Below are positions 1 to 64,000 of a stretch of 64,000 nt of DNA, in pieces (position 1 is the stretch's first letter; each line of letters begins with the position of its first letter). The stretch comes from Rhodosorus marinus CCMP1338 (Eukaryota > Plantae > Rhodophyta). Where the stretch lies: positions 1,178,001 to 1,242,000 of the forward strand of contig JAMWBK010000008.1 of assembly GCA_029953675.1 (NCBI GenBank), read 5' to 3'. A model generated the notes under the pieces. It had not been told where the DNA came from, searched no databases, and was given only the letters and a program-made list of their open reading frames with translations. The translations under genes and the position numbers were made by a program.

Positions 1-1
1 T

Positions 2-205
2 GTGCACGTCGTAGTAATCGGTGACGGACCATTCGAGTATCTTGCAGCAAGGAGTCTAAAGGACACCTACTCCGAGATGATAGTGAAGATGGTGAAGTTC
101 ATGGAGGGCCCCACGCCAAAGCATTTGCACAATGAATTGAGTGTTTTGGGATCAGAGATACACGCCATTTTCGAGCATTACGAATCTCTGGAAATCTTTT
201 TGTGA
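2..205 (+). CDS. 3' end of a gene truncated by the window edge; resembles the C-terminus of uncharacterised HAD-like protist proteins
   Basis: The frame is open from base 2 to TGA at 205. VVVIGDGPFEY...VKFMEGPTPKHLHNEL matches the recalled pattern of a HAD motif IV-like 'hhhIGD' followed by 'KF...P....L..EL'. Confidence 0.5.
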   Translation: MHVVVIGDGPFEYLAARSLKDTYSEMIVKMVKFMEGPTPKHLHNELSVLGSEIHAIFEHYESLEIFL

Positions 206-794
206 TTTAATTTAGGATTTGATCGCTAACAACTTACATTCACATATCTATAATCGTTAATAAAATTGCATATTGCTCACATAACGCCGGAGACTGACGA
301 CGCCTTGCAATCCGAACCTTCGTGAAGCCGGTGATGTCGACAAAGCTTTGTGGAGGCTTGTGTTTCACGTTTTCCTACATCGCATACCTCAAGGTTGGAT
401 GGTCCGCGGTACATGAAACTACGAGCTTGAGAAAAACTTAGAAAGGCATGGGTGATCTCACCACAGGTAATGATGACAACTATACTTTTGTTTCTTTGCT
501 TGGAGCGCGGAAAGTGGTAGTGGAAAGTAGACATAGTTGTTGCAAGACCGAGATCCCGTTGCGAGGGGAACCGGGACTGGTGTCAAGGTCCTACCTCTAC
601 AGGAAAAAATCAGTGTGATTCAACACCCATCAGTCTCTTGTGTAAAGAAAGCTTCCGAGGATGAGATTGTACGCTTCAAGCTCCAAATATGTTTGGACTC
701 ATCTTCCAGGAAAACAGCTACAGTATTGGAGGCTGTTGAACAGACAGCGATCGCGGTTCGGGATGGCTTGGCACGTCCTTTCTTCAACGGCCTC

Positions 795-848
795 CAAAAT
801 TCATATTCCAGGAAACGTCTAAAGCCGTTTCCTGGAATATGAATTTTG
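795..848. repeat. Perfect 23-bp inverted repeat with an 8-nt loop
   Basis: caaaattcatattccaggaaacg (795-817) is the exact reverse complement of cgtttcctggaatatgaattttg (826-848); the loop is tctaaagc. Confidence 0.97.
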
Positions 849-1236
849 AGTTGCCGCAAACAACGATTGTATCATCATCATATGTCGACAGGGGACTTTT
901 TTACGTTTGTTCAGGAATTATGAAACGCGAATAAATGCTAAGAAAACGAATACTTAAAGCTTGCGGTTTCAAAAGCAATAATCCAATGGGCTCATGGGCT
1001 CTGGGGGATTGTTTTGCGGAGAGCGCGCACCGCTCTCAATTCATAAGCAAATGTAAAGATTTCGAAGCCCCGGACCGACGGGAAAACCGTTATTCGTAGG
1101 GCTGCCACCCGACTCGCTAGATTTTTGGATGCATACAGAAGAAATTGATCATTTATTAAGTGCTTTTCAAAAATATATCTATTATAATTGAATGAAGTAC
1201 TGGTGGGACGCGATTGACTCGATTTGTGGATTGTTG

Positions 1237-1345
1237 CTTATAGCCGGGTTGATATGAAACGCCGATATGGGCTATCGTAAGTTTCCGAGAAAAAAAAGTT
1301 AGTACACTTATAGCCGGGTTGACATGAAACGGCGAAAGCAGCTAT
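1237..1345. repeat. Degenerate direct repeat with a 70-bp period
   Basis: cttatagccgggttgatatgaaacgccga at 1237 and cttatagccgggttgacatgaaacggcga at 1307, each followed shortly by gctat. Confidence 0.85.
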
Positions 1346-3249
1346 TGAGAGCGTCCAATAAATATTTAGTATACTTGAAATCCATAAGCTCCTCGCATTC
1401 CCGAAAACCACCCCTCTAAACGACTCTCACTCAATCAAATTTTTTATCGCAATTCTCTCCTGAACCTCCTCGTTGCTAACCGATTCTACATGGAAGATCT
1501 TCTACCTGAGAAGACTGTTTGAGCCCCAACACCAGGTCAGATCTATACAGATAAGCCAAATTGAACCATACGTGCCAAGGGCGAGAACTGTTTGCCCTAA
1601 AATAGACCTTCCCCGAGTCGTCATTACTTTTCGGTACTTCTTTTTCTTCTCGGACAAGACCGCTAACGGCTCTCCTGGCGGGCACACTTAGGGCGCACTC
1701 TAGATAATAGCGTTGTCATAAAACGTCCAATAAAATAGTAAGTAAATACGATATGGAATAGACGAAGAGACGTCTTCGGATAGAAAAACTCAAGTTTTAT
1801 TCTACAATGTGTGTACCATACACACCACGATAGGCTGGTCGATAAAACGTCCCGTGGTCAATCAGCTTTGTCCAATATTCAGCCCCCATGGTATCGAATT
1901 ATGATTACTTCTGTTATTGACAGGCTGTCATTCATCATCCAATGGTTGTCGGAAGTCGCCCGGATGAAAGATTCTAAGTACGGACGAAGTGGGAGCATGC
2001 ATGCAAAGCAAGCTGCTGAGAGGAAATGATAATGCAGTAAATTGCGACTGCGTGGAAATGGAAGTTCCCTTAAAGTGGAGTTGTATTTATCACGTGTTCG
2101 CAATGCTCAACCATGCGGGAGGGACTACAATGGCCAAAGACAATACTCTGCATCCGCATATGGCAATGGAATTGTCCATGTAGGACCGTGATTGTGAAAC
2201 AAGCGGCGAGAGCGACGTAGGAGCCGGGGCTTGTTGCCAAAATCAGAGCTCGTGGAAAGAAATCAAGGCTGGTGGTCATCGCCTTCGTAGCCTAGTTAGA
2301 AGCTGCATCCGTATCTTCGTGAAACCATTTTTTAAAGTAGGAGAGACATGGAGATGGTAGTGGCAGGGAAACCTATGGCAATTTCAACGAAATTTAGGGA
2401 AAACTTTGTTCGGCGATATGGTTATTTGCCGAGATAGCTCGTTTGGTCCAGCCGGATTAGATTGGAAAACGGGAACACCCGTCCAATGTGTATTCCTAAG
2501 ATTAATGATCAACTGAAAGACTCTGAGACAATATAAATATTTCACCGAACGACTTTTGGGATAGGGGCAAAGCTAAGTATAGAGAATCTAAGCATATAGA
2601 ATCTATGCTTAACTTTGTCCCTGAAATGGATTGAGTTTCTGCTAAAGTATTGGGATTTCACTATCATTTTGTTCTCAGTCTGAATTGGTTGAGCGCGGAG
2701 GGTGACCGCAAACCCCTGCTGGGCTGATTGGCTGGCTTGCTCTTAGCATACAATGTTATTTTGACAATTTTCAGATCCAAGCGAGGGGAGGGGAGGACTT
2801 TCCGCTTTTCATGAGAAAGGCCGCTGAGGGTCGCTGCCCAGAGGTGCGCACTGCCGGCGGCCGAAGAAGCTCAATACTCTCCTCGCGGACTTGTAGGCTA
2901 GGGTAGATAGAACATAGGGAACGGAGTAGTGAGAGACAGACTAGGTGGTACAGTTTAGGACAAGTACTTGGGACAACCCCGGACTAAAGAAACGCTTGAC
3001 GATGCAGCGCACGGATCTGAATGCCGCGGCTCGCTGCGGTGGGGAGCCTGGTGCACCTTGCCGTCTTGATTTCTGCCCGAGATTTTCCTCAGATCCGGGG
3101 TTGCCGGCTTCTCATTCGATCTGGTGAAATAGACCACTTCTCAATCCTTCAATGTTCGCGGAAAATGAGGACGTTTGGCTGGATTTTTAGACTCGGTGGA
3201 GGTGGAGGCATTCACGTCCAGCGTCGCCTCTTGAATGCAGCACAAACAA

Positions 3250-3800
3250 TGCGATTACCGGCCGATAGCCAAGGGGAATTGAAGACTCAAACGCTCGCAC
3301 CCAAACCCAACTGTTTCCCCCTTTGGCTGACTTGCGAACGCATGATTGAGGAGGGCTGTTTCGCTCTTGCTGTTTGTGAACCGTCGACATTGGTCTCGTA
3401 GTGCAACAATTGCAATCATCGTTGTCTGGGAGAAGATGTGGCTATGCTGTATCGGCAGCGACTGACCCGGGGTTTCTTGTGCATGGAGAATAAACTCGTC
3501 TCCCAAACCCCGCATACCAACACCTGAGGAGGTATCTCATTTGAAGGCAGTACAGGAGGTAGATGACCGTGAGATGTTCTCCGCGGCAGGAGACTTGCAT
3601 CATTCGGTACTGCTCCTACAGCCTGCTCCCTTGGGAAAGTATCTCAGCAACGCCTTCTTTGCTTTATTCGAACCAGCAATCAAGAGCAGCACATCTTATC
3701 AACACCCTTCAACGGTTTCCGCTGAGACGTGCGAAAGTTTCATGTTGGCGCTCAGCTCCTCTTTCCACTGAAGAGCAGGAGTGGGTCCAACAAGCTAACC
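3250..3800 (+). mobile_element. Probable decayed Ty3/Gypsy pol fragment (RNase H to integrase N-terminus)
   Basis: Stop- and frameshift-broken traces: IEEGCFAL (like E.ECLAL of RNase H), and WSRSA...W.C.G.D...WR..., RIPTPEEVSHL, which recur in the relic at 12.3-13.5 kb (RIPTPEERSHL). Confidence 0.35.
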
Positions 3801-3950
3801 GGCTGTAAAATATCCCTTCCGGAAGTCCACTAGTTTTCAAATTTGCAGAAGGACCCCCTTTTGGTACAGCGAGGTCTTCCTTCGCTATAGATCGCCTCGT
3901 GTCCGAGTGACGTATCATCAATAAAGTTGCAGTTCATCTTTGAACAATCA

Positions 3951-6539
3951 TCAGGAGTTGGCCACTAGCTTTTCAAGGGCCTGCTTAGCAAAGTAGTTCA
4001 CGTCCGTATCAGTTTCTGATTCCGCAGCCAATGAGGAGAGACAGGGTCTTATTTTCGACTCTTTCATTTCGGGCGTTACGAAAGGCATCACGTGACTCAA
4101 TGTCTTCGCCGTGCCAAACCGTACGTTCGGAACTGGGTCCTTACTAGCCCGCTCCGTTAATAACGATATGAAAGATTCTTCTACCACTTCGGCTCCAACG
4201 ACCTCAGAGAGCACAGCGACAGCATTTAGAGCAGTGATCCTGTGCAAATATTTGCTCGAAAAGTCGAACAGGTGCACAATCTGTGGTGTGTAGAAGCGAG
4301 CTTCACGTCAATCTAAGGTTCATGGAAAGAATCTGTTCAAGCGAAGGGCAGCGGCTCTCAGTTTCCAGCCGAGACTATTCTGCATACCTGCGGCACGATG
4401 TTCTGTTTTGCCCAGTCCGTGCCAAACACTTCAGCCAAGCTCTTCAAGTTCATAATCGCGGCTTCTCTGATCGACCACACGTTGTCTATCAGCCATTTGA
4501 TGCATAATGTACTCAACTTCAAATCTTCCTCAAAAATCTCCCTTCCTAGTTGTTTTGCGAGCAACGGGATATGCTGGATTATCGCCAATCTAACTCTCCA
4601 GTTCTTATCTTCGGCAAGGTGGACAATAGTTGGCATGAGCTCATCTGACAGCCTGCGCGTCCAGAGGTACACACCACGCGTTGAAGACACTCAGGATGAG
4701 AAAACAAAACACTTCCGACCTTCGGGGGAAGAATTGACGTTGGATTGAGGCGTACCGCTTCACGCCCATCACAGACGAAACATCGGCTAGCTTTGCTATT
4801 AGGTTGAGCCGAACGTCCGGAAATTCGTCCTTCAAGAGAATCATCACCAAATCCAACAGGTCCTTTACGGCTTCGTCGTCCCCCAGGGCGCTTGGCAGTC
4901 CCATAATGTTTGCGCTAAGCGCTGCTCGAACGTGCTGGGAAGGGTCACTTACGAGCTCATGAACAATTGGCAATACGTCCCTAGCAATAAGAAAACGAAC
5001 AAGCATTCCTCTCAGAGGGTAGAGCAAAAGCGCAGTCGTTTATGGCCGAGCCCCTCCACGGGAAGCAACCGATCCGCAATAGTTCAACCTCATTCAATCT
5101 TGTGGAGATGGGGATTGATGACCTTGTCATACCTAACCATAATTTCAGCGCCGGAAGGTTCTCCATGAGGCTGCTCAGTTGCTACCAGCCTATGCATAAA
5201 ATCCGTGAGCTTGAACGTTGCCGCAGTTCGAACTTCAGCTTCACCGTCCTTGAGAAGGCGAGTGAAGGCTGGTAGCAACTCTTCTCGCGTCGCGTTTGAT
5301 CCAAAGACATCGCAGAGGTCGCAGCTCTTGTCCGCTACTATATATCGGACCCTCCAAGACTTGTCCTGTTTTTCAATACCGGATGAATTGCCCCGGTAAG
5401 CAAACGAAGCTCCCAACCTCGTTCACAAGCGTGCGTCGAGCAATCTACTCCCCGCTGTTAATGGTTCGTCTCACCTTCGAAAATGCCCTAATAATTGGCA
5501 TCATCACTTCGACCTGTACGGATTCACTAAGACAGCTTGCCACTGTTGAAGCGTTTTCTACCAAGAGGAGACGGACCGACTCTTGTTCGTCCTCAGAGAG
5601 CATCTTAAAATCAGCTACGATCTGCGGTGGGAGCCGGGAACCGAAAGGCAACAAATGCTCATCAGTATGTCCCAACTGGGTTCTCGCAGAGAGTCTGCAA
5701 CAGAGCGGAATCCGCTCTTTCTAAAATGTCCGTTTCCGAGATCTCATACCTCAGTTTCCACTAAGGACTTGTCCGTCTCTGCCAGTGCCCTACTCATGTC
5801 CCCGAGGTAGCTCGCAGCGGCTCTTCTAACCATCGGCTTGTCGTCTCTTACCAGTTGACTAAAGATGGATATGCATTCCTTTCTTATGTCTGTACGATCC
5901 ACTGGTAATCTCCCATAGACGCAGGCCAGCAAAGAGCATGCGGAAATTCGCGAAGTAAACCAGTCCCCACGAGCTAGGCGTTGAGTCAGCGGGAAGAAAT
6001 GCTTGACATGAATAGTTCTGCTCTTTTCGGCGTCATGACGGAACACTGCGTCTGACACCTGAAGCGGTTGTGAGAAAAGAAATAACTCCGAGCTAAAAAA
6101 TTGAATGTAGACCCAGCGTCTCGGAAAGACGCCTAAACGCTAGGGAGGACCCGCAGGTAGATTCAATTTCGTTCTCACACAACCGTACCTCGCGCAGACT
6201 CCTCGTAGCTCGATCCCTGACCACCGTCTCTTCCACGGTGCTTAAGCTCTCCAACGGGACAAGGAGACTCTCAGCGTACTCTGGCCCTCCTACTTGCTGA
6301 ACGAAATCACCCAGTTCCTCCGCTAGCACGAGCAGTATCTCGTCTTCATCATCAATCGTATCCGTTAGGAATGGAATCAGCTCACACCGCGTTCTCTCCG
6401 GCCCCAAGGCCGAAGAAATTATCTTCAACTTCTTTGTTGCGTTTTTCCTGAACTGCACATTCTCGCTCTTCAATTCATCCAGTAGCAGAGCGATGCGTTG
6501 CAAATTGGCTTCATCTGAATCGTCCATGACAAAAGGCAT
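3951..6539 (-). CDS. PP2AA: Protein phosphatase 2A scaffold (A, 65 kDa HEAT-repeat) subunit; 7 exons, about 619 aa
   Basis: Exons 6539-6189, 6058-5750, 5621-5475, 5365-5133, 4980-4756, 4652-4388, 4280-3951, all with GT-AG introns and summing to 1860 nt. Conserved segments include [60 protein letters not shown] and DPVPNVRF. Confidence 0.97.
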
Positions 6540-6935
6540 TCAAGCAAGAAACTCTTCTCGATAAAACTCGTGCAAAATAGATATCGTTGTTCAACTCAAT
6601 TGCGACTTTCTTCGACTTTCCATAGCAAGCTCTAGGTCTCTACTTTCTCTCTGATCTTCCGATCACTCCAACTAGGCAATATACAACAACTCAATTCCAC
6701 GCGTCCCAAGAGGTTTATGCGCCGCGTATTATCATCATACCGTCAAGCCTCATTTATTTACTTATGCTCAAATCTTCAGCACTTTTTCGGCAGCAGCATC
6801 CTTCCCGCTCTCTGCATTCCTTTCATCGGAACGGATCAATCGTTTCCTCTTCACACCATCAGCGCACAGAAAGCAAGCCAAACTTTTGTCCGAATTCCAA
6901 GCTATTGAGCCACAGGGCATTTTCTCAGGTTTACT

Positions 6936-7014
6936 AGAAAACTAACAACCCCGGGTGGGTGTCCTCTCGTGTCCTCTCGTGTCCTCTCACCCACACCGGG
7001 GTTGTTAGTTTTCT
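6936..7014. repeat. Near-perfect 26/27-bp inverted repeat enclosing three tandem 10-mers
   Basis: agaaaactaacaaccccgggtgggtg ... cacccacaccggggttgttagttttct (one bulge). The centre is gtcctctcgt-gtcctctcgt-gtcctctcac. Confidence 0.95.
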
Positions 7015-7754
7015 CTGGTGAAAGGCCTGTGAGGCAGGAGAACTAGCTCATGAATGGTCAGAGCTTCGTTGCCTCCGCTAAGCACAGGGGATACCAAAAG
7101 CTCGTATTTTTTCGCTGACCGTTCGTGGAAACTCACCACACTTCCGCAAGGTGATGAAGTTTCCAAGCCGTCAACAAAGGATGCCATGGAATCTTGAAGT
7201 GCATCTCTGGCAAAGGCCAAAGACATCGTCGCACTTGCGTTTCCCCCGAGCGAGCCACAGGTGTTTTCCAATCTTGCATGAGATTATGCCGTAAGAGTCA
7301 TAATGTTTTCTCCAGTCTGGACATTAACGGAACTGGGGAAGGTATACAACTGATCTGAGACTTGCTTTGCACATGCATGTGGGTAGTTGCTCGGCTATGT
7401 TGCTCCACATATGTTGTCCACCCATGGCGAGCGTTGTTTGTTCGTAGTCCTACGATTTCCAAATTCGAAAGCATTGTCATCAGGGACTAAGAAGGTGAGC
7501 GGAACCCGGCAAATTCTGAGTACTAGATCGATAGACGTGTTGAGGACATGTAGCTTTGGATAGAACCAGTCTGAGTAATGTAACCAACAATGGCTTTTTA
7601 CGGATGAGCTCGACCCATTGGTATTACTAGGGACCATACCTTTGCTTTTAAGGAAAACTTTCGTGATTCTCGTGGGTTCCATCATGACCAGTGATGTTGC
7701 GCAGAAAATTTGCATCAGACTGGGTGGCGTTATGGTAGTCTCCGAAAAACCCAA
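7005..7754 (-). pseudogene. Single reading frame of about 250 codons interrupted by two stops; unassigned (decayed gene or TE)
   Basis: ORFs 7395-7754 and 7005-7271 share a frame (offset 483 nt), with only a TAG and a TAA between them. No family motif was recognised with confidence. Confidence 0.25.
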
Positions 7755-8271
7755 AATTCAATATTCAATCGAATTATTCGTCTCAATCAAAATTATTTGC
7801 CGCTGATTAGAGGCGCTGGAGGTGGAGTGGGGTGGACCTTTTCGATTGAATTCTTTCGTTTCCTATTGGCATCTCTATTATCCAGGGATTCGCTCGTTAT
7901 ACAAATGTACCCGATTTTAGATCTTTTCAGCCCTCAGCAGTAAAATCCACTTCTGCGGTCCTAAAATTCGGCTTTTTGGTTTCTCGATAATCTGGATTCC
8001 CGATTTCGGGGTGAAACAGGCGATCATATCGATATATATACAGGGTTTGGGGAGAAATGGCTTCGAATCAGCGGTGAAGCTACTGCACTGTGCAAGTGAG
8101 GCGTATTTGGTGGCATTCATAGAGGGACGTGTTCTGGTTCAGTGAGTTGCACGGTTGTAGTGTTTGAGCGATTTTAAAACTCTTTTGTTTTGCGGGAAAG
8201 ATTCAAGTGGCTCACGGTGGAGCCGCTATAAGAAGCGTTTTCGGAGACGTTGACCGAGCTCGGGATTGAAA

Positions 8272-8944
8272 ATGACCGGCAAGGCCGTCAAAACGGTTAA
8301 AAAGGCCACCCCGCTTGCGACAGAAATTGGCGATTGGTTTAGGCGATTACGGACGGGCGAGAGAAAGGTGTATCATCAGCCCTACGATTACAAATACGTA
8401 ATACCACAAGATCTGTTGGCTAAGGATGGAAATCCCACTACTATCAAGACCAGTAAATACATTGAGGAGCATGTCAGACAGAGAAGCCAGCCTCTGGCTA
8501 AATACAATCCTTTGAAGAATCCATGGCAGCTCTTCAGTACAATCTTTTTCCTTGTCGTTGTGCCCTACTCACTGTGGACGACGTATTCGAGAGCAAAGGT
8601 AAGCGTTGCTTGATGATTGAATGCTCTTCTTGGCATGTGTTGCTAATGAGTCAAGGGTGAAAGTGGATGCTGAAGTTGCAAGACACTGCTTCACCTGCTC
8701 TTCAACAGTTTTGCTGTAGGACTAACTCGTAGTTTGCGTGTCCTTTTAATTTTTTTTTTGCGCTTGGAAATAGCTCAATAAGCCTTATGGATTTGGGAGC
8801 GAGGCTAAGGGGATGAAAAGGCGATACGCTGGATATACGGATCCGAAGTATTGGCCATCGTATGAGGAAATGAAGGCAGAAGAAGCCAAGAAAAATTTCT
8901 CCCTAGTGGAGAAGTACGACGATGTGCGTGTAAAACTTGACTAA
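8272..8944 (+). CDS. Small single-TM protein, about 165 aa, 2 exons; possibly mitochondrial complex I NDUFB4/B15-like
   Basis: Exons 8272-8598 and 8774-8944, with a GTAAGC...TAG intron that keeps the frame open to TAA. One TM segment (LFSTIFFLVVVPYSLW) follows a basic/aromatic stretch. The family assignment is only a resemblance. Confidence 0.7.
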
Positions 8945-9149
8945 AAGGGACACTGCAGTGAACAACAGCTCACTACTTTCAGCTGGAGTGGGTTTCGCGG
9001 CTTTCCACATGAACTGGTAGATGCTTAAAATTATTGAGTAAACAAAACAAATGAACCCAAGAGGAAAAGGTCTGAGACCGCCTCGAAGCCTCTCAGTAGA
9101 AGAACGAGCATAGAAATATTCTCCTAGTTCTTGGTGGAAAGCTTGTTCT

Positions 9150-10400
9150 ACCCGTCTTCCCAGGTGCATTCGTTTTGAACGGTACCCAGAAGAAGAGCCA
9201 ATGGAAATCGAAGTAGAAAAGTAACTGCGTCGTCAGTATCCTTTTCCTTCAACATGCACTGGCCTGCATTGATGTGGTCTCTAATGTTAACAAATGGATC
9301 TCATATGGGGGTTACCCCATTGCTAGCTTTGCTTCCTATCCAGCGACCCCAAGGTCAACCTAGATTTACCATGTCTCAGAATGGTTGCACGGATGCTGCG
9401 ACGCGGGAACGGTATTGGCCGTAATGAGCCAACCGAAAATACTTGAACTTGCGGGTACGCCGATGCGTGTATTCCAGGAGTTCTCAGACCACTGGATCAA
9501 CAGCCTTCTGCCTCTCATCGATCCTACTTATCTTAGTATGTCAAGTATGAGGTTTGGGATGACTTTGCTGGCCACGTCCAACCCATCCACTCTAGCGAAT
9601 TCACCCGGAGTAGGTGGACGGTGCTCATTAACGTGGCAACCTCGACATTTCAAGTTTTTGGTGTTCCCAGAGCAAGGTGTACACATACAAAAGTCAGACG
9701 TATTGGAGTAAACCAGTGAGCGAGGATAAGTGAATGCCTACTCTGAGCAAAGCGTCGTACTTCAATTCGTATGGACTCCATTTACAGGGGTTTATTCATT
9801 GGAAGGTAGGATGACTAGCGGGCGTTCGTCAGTGTTGGTGGCACCACTAACGATTTCTCATCGTGCACTAGTCCATCTCACAAAGCCTTTAAGTGAGCTA
9901 TTGTTGGCCCCGCTACTGACGATGTACTGAAGTCCGAAGCACTCATCAGCACGCGATCTCCGAAGAGGGTAATACCTGGGAACCAGAACCGTTGTGTTGC
10001 AAATGCGCATGTCGTCGCCACAGTCCCACCGCCGTGGGAATTTGGTGATCCAAGGCCAACGGAAAAGCTAGAGCACAGAGGCGATTTGCCAAGAAATAAT
10101 AGCCGGATCCGCTTCGCCCCTTGCATCAACAACAGCGATTTATTCAGAGCCTATCTACCTTGAGGAGCGGTTAGAGAGACGCGTCCAACAACCGGGCAAC
10201 TCTCCATCGCCGTAAATCAGCTCTAAGCGCCGCCACAGTTCCTCTTATCCGAAACCGACACTATCAGGTTCCTCAATGCATCTTTTCGGTTCAGCGCTAA
10301 AGGGTTCTATTCCATTTGCTTTAAAAATGCAAGACGTTTTTTTTGGTCTTGGATTGGGGTATTTTTTTTGGCCTGGTGCTTCCTCATATTTCCTAAATAT
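9150..10400 (-). mobile_element. Possible decayed Ty1/Copia gag-protease relic
   Basis: Broken traces in Copia order: KDALRNLIVSVSD / EELWRRLELIYG (gag), KCRGCHVNEH (zinc-knuckle-like), WLI...ASQHPCN..ETW (protease-like) and FWVPFKTN. There are many stops and frameshifts. Confidence 0.35.
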
Positions 10401-11367
10401 TCCTACTACCCAGGAATAGAAGTCAAAACCGCAAAACATGTACGAGTATATTTAGAACGACACAATTTTTGTCATCGACCAGCGGATGTTCGATGTTCGT
10501 CCGCGCTTCCGGCAAAACGGCCGAAATTCTGGGACAGAACTCTAGTGGCTTTTGAAGCAAGGTTCGCAGTGGGCGGAGAAGCCGCAAGAAGAGGAGCTTC
10601 CAAATCGAGGCCTCGCTTCCGTTGTACCCAATTTTATTGAAAACAAGCAACATTCCAAAAATCATCAATAAATTCAAGAGAATTTCAATATCTGCTTGTC
10701 AGGGTTTCCCGTTGACCTTGCTGGCTCTTGGCTGGAAGTATAAATCACCAATGCAGAATTGTCAATGCCTTTGTTTTTTTTTGTTTTTTTTTTCGTCAGC
10801 CTAATCTACAATACACTATGGCGGCAGCAGGTCAAGAATATGCCTTGCTTTCTCTTGCCCCTTAGACGGGGCTGCCTCCTGAGGGGTGTGCCTTGTCTTT
10901 ACAATATATGGAATGAATTGAGATGAAAATAATCGTCCGAGTTAGCGCAGCTTTCCGGTACGCCCCCAAACGCCCCTCACATATGTGAATTTTATATTCT
11001 GTTTGTATATATATACCGCACATGTGTATGCGTATAGCGCTTTTTGCCGTTTGGTTTATTTTCTAAGAAGCACCCCCCGCAAGATCCTACTACGTGGGTG
11101 CCCAAGGATGTTTGGCGTTTCAGTTTCCAGATAAAAGTCATCCATAAAAACTGCTACTTGACCAAAAAGTAACGTGTATACATAAACTTATTGGATTAGA
11201 TTTTTGTCCTCCTAAGCAGTGGGTGGTGGTGATGAGGTGGGGGGGTATATGGTATATTGTCCCCCTTCTGCTTGAAAGTATCGGTGGCATTGTTTGTTTG
11301 GAGAAAAACGTTGGTGAGGACCGCATTACAGCTTCGCAAAAGCGGAGCTGGCAATATCATATATAGT

Positions 11368-11376
11368 TATAAAAAG
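11368..11376 (+). promoter_or_regulatory. TATA-box-like element
   Basis: TATAAAAAG lies about 85 nt upstream of ORF 11454-11867. Confidence 0.25.
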
Positions 11377-11453
11377 GGCCATTTAATGGCATAGAGAATA
11401 TTGTGCAATGCTCAACGTTTCATCTAAACACCTAAATAAGTGGTGCTGGCTAT

Positions 11454-11867
11454 GTGAGGGAAGAGGGGGAAGGTAAGGATCTCCTCCTTGAGCCCAACGG
11501 TTTGCGGCGAGAGCGTGCATGCTGGGGGAGGTTGTACTTGGACGGGGTTAATGGAGATGGAGCAGCGATGATGAGGAACATTGTTCGGACTGTGGGCAAG
11601 GGCAAGCCCCTAGAGGCGGAAATTTTGAATGGAGAATATCCGCCGGGTGGCTTGAGGGACGGATTCGCTAGCCTGAAGGTTGGTGATGAGGAACCAGTCG
11701 TGCTGATGAAGGCGTGTTCCTGGAGAGTGGTAAACACTAAGCAAACGAGGAAGCTGGTTAGATTCGGGGGAAGGAAGCGGCTGACGCTGGGAGTCCCGCT
11801 GCCGGTTTCGTTTCGGCGCTCGAAGTTTAGACCCTCGTTGCCAGTGATAATCGAGGAAAGGGTTTGA
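11454..11867 (+). CDS. Hypothetical protein (start or first exon unresolved)
   Basis: A 137-codon open frame with protein-like composition ending RPSLPVIIEERV; no in-frame ATG near its 5' end. Confidence 0.35.
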   Translation: MREEGEGKDLLLEPNGLRRERACWGRLYLDGVNGDGAAMMRNIVRTVGKGKPLEAEILNGEYPPGGLRDGFASLKVGDEEPVVLMKACSWRVVNTKQTRKLVRFGGRKRLTLGVPLPVSFRRSKFRPSLPVIIEERV

Positions 11868-12299
11868 TGTAGGCTCGTTGTTTGCAATGTTAACTACTAA
11901 TAAATTATATTATTCAGCATGTATCAGCTACTGTAAGCCGCTGGGCGCCCTCAACGATCTTGGCAGGGACGATGGTTTTCAAGGACTCACCGTCCTTGAA
12001 AAGAGTTTAACAGAAGCCTTGGTATCTGCCCTGTCCTTCCTCATGTCCGGAGAGACGAACCAGAATGGCCGGAGACGGATTATTTACCAAGAGAAGAAAC
12101 AGAACAGGGCTTAAATTTGTGGATGGGAGTTGCACCCTAGAACGGGCTTCGAAGAACTGCAGAATCTACTTGATGAGTTTGGAATTTGTTCTTTGCGTCA
12201 TATTCAGTTTGCATTTTTGCCTTTAAGAGCTTGTTCGCACTCGTTTGCACTTAACTTCCGCTCGTGCTGCACATCTAAGACCCCAGCGGATGGTTCTCT

Positions 12300-13520
12300 G
12301 CTGCTCTTACCAAACTAAGAGAAGGTTACTGTACTTGGTCGCGGACGACATATATATCTACTTCAGGGCGTGGATCTCGCCAATGGAGGCCTGCTTGCTC
12401 GTGAAGTTTATTCAGGAACGCTTCAGGTGCTGACAGAGCTTTGCGGTGCACTTCATATGCACCCCCTACTCCCCGGCCAGGCTGCGGCCCTTGTCGAAAA
12501 ACAAATTCAGATGCCTTGCCGCTGGGGAGGAATGGCTTTACGTCGCAAGTCCGAATACAACCTGCTGTTGCCGAGACTTGGCGCAAATTATTTACACGAC
12601 TTCTCGCCTCCTTGCTCCAATTGCTGAGCTTCGGGCTATGCCATCGAATTACACGGACTCCTTAATCCCCGACCTCCCTTCCCCTGCTACCTCTGGCTGA
12701 TCAGCTCGCCCAAGTTATGACGCAAATCCGTGATACACTTCCTGTCGATAGCCCGCCGTGATTGAAGCGTCTTTTGCGCTGGTGCGCTCTTCAGAATTCG
12801 GACGATGCTACAACAACAATCGATGCTTCCGTGTCGGGGGTTCATAACGATACATCCGCTCCTGTGGAAGCAGAGCCCGTTCAGTTCACCCAACGATTGA
12901 TCGCGAATCAGCTACATCGCGCGGCCTACCCTGCGATTGTGGAAGATCCGATGGTCTTCAAGGTGGTCGTATTCGCTATGCGACTTTTTGTGGGGTGGTA
13001 GTGGTACTTGGCTTACCGACATCCCTAGGCAACATCTTCCGGAGAACTAGCGGTCCCAGATGCTGGTGAGATTTGTCACTTCCTTTGGCATGCACAGATT
13101 CCGGCCCGTGAAGTATACTCATCCTGCCATCGTTCCCATGATCAATACGTACGCCAGCGAATCTATCATTGCCCGTTCTCGGGTGGAATGGGGATTTTCG
13201 TCACAACAGCCTTGTCAAGCAAATGGCTACGTTCCTCCGGAGTGGGAATTCGAGCAGGTACTGGTCAAGCACGGGCCTGTTAGTGTGGAGCACCCGAGTT
13301 TGGAGCTAAATATTCAGGTTATTCATCCACTCTCCAAACATTTGCTGCTCTTCGATCACCGTTGCAAGCCCACTACAAGATGCCCTCACACGACGATCAC
13401 GCTGGAAGCGTTTGGACGGCTGAGCGCGACCACGATGCGGATCCCCGACTCGGCATCTGGACCCCAGTTCTTCTCCTACCTCACGAGCAATGGCGGCACT
13501 AAACAGATGTCTTTGGAGGA
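12300..13520 (-). mobile_element. Decayed Ty3/Gypsy integrase region
   Basis: Across frameshifts: RIPTPEERSHLLDKA, ENPH...RAM.DSLAY, ICACQRK (H2C2 zinc region), KCITDLRHNLGELIS (like I.SD.G..F.S) and GVRVIRWHSPKLSN (like GI.H..S.PY.PQ.NG). Confidence 0.5.
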
Positions 13521-14225
13521 GTGACTGGTGCGTTCCGAAGGCTGAAGCGGCTCGAACCTAGATTCTAAAAACGCACGAAACTAGTTCTGATTTTACTCCT
13601 TGTCTTGCAAGCCCGCCAATTAGGAAGGCTCATTCCCAAAGGCTAAAAGAAGGTGATCGTATGCTAGTACGTATAGTACTAAAACGTACTACACACGGAA
13701 ACGCCTAGTTTATGCACCCCGGACTGTCGAGGAAATGGTGGCTCTTGCGAAAATTCCCCCCAATGAAAAATCTTGCACATAGCCGCCGTTGTCCACTGAA
13801 AACCTATACTGGTTGAAGAATACTATAAAAAAGAGCCGGAAGGTCACCTTTCAGCAACTTACCCCCCGTACAACTATGTGTGATTACCGTCCGAATTCGA
13901 AGTTTCACCCCGGGTACGACCGAAGAACAGCGTGATCACCTAAATTTATATTGTTCTGAGAAAAAGATTATTTTTCAAATGAATACGGTTAGAGTATTGG
14001 TCTAGAAAAAGACAATAGTATTCTTAATTATGAATGGGACTTTCCGGCGCTGACTGCGGTCGCAATCACGGCGCTTGGCATTGGCTTGCGGGGCTTTTGA
14101 GAATTCTATATGCACGAGTGGGGATGCTGCAAGCCCTGCCTGTGTCGCGCGGACGTGTTGAATAGGGTTGGGAAGGGAAAAGTGGATTACTGCAAACGAG
14201 ATTTTTTCAAGTTGGTGCAGGAAAC

Positions 14226-14760
14226 ATGGGTCAAGAACCAGTTAGGTGAGTTGTTCGCTTTTTCTGGCGATCAATACGATGAGACCTTTGTGTTGCGGTT
14301 CTTCTGCTCGTCTTCTGTGAGTCTGACTGCCGCTGTTCTTTCTTTGTTCCCGTTTCAGATTGTATTCAAAGGGCGTAGTGATGGGATACAAGAGGGGAAT
14401 TAGATTGCAGTATCCCAAGCAAGTTCGCATCAAGGTTGAAGGCTTGGAGACTCGCTCCGACACAAAGTCCTATCTGGGCAAGAGAGTGGCTTATGTTTAT
14501 AAGGCATCCAACTCGAAGGGCGTGGGAAAGAAGGAGTCCAAATATCGAGTGATTTGGGGCAAGGTAAGGCGGCTCTATATTTTTGGTCATGATGAGCCGA
14601 GCAGGATGCCGTTGATTACTAATGCCGCGCTTGTGCTGTCTCGCAGATACTTGCGCCGCATGGAAACAATGGCGTGGTCAAGTCGAAGTTCGGAAGGAAT
14701 CTGCCGCCCACTGCAATTGGCGGATCTGTGCGAGTAATGCTCTACCCAAGCCGAATCTAA
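14226..14760 (+). CDS. RPL35A: 60S ribosomal protein L35a (eL33), 3 exons
   Basis: Exons 14226-14245, 14359-14563 and 14647-14760 give MGQEPVRLYSKGVVMGYKRG...YLGKRVAYVYKA...[26 protein letters not shown]...VRVMLYPSRI*. Confidence 0.98.
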
Positions 14761-15203
14761 GAGTAGTAGGTCTAGCTGGTGGGGTTTGCCGGGATTGCTC
14801 CTTGTGTACTTACTTAGCATGTCAAAGGCTCTTGTAGGAGAAGAGTTTGGCTGGGAGCAGTGAAGAGTAACCCTTGCTGGCGGAAACATATTGAAATTTC
14901 TTGGATCCTCAGGACTACGTTGGATTTGAAGAGTTCACGAGAAGTAATAAATCAGTGTATCGTTTTTTTCTTGTAACGACAAGAGGGACCTTTTTGCGCC
15001 TTTTCAGATGAGTATGTGAGGACGTTGGCCGCGCGAGTTCAGGTTCCTGTCCGGGCCTGCGGGAGATTTTCTGGAGCTTGATGGCCTAGCCAGCTAGCCT
15101 GGGAGTGGCCGCGCCGGGTTGTGACAGCGCTCAATTGGAGTGAAAAGATCTCAGGCCAGGAGCTACAGCCATCGCCAAAACTGCGGCAATCGATTGCAAT
15201 TTT

Positions 15204-17590
15204 TTACTTGTCTTCCTCCGCTGGCGAGCAACTTACTAGTTCAATATCGAACGCTAGCATAGCGTTTGGCGGGAGAAGCTCCCCGAACATTTCGGTCATG
15301 TCGTGGCTCGCAGATGGATGAACGTATAGTGTTCGCGATTCGCCAGTCTTCATTCCGACAATGCCTTCTGCAAGTGCGCTTGGTGCAGTCTCAAGGGGTA
15401 GCGAAAGCGGATGTACTGTTTCGCCTACGTGCAGAGAACAATACGCGAACTCTCTAGTCAGAATAACTTCACGACAAGCAGATCCCAGAAATCCTGAAAA
15501 GCCCCTGATCCATACCTGTGCGATCCGCCGCTGGGCAAGTGAAGAAGGTTCTTCCGTCAAGAAGTCGGCCTTCCAGAATCACCAGCACCTCACTTGCTGC
15601 TGTAGCAACGGCAGCCTCTTCGTCCTCAGGTGGCGGGTCGGCGCTCTCCCACACAATCTAGAGAAGCCGAGACAAAGTAAATCCGAAATGAGAACGATAG
15701 TCTTCCAGCAGCTGCAAAGGAGAAGCTGCCGTTGGAGGTCTTACCCTGCCCGGACTGAGAACGTTGATTTTTGGATCCTTCTCAGTTTCCTCGAAGAATC
15801 GATTCGCATCTTCAAGGTTGAACTCCGAAAGAAACTGAGCTGCGTACTACGCATTTCAAAGAAAGTAGAACAACGGCTAAGTGATTCTCGCAGTTCCCTT
15901 GGTGGGACCTTGGGGGGTGCCTCTAATGCGGATCGCTATAGTGACTGAAGCACTTACAGATTGCAGCGTTCTCATCTGGCGTTCAAACTCTTGAAGAGGC
16001 ATAGGGAACGGTTCTCCCTCACAAGCGTTCTTGAGACCTTCGACGACCAAGCTGGAGTCTAGGCCTAGCGCTGAGTTGATCAGTGACTGTCCAAGGGCGT
16101 GACCGTAGGCTTCAGACAACTTCTCGGGGTCAATGCCCTCCTCCGAGGCAATTCCGTCAGTCCTCTTCTTTGCATCCTCAGCCTGGCCAGAAGGGAAGGC
16201 ATCAGGTTACGAAGATGATTAATTATGACTACCTTCAGGTGCAGAAGCAAAGAGTTAAAATATGATTGTCAAAAATAAGCTTCTTCCTCACCTTAGCAAT
16301 TGCCTGCGGTGGGATGGCTCCATATGACATTGCGGCTGCAGGAAGTCCGCCAGCGGCAGCGGTATTTACCCCGGCACCAGCCCCGGCACTTGCTCCAGTA
16401 CTCTCTTCAGTCTTACTATCCACAGTAGCATAAGCAGGAATAGATCGGTCCTCTCCAGTCGAGGCTGCTTGAGCTGTGAAGTACTCCCGGGTCTGCTGCA
16501 TGTAGTTCTTCCATTTGTCGGGATCATCGACCATCTGCAAAAATCACCGAAGTACAATGGCCGTCTAGATTAGATAAAAGCACACCGTAGTCTACACAGC
16601 ACAGCCCTATTTGCCAAGCGAATATTTCCGCTTACAGCTGACATGTTCGGATCTGCTTCAATCATTCCTTTCAGGAACACGTTGTTCTTCAGAGACATCC
16701 GAACTTCCTCCATCTTGTCCGGATTGTTCAGGTAGTCCTGCATCTCTTTGGTGCTCCACAGGTTGGACACGATATTTGGCATCATCTGCATCATTTGCTC
16801 GAGCTGAGCTGGATTGTTACCCATACCACCCATGCCACCCATGCCTCCCATGCCTCCCATGCCAGCCATACCGCCCATGCCAGCCATACCGCCCATGCCA
16901 GCCAAACCGGCGGCACCAGCCCCTCCGGCACCTCCGGCAGCCCCGGCACCTCCAACTCCAGTTCCTGAGGTGGTGAGAGCTCAATGACGTTAAAACTCAT
17001 GCTTCTAGAGCTGGACTACAGAAAGAAGCTCTGGGTTAATGAAAAACCTTACCCATGAACTGCTTCATCAGCTCCTCAAGCCCGTTTCCACCAGCACCAG
17101 CACCCGCACCAGCACCAAGACCCGCAGCACCTGCTGCCATCGGAGGCGCAGCAGCGGGTTCCCTCGTAGTTGTAGTCTCGGGTGTGGGAGTAGGAGCCTT
17201 CGCCGCTGCTGATGCAGTGGTCGAGCTCTTGCCGACTTTCCGGACTACGTTGACAGTAACTCCATCCGTGAGCTTGAAATCCGAAAGCGGTTGACTCCCC
17301 TCCAGTACTTGCCCCTTGAAGAGCAATGTCTGTCTGTCGCTTGGGATTCCGGATACAGAGGCTATCTTTTCCTGCTCATAGATCCGAATGGAATGTAGGA
17401 TTAGCAACGACGCTGCCCTAAGAGACCTTGAGTCCTATACAACAAACTCTCAACATCCCAGCATATGCTCGTTGAGATATCACAATGATCGTGAAAATCT
17501 CACCTGAAATTCCTGGACTGGATCGGACGGGTCGCAGCTTAGATCGTACGCCTCTCCATTGAAGCACTTTACCCGCACGGACAACGTCAT
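15204..17590 (-). CDS. Fusion protein, about 555 aa: ubiquitin-like domain + Gly/Met-rich STI1-like region + Mip/FkpA-type FKBP (FKBP_N + FKBP_C); 8 exons
   Basis: Exons 17590-17504, 17371-17053, 16964-16636, 16534-16292, 16182-15958, 15846-15745, 15657-15516, 15424-15204 sum to 1668 nt with no internal stop, and all introns are GT-AG (87-132 bp). UBL: MTLSVRVKCFNG...GIPSDRQTLLFKGQVLE. STI1-like: NPAQLEQMM, NNPDKMEE, DPNM. FKBP: SEAYGHALG...VVEGL...EGRLLDG..F...EGIVGMKTGESRTLYVHP...LPPNAMLAFDIELV. Confidence 0.85.
16820..16905 (-). repeat. Coding tandem repeat (GMAGMG/GGM)n
   Basis: Repeated atggctggcatgggcggt and ggcatggga/ggt units encode MAGMGGMAGMGGMAGMGGMGGMGGMGGMG. Confidence 0.95.
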
Positions 17591-18877
17591 CGGATCAAAT
17601 TAGCACCACAGCGAAATTCTCCTTCTGATAATGATCTTGGCAAGAGCCTCTCTTGAGGACAAGTTCTACTGATCACAGATGCACTCCACTCGCAAACATG
17701 AGCGCCTGCGAGAGCGAAACAAAATCCAATCCATTTAGCGCCGTGCGACTCTGGCGATACCTTCATGGTATCGCGCTCACAGAATTATATGCAAATTGGA
17801 GTTTCGGTCGAAAACGCTCACAGACCCCACCCCAGAGCGAATTTCCTGCTGGCTTCGATTTCCCTTACCTACCACACCCTCGGATCCGGACTATCGCTGC
17901 TCCCTCGTAGCAAGCAACTCGAGCAAATCAAAGATCAACTCCACCCGCAGTTTTCTTCCAAATTCCTGCAGCACTAATCGGCTCAATCTCATCCAAGCAC
18001 TTCACTTCCCTCTCCACTCCACCAACTCCAATATCCCTCCTCGGAAGGCTTCCCCTTTTACAACAACCCTCCGATTCTAGCTTCCCTGGAAAAACACCAC
18101 GAGAACAGCACAATTCCCGAAATCACCCGAAAATCGTCATACTGCCAACCCCGGTCTTTTCTCGGCAACAAGGATGCCGTTCTTGCGTCGATTATACCCT
18201 TACGCGTGTACCTATAATTTTCAAAATATAATTTCGGTTTCATGCAAAAGTGTGGCTTTCCATTGTATAAAACGATGGAGATCCGGATTTCGACAGCGAG
18301 TGATTACCCCCCCTCCTGTCCCCAACAACATTCCCGTTCCCGTTTCGGCTCCAAAATACGCAGACATTTTCTCAGCTGTGGCGCGCTAGGTTCTCACTAG
18401 ACCAGAGCTTAAGAGTTCGTTGGGCGGAAACATCTTGCCCGTGTGGCAATATAGCATATGAAGGCAAAAAAAAGGTCATCAGCGGCTCTAAAATCTCAGA
18501 TTGAGCTGAAGGACCTGGTCAGGGTGTGCGACCCTGCCTGTTTGCAACCAGTTTTCGTTTCGAGGACCAAGGCAGTCCAGTGGAACAAGAAGGTTGTAGA
18601 AGTGCAGGCGGATTTTTAGTAGGACTAATTTGACTTTTCTATTTGGGCCTAAGTCAATTATTTTGCAAGCCCTGAGGTTCGTATGGCTTTGACGAGAAAA
18701 AGGCGTGTAGCCTCAGTTTCAGCTTAGTAGCCGAATCTTTGTTTTAGTTGGTTGGCTACAGTGGGTTTAGTATGTCGCAAGAGTTCGGGTTGTGACCACG
18801 GCAGCTGCATCAACGAGCAACCCGTGACTCTCCCAGCATTCAAGAACGCGCGCTTCCTGTCAGCACTTAACGCCAGC

Positions 18878-19509
18878 CTAGCTTTGCTTCTTCAGCACGT
18901 CCCTACTAACCAAGCCCGTTACTGCCCGGCCAAGCTGGAAGACGGCGATCCCCGGGAAAATGATCCAAACCAGCATTGGGATAATATACAACAGAAACAG
19001 CCTGGAATTTTGTTTGCCCAAGGGCAGATGAGGAAGGCAATTGCTTGAGTGTCAGTGACATTTTTGGGGATAGTCGAGCGTCCACAGTGATAAGTTTGAA
19101 GTTTGTTGGCATACTTGCGGAGATCGGCTGTGACAACCTCCGGATAGTCGTACACGATGTAGAAGCAGGTCTTTGCAATAACGTATACGTTTGCAACCAG
19201 CGCAACTGCCAATGTAGCCGGAGATCCGATTACAAACAGAGTGGCCACGCTGAAGTTGAGGGCGATCTCGATTATTCCCATCGGACCGATAACAATCTGC
19301 ACCATCCTGTTCAGGTGTGGTGCAGCGTAGATCGGATCTACATCGGCGTAGTCATGATGGGAAGGAAAGTACTTTCCGTACTCGCCATCCAGTCCCGACG
19401 CAGGGAAAAGAAATATATAGGAGAAGTCATAGAGGGCAATAAAACTGACCACCCCTAGGAAAATAGGTATCCACAGGGGCACGAAGGTTCTCCCGCTTCT
19501 CCCGACCAT
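18878..19509 (-). CDS. EXPERA/EBP-like (emopamil-binding family) multi-pass membrane protein, 2 exons
   Basis: Exons 19509-19115 and 19043-18878. The intron GTATGC...CTGAC..AAG switches to the frame encoding LFLLYIIPMLVWIIFPG, a typical EXPERA last helix. HHDYADVDPIY resembles the family Y..vD..Y motif, and there are four hydrophobic segments. Confidence 0.75.
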
Positions 19510-19664
19510 CTTCACTAGGCCAATGCCTTCTACGTCTCCAACTCCTCGACGTTGATCCTAAGTCAGTCCTACCCCGGTCCCGACAAAGATAACTTCAACT
19601 CGTCCCTGCCTAGCCTTCTACGACCATCTAAGCAGCAGATACGATCTCTTGCACTCACAGGTGT

Positions 19665-20555
19665 CTAACGCTCAACCTTCTCACGGAGCCGTGCTTCAAT
19701 TTGGCTCACAAATTCAAGATCGTCCTCAACGGTTTCAGCTAGATCGAGCAGTCCGCTGTCTTTGGCAAGTCTCCGCTTCTCGGCGTTTGCAAGCTCCCCG
19801 AGCACAAGATCCTGCTGCACCACGTTGGAGACGGCTTTTCTGAGGACAAGATCCAAGCGATGTGCTGGTGTCATGGAGTCTGCAATCCTGGAGATGCCTT
19901 GAAGGGGTGACATTGGGGCCGGGAGATATTTCAGTTCAAGGTCTCGCCATGATGAGTTTGCTTCCGCGAAGACGGTATTACGTTCCCAGAACTCATCGCC
20001 AGGAAGTTCGAATTTGGAGTAGATATCTCGCAACACGTCCGCGGGAATTGAAGACTGCCGGCGGTATATACATTCTTCCAGCTGGGGCATGGCCAGTACG
20101 ATAAAGCTCAGGTACGATTTGTTTTTGGCGGCCCTCGACGCAAAATATTTTCGCATGGAACGATAGACGTGATTGTCATCCAGCAAGACTACTCGAAGAG
20201 CCCCTCTATCCGGTGAGTTCTTGCGTCTTCCGTGATATGCTTTGATGCCTTGCCGAGGCAGATCTTCAAGGATCCGTAGCGCTGAGCTTCCCAAGCAGTG
20301 CGAAGACGAATCAAGCAGAACGTCAACGATCCTTTTGGCTTCCGATCGTGCACGCTTCCATGCCTCGGGTGAGAACGTTTCGCCGTGTTCAAGCTTGTCA
20401 ACCTCAATGTGCCACACCTCATCTCGTTCGCCCCACTGGGAAGGTGGAGTCTCAAGCGTTGACAAATCTTGACGCGATTGGCAAAGTCTTTCAGCCAGGC
20501 TTGTTTTCCCCGCGCCAGGTACTCCGCAAAGTACACATAGCCAGACTCTTCCCAT
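19665..20555 (-). CDS. PSTK: L-seryl-tRNA(Sec) kinase
   Basis: Intronless 296 aa. N-terminal Walker A LCGVPGAGKTS, then WKRAR, LLDDNHVYRSMR, KFELP..FWE and HRLDLVLRK, which are characteristic of PSTK. Confidence 0.83.
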   Translation of the reverse strand: MGRVWLCVLCGVPGAGKTSLAERLCQSRQDLSTLETPPSQWGERDEVWHIEVDKLEHGETFSPEAWKRARSEAKRIVDVLLDSSSHCLGSSALRILEDLPRQGIKAYHGRRKNSPDRGALRVVLLDDNHVYRSMRKYFASRAAKNKSYLSFIVLAMPQLEECIYRRQSSIPADVLRDIYSKFELPGDEFWERNTVFAEANSSWRDLELKYLPAPMSPLQGISRIADSMTPAHRLDLVLRKAVSNVVQQDLVLGELANAEKRRLAKDSGLLDLAETVEDDLEFVSQIEARLREKVER

Positions 20556-20953
20556 AGCCGCAAACTAACTAACCCAAACTACCAGCGCACGATGTGAGTC
20601 TGGATTTGTTCAACCTCCAGAGCACGCTCTATCCCAACTCACGATGCTCATGGAGAAATTCACTCAGCACGGACGCGCTCCCCACCAGTTCTTTCGAGGT
20701 ACTTGCACCGTATACACCTGTTTCTTTTTGTGGACCGGGTTCGGCGTATCTGTGTGCTTGCCACGTTCAAAATGTAAAAAATGACTCTGGAATTGGTTAT
20801 GTTTCCCCAGACTAACGTAACCCCAACTACACTTCGGAATCCGGTCTTCTTCGTCGGTGCTGTCGGTCTTCACTGGACACTGTTGAGCAAGGAATGGACA
20901 CGTAGAAATAACTTCAATTTCTCCGCCAGATGTTAACTTTTTACTCGTCAACG

Positions 20954-23289
20954 CTATGGGCAGTATCTCAATTGCACAGTATGAACAATTTGCTTCGCGT
21001 TCGAGGCTACTTCTGCGAACTCATCGTAGCTAATGGTCCCTGCATCTCCGTGGGCAAGCTTAAATTCTACAGTATCCGTTGCCTTGAGTGACATTTTCCT
21101 CAAAGCAGCTCTAACCCGAGAGCTCGAAATCTTGTCCGAACCTTCGGCAACCTCATTGAAGGCCGCTCTCTTCTCAGAATCGGGTGCCCCCGAGCGGCCA
21201 CCAAGGACATCTGCGACTATGATAACAAGATCTCCGCTTTCAAGCCAACCCCGAGAAACTAACATTTTGAAGGCTTCGGCTATTGTGTGTTCTGGGTCGT
21301 CACTGAACTCAAGCAAAAATGGTCTCACTCCGTGTACAAGGGTCAATCTGACAGCGTATAAGCAGAACTCGGGTAAGAACATCATAAACATGCTCTTGCG
21401 AGCAGGCGCGCCGAAGCAAAAATTGCGGTCCACAGAGTTGGAAACAGTCCAAATGACGATTGCACTTACTTTTCTCGAGCTTCTGCCGTTGGGGCAAAAG
21501 CAAGTATGGGGGCATTTGGTCTGTTCCTGGACACAAGACTCGACATGAGTCCTTTTTGAGTGAATACAACGATCGCCTTTGCTTGCTGCTGGTTGGCTAT
21601 TATTGACGCGGAGTTCGCAATGTTCTCCGCGACCCGAAGCACTGATTGAAATGGTTTGTCCAATGGCATAGATAGCGCCGCGATAGTGTCCATTTCTGCC
21701 GATTCCTGCGTTTTCGATTCCATTCGCTTGGCTGCAACGTGCATCGCATTCAGCGCCTTGTAGGGGTAGCGACCAGAGGCCGTCTCAGTTGTCAGCACGA
21801 GAGCGTCAGCCTTCTGTCGTACAGCTTCAAAAATGTCCGTGATCTCCGCCCTCGTTGGAGTCGGATACGCTACCATCGAGTCGAGGAAGTGGGTGGAGAC
21901 AAGCACTGGTTTTCCGCACTCCCGACAGAGTTTGGTGATCCGCTCTTGCCACAGTGGAACCTACCGCGAGCAGTGTCAACCATCAGATACGTTAAAGGAA
22001 TTTTTTTTGGTGTCGACGTTTTTGATCGGTAAACTTCAAGGATGGCCAAAATAAGCGCCGAAAGCAAAAACTCACCTTCTCAAAGGCTATAGAGGTTCCT
22101 AGGTCGCCTCTCGCGATCATGATAGCGTCTGAAGCTTCAACAATGGATTCGATGTTCTGTAGGGCTTTCGGTGTTTCCACCTTTGCAACAACGCCTGAAT
22201 TGCAACCTCGCGCCCTTAGCTCACTTCGCAGCTGCTCAACTGATGCTGCATCTTCGACAAAGGAGAGCGAAACGAAATCTACGTCCTCCGAGGTAGCCAG
22301 CTCAAGGTCTCCTGTTGGTACATTGGTACTTTTCGCGCTATAAGACTTGCCCCGAACCGTTATCGGAGCCCTCGATGTTAGCTGTCCTCCCTATTGGGGG
22401 GAGCAAGACAACAGATACCATTCAGCAGCTGGCGCTACCACTGCTCACGAGAAGCCTAAGCGGATTCTCGCTCCCACTGATCCTCAACTATTGACCTTCG
22501 CAATTCAGGCGACATGTCTAGAGGGTGGGCTCAATTTGGCATTGCATCTCGCGTTGTGTGCTTGGAATGTGGGATCCTACCTTAATAACCTCGCAGACGA
22601 CATCCGTTGTGTTCTTCGACGCTACGATCAACTCCACGTCGTCATTGATCTGTACAAGATCTCCCACTTCAGCAACTTCAATGAACCCATCGTAAGATAC
22701 TTCCGAGGTTTGCTCGTCGTATTCGACCTCGTGGCGGACAGTGAGGGTGAATTCATCGCCTTTGGAAAGACGTGGGGCTGACGAAAACTCTCCAAGTTTC
22801 ACCATGTCTAGTGACCCGAGGTCAACCATAGATCCAATTATGTAAGGCGTACGAGCGTTAATCCTTTTTACAGAGTCCAGGACTCCCTTGTGAAACTTGT
22901 AATCACCGTGTGACATGTTGAGCCTTACAAGATTCATTCCCTCTGCCGACAGCCTGAGGAGGTTCTCATAAGAGCATGTAGTCGGCCCGATCGTGCAGAC
23001 GATCTTTGTTCGCCTCTCCAGTTGGTCAACAGGTTCAGTGCCCTACAACAAATGTTGCCATGCTGAACAAGGCGCCTCAAAAAAAGTTTCTTTCAGGAAG
23101 GTCGCTTACCTCTGGTACCCAACGCTCAATTTTGTCTACATCTGCGGAGGCAGCGGATTCCACCGCAACATCAGCAGAAAGTCTTACCAGGCCGTACTGC
23201 AGTCGAGCGTGCTTCTGGGGAGAAACGCGAAGCTTTTCCCGTTGACGACGAGAATTGCCTCCACCAGCAGCCACAAAAGCTGGATTCAT
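20954..23289 (-). CDS. PK: Plastid-type pyruvate kinase with an EF-hand-like insertion; 5 exons, about 613 aa
   Basis: Exons 23289-23110, 23042-22581, 22390-22076, 21960-21470, 21347-20954 (1842 nt). MNPAFV transit-peptide start; TKIVCTIGP, RLNMSHG, AKVE, MIARGDLG, PTRAE and ETASG motifs. Confidence 0.95.
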
Positions 23290-24673
23290 TGATGTAGGCC
23301 GCAACAAGTTCAGCATCCGAACGCCCGGAAGAACTAGTCCTTGTTCTCTACCATTCACAGTTCCGTCCTTCCTAACCCCACAGCATTCGATTGGCACCGC
23401 AGGTAGACCAAGACATCCTAATAAATTGTTGCTGTTGTTCAGGCCAAAATGAAATGGATAATGAGGCGGAGATGGCGATCGAGACAACGCTATTCCGCCC
23501 ATGGAAAAAGGAATCAATTTCACGGATAAATTGGCCGATCAATGAAGCTTGAGAGGGTGAGAAACAAAGACTGAAAACCCATTTAATTGTCACCGTCTAT
23601 CAAAGGGGAGATGTAACCTCAATTCGAGAATCGAGATTCAGCCGATCTCAGACGATTTACAATATTGATTGAATTACGTCAAATTCCTGCTCGAAGATTG
23701 AATGGAGTCCGGTGAAATGTTGTTTCGAGGAATGGTCCATGCCTCGCACCGGTCTATGGCGTATCCGCTTGCGAACTGAATCAACAAGGTCAAGAGCTCG
23801 ACAGGACCAACCCTCATGTGCTACACATTGGTTCTTCACTCGAGCAAATCTGCTCTGTCTGTGTACACCCACCGCTTAAAGAGATGATGCCCACCTTGGC
23901 AGCGTTTCTTTCATACCGGCGATCAGCGTTTTGCTTAGCACGACCTGCCGATGGAGCTGAGATCTGTTGAGAGGCAATAGCAGCTCTCTTTCCCGCGAGC
24001 ATCCGAAACCTAAATGAAAACCAACTTTCTAAATTGTCCTAGTTTTTTGTTTGCGACTGTATGAGAAGACATAGACTCCTGGGGTAAACACAACTTCCAA
24101 GACCGCTTGGGTTTCCCCACCAAGACGCGGAAACAAAATAAATTTGGACTGAGGGCCCTGGACGCTGCGGTCAGCCTGAAAGCAACTCGCTCTCGAGATC
24201 TTCTTCAAGCATTGGCCTAACGCACAGAAATAGTAGATTACCGTGTCCAGAATTGTCCAGGTCCCCCTTGTTCGCCGTGGAAATAGCCAAGTAGAGTTGG
24301 CGTGTAGCGTCCAATTGCTACCGGACAGTACGATAACTGAATTTTTTAGAAAGGGGCAAGGGGTTTCGTCATAATTACTTTCGTCCCGTACAATAACCGC
24401 CTAACAAGGTCCGAAATTTTCAATAAACGACAAATATTGCGCGAAAATCAATCATCTAATCATAGATAGTCTGTCCACGCATGTCACCCACCCTCCTAGC
24501 ACGTCCCAAGTGTCCCCATGGGTACTGCCTCAATTATTCCAAAATTCAATGTTTACTTCCCTCCTAACTACTCCCTACTAGCTACGTAGTTTATCCCAAG
24601 ACTTTCCTTTTCGAACTCTGGTTCTTGTTCCTTGCTTGTTTCTTCTCTACCTTCACGCTGACTTAGAAAGCAT

Positions 24674-24686
24674 GGGGGGGGGGGGG
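24674..24686. repeat. Poly-G tract (13 nt)
   Basis: Read directly from the sequence, in the gene-poor gap. Confidence 0.9.
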
Positions 24687-26467
24687 ATTCCATCGTATTT
24701 ATACCCTTTCTTCATCGGGATGTGCAATACCGCCGAGACTAAAATAAGTGTTGTAGCTACTTAGATTCTGGCACAGCCCGAGCATAATTTAGCTCAGCCG
24801 GATATTGCTGGAAGGTTGAACTTGCTTGGAAGCCTGAGAGGTCACACACCCGGCAGGCTTCCTATTGTCGATTGCCCAATGCTTCCCCAACGCTTTTGGG
24901 ACTACAGAGTCACGCGCACCAGTGCAAGTAAACTGGTGACCTCCTAGTATTTGGGGAAGTCAGAAGTAGTCAGTGTGAGGGGAGTGGAGGGAGTAGAAAA
25001 AGGGGAGAGGGGACGAACAACGTTGTGCGGAAAGTTGAAAGAACTATGCTGTTAAAGGAGTTTGAGCTAGGGATTCAGTACCTCCCGATTCCGCTTTCGC
25101 CTATCGGCGGTTCGCTCCTCATGTTTTCAGGATTCAATTTTAGTTCCTATGTCGTCTGGATGAAGAAGCTGTTTTGTACCAGTCCAAGGGGCTAATGAAA
25201 CTGCTTCCGAAGCTCAGGTTTGCTGAGCGGGGGCTGCAGTACTACGCTCCCCTTGGAGGCCCTGTAGCCGTCAGGATCTTATTTGTTTGTCAACTGTCTT
25301 GCCTCTGATCACGTCAAAATCCTTCTTCGAGAGCTGCCGGAGAGAAAGGGTCCGACACGAACAATCCCACCGCCAGGCGCGAAGTAGTCTCTCTTGCAAG
25401 CGTTATTCTTCGTGCTAGAGACGGTTCAGCCCCACGAACACACGCGCTGAATACGATCCACTTGAAACGAATTTCCTTTTCAAAGGGCTTGGCAAATGTT
25501 GCATCATCAATACCCTTCCTCATCCTCTCTACTTTTCCAGTGGACTGCTACCTCCCGCGCCCTTGTCAATCATACTGAAAAACGCTTGGAGATTATGTCA
25601 GCCTGACAGACTCAGAAGTAATCTGTCGCGGCAAAGATCATCAACATCGTCAACTACGAGATGTGGGCGGTCGAACAAACTGTCACCCAGCGGACATCAG
25701 ATGATGGGAACACCGGACCAAACCAATCATGTCACCGTTTTCGGACGGTATTATTGGACAGATTTTTAAAAGATTTTCGTTCAGGTACTTTAGAAATATC
25801 ATCGTTTATTCAATATTGTATTCTACCAACTTTCTACAGAGGCAGCCGTCTTGATTATTGGAGTTGTTGGTCCAATCGCGACCCAAATTGGACGTTTTAT
25901 GGCAAATGTACGATTAACGCATGTTTTCTACACAAGAACACAAGTTCATATCAAAATTCATAGATTGCCCGGCCTTAGGTATAAGTGGATAATCAATTTC
26001 GGCTAAACCGAATACCCCCCTTTAGAGACCTCCCCAACCCTACCGCTTGGATGCTGAGGATTCGCTTAGGTGCCCGACGTATTCTCCAAAATGCGGTCCT
26101 GGCCTACCGTTTGACGATATTTCTGGATCACTTTTGATTCTTGTTCAAGTTCTTTTCGTTCCCACCAAAACACTTGCTTACCCCTCTACGGGTATTGGTC
26201 TACAGATGGGTTTTGGACCATAAGCAACCCCAATTTGAGGTTTGAAATCTGTTTCAGGGTTGCCTCGTAGCCGAGTCAGGGTTTCTGAAATGTAGCAGAC
26301 CTCTGCCGTGGGAGTCCAGCAAAACGTGAGTTTGCATCGCAGGTATGATGGTTCCAATCGTGCTAGGTTTTGCTAGCTAGTCCCTCGTTTGCGTTCGTGT
26401 TTTGTGGAAAGGGAGAAGGTGCTAGGTTTCTCTTACACACTCCCAGCTTGCGTTCGAGCATCGAATC

Positions 26468-28394
26468 ATGAAAGTCGGCAGGTACCAGTTGACGACCACG
26501 ATTGGTCAGGGAACATTTGGGAGGTGAGGTTTGCTTCTTCGGCCGTTTAGTCTGAGCTGAGACTTAAGGAAGTCTTCTACAACCGACGGAAGGAGATGTA
26601 GGCTATGCTTCATCATAAGTAACGTGGGATTCATTTTTTCGAGGCAGGGTTAAGCTTGGTATTGACACCACCACTGGGAAGGAGTACGCCGTAAAAATTA
26701 TGAACAAGCATGATATCGTAGAGCGTGAACTGACAACAAATGTTCGAAGAGAGGTAGGGGCTGGCTCACAACTCTTAAGCGTTTGGCGACAGCTTTGCTT
26801 TTTTTTAGAGGGATGGAAAAACTGTTTTCTTTGATTGAGCCTTTCTGAGAGTCTGCAGATGAACTGAGTGTTCGATGCTGGAATTTTGTGTAGATTGGAA
26901 TAATGAAACAGCTCAACCACCGAAACATCGTGGGGCTACATGAAGTACTCTCATCTACGCGCAAGATCTACATGGTAATGGATCTCGTTTCCGGCGGGGA
27001 GCTATTCACGCACATGGAAAAGACAGGTGAAGGTGGCGAAGAGGCGTGCAGAAAATATTTTCAGCAGATGGTCGATGGTTTAGATTACTGTCACAGACGC
27101 GGAGTTTGCCACAGGGATCTGAAACCAGAAAATCTTTTGATTAACGAGAGTGACGTATTGAAAATTACGGACTTTGGTGTAAGTACCTGGCGCCCTTCTT
27201 CGAGCTCTCCGCATGCTTTGCTGCTCTCGTGCAGGTACTAACTGCCGTCTTCCCGAAACGTTTCTGTTGTTCCGTAGGTGAGTGCTGTCGTACGCTCATC
27301 CGCAGATGGAGCAATGCAGATGTTGCACACTGCATGCGGGACTCCTTATTATTGTGCCCCGGAAATTCTCACAAGCCGAGGTGAGGGGTATGATGGAATC
27401 AAGATTGATTCTTGGTCTGCTGGAGTTATCTTGTATCGCTTGCTTGTTGGCAGCCTTCCCTTCAAAGGCCAGAGTCTTGCCCAGCTGATTGTTGCACTCG
27501 AGAAGAACGACGTGCACTATCCATCGACTTTGAGTCCAGCCGCAGTTGACCTACTGCGCAATCTCCTGGAGAGGGACGCTCAGTACAGAATATCGTTGCA
27601 CGACGTAAAAAAGCACCCATGGTTCGTAGTTAAGTATGAAGAGAACAAAGCGTATTTCACTGCAAGGGCAGGGGCCTCGAAGTGAGTACAACATCCGGTT
27701 GCATTGCCATTGCCTTTCTTCCTCCCAAAGTTGCTTGACTTGACTATTGCAGAAAGTTGGCTGAAGTTGAGGAGTCTGGTTTTGCACTGTGATACACATG
27801 GACAGCCGACACTCGGGTCGGGATCAATCAAAGCGCTCGGAGGGAACGGACACAAGGATTAACGGATCTGCGCGAGGTGTGCACCACAGAAACTCGATCC
27901 CGAGTATTAACCCAACCAGCCCAGGGCGCGCTGGAACTGTTGAACACAACGGTACCCGGAACGGCTCTTTCGGGAGCGACATTCGGGGCTATGATGCTTT
28001 TGACAGCCCAGCAAGGTCGGGTAACAGACGCAGGTCTTCTGCTGGAATTGTTATTCAATTCGATGAATCGATGTCCTTGGACGATTTCGTGTTGAAAGCA
28101 ATGCCGACGAAGAAAGACAGAGTACCTGAGGTTGTTAGCAAGCTCAATGCTGTTGGCTGTGAGGACATGGACGACTTCAAGGTGCGTACCTGCGGCCCCG
28201 TTCTCGCTCCCCCTGCGTCTTTTTGCTCGTGGGGTTATGGCTGAACGTGTCATGCGATTTCATGAGCAAAAATGTAGATCGTAGCAGAGCAGTACTCGAC
28301 CCATGAAGAGCTGGTCGTGTGGTTGGAACAGAAGGCATCTATTCAGCCAGTACTTGCTATTCGACTTGCACGGAGCATCAATTCTTATGACTAG
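26468..28394 (+). CDS. SnRK/CIPK-like (CAMK group) Ser/Thr kinase with a C-terminal helical domain; 6 exons, about 447 aa
   Basis: Exons 26468-26523, 26648-26753, 26894-27178, 27278-27681, 27806-28181, 28278-28394 (1344 nt). Motifs GQGTFG, YAVK, HRDLKPEN, DFG, CGTPYYCAPE, YDG.K.D.WS.G. The acceptor at 27805 is the least certain. Confidence 0.92.
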
Positions 28395-28962
28395 CTGTTC
28401 CTTTGGACTGCTAAGGGAACCCCGTCTGATACGAACGTCGGGATCCTACGTGGATGACCACACAGCAACACCAACGCTGGCTGCTGACAATCAAGTCGAC
28501 TCATAGTCCAGTTCGTACCAGCGGAGTTGAAGAGCGGATGACGGACTGTGGCTGTAGATACAATTTTGTTTATTCTGTTTACGTTTTCTTAATCCATTCG
28601 AATTTTGGTCCAAGCTTTGCCTGCGGTAGGCCGTCACTTCAGCTTCTATCCGGCTCGGTGTGTACAGATAAAAGAACGAATCCATGTCCCAGGCACCCAA
28701 AAACGTAAGGAGAACGCGTGAATACACGGGTTAAAAGTTACCCGTACGTGGCAATCCCCCTAGAACCATTCAGCTCCTGGTCCGTACCCACACCCACCAG
28801 GGAATACATCGTGCCACCAGAGTAACCTCTGATTCAAGCGCACGAGACTAAGAGTTCCATGCTTCAAAGCATCACATCTGCTCTATACACATTGGGCACC
28901 ACTGGACTATACCCCTCCTCCGGAAGAACCCATCCTGCGAACACTATGAAGAGGAACGTCGA

Positions 28963-29364
28963 CTAAACTGGCTCCAGTTCATCCTCGGCAAAGTGTCCTG
29001 AGAATCTCGGGTCAGTGAACTTCACTAGCACAGGGCGATTTAAAGTTAATGGAACACCATCTTTCTCCAGTGTGGTTTTCTGGACTTCGCCCTCAAGACC
29101 TTTCACATCCACTTCTTGGCCTCTTTTGCTCGGCAGATGATACATGATCACACTCGATTTGACTCTGACCTTAACTCCACTCTCAAATTGCGGCGTCGCA
29201 CTGCCCATACATAAACATCGGCGTCTAGTTCTATGTCATGAAATACCACGGAGCCCAAAGCAAAGCAAGTTAGAGTTAGTCTGATTCCTAGAGGACTATA
29301 AACGAACGTACCTCCGGATTCCAGTCGGATTTCCACCAATAAACGCCGAATCGATCTTCATCAT
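28963..29364 (-). CDS. FTRV: Ferredoxin-thioredoxin reductase variable chain, plastid-targeted, 2 exons
   Basis: Exons 29364-29312 and 29230-28963. MMKIDSAFIGG transit peptide, then KVRVKSSVIMYHLP...DVKGLEGEV...NRPVLVKF...HFAEDELE (FeThRed_A pattern). Confidence 0.88.
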
Positions 29365-30244
29365 ACCCAACAAAAGAATTTGTTTCAAAACAAGAAGCTC
29401 TTTGACAACACAAAGTGAACTACTTCGCTACTCGAGCACGGTCCAAACAGAACTCGTCGCTCCCCACTGACATCTCGACCTGTTTCTCGTCAAATTTTGC
29501 TCCACCCCTATTCCGGAGGACGTACGCTCTATTGATCCACCACCCCTATTTTTTCCTTCTTGACCTTGCATCGAATGGCAAAAAAAAAACACGCCGTGGG
29601 GATACTCAGTTGCAAGGCAGGGGTGATGTCAACAAAATGTTCCGCGGAAGCTGATAAAAAGAAAAAAAAGGCCGGTTGTAATCTCAAGCTCACGTCGTCC
29701 CAAACGGTAGAATTCTTACTCGGGCTCAAACTTTTATGTATATTCGAATCGCCCGAAATGGTTTTCACAATCATTTTCCAACTGGAAACGATTGTTTCAA
29801 GAACTATTCTCCGAGATTGTTTCTCCGACTCAAGAAAATTAGGCGCACCCACCAGGTGGTCAGATAGGCCCACCGCAATGAACAATAACAACTCTTTTCA
29901 TTGGCTTGCCAAAGAAACGTAGTACAAATAAATCTTAGGTTTTGTACACTTTCTTTGGCAAGGATATTTCAAACGGATTATGATATTATTTGGGATGGGA
30001 GGAACGCTCCATGCTATGATTCACGGTGTGGGCGGGGGGGCCCAAAACGGAAAGGGCAAGGCTGTGTGGGTTTGTTCAAAAGTTTGCGTATCTTTCGTTA
30101 TTGTACTCTGCATTTTTGGCAAACCATGCGCACCGTCGTTTGTGGGACAGACACAAGTAGGGCACAGGTTGCATGCTTGCGCGAAAAAGGATTTGCTATT
30201 GTCAGCTAGTAGAGGCTGGATGAGTTTGAACGTCGATACACGAG

Positions 30245-30859
30245 CTAAACCTTTTTGTTTGGGAGCTTTAAGATTGCCTCATCGATGGCGTTCAAGGCTT
30301 CACAGCAAAGCATCACACGCTTGCACCCCAGCTCCGCGTTGATCTTCTCTTCCTCCATCATTTGGAGTATTTCCTCAACCTGCTTTATGAGCTTGTTTCG
30401 CGCTGGAAATCCCCCAGCTGGGACGAGGTCCACCAGTCTAGAGGGTTGCGCGTCAGGCTCGACGATAACCTCGTCCTGCGTTGCCGCACCCGTACCTGAA
30501 TTCCGCGGTTTCTTAACGGATGCCCCCTCCGCAGGTGCTATTTCCATAGTTACATTTCTACCTTTGGTTTGGTCTCCGTGGATAACACATATCCTCTGAC
30601 CTTGCCGACTTTCCATGATGGGAATTGTGCAACCCTGACATGTTCCCAAAAAATCATCAGGATAGAGGAGCGCAGTCGTCCTGAGTGCCGTGCCGAACAT
30701 CCTCTTCTTATGCGCTCCTTGCACCAAAAACGGTGGGCAAAAGTTTTCCAATCAGCTCACCTCAACCAGCTCACATATTTCGCCCAACATAGTCCAGCCT
30801 TGGAGAAGATATTGGCCGATCAGCTCTGTTGCACGATCGCCTTCTGTGCTCTTCTCCAT
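30245..30859 (-). CDS. SSSCA1/ZNRD2-like zinc-ribbon protein (autoantigen p27 family), 2 exons
   Basis: Exons 30859-30761 and 30634-30245 give IGQYLLQGWTMLGEICELVEGCTIPIMESRQGQRICVIH, the G..LL.GW.ML...C...C..P...CV pattern. Confidence 0.75.
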
Positions 30860-31220
30860 GTCGTCGAGTTTCTAACTACTTGCGGTGCAAATCAACAAAC
30901 CATTCTGCGCCAAATCTCCACTAAGCCGCGCATATCCCCTACCTCTCAGAGTACTCTGACACTCCGCCCAAACAGTAGAAGCTCGCTCCTGTCTGACAAA
31001 AATCGCGTGCAGGGACATATATGGCGTATATGAATAAAAGTCGGCTCTAGCTTGTCCTTCATGACATTGGCATGGGTAGTGGCATCATGCAGCTTGGTTG
31101 CGATACCATTATGCATCTGTTTCAACTAGGTCATGACAGGAGATGGGAGCTGCTGAGTGGGCGAATATCAAAAATGTAATGAATTCGCTACGATTTTAGT
31201 CGGTGGAAGGCTAAACTCAG

Positions 31221-32628
31221 ATGTCCGGCGCAATTGAGCATGGCAGGAGCTCGAGGTTCAAGAGCAGGGGCTATTTGTCGGATGCAGCTGAGAATCGAAG
31301 GGCAAATCTTCTGAAAAGACAACAAGAGTCTCGACAGAACATCAGCGAAGCTCTCCGATGCCTACAGAAGCCACCACCCCCAGGTCGTCAACTGTCAAAG
31401 TTTCGACCTTGGAGGAGGCCACCGCTAAGCTCGCCGGAATGGATGAACTATCCTCCCACGCGTTTGGGCAGTGATTGGGCGGTAGCCGCCAAGTGTGAAG
31501 GCAAAAGATGCGTGGTAGTTGCCGCCCATGGCGCAACGACGATTCGAACGCGCTCGGGACGATATCCTCGCAAAGGAGGACCCTTCACGTCCTGCCTTCC
31601 CGGTGGCTTTGAAAGCAAGGGCGGAAAGGTTGGAACGACCGTCTTGGACTGCATTTTCGCTCCATCTGAGCCAAATGTTCTTCGCGCACTCGACGTTATG
31701 GTCTGGAACGACCACATGCTCTATGATTGTGACTTTCAGTTTCGCTATTTTTGGCTGCGCGGTCGCTTGGTCGAGATTGGCGCCGACCGCGACTGCCCCG
31801 TTAAATTCACTGCGGTGGAGTTCTCGACAGCGACCGACAAGGCCGTAGCTGAAGCCTACGAATACGCCAAATCGATGCCGAGAGCAGATGGACTTTTGTT
31901 TTATCATTGGCAGGTACATTATGTGCTGGGACCAACTCCGCTGATCCTCCAGTGGAAGGATGGGAATTGCTCAGAATATTTCTTGGAAGGTGGACAAGAG
32001 ACTGAAAGTCAAGGCTCTCCCTCAGACGAGATGCTGGATGTTCCGGACTTGTACACGGTGCTCCTCTGCGGCTCAGAAGGTATGCTGCTCACCTCTGACG
32101 TACCACCGGTCGTTGTGAGTCGTGCGGAGGCGTTGAGTACGGACGGCTCGCTAGTGGCGAGCGAAGGGGACCTGCTCAGGTTTCGGATCTTGAACCCGGC
32201 TCAATTGTGCAACGTTCGTGAATCAGAGGTACCAAACTATTGAGCGATACTTTGCAGAAGGGCGACATGATGCTTCGAACCTTACTCTCGTCATTCGGAT
32301 ACTGATATGCAGGTTTCTAGAGTGGCTCAGTTGAAAAGCGCGGGGAAGGCAAGCCTTGTGAGAACGCTGCCCGATAGCTGGAGCCGGGTATGCGTGACGT
32401 CCTCAGGCACTTTCACTCCGCGATGAGCATTTTCTTGACCAGCTTTCCACGCGTTGCTTTGTTTGAATATTTGTCTATATTTCTTGCGCTACAAGAAGTA
32501 GCTGAACTGAACGGTTTTTATCCGTGGCTCAGATCCTTTTCCAATGCCGCGGCCGCCACAATCCGCTCACAGTTGACGACGTGTTGGGGTCTATTCGAAG
32601 CGAAATCCGAGACCAAGTCATGGCGTAG
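31221..32628 (+). CDS. SNUPN: Snurportin-1 (m3G-cap snRNP import adaptor), 3 exons
   Basis: Exons 31221-32228, 32313-32387, 32533-32628. N-terminal IBB-like RR..LL.RQ..R, LSSPEWM, EGKRCVVVA, LPGG, TVLDCIF, DVMVW, FRYFWL, DGLLFYH..VHY..GPTPL.LQWKD and DSWSRILFQ. Confidence 0.92.
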
Positions 32629-32629
32629 T

Positions 32630-33791
32630 TTACACTCTTTGAGTTCTATTGGAGTCCTGAAGTATGTCCTCATTTAATCTCCGAGCCTCGGCGGCTAGAC
32701 GGCGCTTGTTACCACTGTAGGTCACAACTGCGACGGGCTCGTCAGTGTCGTCAAAGGCTACTTCCGGTTCTCCTCTGGGGTCTGACACAATGTAGTGCGA
32801 ATTTTCGTCAGAGCTTTTTGAAGTTGGGAAGATGAGACTACTCGAGCCACCACCAGTTGCACTGATGAGGAATTCTTCGCTTTCGAGTTGCTCTGGATTC
32901 GACTGAGAACGATACCAAGAGGCCAATGTTAGCGAAGTCTCCGCCGGGTTCCGAAATGCAGTCGATTCGCGATTTGTTGAAGTGCCACCTCACCGGGATT
33001 GAACCGGGTTCACCAAGGCCTTTACGAGCTGAAACTGAAAACTTGTGATAAGCAGTCTCGAGAGTAGCTATGTCGTTGTAGTTGTCCTTGTGCTCGTCCG
33101 TTTCCACTATTCGAAGAATTCGGCGCTAGGGCGTGAGCTGGTTTCATGTTCGGACTCGAGAGGAGAAGCTTAAAGGTTAACATGGTACACGAAAGACAAT
33201 AGCAGCAAGTACCATAGATTGTTCTTCGTAGCTCCAGCCCTGTCTCCCGAGCTGGAACGGGAAGAAGAGACAGAAAAATGGATAGCGTTCGCAGGAAGCT
33301 CATTGCCCCTGATTCGGCCTTGGAGCTATCCCAGTTGTCTATGGTTGGAAGTTTAAATTGGAACTTGAATCCCTCGACCACCGAATCTAATCAGATACTA
33401 CAACAAGATTAGATGCGCTGCGTTTGATTAGTGGGTGCCCGGAAGACCCCAGCTGGTCACCGTTGTCCACTACTCCTGAGTTTTCACTTGAGTTGTCTCC
33501 TTCCTCTGGGTGGATATTAAAGACAATCGTCTGAAGCGTTCCGGTCTCAATTGACGGAAACACAACTTTGTTGAGCCAGCGGACGATTCTCACGCTGTCA
33601 ATGAAATATTCGTCGACTTCCGCCTCATTTTCCTTCAGCAAGTAAAGCTTAGTGCCGGCGAAACGCTTTTGCTCGAAACAATCTTCCGGGAACAGGTTCC
33701 TTCGCTTGCTGATCATAGAGGCGCTAGCGAAGAGTATATTTCTTATAAGAGCAGCAGATTGCTCCTCACCCAAATTTGAATCTGAATTCAT
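32630..33791 (-). CDS. HOP1: Meiotic HORMA-domain protein (HOP1/ASY1-like), 4 exons
   Basis: SAALIRNIL...RRNLFPEDCFEQK, WLNKVV..IETGTLQTIVFNI, VEGFKFQF, RTLSIFLSLLP and LETAYHKFSV fit the HORMA pattern. Three GT-AG introns (the last with a gctaac branch site) join it to an acidic/basic tail ending at 32630. Confidence 0.78.
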
Positions 33792-34169
33792 ACCGACTGA
33801 GTAACCTCACTGGTGTAAATCCAAACACTTCACAGCGGACGATCTCCTCTGCTCCACTCAGTAGGATTTGACTCATTCATTAGGTTTGTTCGAAACATCA
33901 AGCGGCTGATGATTTCGCCATTTTCGTTTTTTGAGAGATTTCGTAGTTCTAGCGGCCCCTGGCCAATGGTACTTTGACCCATCTTTTGGCGATTACTTTT
34001 CGCTGGCCGCGATCGCCTTTTGCCACAGACATATCCATGCACTGCCATGGGGAGCAGAATTCACCCTATCAATCCGAGAGACTAAACCTCTTCTAATCCG
34101 GAGCGGGTTTTGGATGTCCGATCTTCGGAGGATCATAAATATCGGTGGCCGTCCTCGCGAGCACCTGAA

Positions 34170-35614
34170 GGGCTGATCTTTTAGGAGGTGGTGAGGGACG
34201 ATTTTTCGCAGCTAGCTGTTGGCGGAAGCGCCGACACCCTCTGCTACTATTTGCGCTGGGCTTTTCGCGAGATGCTGGGAAGAGGTTTTCGCCTGAAAAA
34301 AGTTTGTTGATGATGACTGTGAGAGATATTCCTCTTGGATTCGTCCCGAGCGTGTCCTTTAGACTTAGGGAGAGTTGGTGGCCAAGCACTGTCGAGGGGG
34401 CTATTCCGAGTTGGCGACCGGCTCCATTCCATGTTTCTTGCAGGCCAGTCAGCGGGGTCATGCAGGCTGGAGAGGGGAAGTGGTTTACAGATCCCGAGTT
34501 ATTCCCAGGAACGTCGGAGGTTACTGATGACGAGTACGAGGCACCGGAGGAGGTTTTAGTTTTGCAGATAGATGGAGTGGAGAGTCTGAAGGCGTTGAGC
34601 AACGATATTTCGGAATGGTGGGCCAGCTGGATGAGTGTCCTCGCCATTTTTTTGTACCCATCTTGTCTGTGTTTCTAGGAATATTTGAAAAGCTGAATTT
34701 ATTCTCACGCGGAATCAGGCTTCGTCTGGTTATCTTCTCTGGAGTCATGTTTCCGGCTGACCCCGCTGTAGTGATTGATGAAGGGGAGCAGGTGATCCTA
34801 CGGTATTTTTCGAACGTTGAGAAACAAATTCCGCTTTCCCAGTTGCTGGTGAGAGCAGTTCGAGCAGAAGATCTCATATCAAGAAGCCCAACCACACACC
34901 TCCAAGTTTACCGCCAGCGAACAAAATACCCTGAGGACTTGATCCATGAGCTGCCTATTTCTGGATGGAGAAGTGTTCTACGGAAGCTCATCTCCCACCT
35001 GAAAGTAAGACGCGAATCCGTCTCCGGACATTCGATGAAATCGATTGGAGGGGGCAAGGGTTCGACTCCCTCTCCAAGCTCACAAAAGTTTTTGGTTATC
35101 TCTGAAGGAGACGAGAGGCGGGCAGAACGTTTTGGTGTTGTACCGAGCTCAGTATCTACGCCTGGGCAGAGTTAGGGCAGAGAGGAGCTCCCGTCGTGAA
35201 TCCGGAGGAAGTAAGCGCATGTTCGTTGCTAGAGTCCCTGGATCTCAGGAGCAGACTGCTCATATCCTGGCACAGGACTTGCTCGATTGGGGTATGTAGC
35301 GCATTTGTGCTGAGCTGGATGGGCTTGATGCGTCTTCGAATATCCACTAACGCAATTCTGCGTTATTGCGGGCCTTTGCAGGAATGGGTTTACAGTTTTC
35401 CTCAGAGGGATCATGGCTATCTCTTAGACCTTTGCCGCCATTTTCGGTCTTCCCAACGGACAAGGGTTTAGAGATCCTTTTCCATCCCGGGAGCGATATG
35501 CGATCAAAGCTTAGACTTGAAGTCGAAGTGGAGTCAGCCGGCGCTGACGTTCTCATCCTTACCTCTTCATCCAAGCCTAGGCACTACAGTCCACGTCAGA
35601 TCAGCGAGAGGTGA
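34170..35614 (+). CDS. Hypothetical multi-exon protein (start unresolved)
   Basis: Consecutive long frames (34170-34678, 34615-35175, 35045-35299, 35366-35614) can be joined by plausible splice sites such as GTAAGA at about 35005 and GTATGT at about 35293...TTTGCAG. No family was recognised. Confidence 0.55.
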
Positions 35615-35867
35615 GCGAACATATAGTAGCTGCTAACTGGCAACGCCTTTCTGCAGTGTACACAAACTGCACTGTTAGCTAACTCGAAAGAGTTGCCTCC
35701 TTCGCCGTCCTCCAGGCTCCAGAGGCATCTTAAGGATAGATATCCCCTTGCATGCTTCGAATTCCCTCAAAGTGGACGAGGACGTCCAGGGCGTGACTAG
35801 ATGACATAACAACGTAATGCAGCTGAGCTGACAAGTGCCAAGGAAGCGTTAGTCTTTAACGGCGTGT

Positions 35868-36482
35868 TTAATAACCCGATAGCTTAGCAAGCGAAAAGGA
35901 ATCTACAATAGATCGAATTTGTGTTTCCTGTGCGGCGAAGTTTTCAGCATTAGACTGAGCTGTTAGGGTGACTATGTATTGTCCAGGACGTATTGTAAAA
36001 AGCGTTATTAAGTGTTTTTCCGGTTGATTCGGCGGCTTGATCTGGTAATCGAATATGTACGTGTCAGGTTTTGCTGTGACCTTATTCATCTTGCCCGTTA
36101 CTTCCTTCGGGAGGATTGTACTCGCAACATTGTCCACAGATCCAAACGACGTAAGCTTTTGGAAGTCACCCGGAATCGGCGTCGCGATTGCCGATACATT
36201 AACATCATCCTTCACGTAGAGGTAGAGCTTGCGTCCGCCACTTAAAACAGTGTTGTTTTCCTTGAAGGAGTCAGGAACAGTGAACTCATATCCAACAGTT
36301 TCGTCCGTTACCGTCTGTGCATACGTTGCTTTGGGCATTAGCAACACGGCAGGTGTCAGTGCGAGCGATCGAAGGAGCTCCCTTCTCGACAACGAACATT
36401 TAGTACTCGTCCCTCTTTCGAACGCTGGTTGCCCAGTCGCTGTCAGGCCCCTACAGCACGTGGTAACCACGAAGGCAGACAT
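35868..36482 (-). CDS. PsbP-domain thylakoid lumen protein (PPD-like)
   Basis: MSAFV transit peptide, Tat signal SRRELL + hydrophobic stretch + A-Y-A, then GYEFTVP, NVS...TP...DF.KLTSFG, Y.FDY and LY.LTAQ-type PsbP motifs. Confidence 0.9.
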   Translation of the reverse strand: MSAFVVTTCCRGLTATGQPAFERGTSTKCSLSRRELLRSLALTPAVLLMPKATYAQTVTDETVGYEFTVPDSFKENNTVLSGGRKLYLYVKDDVNVSAIATPIPGDFQKLTSFGSVDNVASTILPKEVTGKMNKVTAKPDTYIFDYQIKPPNQPEKHLITLFTIRPGQYIVTLTAQSNAENFAAQETQIRSIVDSFSLAKLSGY

Positions 36483-37889
36483 CGACACTAATTCGAACAC
36501 AAGAAAAATCCAATGTTTGTACTCGTCAACTTGTGCTTCCCAGCCTCAGCGACAAACCTGGAGCTGCATACGCTGGGACCGATGACCTCGGCGGTGTGTA
36601 TTGGAAAATTGTAACAATGCACCTCAGCGAGATTTTGCCTGTAAGCACTAGTACACTGGATAGTACAATTTCCTTACCATTGCCGAGTATGGTTTTTACA
36701 GCAAAATATATGATAGAAACATCCCATCGAAGCAAGAAAGAAACTAGCAACTACAGACCAATCAAACCCGGTTCTTATTCGAATTTCATATTGCCAAAAT
36801 ATTTACAAAGCAAATATTTGGCTCAGAGGCAGGCAACTGAGCCCTCAACTCGGGTTTGTGTGGGCTGGTTTCGGGAGCGTGTTCAAGTTACCTGGGCCTA
36901 GCACTCGCATAGATCAGTAAAATTTGCAGGCTTTTCCAGTTGAGTTTACAAGCGCTCAGTTGTCAGAAACTACGGAGATAGTCCCGGGAATGGGCCCTTA
37001 ATCATGCGAGCATGAAAGACGCGGGTTTCCTTTACTCCTGATACCCGTTGTTCGGTTTACTGGAAAAAGGATGATCCCGTCGGGTGTGTGGCAAGCGGCA
37101 GAGAGCCCGCTTTTGAAGGCGCGCATCGCTACGCCCATGAGACAATACAAGTTTCATTACACTCGAACGCATGGCTTGGTGCGGAGAAGGGGCCCGCCTA
37201 ATCGGAACAAAGCAGCATTGTATCATTATCGCAGATTGGACCCCGCTTTTTTGGGACAATTGCTCGTCCTTGGGTTAAACTTGTTTTCCGTTAAACCATA
37301 CTCCTCGTCTCGCGCACAGTGTATTTATTGGAATCTGTGTTTGCAATACGGTTTCTAGGGAGTCATTAGAATTTCGAATTTTATTTAAGGATACTGACAG
37401 GATTCTAGCCGAGCGAACCACGTTTTCTTTTTCTTTTTCCCAAGTTCGTGTAGTTTCGACAAGGTTCTCTCCAATACAACGTTCTTCTTTAGAATAGGTC
37501 CATTCAGTGCCTTGAAAGACTGCCCACAGAGGACCTCTTTTTCTTCTAGTGAATATTTTCTCACGAGGATTTGCGTTTTCTTGTCCAACAATTGTTAATT
37601 GATTGAAACCTTGATTCTTTTTTTGAGTTGGATTTGCGTCCGATAAGAAAACGTCCAATACCGTCCGATATAAGCTTACTAGACAGTACGCGTAATTGGT
37701 TTTTCTTCAGTTCGGGTCCGATATAAATTGATTGGACCTGATTTTGAAAGAAAAATCGCCGTTCATCCGACAACGGTAAGATAACGACCGATTGCCGTCC
37801 GATATTTCTCAATCAACGACTGCTTTTTATTGATTGGGTTTCAATCTTCCCGTTCGGGGACGTTGTGTCCGGGCTGGTCGTTTGCTCGC

Positions 37890-38220
37890 TTTCGAACAAC
37901 TTACCCAGCAGCTTACTGGGGCACTATACCGTCTTCCTCTTCCTCTTCCTCTTCATCTTCTTCTGCATATATACCCTGAGCGCTCGGAATGCCTTGATTC
38001 AGGCTTGCCGGAATCTGATCATTCGGGAAGAGCATTAGATTTTGCAATCCGAAACAGATAATCATAATTCAATACATGACGGTGTTGAATTCTAGCTGTG
38101 GCCTTGAATAGTGATCATTTCCGGGTGTGACAGACTGTCATTCTCGATTTAATGGTTTTTCTATATGCATGATGAATCATGGTAACCGTCGACTAGCGAC
38201 ATATGGACTTGGTATAATAT
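37890..38220 (-). mobile_element. Possible C-terminal relic of a PIF/Harbinger-type transposase
   Basis: Broken traces LVDGY, NSTPSCIE and IICFGLQNL followed by an acidic tail (EEDEEEEEEED). This is weak evidence. Confidence 0.2.
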
Positions 38221-39243
38221 CCTGAAGTCCGAGAAGTGATACAGGATGTAGACTAGAGAACGGAGAAAAACAAGGAGAGATTTGCACTTCAGGAACTAAA
38301 GTTGAAATTCTTGAGACGGGTGAGTTCTGAAGTGGATTGTATCTATTGCGTACTGGTGTGAGCTTCGAAGTCGAATCGCATAGAACGGTTAGCGTGAAGG
38401 AGTTTCATGAAAGCGGAATTGTTCGAGTCGAACCCTCTTTCTCCGGCGATTTTGGAACGTGAAGTTTTATCAGACATTGCCCGTAGGCTTCCAATAGGCT
38501 TGTACACTTGGGCACTTGGGTTGTATTTCTTCGACCTTAGGTTTGAAAAAAAAGAGAAAAAGGGTCAAATCACCGCGCTTTACCTCAGACGGTGACACTT
38601 GTGCCCAGTAGCAATCATGATTCAATACCTGGACTGAAGATGATTGATTACTAGAGTAGCGTTGATTGAATAGCGGACGTTTTAACGGAGTATCAATGGG
38701 ACACGTGTGCTCGAAGCGTTTTAACACTCCTTAAGCTTCCTCATTTATTCAAAAGAGCATTAGCCAAAAAAATTATTTGGACGGTTTATAACTATGTACC
38801 CTATTCTCCTGGATTGCTTTTTGCTTTCGGACTTAATTGTCCTGAGTGGTTCGGAGCAGAAACATGCCTCAATTCTACGATTTTGCTTGATTCCCCCATT
38901 TTCGCGTCGGCAAGGGGGCTCCGAAAGCGTACAAATTCGCGAAAGGGATATTCTTAGAGCCTGGTGCGTGTGACATGTCCCATTTGGTTGTGGATGCTCG
39001 AGGCATGTAAGGTGCTGGCGTCGTTTTGGAGCGGTAGGACAACACATTGTTTCCACAAGGAATTGTCTGGAAGGGGCTGAAAGAAGTGAAAGGGAATGGA
39101 TAGCTACTTGTAGTCTTGACAGAGACTCTAATAGCATGTTATATGCAGGTTGGAAAGCGGGAGCGTGAACGTTGAAAAGGTTTTGCGATAGTGCTTTGCG
39201 AAGGAAGGTTGGCTTAGGTTTAGGAGTTGTTCTATTTGTGGTA

Positions 39244-40475
39244 ATGATGGCTGCTGATTTCGGGATGAAAATGGAAAATCGACGACACAGTAGACTGAGG
39301 TGCACGAATTGGGCCTCAATGTGGACTATGCTGGTTCTTTCCTAACCATGGGCCGCTTGTGTTAGCACTTTTCGATATAGGGGTCTCTTCTATTTTTTTG
39401 CGCTCGGGCTCATGGTGGCAACGCTAATGATCCTGCAACTGCCGAAGGGGACTGACTTGGGATCCGAGTCCAGCATGTCTACCATTGAAAGTACAATCAC
39501 AGAAGCCTATCCATACGCTCCTCAGAGCGACACGGGGACAGCTACTGAACCCCAATATGAAGACGCGGAGAAAGAAGAAAGTGAGTTTTTTCAGGAGGTC
39601 AAGAGGCTTTGCCTTCTCTTTTGCTTCGCTCGATATCACGTTTCCTCACCGTGAGCAATCGAACGTTTGTTCTGCGAACAGAGGTCGCCACATTGGAAGA
39701 GTTGCAAGATGAGGTTGATGAGCTTTTTGAAACCGTGGATGAGAGCGCGGAGGATAGGTCTGAATCGGAAAAGTCCTTGGCGAAACTGATGGCAGAAGGA
39801 GATGAGGTTCCGGACTACAAAAATTCTCCGGACGAAGCTGGAGACGGGGATGAAATTCCTCTAACAGAGCGTTTCAAGGCGGCGACGCTTCTGTACGATT
39901 CAATGCATGAGAAGAGCGAGTTGTCTTTGGATTCGATAATGAGATTGCAAGCGCTAGAACTGCAATCTATTCTCGGTGATTGCGGCACGCAGAGTGTAAG
40001 AAACCTCCCACACTTAATATTGAGGCTATTCTCCGTAGTTAAACCGTGACGCATGCTGGCCTCTTATTTTTGGGGGGGACGTCGCTTGTAACTTATTAGG
40101 ATTCTGGGGAACTCTTTAAATCGGAAATGGAACAGCGAGCAGAGCAGATAAACGTTGAGGAAAACAAGGACCTGGAGACCCTCTGGTGCTCCCTCCGAGG
40201 TAACCAAAAACGCGATGCAATGCGAGCGTAAGTTGTACCCAATTGTCGCATACGCCTATGTTTCTTGAAATCCTCAAGCGACTGAACGCCAGTTGTATGA
40301 CTATCCGATCGCCCTGGTGCTTAGGTATATTAAACGCGTGCAAGCTCTGAACGCTCCTCATGAGGAGCTGCAGAACATCATGCAAATGCAACATGAATAC
40401 GAGGAGTATCTTGGGCAGAAACAGCAAGAGGAGATTGCGGTACCGGAGGCCACTGTTCAAGTTGTCAGCGGATGA
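39244..40475 (+). CDS. Membrane-anchored acyl-CoA-binding-protein (ACBP)-like protein, 4 exons
   Basis: N-terminal basic stretch plus TM (GLFYFFALGLMVATLMILQL) after intron 39300-39380 (cctaac branch site), an acidic linker, and a divergent ACB domain LTERFKAA...LQALELQSILGDC...WCSLRGNQKRDAMRAYIKRV. Confidence 0.75.
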
Positions 40476-41718
40476 GCTGGAGGATCTTCGTTAGTGGAAG
40501 GCGTGTGAAGCGGGCTGAAAGCCATGCTACGTGCCCTTGTTTTTAGTCACCCCAGACTTGTTCGTGAAGGTTCAGGGCTCAGTGAGAGCGGCGGTACGTT
40601 GTGCTGGGGAGTAAGGCGGGCTGGATCGGCGGAGAATGGCACATGTTCTGATTGTCGGACGATGCTATTGTATTCAGGATGTTGCGGGTGTTAAAAGTTG
40701 TTGAATTCCTCAAGCACGGGGTAGTCTTGGGGTGAAACCTGACGGTGCCGCAGCAAGCCCGCGAACGTGACGAACGCTTTAAGTTAAAACATGGACATAA
40801 TTGTACAAATACTTGAGCGATTGCCAACAACATGCGTCTTATTCACAAAAAGCCGTCAAGCTTCCGCTCAGGAACCATTGTCGACTCGTCCGCTACCCTT
40901 GAATATGCGGCGCCCCAGACTAACGAGCAAACCAGGAGCGGCTTGCAAGCGTCCGGGCACGGTCAGTGGAGTACCAGCCTCATTTAGTGGAGCGTAGATC
41001 GAACACCAGAACTACGCTATTTAGACTTCACACATTCTAGAAAATCGGTTAGAGACGATTTGGACTAGTGCCTCAGACGAAGGAGAGCTAACGCAATTCC
41101 TGGCGTCCTGTTGAACGATGCAGACCGCTGTACTTGAGAACCTGGTTTCGTCCACCTTCCTCAAGGTTGCTCTTCGAAATCCCACGCTGTGAGCGGGCTC
41201 TAATCAACCGCGAGGGCTTTGGATTTGGTCATGCCCTCCTACGAACTGTTGCACGTTCATTGTGAACGGTCGATGAGAATTCTGGATTTCCAATGGGTAA
41301 TACCGTCCCTCAAGTCCAATTCGCAAAGAACAGGAATCAGGTGGAAACTCCCTTTTGTCCTGCTTGTTTGCCGCGCAAAGAAAGGAGTTCTTGTTCGAGG
41401 CAGTCATGTGGGATAGACGCGCTACTAATCCGCTAGTCGTGGACGTTGGGGTGGAGAGTCAGAGCAAAAGCCGTTTACTGCAAGGGTGGCTAGGATCTCT
41501 GAGAAGGTTTATGCCGATCGCTTCTGGATGTTGGCTGCTGGGTTCCGGAAGTAATATGATTGCTTGAGGCTTCGATCCGGAACTGTGTTTTTTTTCCTAG
41601 GCATAGGCGCTCTAGATTGAACCATGTTAGACCGTTTCTTCTCCTAGCTCTTTGTATAGATCATTCGTCAGGGCTGTTCTGGAGCAAGAATCTGGCAGTT
41701 TCTCTTGGTGTACAGAGT

Positions 41719-43002
41719 ATGGAAGTCACGGCAATCTCGAGCATTGAACAAATCTTAGCCTGGATCGGGCTCGTGCTCGTGATATCTCAGATTACGAAGG
41801 TGGTGCAGAGAGTTTCATCAGCCAGGGATGGACGGACTATCGTGGGACAGGAATTCACTCATCCAGATACCAACGGGCATCCTCTGGCAACGTCGTCAGT
41901 GTTTCAGCCGCCCAGTTTAGAGATTTCAGTGGTCATCCCCGTACAACAGGGCACGGGAAAGCTCCGTCTGCAAGGATTGCTTAATGAGGCCACGGAATCG
42001 TTGAAGATGAACGTCAGCAACCAGTTGTGGGAAATTGTTCTTGTTGGCCCGCCGGGTGAGGAACTCACGGTCGTTGGGAAGAGCTTCCTCCAAATGCTCG
42101 GCTATGAGCATATCCGACTTCTCATCCTGCCGAGCCAAAGCTCGGATGCGTCTGGTTTCGGGGGGATCTTGCGTAGAGGTGTCCTCGTTTCGAGAGGAAA
42201 ATTCATTCTAACATGCGATACTTCTGGATCAGTCAGGTTTTCTGACTTTGTCGAACTTGAGAGGACTAGGGTTGCGTTTTCCACCAAGGTAAGAGAAATT
42301 CCTTTACCTTGCTTCGAACGCGAAGAGCCCGACCGCGTCGATACGTTACAGAATTACTTTGTCTGAACGTATACTGAGCACTCGCCTCATCTCCTTGCAA
42401 ATCTTAACTTCCGCTTGCTTATCTTTCTGGACCTTAACCTGGTAGCGGGGGGCCCTTGTGCTTGGGTCTAGATGGCAGAAGAACAGAAACTGGTATTCCG
42501 GTGTAGTTTCGAAGCTCGTTGGAGCGCCACACCTTCCGGACCCGACCAGCCCTTATCGCTGGTTTACCAACGAGGCTGCTGCATTGCTGTTTTCAGCGAT
42601 GGAATCTAGAAGGTAAAGTCAGACGCAGGACTTAGTCTGCCGTTTTCAGTACAGCAGCAAATGTTTCGCTCACAGCTGCTTTCCCGATTGACCTCTGTCT
42701 GCTGAACCAGATCCGATGGAACGGATGAGATCCTCATTCTTTCCAAATTTGCGGAAATCCCAGTCCTATCGTGTCCAATCCGCTGGACTCCGATACCAGA
42801 GGGCACCGACTTGCTGGGCGCTATACGTTGCGTTGTTGGGACATTATCGACAAGGCTCTTATACTCTAGCGGGTATTATGCTGTGTCTTTTCCTACTCGA
42901 GGAGGGAAAGTAGAGGATGCTTTTGGACACGTAGAGCAAAATGCTCTATCCCGACGCAATGCCGACGAAATTGGACTGCAGCGTTACCATAGTAGTTCAT
43001 GA
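41719..43002 (+). CDS. ALG5 (dolichyl-phosphate beta-glucosyltransferase)-like GT2 protein with degenerate catalytic motifs, 3 exons
   Basis: N-terminal TM, PSLEISVVIP, WEIVLV, RRGVLVSRGKFILTCD, LGSR, AA.LLF, IP....I.W and R..Y..G follow the ALG5 layout. The phase at the first acceptor was not fully resolved. Confidence 0.75.
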
Positions 43003-43502
43003 AACTGGAGCATTTCATGCGCTCTTCCAAGACCTTCGGCCTTCAAGCTCTAAGAACGCATTCGAGTTGTTGATGTGAGCGCAGGAACCCGCGAGATATC
43101 GTCCGCCGGCTGGACGAGCGCTCACTGTTTTTAGAGAATGGATGGAGCCACTTTAAGTGCTGCTCGACGATATTGTAAGAATGAGAGCATCATATTCAGT
43201 CAAATAAACAGCTTTGCCTGCCGTTCGTCGACGAGTCCAGGTTTAGGAAACTAACCCGTCAATATAAACTAGGAAGATCTATTGTCCAATTCTTGCAGAA
43301 CGCGTAAAAATACAGATGTCCTTTGTTCATTGTCTAAGGAAGAGAAAGTCTTTGGGCATTTCAAAGGCTGCCACAAAACCTTAGTCGTCTTCGACTGCCT
43401 ATTGTTCCTATTCGCAACGTTCATAGGGAGGATGGATGAATTCCAGCCGTCCCTCACAAATAAATTCATTGTCCGCCAAGTCAATGTGATTTCGCGCCGG
43501 TG

Positions 43503-44388
43503 TCAGCACACAATTGCGGTACCGGCTGCATCGCGCCTGGAAGGAATCTTGAGGGGAGCTGAGCAAACCTCCTCCAGTCGCTCTTGATTAAAGAATGCTA
43601 CCAACGGGTTCAAATGGTTAACCGCAACTTCCATAAACGCTTGCATGCCGACTCGAACTACGTCTTCGTTCGCACCGAGTTCTTCAAAGAAGCTTTGTCG
43701 CGTTGGAACGCATAGAAGACCTGCGTCAAACATCCTCTGGAGTACCCAATTGTGACAAGGTTTGAGGGTATCCCTGTAGGCTTGAAGCGCACATTCGTTC
43801 AATGGTGTCTGGGACTCCTGGGTGGCAATGTTGTGCAGGAGAAGTAGTATGAACTGTAAAGTTCTGCGTAGAGTCGTAAAGGGTGAAAGACACATACGTG
43901 TTCAGATTAACGAACGGTCCCTAGAGAATAACATACTTGGAAGGTAACAGAATACCTCTTAAGCCACAAGAGTGCTTCAGTGCCTGATGTTGAATTCATA
44001 TAGACCTGGTCACGTACTTCTGCTTCGACCATTTCCCTTACAGTCTCCACGGAATACTTTCGAGCTGACGCTTGGATTTTCTAAACAACAATGAAGCATC
44101 CAGAAACAAAGCTTCAGCGGAACCAACCATCTGCATCCTTTCGCGGAGAAGCCATACATTACGGGTAGTCCCACATCGCCTTACCTCCAAGTTTTGCTTC
44201 ATGTCTGACTTCACCATGTCAGTAAAAAACGCGGAGCCTAGAGCTTTGAAAACAACGAGAAAGTCGATTACCGCATCTACAAAGCACGGAATTCGCAGGC
44301 TTCCATCCTTCATTGTTACAGTACTCCATTTCTCCGCAACCTCATGGAAAACCGTCCTGCTTCCCATGACCATGAGTTCCTCGCTCAT
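43503..44388 (-). CDS. Glycolipid transfer protein (GLTP/ACD11/HET-C2 family), multi-exon
   Basis: F..LGSAF..VKSDM..N, LRRTLQFI, AY..TLKPCHNWV.Q..F...L..VPTR..F..L. Confidence 0.85.
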
Positions 44389-44649
44389 TTCCTGCTTCGT
44401 CCAACCAGTTACGTTTTTGAACCCAGTACGAAATGGGCTCTCCTCCGTTCCGTGACACCCTAAAGGATTTAGGCAACCCACCAGAGCACTCCCTGTCCAG
44501 TAAAAAAGTCGGACGAACCTTGACTTCGATGTCAACCCCGCTGCTAAGTGATCCCCGCCCCACAAAGCTTACACACCATCTGTACAAATTTTACTTCTTT
44601 CCTCGAATTTTTTAACTAGCCTGTGTTCCTTTATGGCCGTTCCTACTGC

Positions 44650-45400
44650 CCCGCTCACCTTCGCCAACAGCTCACAGGATACAGGCTCCTAACATAGTGT
44701 TCCAGAACCATTTCAGCTAGGCCCCTGAGGGCTTCCTTCTGCGTAGCTCACGTCTTTTATGCAAAAATATTAATGCTAGTACAGTATTTGTATACGATAA
44801 TCTCGTCTTTTGGTGAGTGGAAAATAGTCCACAGCTTAAGGGGCCCTTGATACCCGAGGGTTTTGCCCGGTCCGATACAGTAGAAACTTGGAAGGTGACA
44901 CGATAGCTGGAATTCAGGAGTAAACCAGCTGTTGGAAGGACGGGGTGGGTGCAAACCTCATAGCCCTCTACGATATACAAAAATAAACAAATATCTTCAG
45001 ATGTTTGTGCCCAATATTTAGTTCAGCGGAATTCAATTTCAGGGGGTGCGGGAAACTTCCACCAGGACCCCCCAGATACGATGGACGGTGGATATACGGA
45101 AACTCAGCTAGAAACAAGGGACAGCTGGAAACTACGCCCTGGCAATCTCGACCCAATCTCTTCCGGGTTCAACTAATAGGAGATCGACGCGTGGTGTCCC
45201 AATGTGCTCTGATCGTAGGGGAAGCACTCTGATTTGCTAGAGCTATGTACTTCGGACCAATAGATTGATTGGCAGGGCTGACTCGCAGATACTCAAGCAG
45301 CACTTTGACGTGGGTGCTTAGACTATCCCAATTTTTTTCGATAAAGGAATGCGGCTTATCCCTAGCTAGCTCTAGAGTCATGATGTGTCACAATAACGTG
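44650..45400 (-). mobile_element. Possible decayed Gypsy integrase fragment
   Basis: One frame with scattered stops gives AHWDTTRR...RLGRDCQGVVSSCP (H2C2-like). Downstream traces are STVSDRAK and SPQGPS*NG. Confidence 0.3.
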
Positions 45401-46540
45401 AAGCCGCTGCCTTCCAGGTAATTTTGCAGCGGATTAGATTGGGAGAATTCTTAATCATTCATATTTCCACATGAATCGCAAGTGCTACTGAGCAGAGGGT
45501 GGTACGAATTAAAAGTACACTCTGATGAAGCATACCCGTCGCGCGGAAGGGCTCCGAAAGAGCTTTCCTTCAGAGGCACCAGCGATGGTAAATGGGTTTG
45601 GTGGACCAGTAAGGGGATGAGGACGGAGTCTAAATGGTGTTGTGCTGGTGCCAGCAATCTGAACCTTCCCCGCTCGATCGATCGTCGATCAGAGAATCTA
45701 TCTTAAACGAATCTGTGAATACCTGCGGTGGGCGGGCTTATTGACGGTGCTATATATGCCATACGGAGGTCCTACGGGGCTCTGAGCTCGGGAATGGTTG
45801 GACTGGGTTCGAAACCTCGGCGGTTTGAACGCGGCCGAATATATGCCGGAACTGTGTTTGAGGGCTGACAACCTCCAATGAACTCTTGCGTACCCGCGGA
45901 ATAGAGATGAGGCTTTCACGTCCAATCTTGAAGTTCTGGCTATCAGACTATGTACACCAGAAAATATGTAGTGATCAGTATTTTTTTTTGTCCTTGAGGC
46001 ATGGCTGACCTTGCCGCTTTTTGCAATGAGTTCGCTCGTCATGGTCGGGGTTAGCCAGTTGTAGAGAGCGCTGCAAAATCATTGATCATTTGGGAAGTGG
46101 ATTTCATCCACCGCCATCTGTGTGCACTATGATTCAGAATCGGCAGAAAAGAAAATCGCCAGAGCGAATGCATGGATACCGCGTTTAGCTAAAAGCTTCT
46201 ACGATGCTCAGGAAAACGAAGCTATGAATCCAAGACGTAGTCAAAACCTTCGACAAATCAGCCTCATCCAGGGGACGAATTTGATCTCAGCGTTTTCCGC
46301 AACAGCAGCAAACTACAATGGGAAAGCACTAGCCTTGGGCTTTCCCCACTGCAATTTTTGTGAGAAGTGACCTTGTCGACCGCGAGTCACCGCTACGTGC
46401 GCTATGGGTTACCTACGAATCATAGTCCACACCAGGATTTTGTTTGGGTATGAACCATATATCCGTGTGGCCTTGCTGACCTCCAGACTTTTCTTTACAA
46501 AGGCATACTTAGTATCGCTCGTGCGGATACTGCTCCTATA

Positions 46541-49131
46541 CTACATGTCCAGCTGGGACATAACCGGGTCAGCTCCAGCTCCCATGATCTCTTCCTCGTT
46601 AGCTGTGAGCCTCTCATACTCGAACGCCGCGAATCTATCCCAGTCGGTGTAATCCGGAAAGGCCCGTTCTGTTGCAATTCACAAAGCGGATTGAAGATCC
46701 TTCGCATGAGGAAGACCGTCATCTGGCACAGTGCGTGTTTCGATCGCAACTTACCCTGCTGAATCAATCTGGGATCTCGGCTCTCTATTTGGAAGAACTT
46801 GCCGAGGTTGAACAAATAATTAAAGAACACGCTCTGCATTTTACAGGCCCGCAGATCCTTCTTGCTTATGAGTGGTTTCTTTTCTTCAGGATGTTGAAGC
46901 ATATCCAAAAGTTGACATACAATATTTACAAAGGGTACAGGTTCGTGGCCGCGATCCTCCATGCGTGAGTACTGCTCGCGATAAAAGTACTCAATATCTG
47001 CCAAGGTGATCAAACCATCTCCGTCCAAGTCAATGCACCTGCAGCGAGGAAACGTAGAGAAAACCAGTCAAAAGAAGTTGGCAATCCGTGTAGATTCATG
47101 ACTTTCATCACCTGAACCAAAAATCAAGGGCCCTTGGGCTTTTCTTGTCTTCCTCCGAAATACAGAACCAAACAAAGTCTGTGTAGCTCATCCTGTACTT
47201 CACCGGTGAGTCATTTTCCCTACCAAAGCCCCCCAAAATTCTCTCGGCAATTCGAACTGTGAGAGCCCCGTTCCCATACCTAGAAAGTGCAACAGCATCG
47301 AAGAGATTCGGGATTAGTGGATGCCTTTGCCCTACAGTACTCCAGAAACTTAACCCATCGGGCTTACCTCATTAAATCCTCAAGTCCAATCGAGAGGTCG
47401 TGGTCCGTGTCCAACTCCCAAAACCGACAATAGAGAACGTAAAAATGCTTGTACGAGAAATACTTTCTTTCCACGTTGATATCCTCTTCTTGGTCTAGCC
47501 AAAGAAGGGAGTCCAGGAGCCTTGATTTCTCAATATCGCCGAGATAAAGACACCGAGTGTTGTGCCTCGCACAACTGTAAAATATCCTCTCAATGACTGT
47601 CTCTGAGTATCTGACTTGAAACTCCGGCGTGCCACTTAAAAAAACGAGCCCTGGGTGGCACTCAAGCAACCCTTCCATCAGTGGTCGCAAGGATTCCCTG
47701 GATAAATAGCTAGTAGTTTGCAGCAGCAATTGCAAAACGCCTTTTAGAGAATGGACTTTCAGGAGACCCCCGGGCATGCTCAGGGGGGACATGGGCCGAG
47801 AGCATATACACATGCTCTTCCTGTAAGCCATGCTTAACGCAGCCTATTCATGTGCGGAAATGTGTGTAAAGTCACAGAGAGAGTGTTTCCGGGGGTACTC
47901 ACTTTTCCACTCTGCAGTGTTTTAACAGGTAAAACAGCCTCGCAGGATTAGACTTTCCCAAACAGAGCTCCTTGAAGAACTTCATGAAAGCTCCCAACGA
48001 AACCACGGCGCCAGTATGCCCCTCCGTCGATCCGTTAACATTTAACGTCCCTGTCGTGGGTGAAAAAAGAGGTACTCAAGTTAGAGACCTTACATGCGCA
48101 TTGTACAGTGTTAGGCCATCCCCAAAGCAAAGGTTCCTATGCACCACGTTTTATCCTTTGTCTTGGCTCGCTCCCTAAAGCAAGTCGAAATTCACGACAC
48201 TGCACTCGCACCTTTCTCCTCGGGACTCAGTTCCAAAATCCGATCGAACACACATGTTGTGAGGAACGATGGCAATCCCAGGCTCTGAACCATAATGCTG
48301 GAAAGCACCTGCTTGCTAACCCCGCGAATTCCATTCTGCTCTGCTTTCCGAAGTACTGCTACTCGGACGTCGGCTAGCTCGCGCTCGTCGTACTCGTGGG
48401 GGCTAATGCGCCCTTTAGCAAAGTAAAACCGAGCAATGCTTGGCTTTTCAGCGTGTGGTTCGGTTGCTGTGCTGCTGAAGCTTGTCCTCCTGGAGAGACT
48501 GGATCTCCTATCCAAGCGACAACGAGTTTCCAATAACAGTGAGAAGCTGTCTCAGCCAGCCTCTTTCGCAGGTTTGACTTTTAAGGTAGAAGGCGGACTA
48601 TTCACGAGTTTCATGGCAGGCTTACAAGCTGCTGAGATTCCGGAGGGAACTGTCCGCGTGGCTGGACTCCTGATCTTTATCAAGAAATCCGAGAGGACTC
48701 AGGCGCCCACCAAGGAGGAGATCTTCTCGTGGCCTTCCAGACCGTGGAACCGGTGAAGGGGGAAATGTAGCATTCACCCTTATTAAATGCGACACTGGTG
48801 ACTTTGGAGCACCTATTCGCGTCCTTGAATCCTGAGGGATCGAAGATCTTCCCGGCATCTGTACTTCTTTCTGAGACTGTAAATCAGAGATCAGCCCTCG
48901 AATTGTCTCGGATGAACTCGGCTGGCACAACCAAGTGAAAAATAGTTCCTGCAACTTCCCTTTTGGCAGAGGTGCGATGTCAGGTTTCGGCTGGACGCTT
49001 CCTAGCTTAAGGCTCATTTTTAAACGCTTTGACGAGGAAGGCTTCAGAAAATCGTCCATTTCGTCATATTCTGCCGTAGCGTCTTGGCTGAATATCAAAT
49101 CATTCAGCCGAAATCGATCTGCGTCCGCCAT
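46541..49131 (-). CDS. PPP2R3: PP2A regulatory subunit B'' (PR72/PR130-type, EF-hand), multi-exon
   Basis: LFFTWL, IARFYF, HPGLVFLSGTPEFQVRYSETVIERIFY, EEDIN...YFSYKHFYVLYCRFWELDTDHD, MSYTDFVWF..SEEDK, FWFRCIDLDGDGLI and TDWDRFAAFEYERL. Confidence 0.94.
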
Positions 49132-50479
49132 GCTCTCTCCTTCCGCTTGTCAACTGTCGACGCTAGGAAACAACGGAGGCCAATTGGCCCCACGATTCTT
49201 CGTGAAAGGCCTTATTTTCCCGGACTAATCAACCCCAACTATCCCTTACGCTCGGACAAATACCGGGTCACTCCCATAGGAGCTCTCTACTGTTAGTTTC
49301 ACCGCAATCCAAGCCCACTCACCATTTCCATTTTCTCTTCTTGCCGAAACGTCGCTCGCCGGCCTACCAAAGAAGGCTCCTCCAGACCCCACAGGCCAGA
49401 TTGCCGTGGTCAATATCCATGTACGCCTCACAACTGCTCAAAGCCCTCGACTCGATTCGCACCGGGCGTTCTTCGCGCAGCTAATCGCTGAAGAGGACGG
49501 CTCTCCGATGCCCTTCAAATGTCCTTCCAACCGCTCGAGTTCCACACTCCCCACAAGGACTTGCTATTACAAATCGCCCGGAATGATATCGAACCTGACG
49601 AGTGCCACTTCGTATGAGCAAAATAGCCCCCAAATAAAAGACAAAATGGAATCATTTTTGTTGCTTCTGGACATTATGTAATGCCCTTTTTGGAAGCCAG
49701 CCTCGTTCCATTAGGAGCTTTCTTTAATTTGCGTAGATGTGACCGGCCATTTGATGATCCGTTTATTTCCTGCAAGATCATCAGTTTCGATCGCTTTGCG
49801 GGGATGGGGTTGCCGAGGAATGCCATTCCTGTTTCGTTGATTTGAGTCTAGACTGCAAATTCCCAGAGGTCGACGTGTTAGTGAGGCCGTGTTTCTTTCC
49901 GTTGCGGTTTCAGCAAGGATGGTCCATATTAACGACATGGAAAGCGCGGAGACCCAGCGATTCACTACCAACAATGATTGTTTCGAGCGTTAGGCATCGG
50001 GAGTTGAGCTGACTTTCACATTTTCCTCCGGCAGATCTCGTAGCAATCTGTTAACTGATTTCTCTTGTGATTGCCCCTTTTTATTCCGGTCCTTGCGGAG
50101 TACATCTAGGCGTACAGGCTGATTTTCCATTGGATTAAACGATTGCACGGAGGATTAGCTATTAGCGTGCCCGTATTCTTAGATGTGCCGAGTGGGGCGA
50201 AAGAACGTCATCTGAACAGAAACTTTTGAAGTTCCACGCTTTGTACGTCAAGTTCATACACATCTCATCAGCGTCTATTCAGCGAGCAGGTGATACCTTC
50301 AAACTTCTACTTTTCAATCTCCACAACTTGACCACAAACACGTGACATAGTTTTCTTCATATCCTTATGATGTCTTGCATACATCGAGCTTTAAGTGTGA
50401 CACCGTCGTCTTCTGGAAAGGAAACGTGACTACCTTTATGAGACACCATCTGCCGCACGAGTACAAACAGTTATGAGTG

Positions 50480-51250
50480 CTGGCCCCATTTACGTTGAGG
50501 TATAATCATAACCTACCATGACGCAGAGGGAGTTCCCATAGACTTACGCTCCACCAACACAGCGCGGACTACACTGTGTCTGTCCAGCAACCTTTCGTCA
50601 TAAGTGCGCCATCGACGTCCAGCTTACAGGGACTTCGTACTGGGACGTGACTACTCGCGAGATCCACTTTGCCTGCCCCAGCAGGCAGGCAATAAAAGTG
50701 GCTAAGGAGTTTTCATGAATCTCATGTGTGAGAGTTTGTTCATTGATTTAATATCATTTTTCACAACTAGGTCCAGTTGGTGCGCAAGACAGCACAGTCG
50801 ACAGAACATATATTTGTATTCCTGCCTCACAAGCATCCGCCTGGTTGAAAATCCACTTTTGATGCTCGGCCATGGTTTGAACTCCGTCCGTGGTTGATCC
50901 TATGACTTTCATCAGCTGTATAGCGCTTCCATTGCTGTGTTAGCAAGGAACTCTGCATTGAGCTCGCGATCGAACGGCGGAGTAGTGAGCACATGGAGCC
51001 ATGCAACTGTCTCTGCTAGGTTCGCTGGTGCAAACTGGATGCGGACATCCAAATGGCTGTTTCCGTAATCAGCACAACCGAAGCCGCGAGGAAGGCCCCG
51101 ATTGACTCCAGAAGTTCCAGTAGCATCTGAGCTTTTCCTCGCTCAGATTAACATGGGCAAAACCAGTGCTTTGGAGTTGGCCCGTTTACTAGGAGTCTTG
51201 GTCTTGGCCTGGTGGGCTTCACGAAGGAAGTTTTGCTCTGTTTTCAATTT
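50480..51250 (-). mobile_element. Decayed hAT-like DNA transposase
   Basis: Ordered motifs across frameshifts: GNSHLDVRIQF, HVLTTPPFDR, VIGSTTDG..TM, RLCCLAHQLDLVVK (CxxH), SWTSM and PSASW*V. They match the S.LDVR / TDG..M / WC..HQLDL pattern I recall for red-algal and oomycete hAT-like transposases. Confidence 0.65.
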
Positions 51251-52189
51251 TTCCGGCAAAGACTATTTTGTTTTTAGAAAGAAAACCCAGCGCATTGTTT
51301 AACTCAGAGCCGATTTTGTGTCTCGGTGTCTTGCAAATAGCTCGTGATTGGCCTTATTCCACCCGATTAAACCAGCATGCGTTTGAACATGAACATTGAC
51401 GATGTCGATCTCATTTGCTTCCTGAGGCGCCCATGTTTTCGCGCTCGTGGGGTTTCAGACCAAGAGCCACGCGAGCCTCGTCGTGGGCAATAATTGTGAG
51501 ATGTGAAACCCATAGCATGTTCATACAGAAGCCTGAGATGCATGGACACTAAAAGAGTGGGAAACTTATTGCCTCTGAAACTGTACCGCCTGCCTCTCAG
51601 TGCGAGAATACGAGGCGGCGTAAGAGGGCACAAGTTTCCACTTGTCACGGTGCTCCCCATGGATTAAAAAGTTCATTCCGTAGCAGAAAAGCTAGCCTAT
51701 GTGGTTTTTTATCCACGCGCCGGCGCCCTAGTAAATGAAATGGGTAGTACTACCGCATGGAAGTATGCTGTTGCGCTAGTTCTACGCCAGTTCCCACCGC
51801 GAGAAAAGCGAGAACAATATATTGGAACAGAAAATTACTTGCTCTGGGCTGTCTTTGCATAGTCGCAGACGCTGCTAAACATTAGCCCACCTAGGGGCCT
51901 ATTCTTGTCCACGGTCTACTTGCTGCTCAGCATATGGCGCAGGATACACTTGACCGTTTATAGGGCTTTTCAGGTTGAAGTCAACACACATCTTTGTCAA
52001 GGCTGAACGGGGTTGTACGATCACCATAGATACATTTATTTACAACAATGGCCCATTTGAACTCCATTGAACTCGCCGCGTATGAAGATTGGAATCTACA
52101 CGTTGCCTGACAGACAAAGTGGTGACATACCAAACAAACAAAGACGTCTATAGAAAAGACATGATCAAAAGCATCGCCGCTCGTCAATT

Positions 52190-54832
52190 TTAGAGCCCGT
52201 TTGATTGAGAAGCACCGCTACCTCGCGCACTTGAAGCCGAGCCGGGCCATTTCTCCTGAAGAGTTCCTGCAGAACTCTGGATGGATTCGGCCCCTTCAGA
52301 CCTCTTCATGACGCTCCGATTTTCAGCTGGAGCAGCAAAGATCGTCGGGAGTAGGTCTTCATCGTTGGTAGTTTCTTCTTTCTGCGCCTTCGAGAGGTCA
52401 GTCTTTGAGCTCAATCTCTCTGCCGCAGCTTTCTTCATCACTTTCTTCTCTAAAGCCCCTTCCTTCCCAGAGGGAGCAAGTTTCTTCTTGATGTGGCTCT
52501 TCGTCCCAAGTGCTGCCGAGAACTTTTTCGTTTGGGGTTGCTTTCGCTTGTTGGGTTGCCCTTCAGTAGTAACATCAACGTTCCTGGGGACATCAATGCT
52601 TGCTCCTGCGGTCGGGGGAGACCCAACTTGTTCTTTCTTATCGCTGGAGTCCGACATTCCAGGGCCAGTGGTGGATTCACGAGCGTTGGAGGTCTTGCTC
52701 GATGTAGATCCGAATTTGAGCTTTTGCTGAACAAGCACTCCCTTACTAGCGAGGGCAGAAAAATCAACGTCCGCTAAGGGCTTGCAATTCGACCCATTCT
52801 TGTTCACCACAGCTTTTTCAGCCCCCACTCTCTCTCCACGCGCTTTGATCTTCTTTAAGGATAAGCTCGTCTTTGCAATTCTCTGAGCAACCTTCTTCAC
52901 CTTCTTTGGTGCCCCACCCAAACTTGCGTCCGTCTCTGTCGATTGACGCTCGATCCGTTCCGTAGTTTGCTTGCTCTTCTTCGAAGTGTCCGCGCCAGCT
53001 TGTGCTGTTCGCTTTCCAGCCTTCTTCACTTTCTTCTGGCCGTTTGAACCCGGTTTAATCTCGGGCTTGTGACGCTTTTTAGGCTGCACGCTGAGCTCCC
53101 CTGGCTCTTGCGCAACGCGTTTTAACTTCGAGCTCTGTGCAAGTGCAAAACTTGCAGCTTCACCAGGCCGCTCTCCAGAGTCCGTACCTGTGCCTTCAAT
53201 CCCGAGAACGGATGCTCCACGATTCTCTGTCAATGGCATCGTACGGGAGAGGGTTTGTCCAGTCTTCTCGGGTTTTTTCTTCTTATCCGCGACTTCCGGA
53301 GATGCAGAACCGGGTTGGAGCTTCTTTTTGACCTCTGCTCCTGTTTTATTCTTGTTGGTCTTCGCCTTATTGTCCCCGACCTTGACAATCATCTCCGACT
53401 TGCTTTTGACAATGGAAGCCTTCTGTAGCCCGTGTCCTTGTAGCGAGGTGCTAGCTTTGACTTTGGCCTTTTTGGCGATTGTCTTCTGTTGCCCAGCTTT
53501 CGCACTTTTGTCTTTTGGCTTCTTCGGCTTTGCAACCCCACAAACTTTCGGCGCAGAGTTCTCACTTTCAACAGCAATTGCGGTAGCACTTTGGCTACTA
53601 TATCCTTTGTCCTTTGTGGCGGTAAGCTGAGCAGCGGAGTTAGTCGCAGTGGATCCATGCGTGGCTTTGGCTTCTTCCTCCAATTTCCCCTTCTTGGGAG
53701 CTGATTTCTTCGGCTTCTCAGCAGCAAGCTTTGCTTTCTCCTGGGCCGCCAACAATCTCTGCGCCATTTTTTCCTTGTGCTTAGTTAGCTCTTCCTCTCT
53801 TTTTCGCTTTCTATCTTCCTTTTCAAGGTCTTTCTTTCTTTGCCTCTCAGCACAAACCACAGCCTCAACGCGACGCCAGGCTTCACCGAGCGCTTTCTCA
53901 TTCATTTTGAAGTCTCCGAAGCAGCGCTTCTTAAGTTCCGTCAGCCACGTCGGCATTTCTTTCGATGCCTTCTTCGGTCGCTGTGCAAGCTGATTTCTAT
54001 TGTACAGATGGTCAATCCGTGCGCTGAGAACATCGTGTATAAGGGTGTCCATGTGCTTGTCGAGCACAAGCTCCAATCTAGTCTCGGGGGTCTTGGATGA
54101 AGTGTTCTCTCCAGGTTCCTCCGGTTTCGCATCTGGCTCAGCAGGTGCTTGTTTCTTCAGATCCGCGACCGCATCGGAAAGCCTCTGCATAGCGGATTCT
54201 ATGTTTTCTGCAGAGATCTCCTTTTTGTCGGTCCAGTGCAGCGTAAACCCCAGCGACTCCAGGTTTAACCTCAAGCAGCGAAGCAAGGTGGAGAGCTCCT
54301 TCCACAGAGCATTGTCGAGAACAAGCCTTTTCTCGGATCCAGGTTTTCTTCCCTCCAACTTGGCAAGCTCGTTTGCACGTGCTGTCTTGAAGAGTCTTCG
54401 AAGTGCTCCTTGAACTTCTGGATCGTTCAGGTTAGGTTTCCTACTCCCGAACAGAGTTTCCACCTTTTCCTTAAGCGCCTGAACAGAAGCGGCTACTTCG
54501 TCCGGCAGGACTTTTCGCTCTGTGTTCGCTGCATCCGAAGAGCGATCCTTCTTCGTATACTCCGCAGGGGTTGGCTTCATTCGGGTTTTCGATGTTACCT
54601 TAGGCACGCTCTTGCCAGTTTTCAGTTCTCCTCTATTTATGTAGAAGCCCGTGTATTTGGTGGTGGGCACGTTCCTCTGGAATTCGTACAAAAGATCGTC
54701 ATCATCAATGAACATATCATCGTAGTCATACTCGTCCACTAATGTTCTCTTGGCCTGAGAAGAGTTCTTCCTCTCGCTCTCCCTTGAATTCTCAGCAGAC
54801 TGGAGTGACCTGTTGTCCTCATCCACCCGCAT
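52190..54832 (-). CDS. UBN: Ubinuclein/HPC2-like HIRA-complex subunit (HUN domain), intronless, Lys-rich
   Basis: EYDYDDMFIDDDDL...GFYINRGEL is the HUN/HRD motif near the N-terminus, followed by a coiled coil and a long basic low-complexity tail. Confidence 0.85.
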   Translation of the reverse strand: MRVDEDNRSLQSAENSRESERKNSSQAKRTLVDEYDYDDMFIDDDDLLYEFQRNVPTTKYTGFYINRGELKTGKSVPKVTSKTRMKPTPAEYTKKDRSSDAANTERKVLPDEVAASVQALKEKVETLFGSRKPNLNDPEVQGALRRLFKTARANELAKLEGRKPGSEKRLVLDNALWKELSTLLRCLRLNLESLGFTLHWTDKKEISAENIESAMQRLSDAVADLKKQAPAEPDAKPEEPGENTSSKTPETRLELVLDKHMDTLIHDVLSARIDHLYNRNQLAQRPKKASKEMPTWLTELKKRCFGDFKMNEKALGEAWRRVEAVVCAERQRKKDLEKEDRKRKREEELTKHKEKMAQRLLAAQEKAKLAAEKPKKSAPKKGKLEEEAKATHGSTATNSAAQLTATKDKGYSSQSATAIAVESENSAPKVCGVAKPKKPKDKSAKAGQQKTIAKKAKVKASTSLQGHGLQKASIVKSKSEMIVKVGDNKAKTNKNKTGAEVKKKLQPGSASPEVADKKKKPEKTGQTLSRTMPLTENRGASVLGIEGTGTDSGERPGEAASFALAQSSKLKRVAQEPGELSVQPKKRHKPEIKPGSNGQKKVKKAGKRTAQAGADTSKKSKQTTERIERQSTETDASLGGAPKKVKKVAQRIAKTSLSLKKIKARGERVGAEKAVVNKNGSNCKPLADVDFSALASKGVLVQQKLKFGSTSSKTSNARESTTGPGMSDSSDKKEQVGSPPTAGASIDVPRNVDVTTEGQPNKRKQPQTKKFSAALGTKSHIKKKLAPSGKEGALEKKVMKKAAAERLSSKTDLSKAQKEETTNDEDLLPTIFAAPAENRSVMKRSEGAESIQSSAGTLQEKWPGSASSARGSGASQSNGL

Positions 54833-55429
54833 TTTGACTTCATCATCATCCTGTCCTTTCGCGTCAGAGGGCTGTGGGTCAACCTCGCTACCTTTTAGTC
54901 GCCCAAGAACCTTCCGAAAGTTTATCTACAACCAATTGGGAACGTATATTCGCCTTTAGTTGTAAACCGCAGTTGGGAGGTTTCGGATAGCAGTCAACGA
55001 AAGTTCCATGTTTCAGCCTAACTCACCTCATTCTCCCCATCGGGACTTAATCGAAGAACTGCACCGGACTCCATTACGTTTGGGACAACTCCCTCAAGCA
55101 CGGCACCTACCTCCTCACCGCAAACTTTCAGCTGATGGCTCCAAGGCTTGAAGGTAAATGCATCTATAATATAGCTTAATCTTGACACATCCTAATCGCC
55201 ATGGTGTCCTTGCAAAGTGGAGGCTACGTACCCTGGCCCTATGAACTTAACCACGCCAAGCATAGCTCGCCGCGCCTACTATCACCTTCGAACGATTTCC
55301 TCAAGTAATGAGCAGAACTTGCATTCTTCAACCCCATCCTCAAGGAGGTACTCCGAATGTGAAAGAGCTCGTAACTCGAGCAAAAGATGATCCTTCGCGA
55401 TAAAAAATTTCAATCAGAACTCAAATTTG

Positions 55430-55700
55430 GTTTGCAAGAGCATCAGGAAGGTTAGCGAACGTGTTGACGAGCTTGTGTGTTTCACAGTTCGCGTCCGTCA
55501 GCTGTGTCAGATGCTTAGATGGGGCCCCGATTACTCTAGTACGACTGCCGCATTTGAACGTGCTGGCTCAAACCTTTGGTATTCGTCCTGGGACCTATCC
55601 CAGGACTCATGTCGGGCGTGCTCACGTCCAACTCGGAATGAGAACCTTGGTCCAGCGCTTCACGCAGGATGTCTTCTCGTGCAGCGCTTAAGCACACCGA
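55430..55700 (+). mobile_element. Possible integrase-core relic
   Basis: LDGAP...LAQTFGIRPGTYPRTHVGRA...RTLVQ resembles DNG..F.....+GI.H..T..Y.P..NG..ER..TL. This is weak evidence. Confidence 0.22.
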
Positions 55701-56351
55701 AAAAAAGAGGACTGCCTTTGTTCTGTCAACGCCCGCCCGTTCCTCACCCCATGTCCCAAAATTATCAGCCAGGGAAATCAAGTTCGATTGCGAGAGGGCT
55801 GTGGTTGGCGATATGGGCATATGGAATGTTCTACTGGCCTTGTAGTCCTGAATTCGCCGAAGACCACGAGGCCAGTGCTCTTATTAGCTTTGGAGAGTTC
55901 TAATGCTTCAGTAAACTCTTGCTTTCTGGTGAGCTCGGACTCAATCTGTGCGCTCTTCTACAGAGCTCCAATAGTATGAAATATGGAATGCAGGCATGAA
56001 ACCTCGGCGTTGGGGTTACTTTGCAACAGGGCTAGTCTGACAAACAAACATCTGCAGTTTTGCTTGCCTTCTCGACGAGCCTGGCAGAGTCCTCATAACG
56101 TTTTTAGGTGAAACGGGACAAAACATAAAACTCTTGTCCGCGGAGAATTGTTGCAATGGCAGGCTAAACGTCAAAGCATGGTATAGTTAGCTCAAAATGG
56201 GGCGTTCCCGCTGGACTGCATTGCCGATTCTTCAATGTTCTTAGACAAGCTATTGATCCCCTTTCTATTCTACGTTGGGCGTTCCAGTCAGTTTCCATCA
56301 CTCGTGCTCTGATTAAGGCGCACCAAACGCAACAACTTCGTGCTCCGAACT

Positions 56352-57763
<1,412 letters not shown>

Positions 57764-58660
57764 GCCTTCAAATGCTTACGAGCATAAAAACCAAGTTTTC
57801 TTGCCAATCTTGTACACGAACTGCAAAACCAACAACCGAGCGCATTAGCATCAAGGTACTTTGAGCGTTAAGACTTCAGGCCATGATACGCATTAGTTCG
57901 TTCCCTTTTAAGCCAGACTACATCTCCACTCTGAGAATCTTCCAGGCGCCCACCGCATCATCACCACCAAAGCACGGACACCTTCCAGCCACTACCTTGC
58001 TAATTATCTACAACAGGTTCTCTCAGAAGCGGAATGGTTGGCGGAGTTACAAAAAAAAAAAGCTCACCTCGCGGGTTAGGTTTTCCTAGGGGCTGTGGTT
58101 GCTGTAATTGGGGGTGGACTTTTCGATCCCGCGCTCAGCATATTTGACACTTTCCACTTCATGGCAGAGCTGAGGGTAGCATTTTCTGTTCTGATTTTCT
58201 AGCGAATTGGGTATTGCTTGATATGGGATGCTTGAGGTGCCTTGCATCACAAGAAATTGTAGACCTTCTAGACTTCCAAGTGGGCAGGACGTGCGTGCGA
58301 CACGAGATCATGAGACTGAGACATTCAATGCATTCGCGCTCACTTTCTAGTGTGTTTCCAGCTGATGTAGTTTCGCAGATTGCGTCAACGGGTTCCGTTT
58401 CTCTTATGCTGCGGGTGGAGGAGGAGGGCCCGATTCACGTGGATGCTTCAGTTGCTGGGGTTTTGTACGTCAGGTAGAGAAGTGCACCTTACGATCGCGA
58501 ACATCCCGCGAACTTCAAAGGTTTAATCTGGTCCTTTTGGCTCGTTGGCCACCTACAGAAGGAATCATCTCAATGAGGCCGAACGCGGATGATCTAGTTC
58601 CTTCAGGCTTGTGAAAGCACGCTCTCCGCTAAAACAAAAGCAGCTCCGTTCGCATGCATG

Positions 58661-59615
58661 CTATTCAGTGAGTGTTGGAAAGTATTTTCGAAGCAATTGC
58701 CTTGTCTGCTTAGCCGACTGGAACTTCAGCGCATCTAGATATCCAATGTCAAGAGCCCCAGCACAATTGCTGCTTCGGTCATCAATCAAAACGCCTAATT
58801 GCAATTGGAAGGCCTCGACTTAGGAAGATGTATCAAATTGGACCTTTTTCGCTATGGGAAACTCACAGTCACTAGGCAAGCAGCCAAGACAGTCAGCGGC
58901 GAGGAGAAAAGCCTCCGGTTCTGGTTTCCTCGCATGCATTTGACAGCTGATAAATGACCATTCCGCGTACTTTGAAAGATAAAGCTCTTCTTCCACCATC
59001 TTCCACCAAACGGGGTAGTTTGTGAACAAGTGCATTTCAGCTCCCATGCTGTGCAGCTCGCTCATCTGATCCATGCCAGCAGAGTATCAGACCAAGATTG
59101 AACACACCGGCAGGAGAGTCACCGAAATAGGGAAACAAGGGTAAAATGCGTGAGGGTTGACGACAATGTGGAAGGCTCAAGTCGTGACTCGCTTCGAAAA
59201 CGGAACCTATCCAGTTCTACAATGCGAGTAAGAACTACCACCTTACCAGGTCTTCCATGCCATCAACCCAGGAGTAGGTTTCCCTCATGTACGAGCCGAA
59301 TTTCTCAACGTCCACCTTCCTCTTGTCCTTGAAAAAATTGTTCCAAAACCTGTCCTCACTCATATTCCCTAGTTCAAATGGAATCCACGTGTCTGGATCT
59401 TTGGCCGTAAGAAAGTCTTCGTGCTCGGTGAAGCCGAAGTGTTCATACATAGACACAGTAAAAGGATCAACAACTAGAGTGTCCATGACGTCTACAAGTA
59501 GCACAGGTTGTCGACCCGCGGCATTATTCATGATTGTCATGCACCTGACGCGTCTTCGCGAGAGCGCGTTCGCAACTTTCCGCCTAAGTCCCCCAGGAGC
59601 TTGCAAGAAGCACAT
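58661..59615 (-). CDS. HAD-superfamily hydrolase of the plastid FMN hydrolase (FHY1-like) type, 3 exons
   Basis: LLVDVMDTLVVDPF, KDPDTWIPFELG, YSWVDGM, FTNYPVW, SC..H.RKPEP and VLIDDRSSN, plus an N-terminal transit-like peptide. Confidence 0.87.
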
Positions 59616-60400
59616 TCTCTCCCGTCACAAATCAACCTGGGCAGTCAGTCCGAAGTAAACACTGGCTCATACTATAAGCCTGCCTTTCTCAGATTTTGTG
59701 CGCAAGTCCGTTTCACTTAAGCCCAGTATTCTGAAGCACATCCTGTCGAAAGAGCTTTCGCTGCTATGTGCGCATCCCCCAGACCTTCCCGTTGGGAAAT
59801 TCGGCTGAATAGCGTGGTGCGAGCGAGGTCCATCTGAATCTGATTTCACCTCGATCTTTCTTTTGAAGATGGTGTTCGTGCTTTCATGAAGCGCATAGCT
59901 TATGCGGTTCCCCAGGCTAACGTATAGCATAAGTTTTCGTTTAAAACGGCACGAACCTAATGCTAAGAATGCCGTGTAGACCTCACGAAACAATCATTCC
60001 AATCATTGGCAGGTAAATTTTTAGCTCAAGCCGTATCCCCGAAACCACACGAGATGTGCGCATTTGACGAAGCCCTCTCGTATCCGTCCATACCAAGCCC
60101 AGGGCTGGTGGCAGAAGGGACAGGGAGACGCGTGTCTGATCCGAAAGCCGAGGTCGTGGAGCGAATATTTAATTGCCATTGACCTTCTCGGACGGACGGC
60201 TGCCTAAGGCTCTCACCGCGATGGCGCAGTGCGCACCTGGCTAGAGATTGATTATAGGAGGATATCACGTAGGACGGGTTATTGGATATGAGGAACCCGG
60301 AAAGACGCTTGAAAGCGAAGAGGTAGATTGGAGTTTGGTCGTTTCGATAGCGCACGACGTACTTAGGGTTGTGCTTACAGTGTCTTTGTTGCAGAGAAAC

Positions 60401-61819
60401 ATGAGACAGCCCAGAATTCTGCGAGTGACGAAGCATGGGGCAAGCACTGGTTGGCTCGAGGTGCAAACGGCATTTCAGAGAGCCGAGTTCATTGCGTTGG
60501 ACACAGAGTTCACGGGTTTGCCGGTTTCCGACAAAAGGATAAGGGCCGAAGACATGGAAGAGCGTTACGCAGGTATAAGGGAGTCGATCATGTCTAGAGC
60601 GATCTTACAGCTCGGAGTTTCAATTTTTATGAGGTCGGATCCTGTTGAGGACGTTGGTGCCAACTCGATGTGTCTGACCGTTAGGACTTTCGAGTTTCTT
60701 CTTTGCCGTGAAGGGGATTTCACAATCTCATCTGCAGCTGGGGAGTTTTTGGCGGACCATGGCTTTGATTTCAACTCAATGTTTCAATCGGGGATTCCTT
60801 ATACGCCAGTCTCCATGAGAACGGACTCTGGTCCAAAGAGAAGCGGCACAGCCTCGTCCATCTCCAGTACAAAACGAAAGCCTGCGGCTACGAATAGGCC
60901 CTCCAACGAGCCCACTAGAAAGAAGAGGAAACATCGAGAGTCAGAACGCACCAATCCCGCCGGGCAAGTTAATTCATGGCGACCTCTTCCAGCAGGATTT
61001 CTGCTTAGACTTGGATTGTTGGGGGTTCCGATCGTCGTTCACAACGGGCTCTACGACTTGCTCTTCCTGTACGACGCGTTTGAGGACTCTCTGCCGGAAA
61101 GCCTCCAGTCCTTCATAAGAGCCATTTCTTCGCTGGTTCCATCGCTTTATGATACAAAAGTACTCGCAGAGAGTGTTCTTGGACAGAAGATGTCCAATCT
61201 TGCATATCTCTTCGCGAAATGCATAAGACGTCAGGAAACAATGGACACAACTATCTTTACTCGCGATAGAGGCGGAGTACTTGAATGTAATGAAGCACGT
61301 TTACCTTTTGATCCTGCCGTCCTCTATCAGGAGAAAGAAGCTCAAACTGAGAAAGGAGGGGGTGGCGTCAAGGAGGGAAGGCCTACTCTCTGTCCCCGGT
61401 TTCTAAAGCGCGGACTCTGCGGCAAAGGTTGTTGTAGGTTTTCACATGACGTGGAGATGCTTGTTGACATTGAACTTGCAAGACAGAAATGTTCTACTAT
61501 GCAAGAGGTGGTCGAAAACAAAGCGCATGGATCAAGGGATTCAGGACAAGGGGTTGCTCGTACTAGTGATGTTAATATGTCAGACCGACTTTTGCGCGTG
61601 GACGGCAGGGAGGCAACTGAACTAGCAAAAACTCAACTTCCTCCTACTGGTGGGGCACATGCGGCTGGATATGATGCCTTTTGCACCGGCTTTGTGTTTG
61701 CAAGCATTCGCGCAATGTCGAATGCCCCAGAGATTGAGCTACACAGGAACCAGATATTTATTTCGGGCAAAAATAGGCCTCTATTGCTTCAGCCAAGCCG
61801 GTTCGTGGACTTGACCTGA
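60401..61819 (+). CDS. TOE1: CAF1-family deadenylase with a CCCH zinc finger (TOE1/Caf1z-like), intronless
   Basis: FIALDTEFTGL, VVHNGLYDLLFLY, YDTK, CPRFLKRGLCGKGCCRFSHD (C3H1) and HAAGYDAFCTG (DEDD motifs). Confidence 0.88.
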   Translation: MRQPRILRVTKHGASTGWLEVQTAFQRAEFIALDTEFTGLPVSDKRIRAEDMEERYAGIRESIMSRAILQLGVSIFMRSDPVEDVGANSMCLTVRTFEFLLCREGDFTISSAAGEFLADHGFDFNSMFQSGIPYTPVSMRTDSGPKRSGTASSISSTKRKPAATNRPSNEPTRKKRKHRESERTNPAGQVNSWRPLPAGFLLRLGLLGVPIVVHNGLYDLLFLYDAFEDSLPESLQSFIRAISSLVPSLYDTKVLAESVLGQKMSNLAYLFAKCIRRQETMDTTIFTRDRGGVLECNEARLPFDPAVLYQEKEAQTEKGGGGVKEGRPTLCPRFLKRGLCGKGCCRFSHDVEMLVDIELARQKCSTMQEVVENKAHGSRDSGQGVARTSDVNMSDRLLRVDGREATELAKTQLPPTGGAHAAGYDAFCTGFVFASIRAMSNAPEIELHRNQIFISGKNRPLLLQPSRFVDLT

Positions 61820-62049
61820 AGGCGGTAGCGGGAATGCTGCAAATTGCATAATCATGACCGGAGTTCGCTGAGGTTTTTTTTTGCGTTCTTAGACAATGCT
61901 GCCTTCAGATTCACAAGAATTGCAAATTTGAAAAGAGAACAGCATGAGTTCTACGACTTACGCTGAGGTTACGATCGGCTAGTCGACTTTCGAGATGTCT
62001 TTCGGACGCTATGATCGTTCTCCATTTCCTCAATTTTGCTGACACACTA

Positions 62050-63240
62050 AATAACTGACTTGAGAAAAGACTATGCGCTTAAAATCGCACCGTCAGCTGC
62101 TGGCCGGTATTCAAGCTTTTCTCTAGTAAGGACCCAGACTGCAACCCCTGACTCCTCTATCTTCAATGGTTTGCCCTCATCCATTCTGAGCCGAACTAAT
62201 TCCAGGAAGCCTGCTGCAGCACCAGACCTCGAGAGAGCATTGCAGAGTTCTACTTGTTCCTAGTTCCGCTTGCATACATTTTATGATAGCCAAAACCCCC
62301 AAGCCAGTCCTCTCCCCTCGACCGCGCCTGACTAGCATAGTACATAAATTCGTACCATAAAATCTTACGTGACAACAGGAAAAGCCAAAATTGAAGTCAT
62401 CCAGATTTGCATCATCGCTTTCCATGTATCGGGAAGGCTGATTCCTAGTAAAAGTAAGGACGAGCAAAAAGCAACGCAGTCCTTTTTTGGTCTCAGGAGA
62501 GACTGTCCCTGCGACAACCCGTCCCATCCGCTAATCTCCAAAAAGCTCCCCTGCACATTTCGGGCTCCTGTCCCAGGTGTCAATAGCGTCTCCGAGAGTT
62601 GGAAACAAACGCCAGGGACGTTCAATACTCATCAGCTCCTTCGCATCGTCTATTGTTCGCTAGCTTCGTCAGTTGGCGAGTAGCGCAAAAGTGACAATGC
62701 CCAGACGAGCGGCAACACGAGGTTCCAACCCCGGTATAGCTCCTGGGAGGAGGTTCTCGCGTCGGTTGGAAGCCCGGATATCCCAGGCTCTCCTGCTGCG
62801 GTGAGTTTGGACATCGGTGAGATGGTTGCTGAGAACGGCATCCGTTTTGCTGAAGTCTACAATATTGTCGACACTGCCGATATGATTGCTGAAGACCCCG
62901 AGGCTCCCTGAAAGGCCCAATCGCGGCTTTCACCCGCGAGGGTGCTCCAGGACCGATGTACTACAGAAATTCCTGTCGTAGGACATGCATCGGGACTTTG
63001 AGCTGCGTGTGGGACTGCGCTTATATCTGGGTCTCCCATCCAGCCGCTTCTCCCGTGAGTGCTGCACGGCAACGAAGACTGACATCTTTTCTGTGAGTTG
63101 GTAGAGGTGGATAGCCTTCTCCACCTCGACAAACGATAGGTCCACGCTTGTCCTGCCGTTGTACTTGGACACCGCGTGGACCTTGGTCCTCCAATAGCGG
63201 GGATCCTCGTAATATCACAAGGAAATCTCAGGTTGCTGAA
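62050..63240 (-). mobile_element. Decayed Ty3/Gypsy reverse transcriptase-RNase H region
   Basis: ORFs 62930-63172, 62669-62920 and 62177-62527 share one frame broken by stops. Traces: LRFPCDI, SVDL, RLGLSGSLGVF (PFGL..AP..F), SVDNIVDFSKT...NHL (YxDD region), ERTGLGV..I.....ELG and LEYRPA.....LS (RNase H end). Confidence 0.6.
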
Positions 63241-63610
63241 AGTAGAATACGCCTCTGAGCAAAAAGCGCTCGAAGGGACTTCGCTTAATAGTGTCATGGT
63301 CATAATGATTGATTTGTGAAGGCGGAAACTCCGCCTCTTCCAATAAGCCAAGATGGCGATACTATCATTATTGATTGATTTACTCAGTTCCCTCCAGTTA
63401 CAAAGGTAAATAAACGGTTAGCGATTCACTGCCTCCAGGCATTATGTGGAACCCAGGTCCTAGACTTCTCCCGCGCCTCCTCTCTCCCCCCCCCCGGCTT
63501 ACCCCGATCATTGAGTGCTTTGGGTTCATGGACTCTGTTGGTTCTCGCTGGCTTCGGGAGTTGTTCCGCGAACGCCCTGACCGTCTTCAATCGTTGTTTA
63601 CCCGCTTAAG

Positions 63611-63820
63611 TTTCCTGCTGTGGCGCATGAATGCCGCTTTGATGTTGGAGGCGCGAGTACTTCGCCGCGCTTAGTCTTTTTTTCCCCTCGGGGTTTTTTT
63701 TTCAGCCTCCGATTAAACCATTCGTTCGTTTCGATTAGGCTATCTACTAGAACCAACCAAGAAGTTAATAATTCGACAGCCTTAATTAGGTTTCCCGCGG
63801 TGGCGCATGAGCCCTGCTTA
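63611..63820. repeat. Short degenerate direct repeat with a 180-bp period
   Basis: tttcctgctgtggcgcatga..c.gctt at 63611 and tttcccgcggtggcgcatga..c.gctt at 63791. Confidence 0.55.
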
Positions 63821-64000
63821 ATAATCAATCATTTCATTTTCTATAATTTACTAGAAAACTGGTTGTTGGTTTTTTCTGGCAGATCAGCAGATTGCTTTAC
63901 AACTAATCCGCAGGGTAAGAATAGCCCAGGCGGCGATGGTAGGCCTCGGCAAGCGTGCTACTAGAGTATCGCCAAGGAGCGACTCTGAAAAGGCGTAGGA

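Follow-up and report, generated by a model that had tools for sequence, protein, structure and literature searches.

A conserved red-algal gene joining a ubiquilin-like UBL-STI1 half to a Mip/FkpA-type FKBP module

The window, a 64,000-nucleotide stretch of the Rhodosorus marinus CCMP1338 genome that was analysed as a whole, carries on its reverse strand a gene in which a ubiquilin-like UBL-STI1 half is joined to a Mip/FkpA-type FKBP module. In the preliminary description of this DNA, two apparent genes were read as one. This reading is very probably correct: the spliced 555-aa ORF matches about 40 homologues along its whole length (best E 7e-128), which excludes chance. The best overall explanation, considered reasonably probable, is that the 555-residue protein is a conserved UBL-STI1-FKBP chimera, for which the more tentative mechanism below is proposed. 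The features of the gene are listed in Table 1.

Table 1. Position of the fused gene, its exons, introns and encoded domains in the window
Feature	Position	Strand	Details
Whole coding region	17590-15204	-	8 exons, 7 GT..AG introns, 1668-nt ORF, 555 aa + stop TAA 15206-15204
Exon 1	17590-17504	-	aa 1-29; ATG 17590-17588; UBL begins here
Exon 2	17371-17053	-	
Exon 3	16964-16636	-	
Exon 4	16534-16292	-	
Exon 5	16182-15958	-	
Exon 6	15846-15745	-	
Exon 7	15657-15516	-	
Exon 8	15424-15204	-	
Intron 1	17503-17372	-	splits UBL
Intron 2	17052-16965	-	splits Gly/Ala/Met-rich linker
Intron 3	16635-16535	-	splits STI1-like region
Intron 4	16291-16183	-	109 nt, phase 0, GTGAGG...CCAG; ...PQAIAK joined to AEDAKKRTDG
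Intron 5	15957-15847	-	splits FKBP_N
Intron 7	15515-15425	-	splits FKBP_C
UBL domain	17578-17237	-	aa 5-74; Pfam ubiquitin 1.5e-15; intron 1 inside
Gly/Ala/Met-rich linker	17230-16816	-	aa 77-185; G 33%, A 24%, M 11%; intron 2 inside
STI1-like / UBQLN1 helical region	16815-16454	-	aa 186-272; intron 3 inside; Pfam PF23195, hhalign
FKBP_N domain	16125-15748	-	aa 346-434; Pfam 2.2e-7; invariant YGHALGQS; intron 5 inside
FKBP_C domain	15606-15234	-	aa 453-546; Pfam 1.1e-9, above cut-off; intron 7 inside

Splicing and translation reproduced the eight exons, 1668 nt and about 555 aa that had been proposed, together with the coordinates, length, phase and junction of intron 4. Introns 1-7 measure 132, 88, 101, 109, 111, 87 and 91 nt, and all seven have GT..AG ends. 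Intron 4 falls in the variable linker between the STI1 region and FKBP_N (aa 273-340), and all homologues read across this position unbroken in the alignment. Within it lie a TAA in frame (16209-16207) and an ATG (16202-16200) that, at 20 nt from exon 5, is out of frame. The sole AG between this TAA and exon 5 is at 16184-16183, and the acceptor is therefore forced. Another donor (GGG/GTAAAT, 78 nt upstream) was rejected as less parsimonious because it would give an intron of 187 nt, outside the local range of 87-132. The FKBP part had also been described as having no start of its own. The in-frame TAA agrees with this, and since no in-frame Met occurs in the FKBP half before M387, which already lies within FKBP_N, a complete stand-alone FKBP cannot be translated from the window.

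About 40 homologues with the same architecture were found by homologue search (E 1e-97 to 1e-128), which answers the check for the same fusion in other red algae that had been suggested at the outset. The named homologues are red algae without exception, from Galdieria to Gracilaria, Eucheuma and Porphyridium. In the family, one polypeptide carries the UBL (CFNG), STI1, FKBP_N (YGHALGQS) and pseudo-FKBP_C (RLLDGRxFFTCPAAD...LPPNA), in this order. Both CFNG and the FKBP_N motif YGHALG are present in 40 of the 41 homologues; CFNG lies at about residue 8 in 34 of the 41, with the same start point as the window protein. Pfam matched ubiquitin, UBQLN1, FKBP_N and FKBP_C in every one of 14 members tested. 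Complete transcriptome-derived ORFs with the full architecture come from Gracilaria changii, Eucheuma denticulatum, Agarophyton, Timspurckia and Erythrolobus. The fusion is a single uninterrupted genomic ORF in Gracilariopsis chorda (NBIV01000088.1) and likewise in a Logan contig, and it is present in Galdieria sulphuraria (XP_005705635 / M2WYH7). It is conserved from Cyanidiophyceae to Florideophyceae, and has probably been retained in the red-algal lineage for about a billion years or more, according to our own estimate of this depth.

The window protein shares the domain order and the invariant motifs CFNG, YGHALGQS, RLLDGRxFFTCPAAD and LPPNA with its red-algal orthologues, at a full-length identity of 39-48%. 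It is a divergent member, with H at the Y82 position where the orthologues have E or D, and its gene is intron-rich, with 7 introns compared with 0 in Gracilariopsis and 1 in Galdieria. An intron position in common with Galdieria was considered and rejected, the two positions being four codons apart. The preliminary description took the architecture to be new. This does not hold for the databases, where the conserved family (e.g., XP_005705635) already stands under automatic names, such as 'Peptidyl-prolyl cis-trans isomerase Mip' in Gracilariopsis chorda and Porphyridium purpureum and 'Ubiquitin' in Gracilaria domingensis. In the literature, full-text searching on the fusion, on ubiquilin/Dsk2 in red algae and on chlamydial Mip transfer found no description. 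FKBP does not appear in a paper on ubiquitin fusions of algae (PMC6332867). The family is thus conserved but apparently unstudied; it is mis-named in the databases and merits a name of its own.

The N-terminal half is ubiquilin-like, as had been claimed. Its UBL has no GG tail and is predicted from its sequence to be non-conjugatable. The hydrophobic patch is conserved, and at the ubiquitin patch positions of the family, L8 is replaced by F and I44 by L in 40 of 40 members, while V70 is retained in 38 of 40. The protein begins directly with the UBL, without a signal peptide, and the FKBP module begins only at about residue 340. As nothing ahead of the UBL is long enough for a signal or transit peptide, the protein is probably cytosolic or nuclear. 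Short amphipathic motifs resembling PDLSALL are repeated in the linker of many family members.

There is one STI1 region per protein. Pfam UBQLN1/STI1 (PF23195) matched aa 208-262 of the window protein at 0.0069, under the curated cut-off, and it matched all 14 family members tested, with a best value of 5e-9. By profile comparison, the region is homologous to ubiquilin STI1-I, since hhalign placed the family profile on this region of a canonical ubiquilin (its residues 172-245) at 96.7% and E 4e-10. The AF2 model of the region has six helices (pLDDT 80.8). A fold search of this model against the PDB gave nothing significant (top match, the Ddi2 helical domain, E 3.6), and the STI1 profile, searched against PDB sequences, produced weak, non-significant matches only (IL-6 and the Ddi1 helical domain). 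The reported absence of a UBA was upheld: Pfam found none in the window protein even at E<=1, and PF00627 is listed in none of the precomputed domain annotations of the 41 family matches.

The assignment of the C-terminal half to the Mip/FkpA type was borne out by Pfam, PDB sequence search and fold search. Foldseek gave full-length matches to LpMIP, FkpA and PaFkbA (E 5e-14 to 1e-12, about 215 columns), and the PDB sequence search aligned the half over its full length with 7dek, 1fd9 and 1q6u. The predicted FKBP_N model contains helices at 6-24 and 30-41 and a long helix at 50-83. The N-domain motifs are strongly conserved across the family, which is compatible with dimerisation without proving it. 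The FKBP half is conserved at 67-74%, compared with 56% for the UBL and STI1, and FKBP_C is the most conserved segment of the family (mean pairwise identity 74%). The pocket is degenerate in every member. Y26 is replaced by V or L, F46 by L, V55 by A, I56 by P, W59 by L and Y82 by E or D (H in the window protein) in 42 of 42 members. Only F36 and F99 of the canonical pocket residues are retained, two alignments disagree on the equivalent of D37, and six residues are inserted after F36 (FFTCPAAD). Because most aromatic pocket residues are replaced family-wide by other invariant residues, a binding or holdase role appears more likely than catalysis, and the domain is probably a non-catalytic binding module. 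The earlier proposal of an FKBP chaperone module stands for the Mip/FkpA fold, with the degenerate pocket as a correction to it.

The fusion shares with ubiquilin/Dsk2 an N-terminal integral UBL with an L8/I44/V70-type patch, followed ahead of the first STI1 by a Gly/Met-rich segment, and homology to STI1-I. In contrast, it has no UBA, second STI1 or PXX region, and a Mip/FkpA module makes up its last 230 residues. Binding of transmembrane segments is a known property of ubiquilin STI1 domains, and yeast Dsk2 resembles the fusion in having only one STI1 (PMC13083928). FKBP_N helices, a long connecting helix and FKBP_C are common to the fusion and to the bacterial dimeric chaperones Mip, FkpA and FkbA and TcMIP. 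Unlike these, the fusion has no signal peptide, and its module is internal to a eukaryotic protein without a targeting peptide; its aromatic pocket residues are replaced, it has the insertion after F36, and its dimerisation is putative. BAG1/BAG6-type adaptors combine a UBL with a chaperone-related module and link clients to the proteasome without a ubiquitin-binding domain. They may offer a functional analogy to the UBL and chaperone module of the fusion, which has no BAG domain and no sequence relationship to them.

What defines ubiquilin and other shuttle factors is a UBA that reads ubiquitin. The front half of the fusion is of the ubiquilin/Dsk2 type, and a complete Mip/FkpA module occupies the place of STI1-II and the UBA. 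The UBL may dock on receptors for such domains, for example at the proteasome, and exposed segments, whether hydrophobic or transmembrane, may be held by the STI1 groove together with the Met-rich linker. The Mip-like half would provide dimerisation and a second, non-catalytic surface for clients or partners, substituting for ubiquitin recognition. The whole protein would then be a ubiquitin-independent holdase or triage adaptor. This shuttle mechanism is put forward tentatively, and its proteasome-shuttle function is an inference; the hand-off to Cdc48 suggested in the preliminary description is likewise hypothetical. If true, it would be a natural example of chaperone-coupled, ubiquitin-independent delivery, a clean model for the STI1-I region acting alone, and an instance in which eukaryotic cytosolic proteostasis has taken over a periplasmic chaperone fold of bacterial type.

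A different reading of the locus is that it makes two products, a UBL-STI1 protein that reads into intron 4 (ending in ...AIAKVRKKLIFDNHILTLCFCT and a stop) and a separate Mip-like FKBP whose transcript would start in or near intron 4, with the fusion minor or absent. The database has one near-identical transcript product, the MMETSP protein P0062 (235 aa, labelled complete, 98% identical, 225/229 against window residues 327-555), and it is the origin of this reading, which is very improbable. The splice junctions of P0062 match introns 5, 6 and 7 exactly, yet its 'complete' ORF opens with MPPCGQ, six residues read from intron 4 at its 3' end. A homologue search with the STI1 region alone gave no candidates, and the failure to find an N-terminal-half ORF of the P0062 organism in the collection also counts for two products. 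However, the equivalent ATG in the window (16202-16200) is out of frame, with no in-frame Met ahead of M387, and the strain difference, a 2-nt indel, fits non-coding intron sequence. The splice sites of intron 4 are canonical, its phase is 0 and its length is in the local range; fused transcripts are seen in relatives, and all of the roughly 40 orthologues are fused across red-algal depth, single-exon genomic ORFs included. Short-read transcript assemblies, moreover, often retain introns or break at GC-rich repeats. A separate FKBP transcript had been named beforehand as evidence that would speak against one gene. On this point P0062 supports the splicing of introns 5-7 and carries intron 4 sequence, so that the result for the single fused gene in this organism is not a clean one.

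Other functions can be proposed for a single fused protein. The retention of F36, F99 and the overall fold, the FKBP_C score over the Pfam cut-off and the strong constraint on the domain would suit an active FK506-sensitive PPIase, a foldase recruited by the UBL and STI1 rather than part of a non-catalytic adaptor, and Leu or Phe at W59 is tolerated by some FKBPs. Such activity is nevertheless improbable, given the replacement of Y26, F46, W59, Y82 and V55/I56 in every member, the insertion behind F36 and the presence of the inactive FK3-type domain of wheat FKBP73 among the best PDB sequence matches. A rather unlikely alternative, less remote than an active enzyme, is a chaperone or co-chaperone scaffold without proteasome delivery, perhaps an Hsp70-linked factor, a scaffold for condensates or a holdase acting on organelle precursors in the cytosol, whose UBL would serve self-association or another UBL receptor. 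The chaperone activity of FkpA does not depend on degradation machinery, and the recurrent amphipathic linker motifs would fit a scaffold. Ubiquilin STI1 domains also self-associate, phase-separate and bind internal placeholder helices (PMC13083928, PMC13083955). Against a scaffold, the receptor-read hydrophobic patch of the UBL is kept in 38-40 of 40 members, as in shuttle factors; this is the sole result that tells the two readings apart.

The highest-scoring stand-alone relatives of the FKBP half are Mip-like proteins of Chlamydiota. The patterns of the red-algal FKBP profile are family-specific and picked up no prokaryotic relative in GTDB; a scan with the bacterial hits did. The fusion might be a red-algal replacement of canonical ubiquilin, in which an ancestral bacterial, possibly chlamydial, Mip was joined to UBL-STI1, lost its isomerase activity and became a dimeric ubiquitin-independent holdase that delivers hydrophobic or unfolded clients to the proteasome. 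This full scenario is unlikely as it stands. If true, it would represent a triage route of a kind undescribed in other eukaryotes. Whatever its origin, the fusion shows a whole eukaryotic lineage in which the ubiquitin reader of such a protein has given way to a chaperone module of bacterial type, its pocket remodelled. Among horizontal-transfer candidates in Cyanidiales there is a PPIase (OG0001938; PMC6629376), but no tie between it and the UBL-STI1-FKBP gene was established. An Rfam scan of the 64-kb window gave no matches. The neighbouring genes PsbP, snurportin, CAF1 and RPL35a point to a photosynthetic eukaryote.

Candidate exons on the minus strand between 14800 and 18000 were joined and translated, which gave a stop-free open reading frame (ORF) of 1668 nt from eight exons, encoding 555 aa followed by TAA. 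All seven introns have GT..AG borders and range from 87 to 132 nt. In the unspliced reading, translation past the intron 4 donor yields ...AIAKVRKKLIFDNHILTLCFCT and then a stop. A TAA at 16209-16207 lies upstream of exon 5 in its frame, and the proposed intron 4 acceptor is the sole AG from this codon to exon 5. Within the FKBP half, no in-frame Met precedes M387, which is located inside FKBP_N. Because the exons, ORF, intron sites, stop, and M387 were reproduced by splicing and translation, the sequence statements of the preliminary description are all correct, including the intron 4 junction and an FKBP half with no start of its own.

Features of the fusion gene, its protein, and neighbouring genes (window nucleotides, or residues where marked aa)
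Feature	Position	Strand	Remarks
Exon 1	17590-17504	-	
Exon 2	17371-17053	-	
Exon 3	16964-16636	-	
Exon 4	16534-16292	-	
Intron 4	16291-16183	-	109 nt, phase 0, GTGAGG...CCAG; ...PQAIAK joined to AEDAKKRTDG
Exon 5	16182-15958	-	
Exon 6	15846-15745	-	
Exon 7	15657-15516	-	
Exon 8	15424-15204	-	
Ubiquitin	aa 5-74		Pfam E 1.5e-15
UBQLN1 (PF23195)	aa 208-262		Pfam E 0.0069, under curated cut-off
FKBP_N	aa 346-434		Pfam E 2.2e-7
FKBP_C	aa 453-546		Pfam E 1.1e-9
Ribosomal protein L35Ae, first exon	14360-14737	+	Pfam 5.9e-20
KTI12/AAA	19665-20555	-	Pfam match, long ORF/exon
Snurportin-1 cap-binding domain	31221-32243	+	Pfam match, long ORF/exon
PsbP	35868-36500	-	Pfam match, long ORF/exon
HUN (ubinuclein/HPC2) domain	52190-54832	-	Pfam match, long ORF/exon
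HPPD N-terminal domain	57161-57763	-	Pfam match, long ORF/exon
CAF1-family ribonuclease	60248-61819	+	Pfam match, long ORF/exon

Queried against 5.8 billion proteins, the spliced window protein returned 41 homologues (E 1e-97 to 7e-128, identity 39-48%). In their precomputed Pfam annotations, ubiquitin, UBQLN1, FKBP_N, and FKBP_C occur together, and UBA appears in none of the 41. The motifs CFNG (UBL) and YGHALG (FKBP_N) are both present in 40 of the 41, with CFNG at about residue 8 in 34 and a spacing of about 280-350 residues. The named homologues are red algae without exception: Gracilariopsis chorda, Gracilaria domingensis, G. changii, Agarophyton chilense, Eucheuma denticulatum, Porphyridium purpureum, Timspurckia, Erythrolobus, and, from an exhaustive profile search, Galdieria sulphuraria (XP_005705635). 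Several members are complete transcriptome-assembly ORFs, so fused mRNAs are made in relatives. One unbroken genomic ORF encodes the whole protein in Gracilariopsis chorda (NBIV01000088.1; 1545 nt) and in a Logan contig (1686 nt), and the Galdieria orthologue gene has one short intron, within the UBL. The window exon 4/5 junction falls in a variable linker, which all homologues read through unbroken. It follows that the fusion is old and has been conserved, and that the window gene is a divergent, intron-rich member of the family. The single fused gene proposed earlier is upheld by about 40 homologues that align end to end and by the ORFs of Gracilariopsis chorda and the Logan contig.

It could be argued instead that the locus makes separate products, a reading suggested by P0062, a 235-aa MMETSP ORF labelled complete that was found with the C-terminal half. 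Residues 7-235 of P0062 are identical to window residues 327-555 except for four substitutions, and they cross introns 5, 6, and 7 at precisely the modelled splice sites; these three splices are independently supported by this transcript. Residues 1-6 (MPPCGQ) are the translated 3' end of intron 4, so the transcript either kept intron 4 or started inside it, and no N-terminal-half ORF from the same organism occurs in the protein collection searched. Against separate products, the equivalent ATG in the window (16202-16200) lies 20 nt from exon 5, out of frame, and translation from it gives no more than an unrelated ORF of 40 codons. Compared with the 98%-identical MMETSP organism, the window differs by a 2-nt indel at the 3' end of intron 4 (16183-16215), and in the MMETSP organism this indel brings the intronic ATG into the FKBP reading frame. 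Such an indel between near-identical strains fits non-coding sequence, and conservation would be expected of a functional start codon. P0062 is therefore taken to be a broken or incompletely spliced assembly product; the window exon 4/5 junction is predicted, and separate products are judged highly improbable. The indel is probably neutral intron variation, and the in-frame ATG in the MMETSP organism represents raw material for gene fission.

In the N-terminal half of the window protein, Pfam detected no UBA at E<=1. PF23195 is matched by all 14 aligned family members (best 5e-9), and the STI1 assignment is much firmer for the family than for the window protein alone. When a profile of the STI1 region was aligned to a canonical UBL-STI1-UBA ubiquilin, it matched the STI1-I region (residues 172-245) with 96.7% probability (E 4e-10). 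AlphaFold2 modelled the region as six helices (pLDDT 80.8), and a PDB fold search with this model gave no significant match. As in canonical ubiquilins, a Gly/Met-rich stretch runs from the UBL to the first STI1 (aa 77-185; G 33%, A 24%, M 11%). The UBL lacks a di-glycine tail and keeps the ubiquitin patch positions, with L8 replaced by F and I44 by L in 40/40 family UBLs and V70 retained in 38/40.

In sequence, the FKBP half matches PaFkbA (7dek), Legionella Mip (1fd9), and E. coli FkpA (1q6u) from end to end. Its AlphaFold2 model (pLDDT 81.6) has helices at 6-24 and 30-41, a long helix at 50-83, and then the FKBP sheet, and the best PDB fold matches are full-length Mip, FkpA, and PaFkbA (E 5e-14 to 1e-12, ~215 columns). 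These sequence and fold matches confirm the Mip/FkpA-type label. The pocket was mapped onto human FKBP12 twice, by MAFFT (42 members) and by hhalign, and is not canonical. Y26 is V/L in the family, F46 is L, V55 is A, I56 is P, W59 is L, H87 is M, and Y82 is E/D (H in the window protein); F36 and F99 are retained, and the two alignments disagree at D37. A six-residue insertion (FFTCPAAD) follows F36. The replacements are themselves invariant, and the FKBP half is the best-conserved part of the protein (mean pairwise identity 74% for FKBP_C, 67% for FKBP_N, 56% for UBL + STI1, and 31-34% for linkers). Such a pattern is characteristic of a binding surface that has been remodelled and is under constraint; the half resembles neither a domain in decay nor a standard isomerase.

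When 1.84 billion representatives were searched exhaustively with a profile of the FKBP half, the matches fell into three tiers. The fused family makes up the top tier, about ten clusters scoring above 250 bits. A small set at 140-180 bits has no UBL and includes Pyropia vietnamensis GAB0498473 (395 aa, ~31% identical, FKBP_N + pseudo-FKBP_C; L084:6001-7188, BAAFKR010000060.1). No UBL/STI1 coding was found by tblastn within 6 kb upstream of it, and this Bangiales protein is either a UBL-less paralogue or a lineage loss of the N-terminal half. Three others (P0080, P0082, and P0083; 367-430 aa) are extended at the N-terminus, have two repeats resembling FKBP_N, and share the pseudo-pocket motifs RLLDGR.. 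and HP..G...LF; thus, the degenerate Mip-like module also occurs outside the UBL fusion. Stand-alone Mip-like proteins that carry signal peptides form a continuum in the third tier (80-140 bits), and its top scorers (P0084-P0106) belong to Chlamydiota (Parachlamydiaceae, Waddlia, and Simkania). GTDB loci L004-L083, almost all from Parachlamydiaceae, Waddliaceae, Simkania, and other chlamydial MAGs, match chlamydial proteins at 45-76% identity, and three stand-alone matches are identical to such loci. The chlamydial proteins keep Y26 and Y82, whereas the red-algal family has lost both. As a lead from similarity ranking, not phylogeny, the module may be of chlamydial origin, which would place a chlamydial-type gene in a red-algal nuclear genome.

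Ubiquilin UBLs dock at proteasome receptors. Mip/FkpA proteins form dimers through FKBP_N, and FkpA chaperone activity is independent of isomerase activity. The hydrophobic groove of ubiquilin STI1 domains accommodates internal placeholder helices as well as transmembrane segments; STI1-I binds substrates with the higher affinity, and only one STI1 is present in yeast Dsk2 (PMC13083928, PMC13083955). The window protein is proposed to be an adaptor, probably dimeric, and it is probably cytosolic or nuclear because it has no targeting peptide. The STI1 groove and the Met-rich linker would hold hydrophobic segments, the Mip-like half would bind clients or partners directly and non-catalytically in place of ubiquitin recognition, and the UBL would link the complex to UBL receptors. 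PDLSALL-like short amphipathic motifs in the linker of many members may be placeholder helices. The main functional alternative, a holdase or scaffold without proteasome delivery, is rather unlikely, and an active isomerase is less likely still.

The missing UBA sets the window protein apart from ubiquilins, and its pocket and location set it apart from Mip/FkpA proteins; it is a full member of a red-algal family still without a name. Full-text literature searches found no paper describing a UBL-STI1-FKBP fusion, so the earlier claim of novelty stands in that respect, but NCBI and UniProt already carry the family under the automatic names 'Peptidyl-prolyl cis-trans isomerase Mip' and 'Ubiquitin'. 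The protein is regarded as an uncharacterised ubiquilin-type variant rather than something categorically new.

Florideophyte orthologues (C-termini of P0002, P0015, P0023, P0034, and others) share a conserved acidic-aromatic tail, APEEE..VGE[AS]Y[YF]..., which may be a short docking motif; it is missing from the window protein (ending in SPAEEDK) and from unicellular lineages. A PP2A-A-like HEAT-repeat gene lies downstream of the fusion in Gracilariopsis chorda (L001:7364-7686) and the related Logan contig (L002:5177-7240), a gene order conserved between these two and not shared by the window. Rfam found no RNA genes in the 64-kb window, and its Pfam-matched neighbours are unremarkable nuclear genes of a photosynthetic eukaryote. 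The L35Ae and fusion genes converge tail to tail, and their two 3' UTRs have to fit into roughly 300-450 nt.
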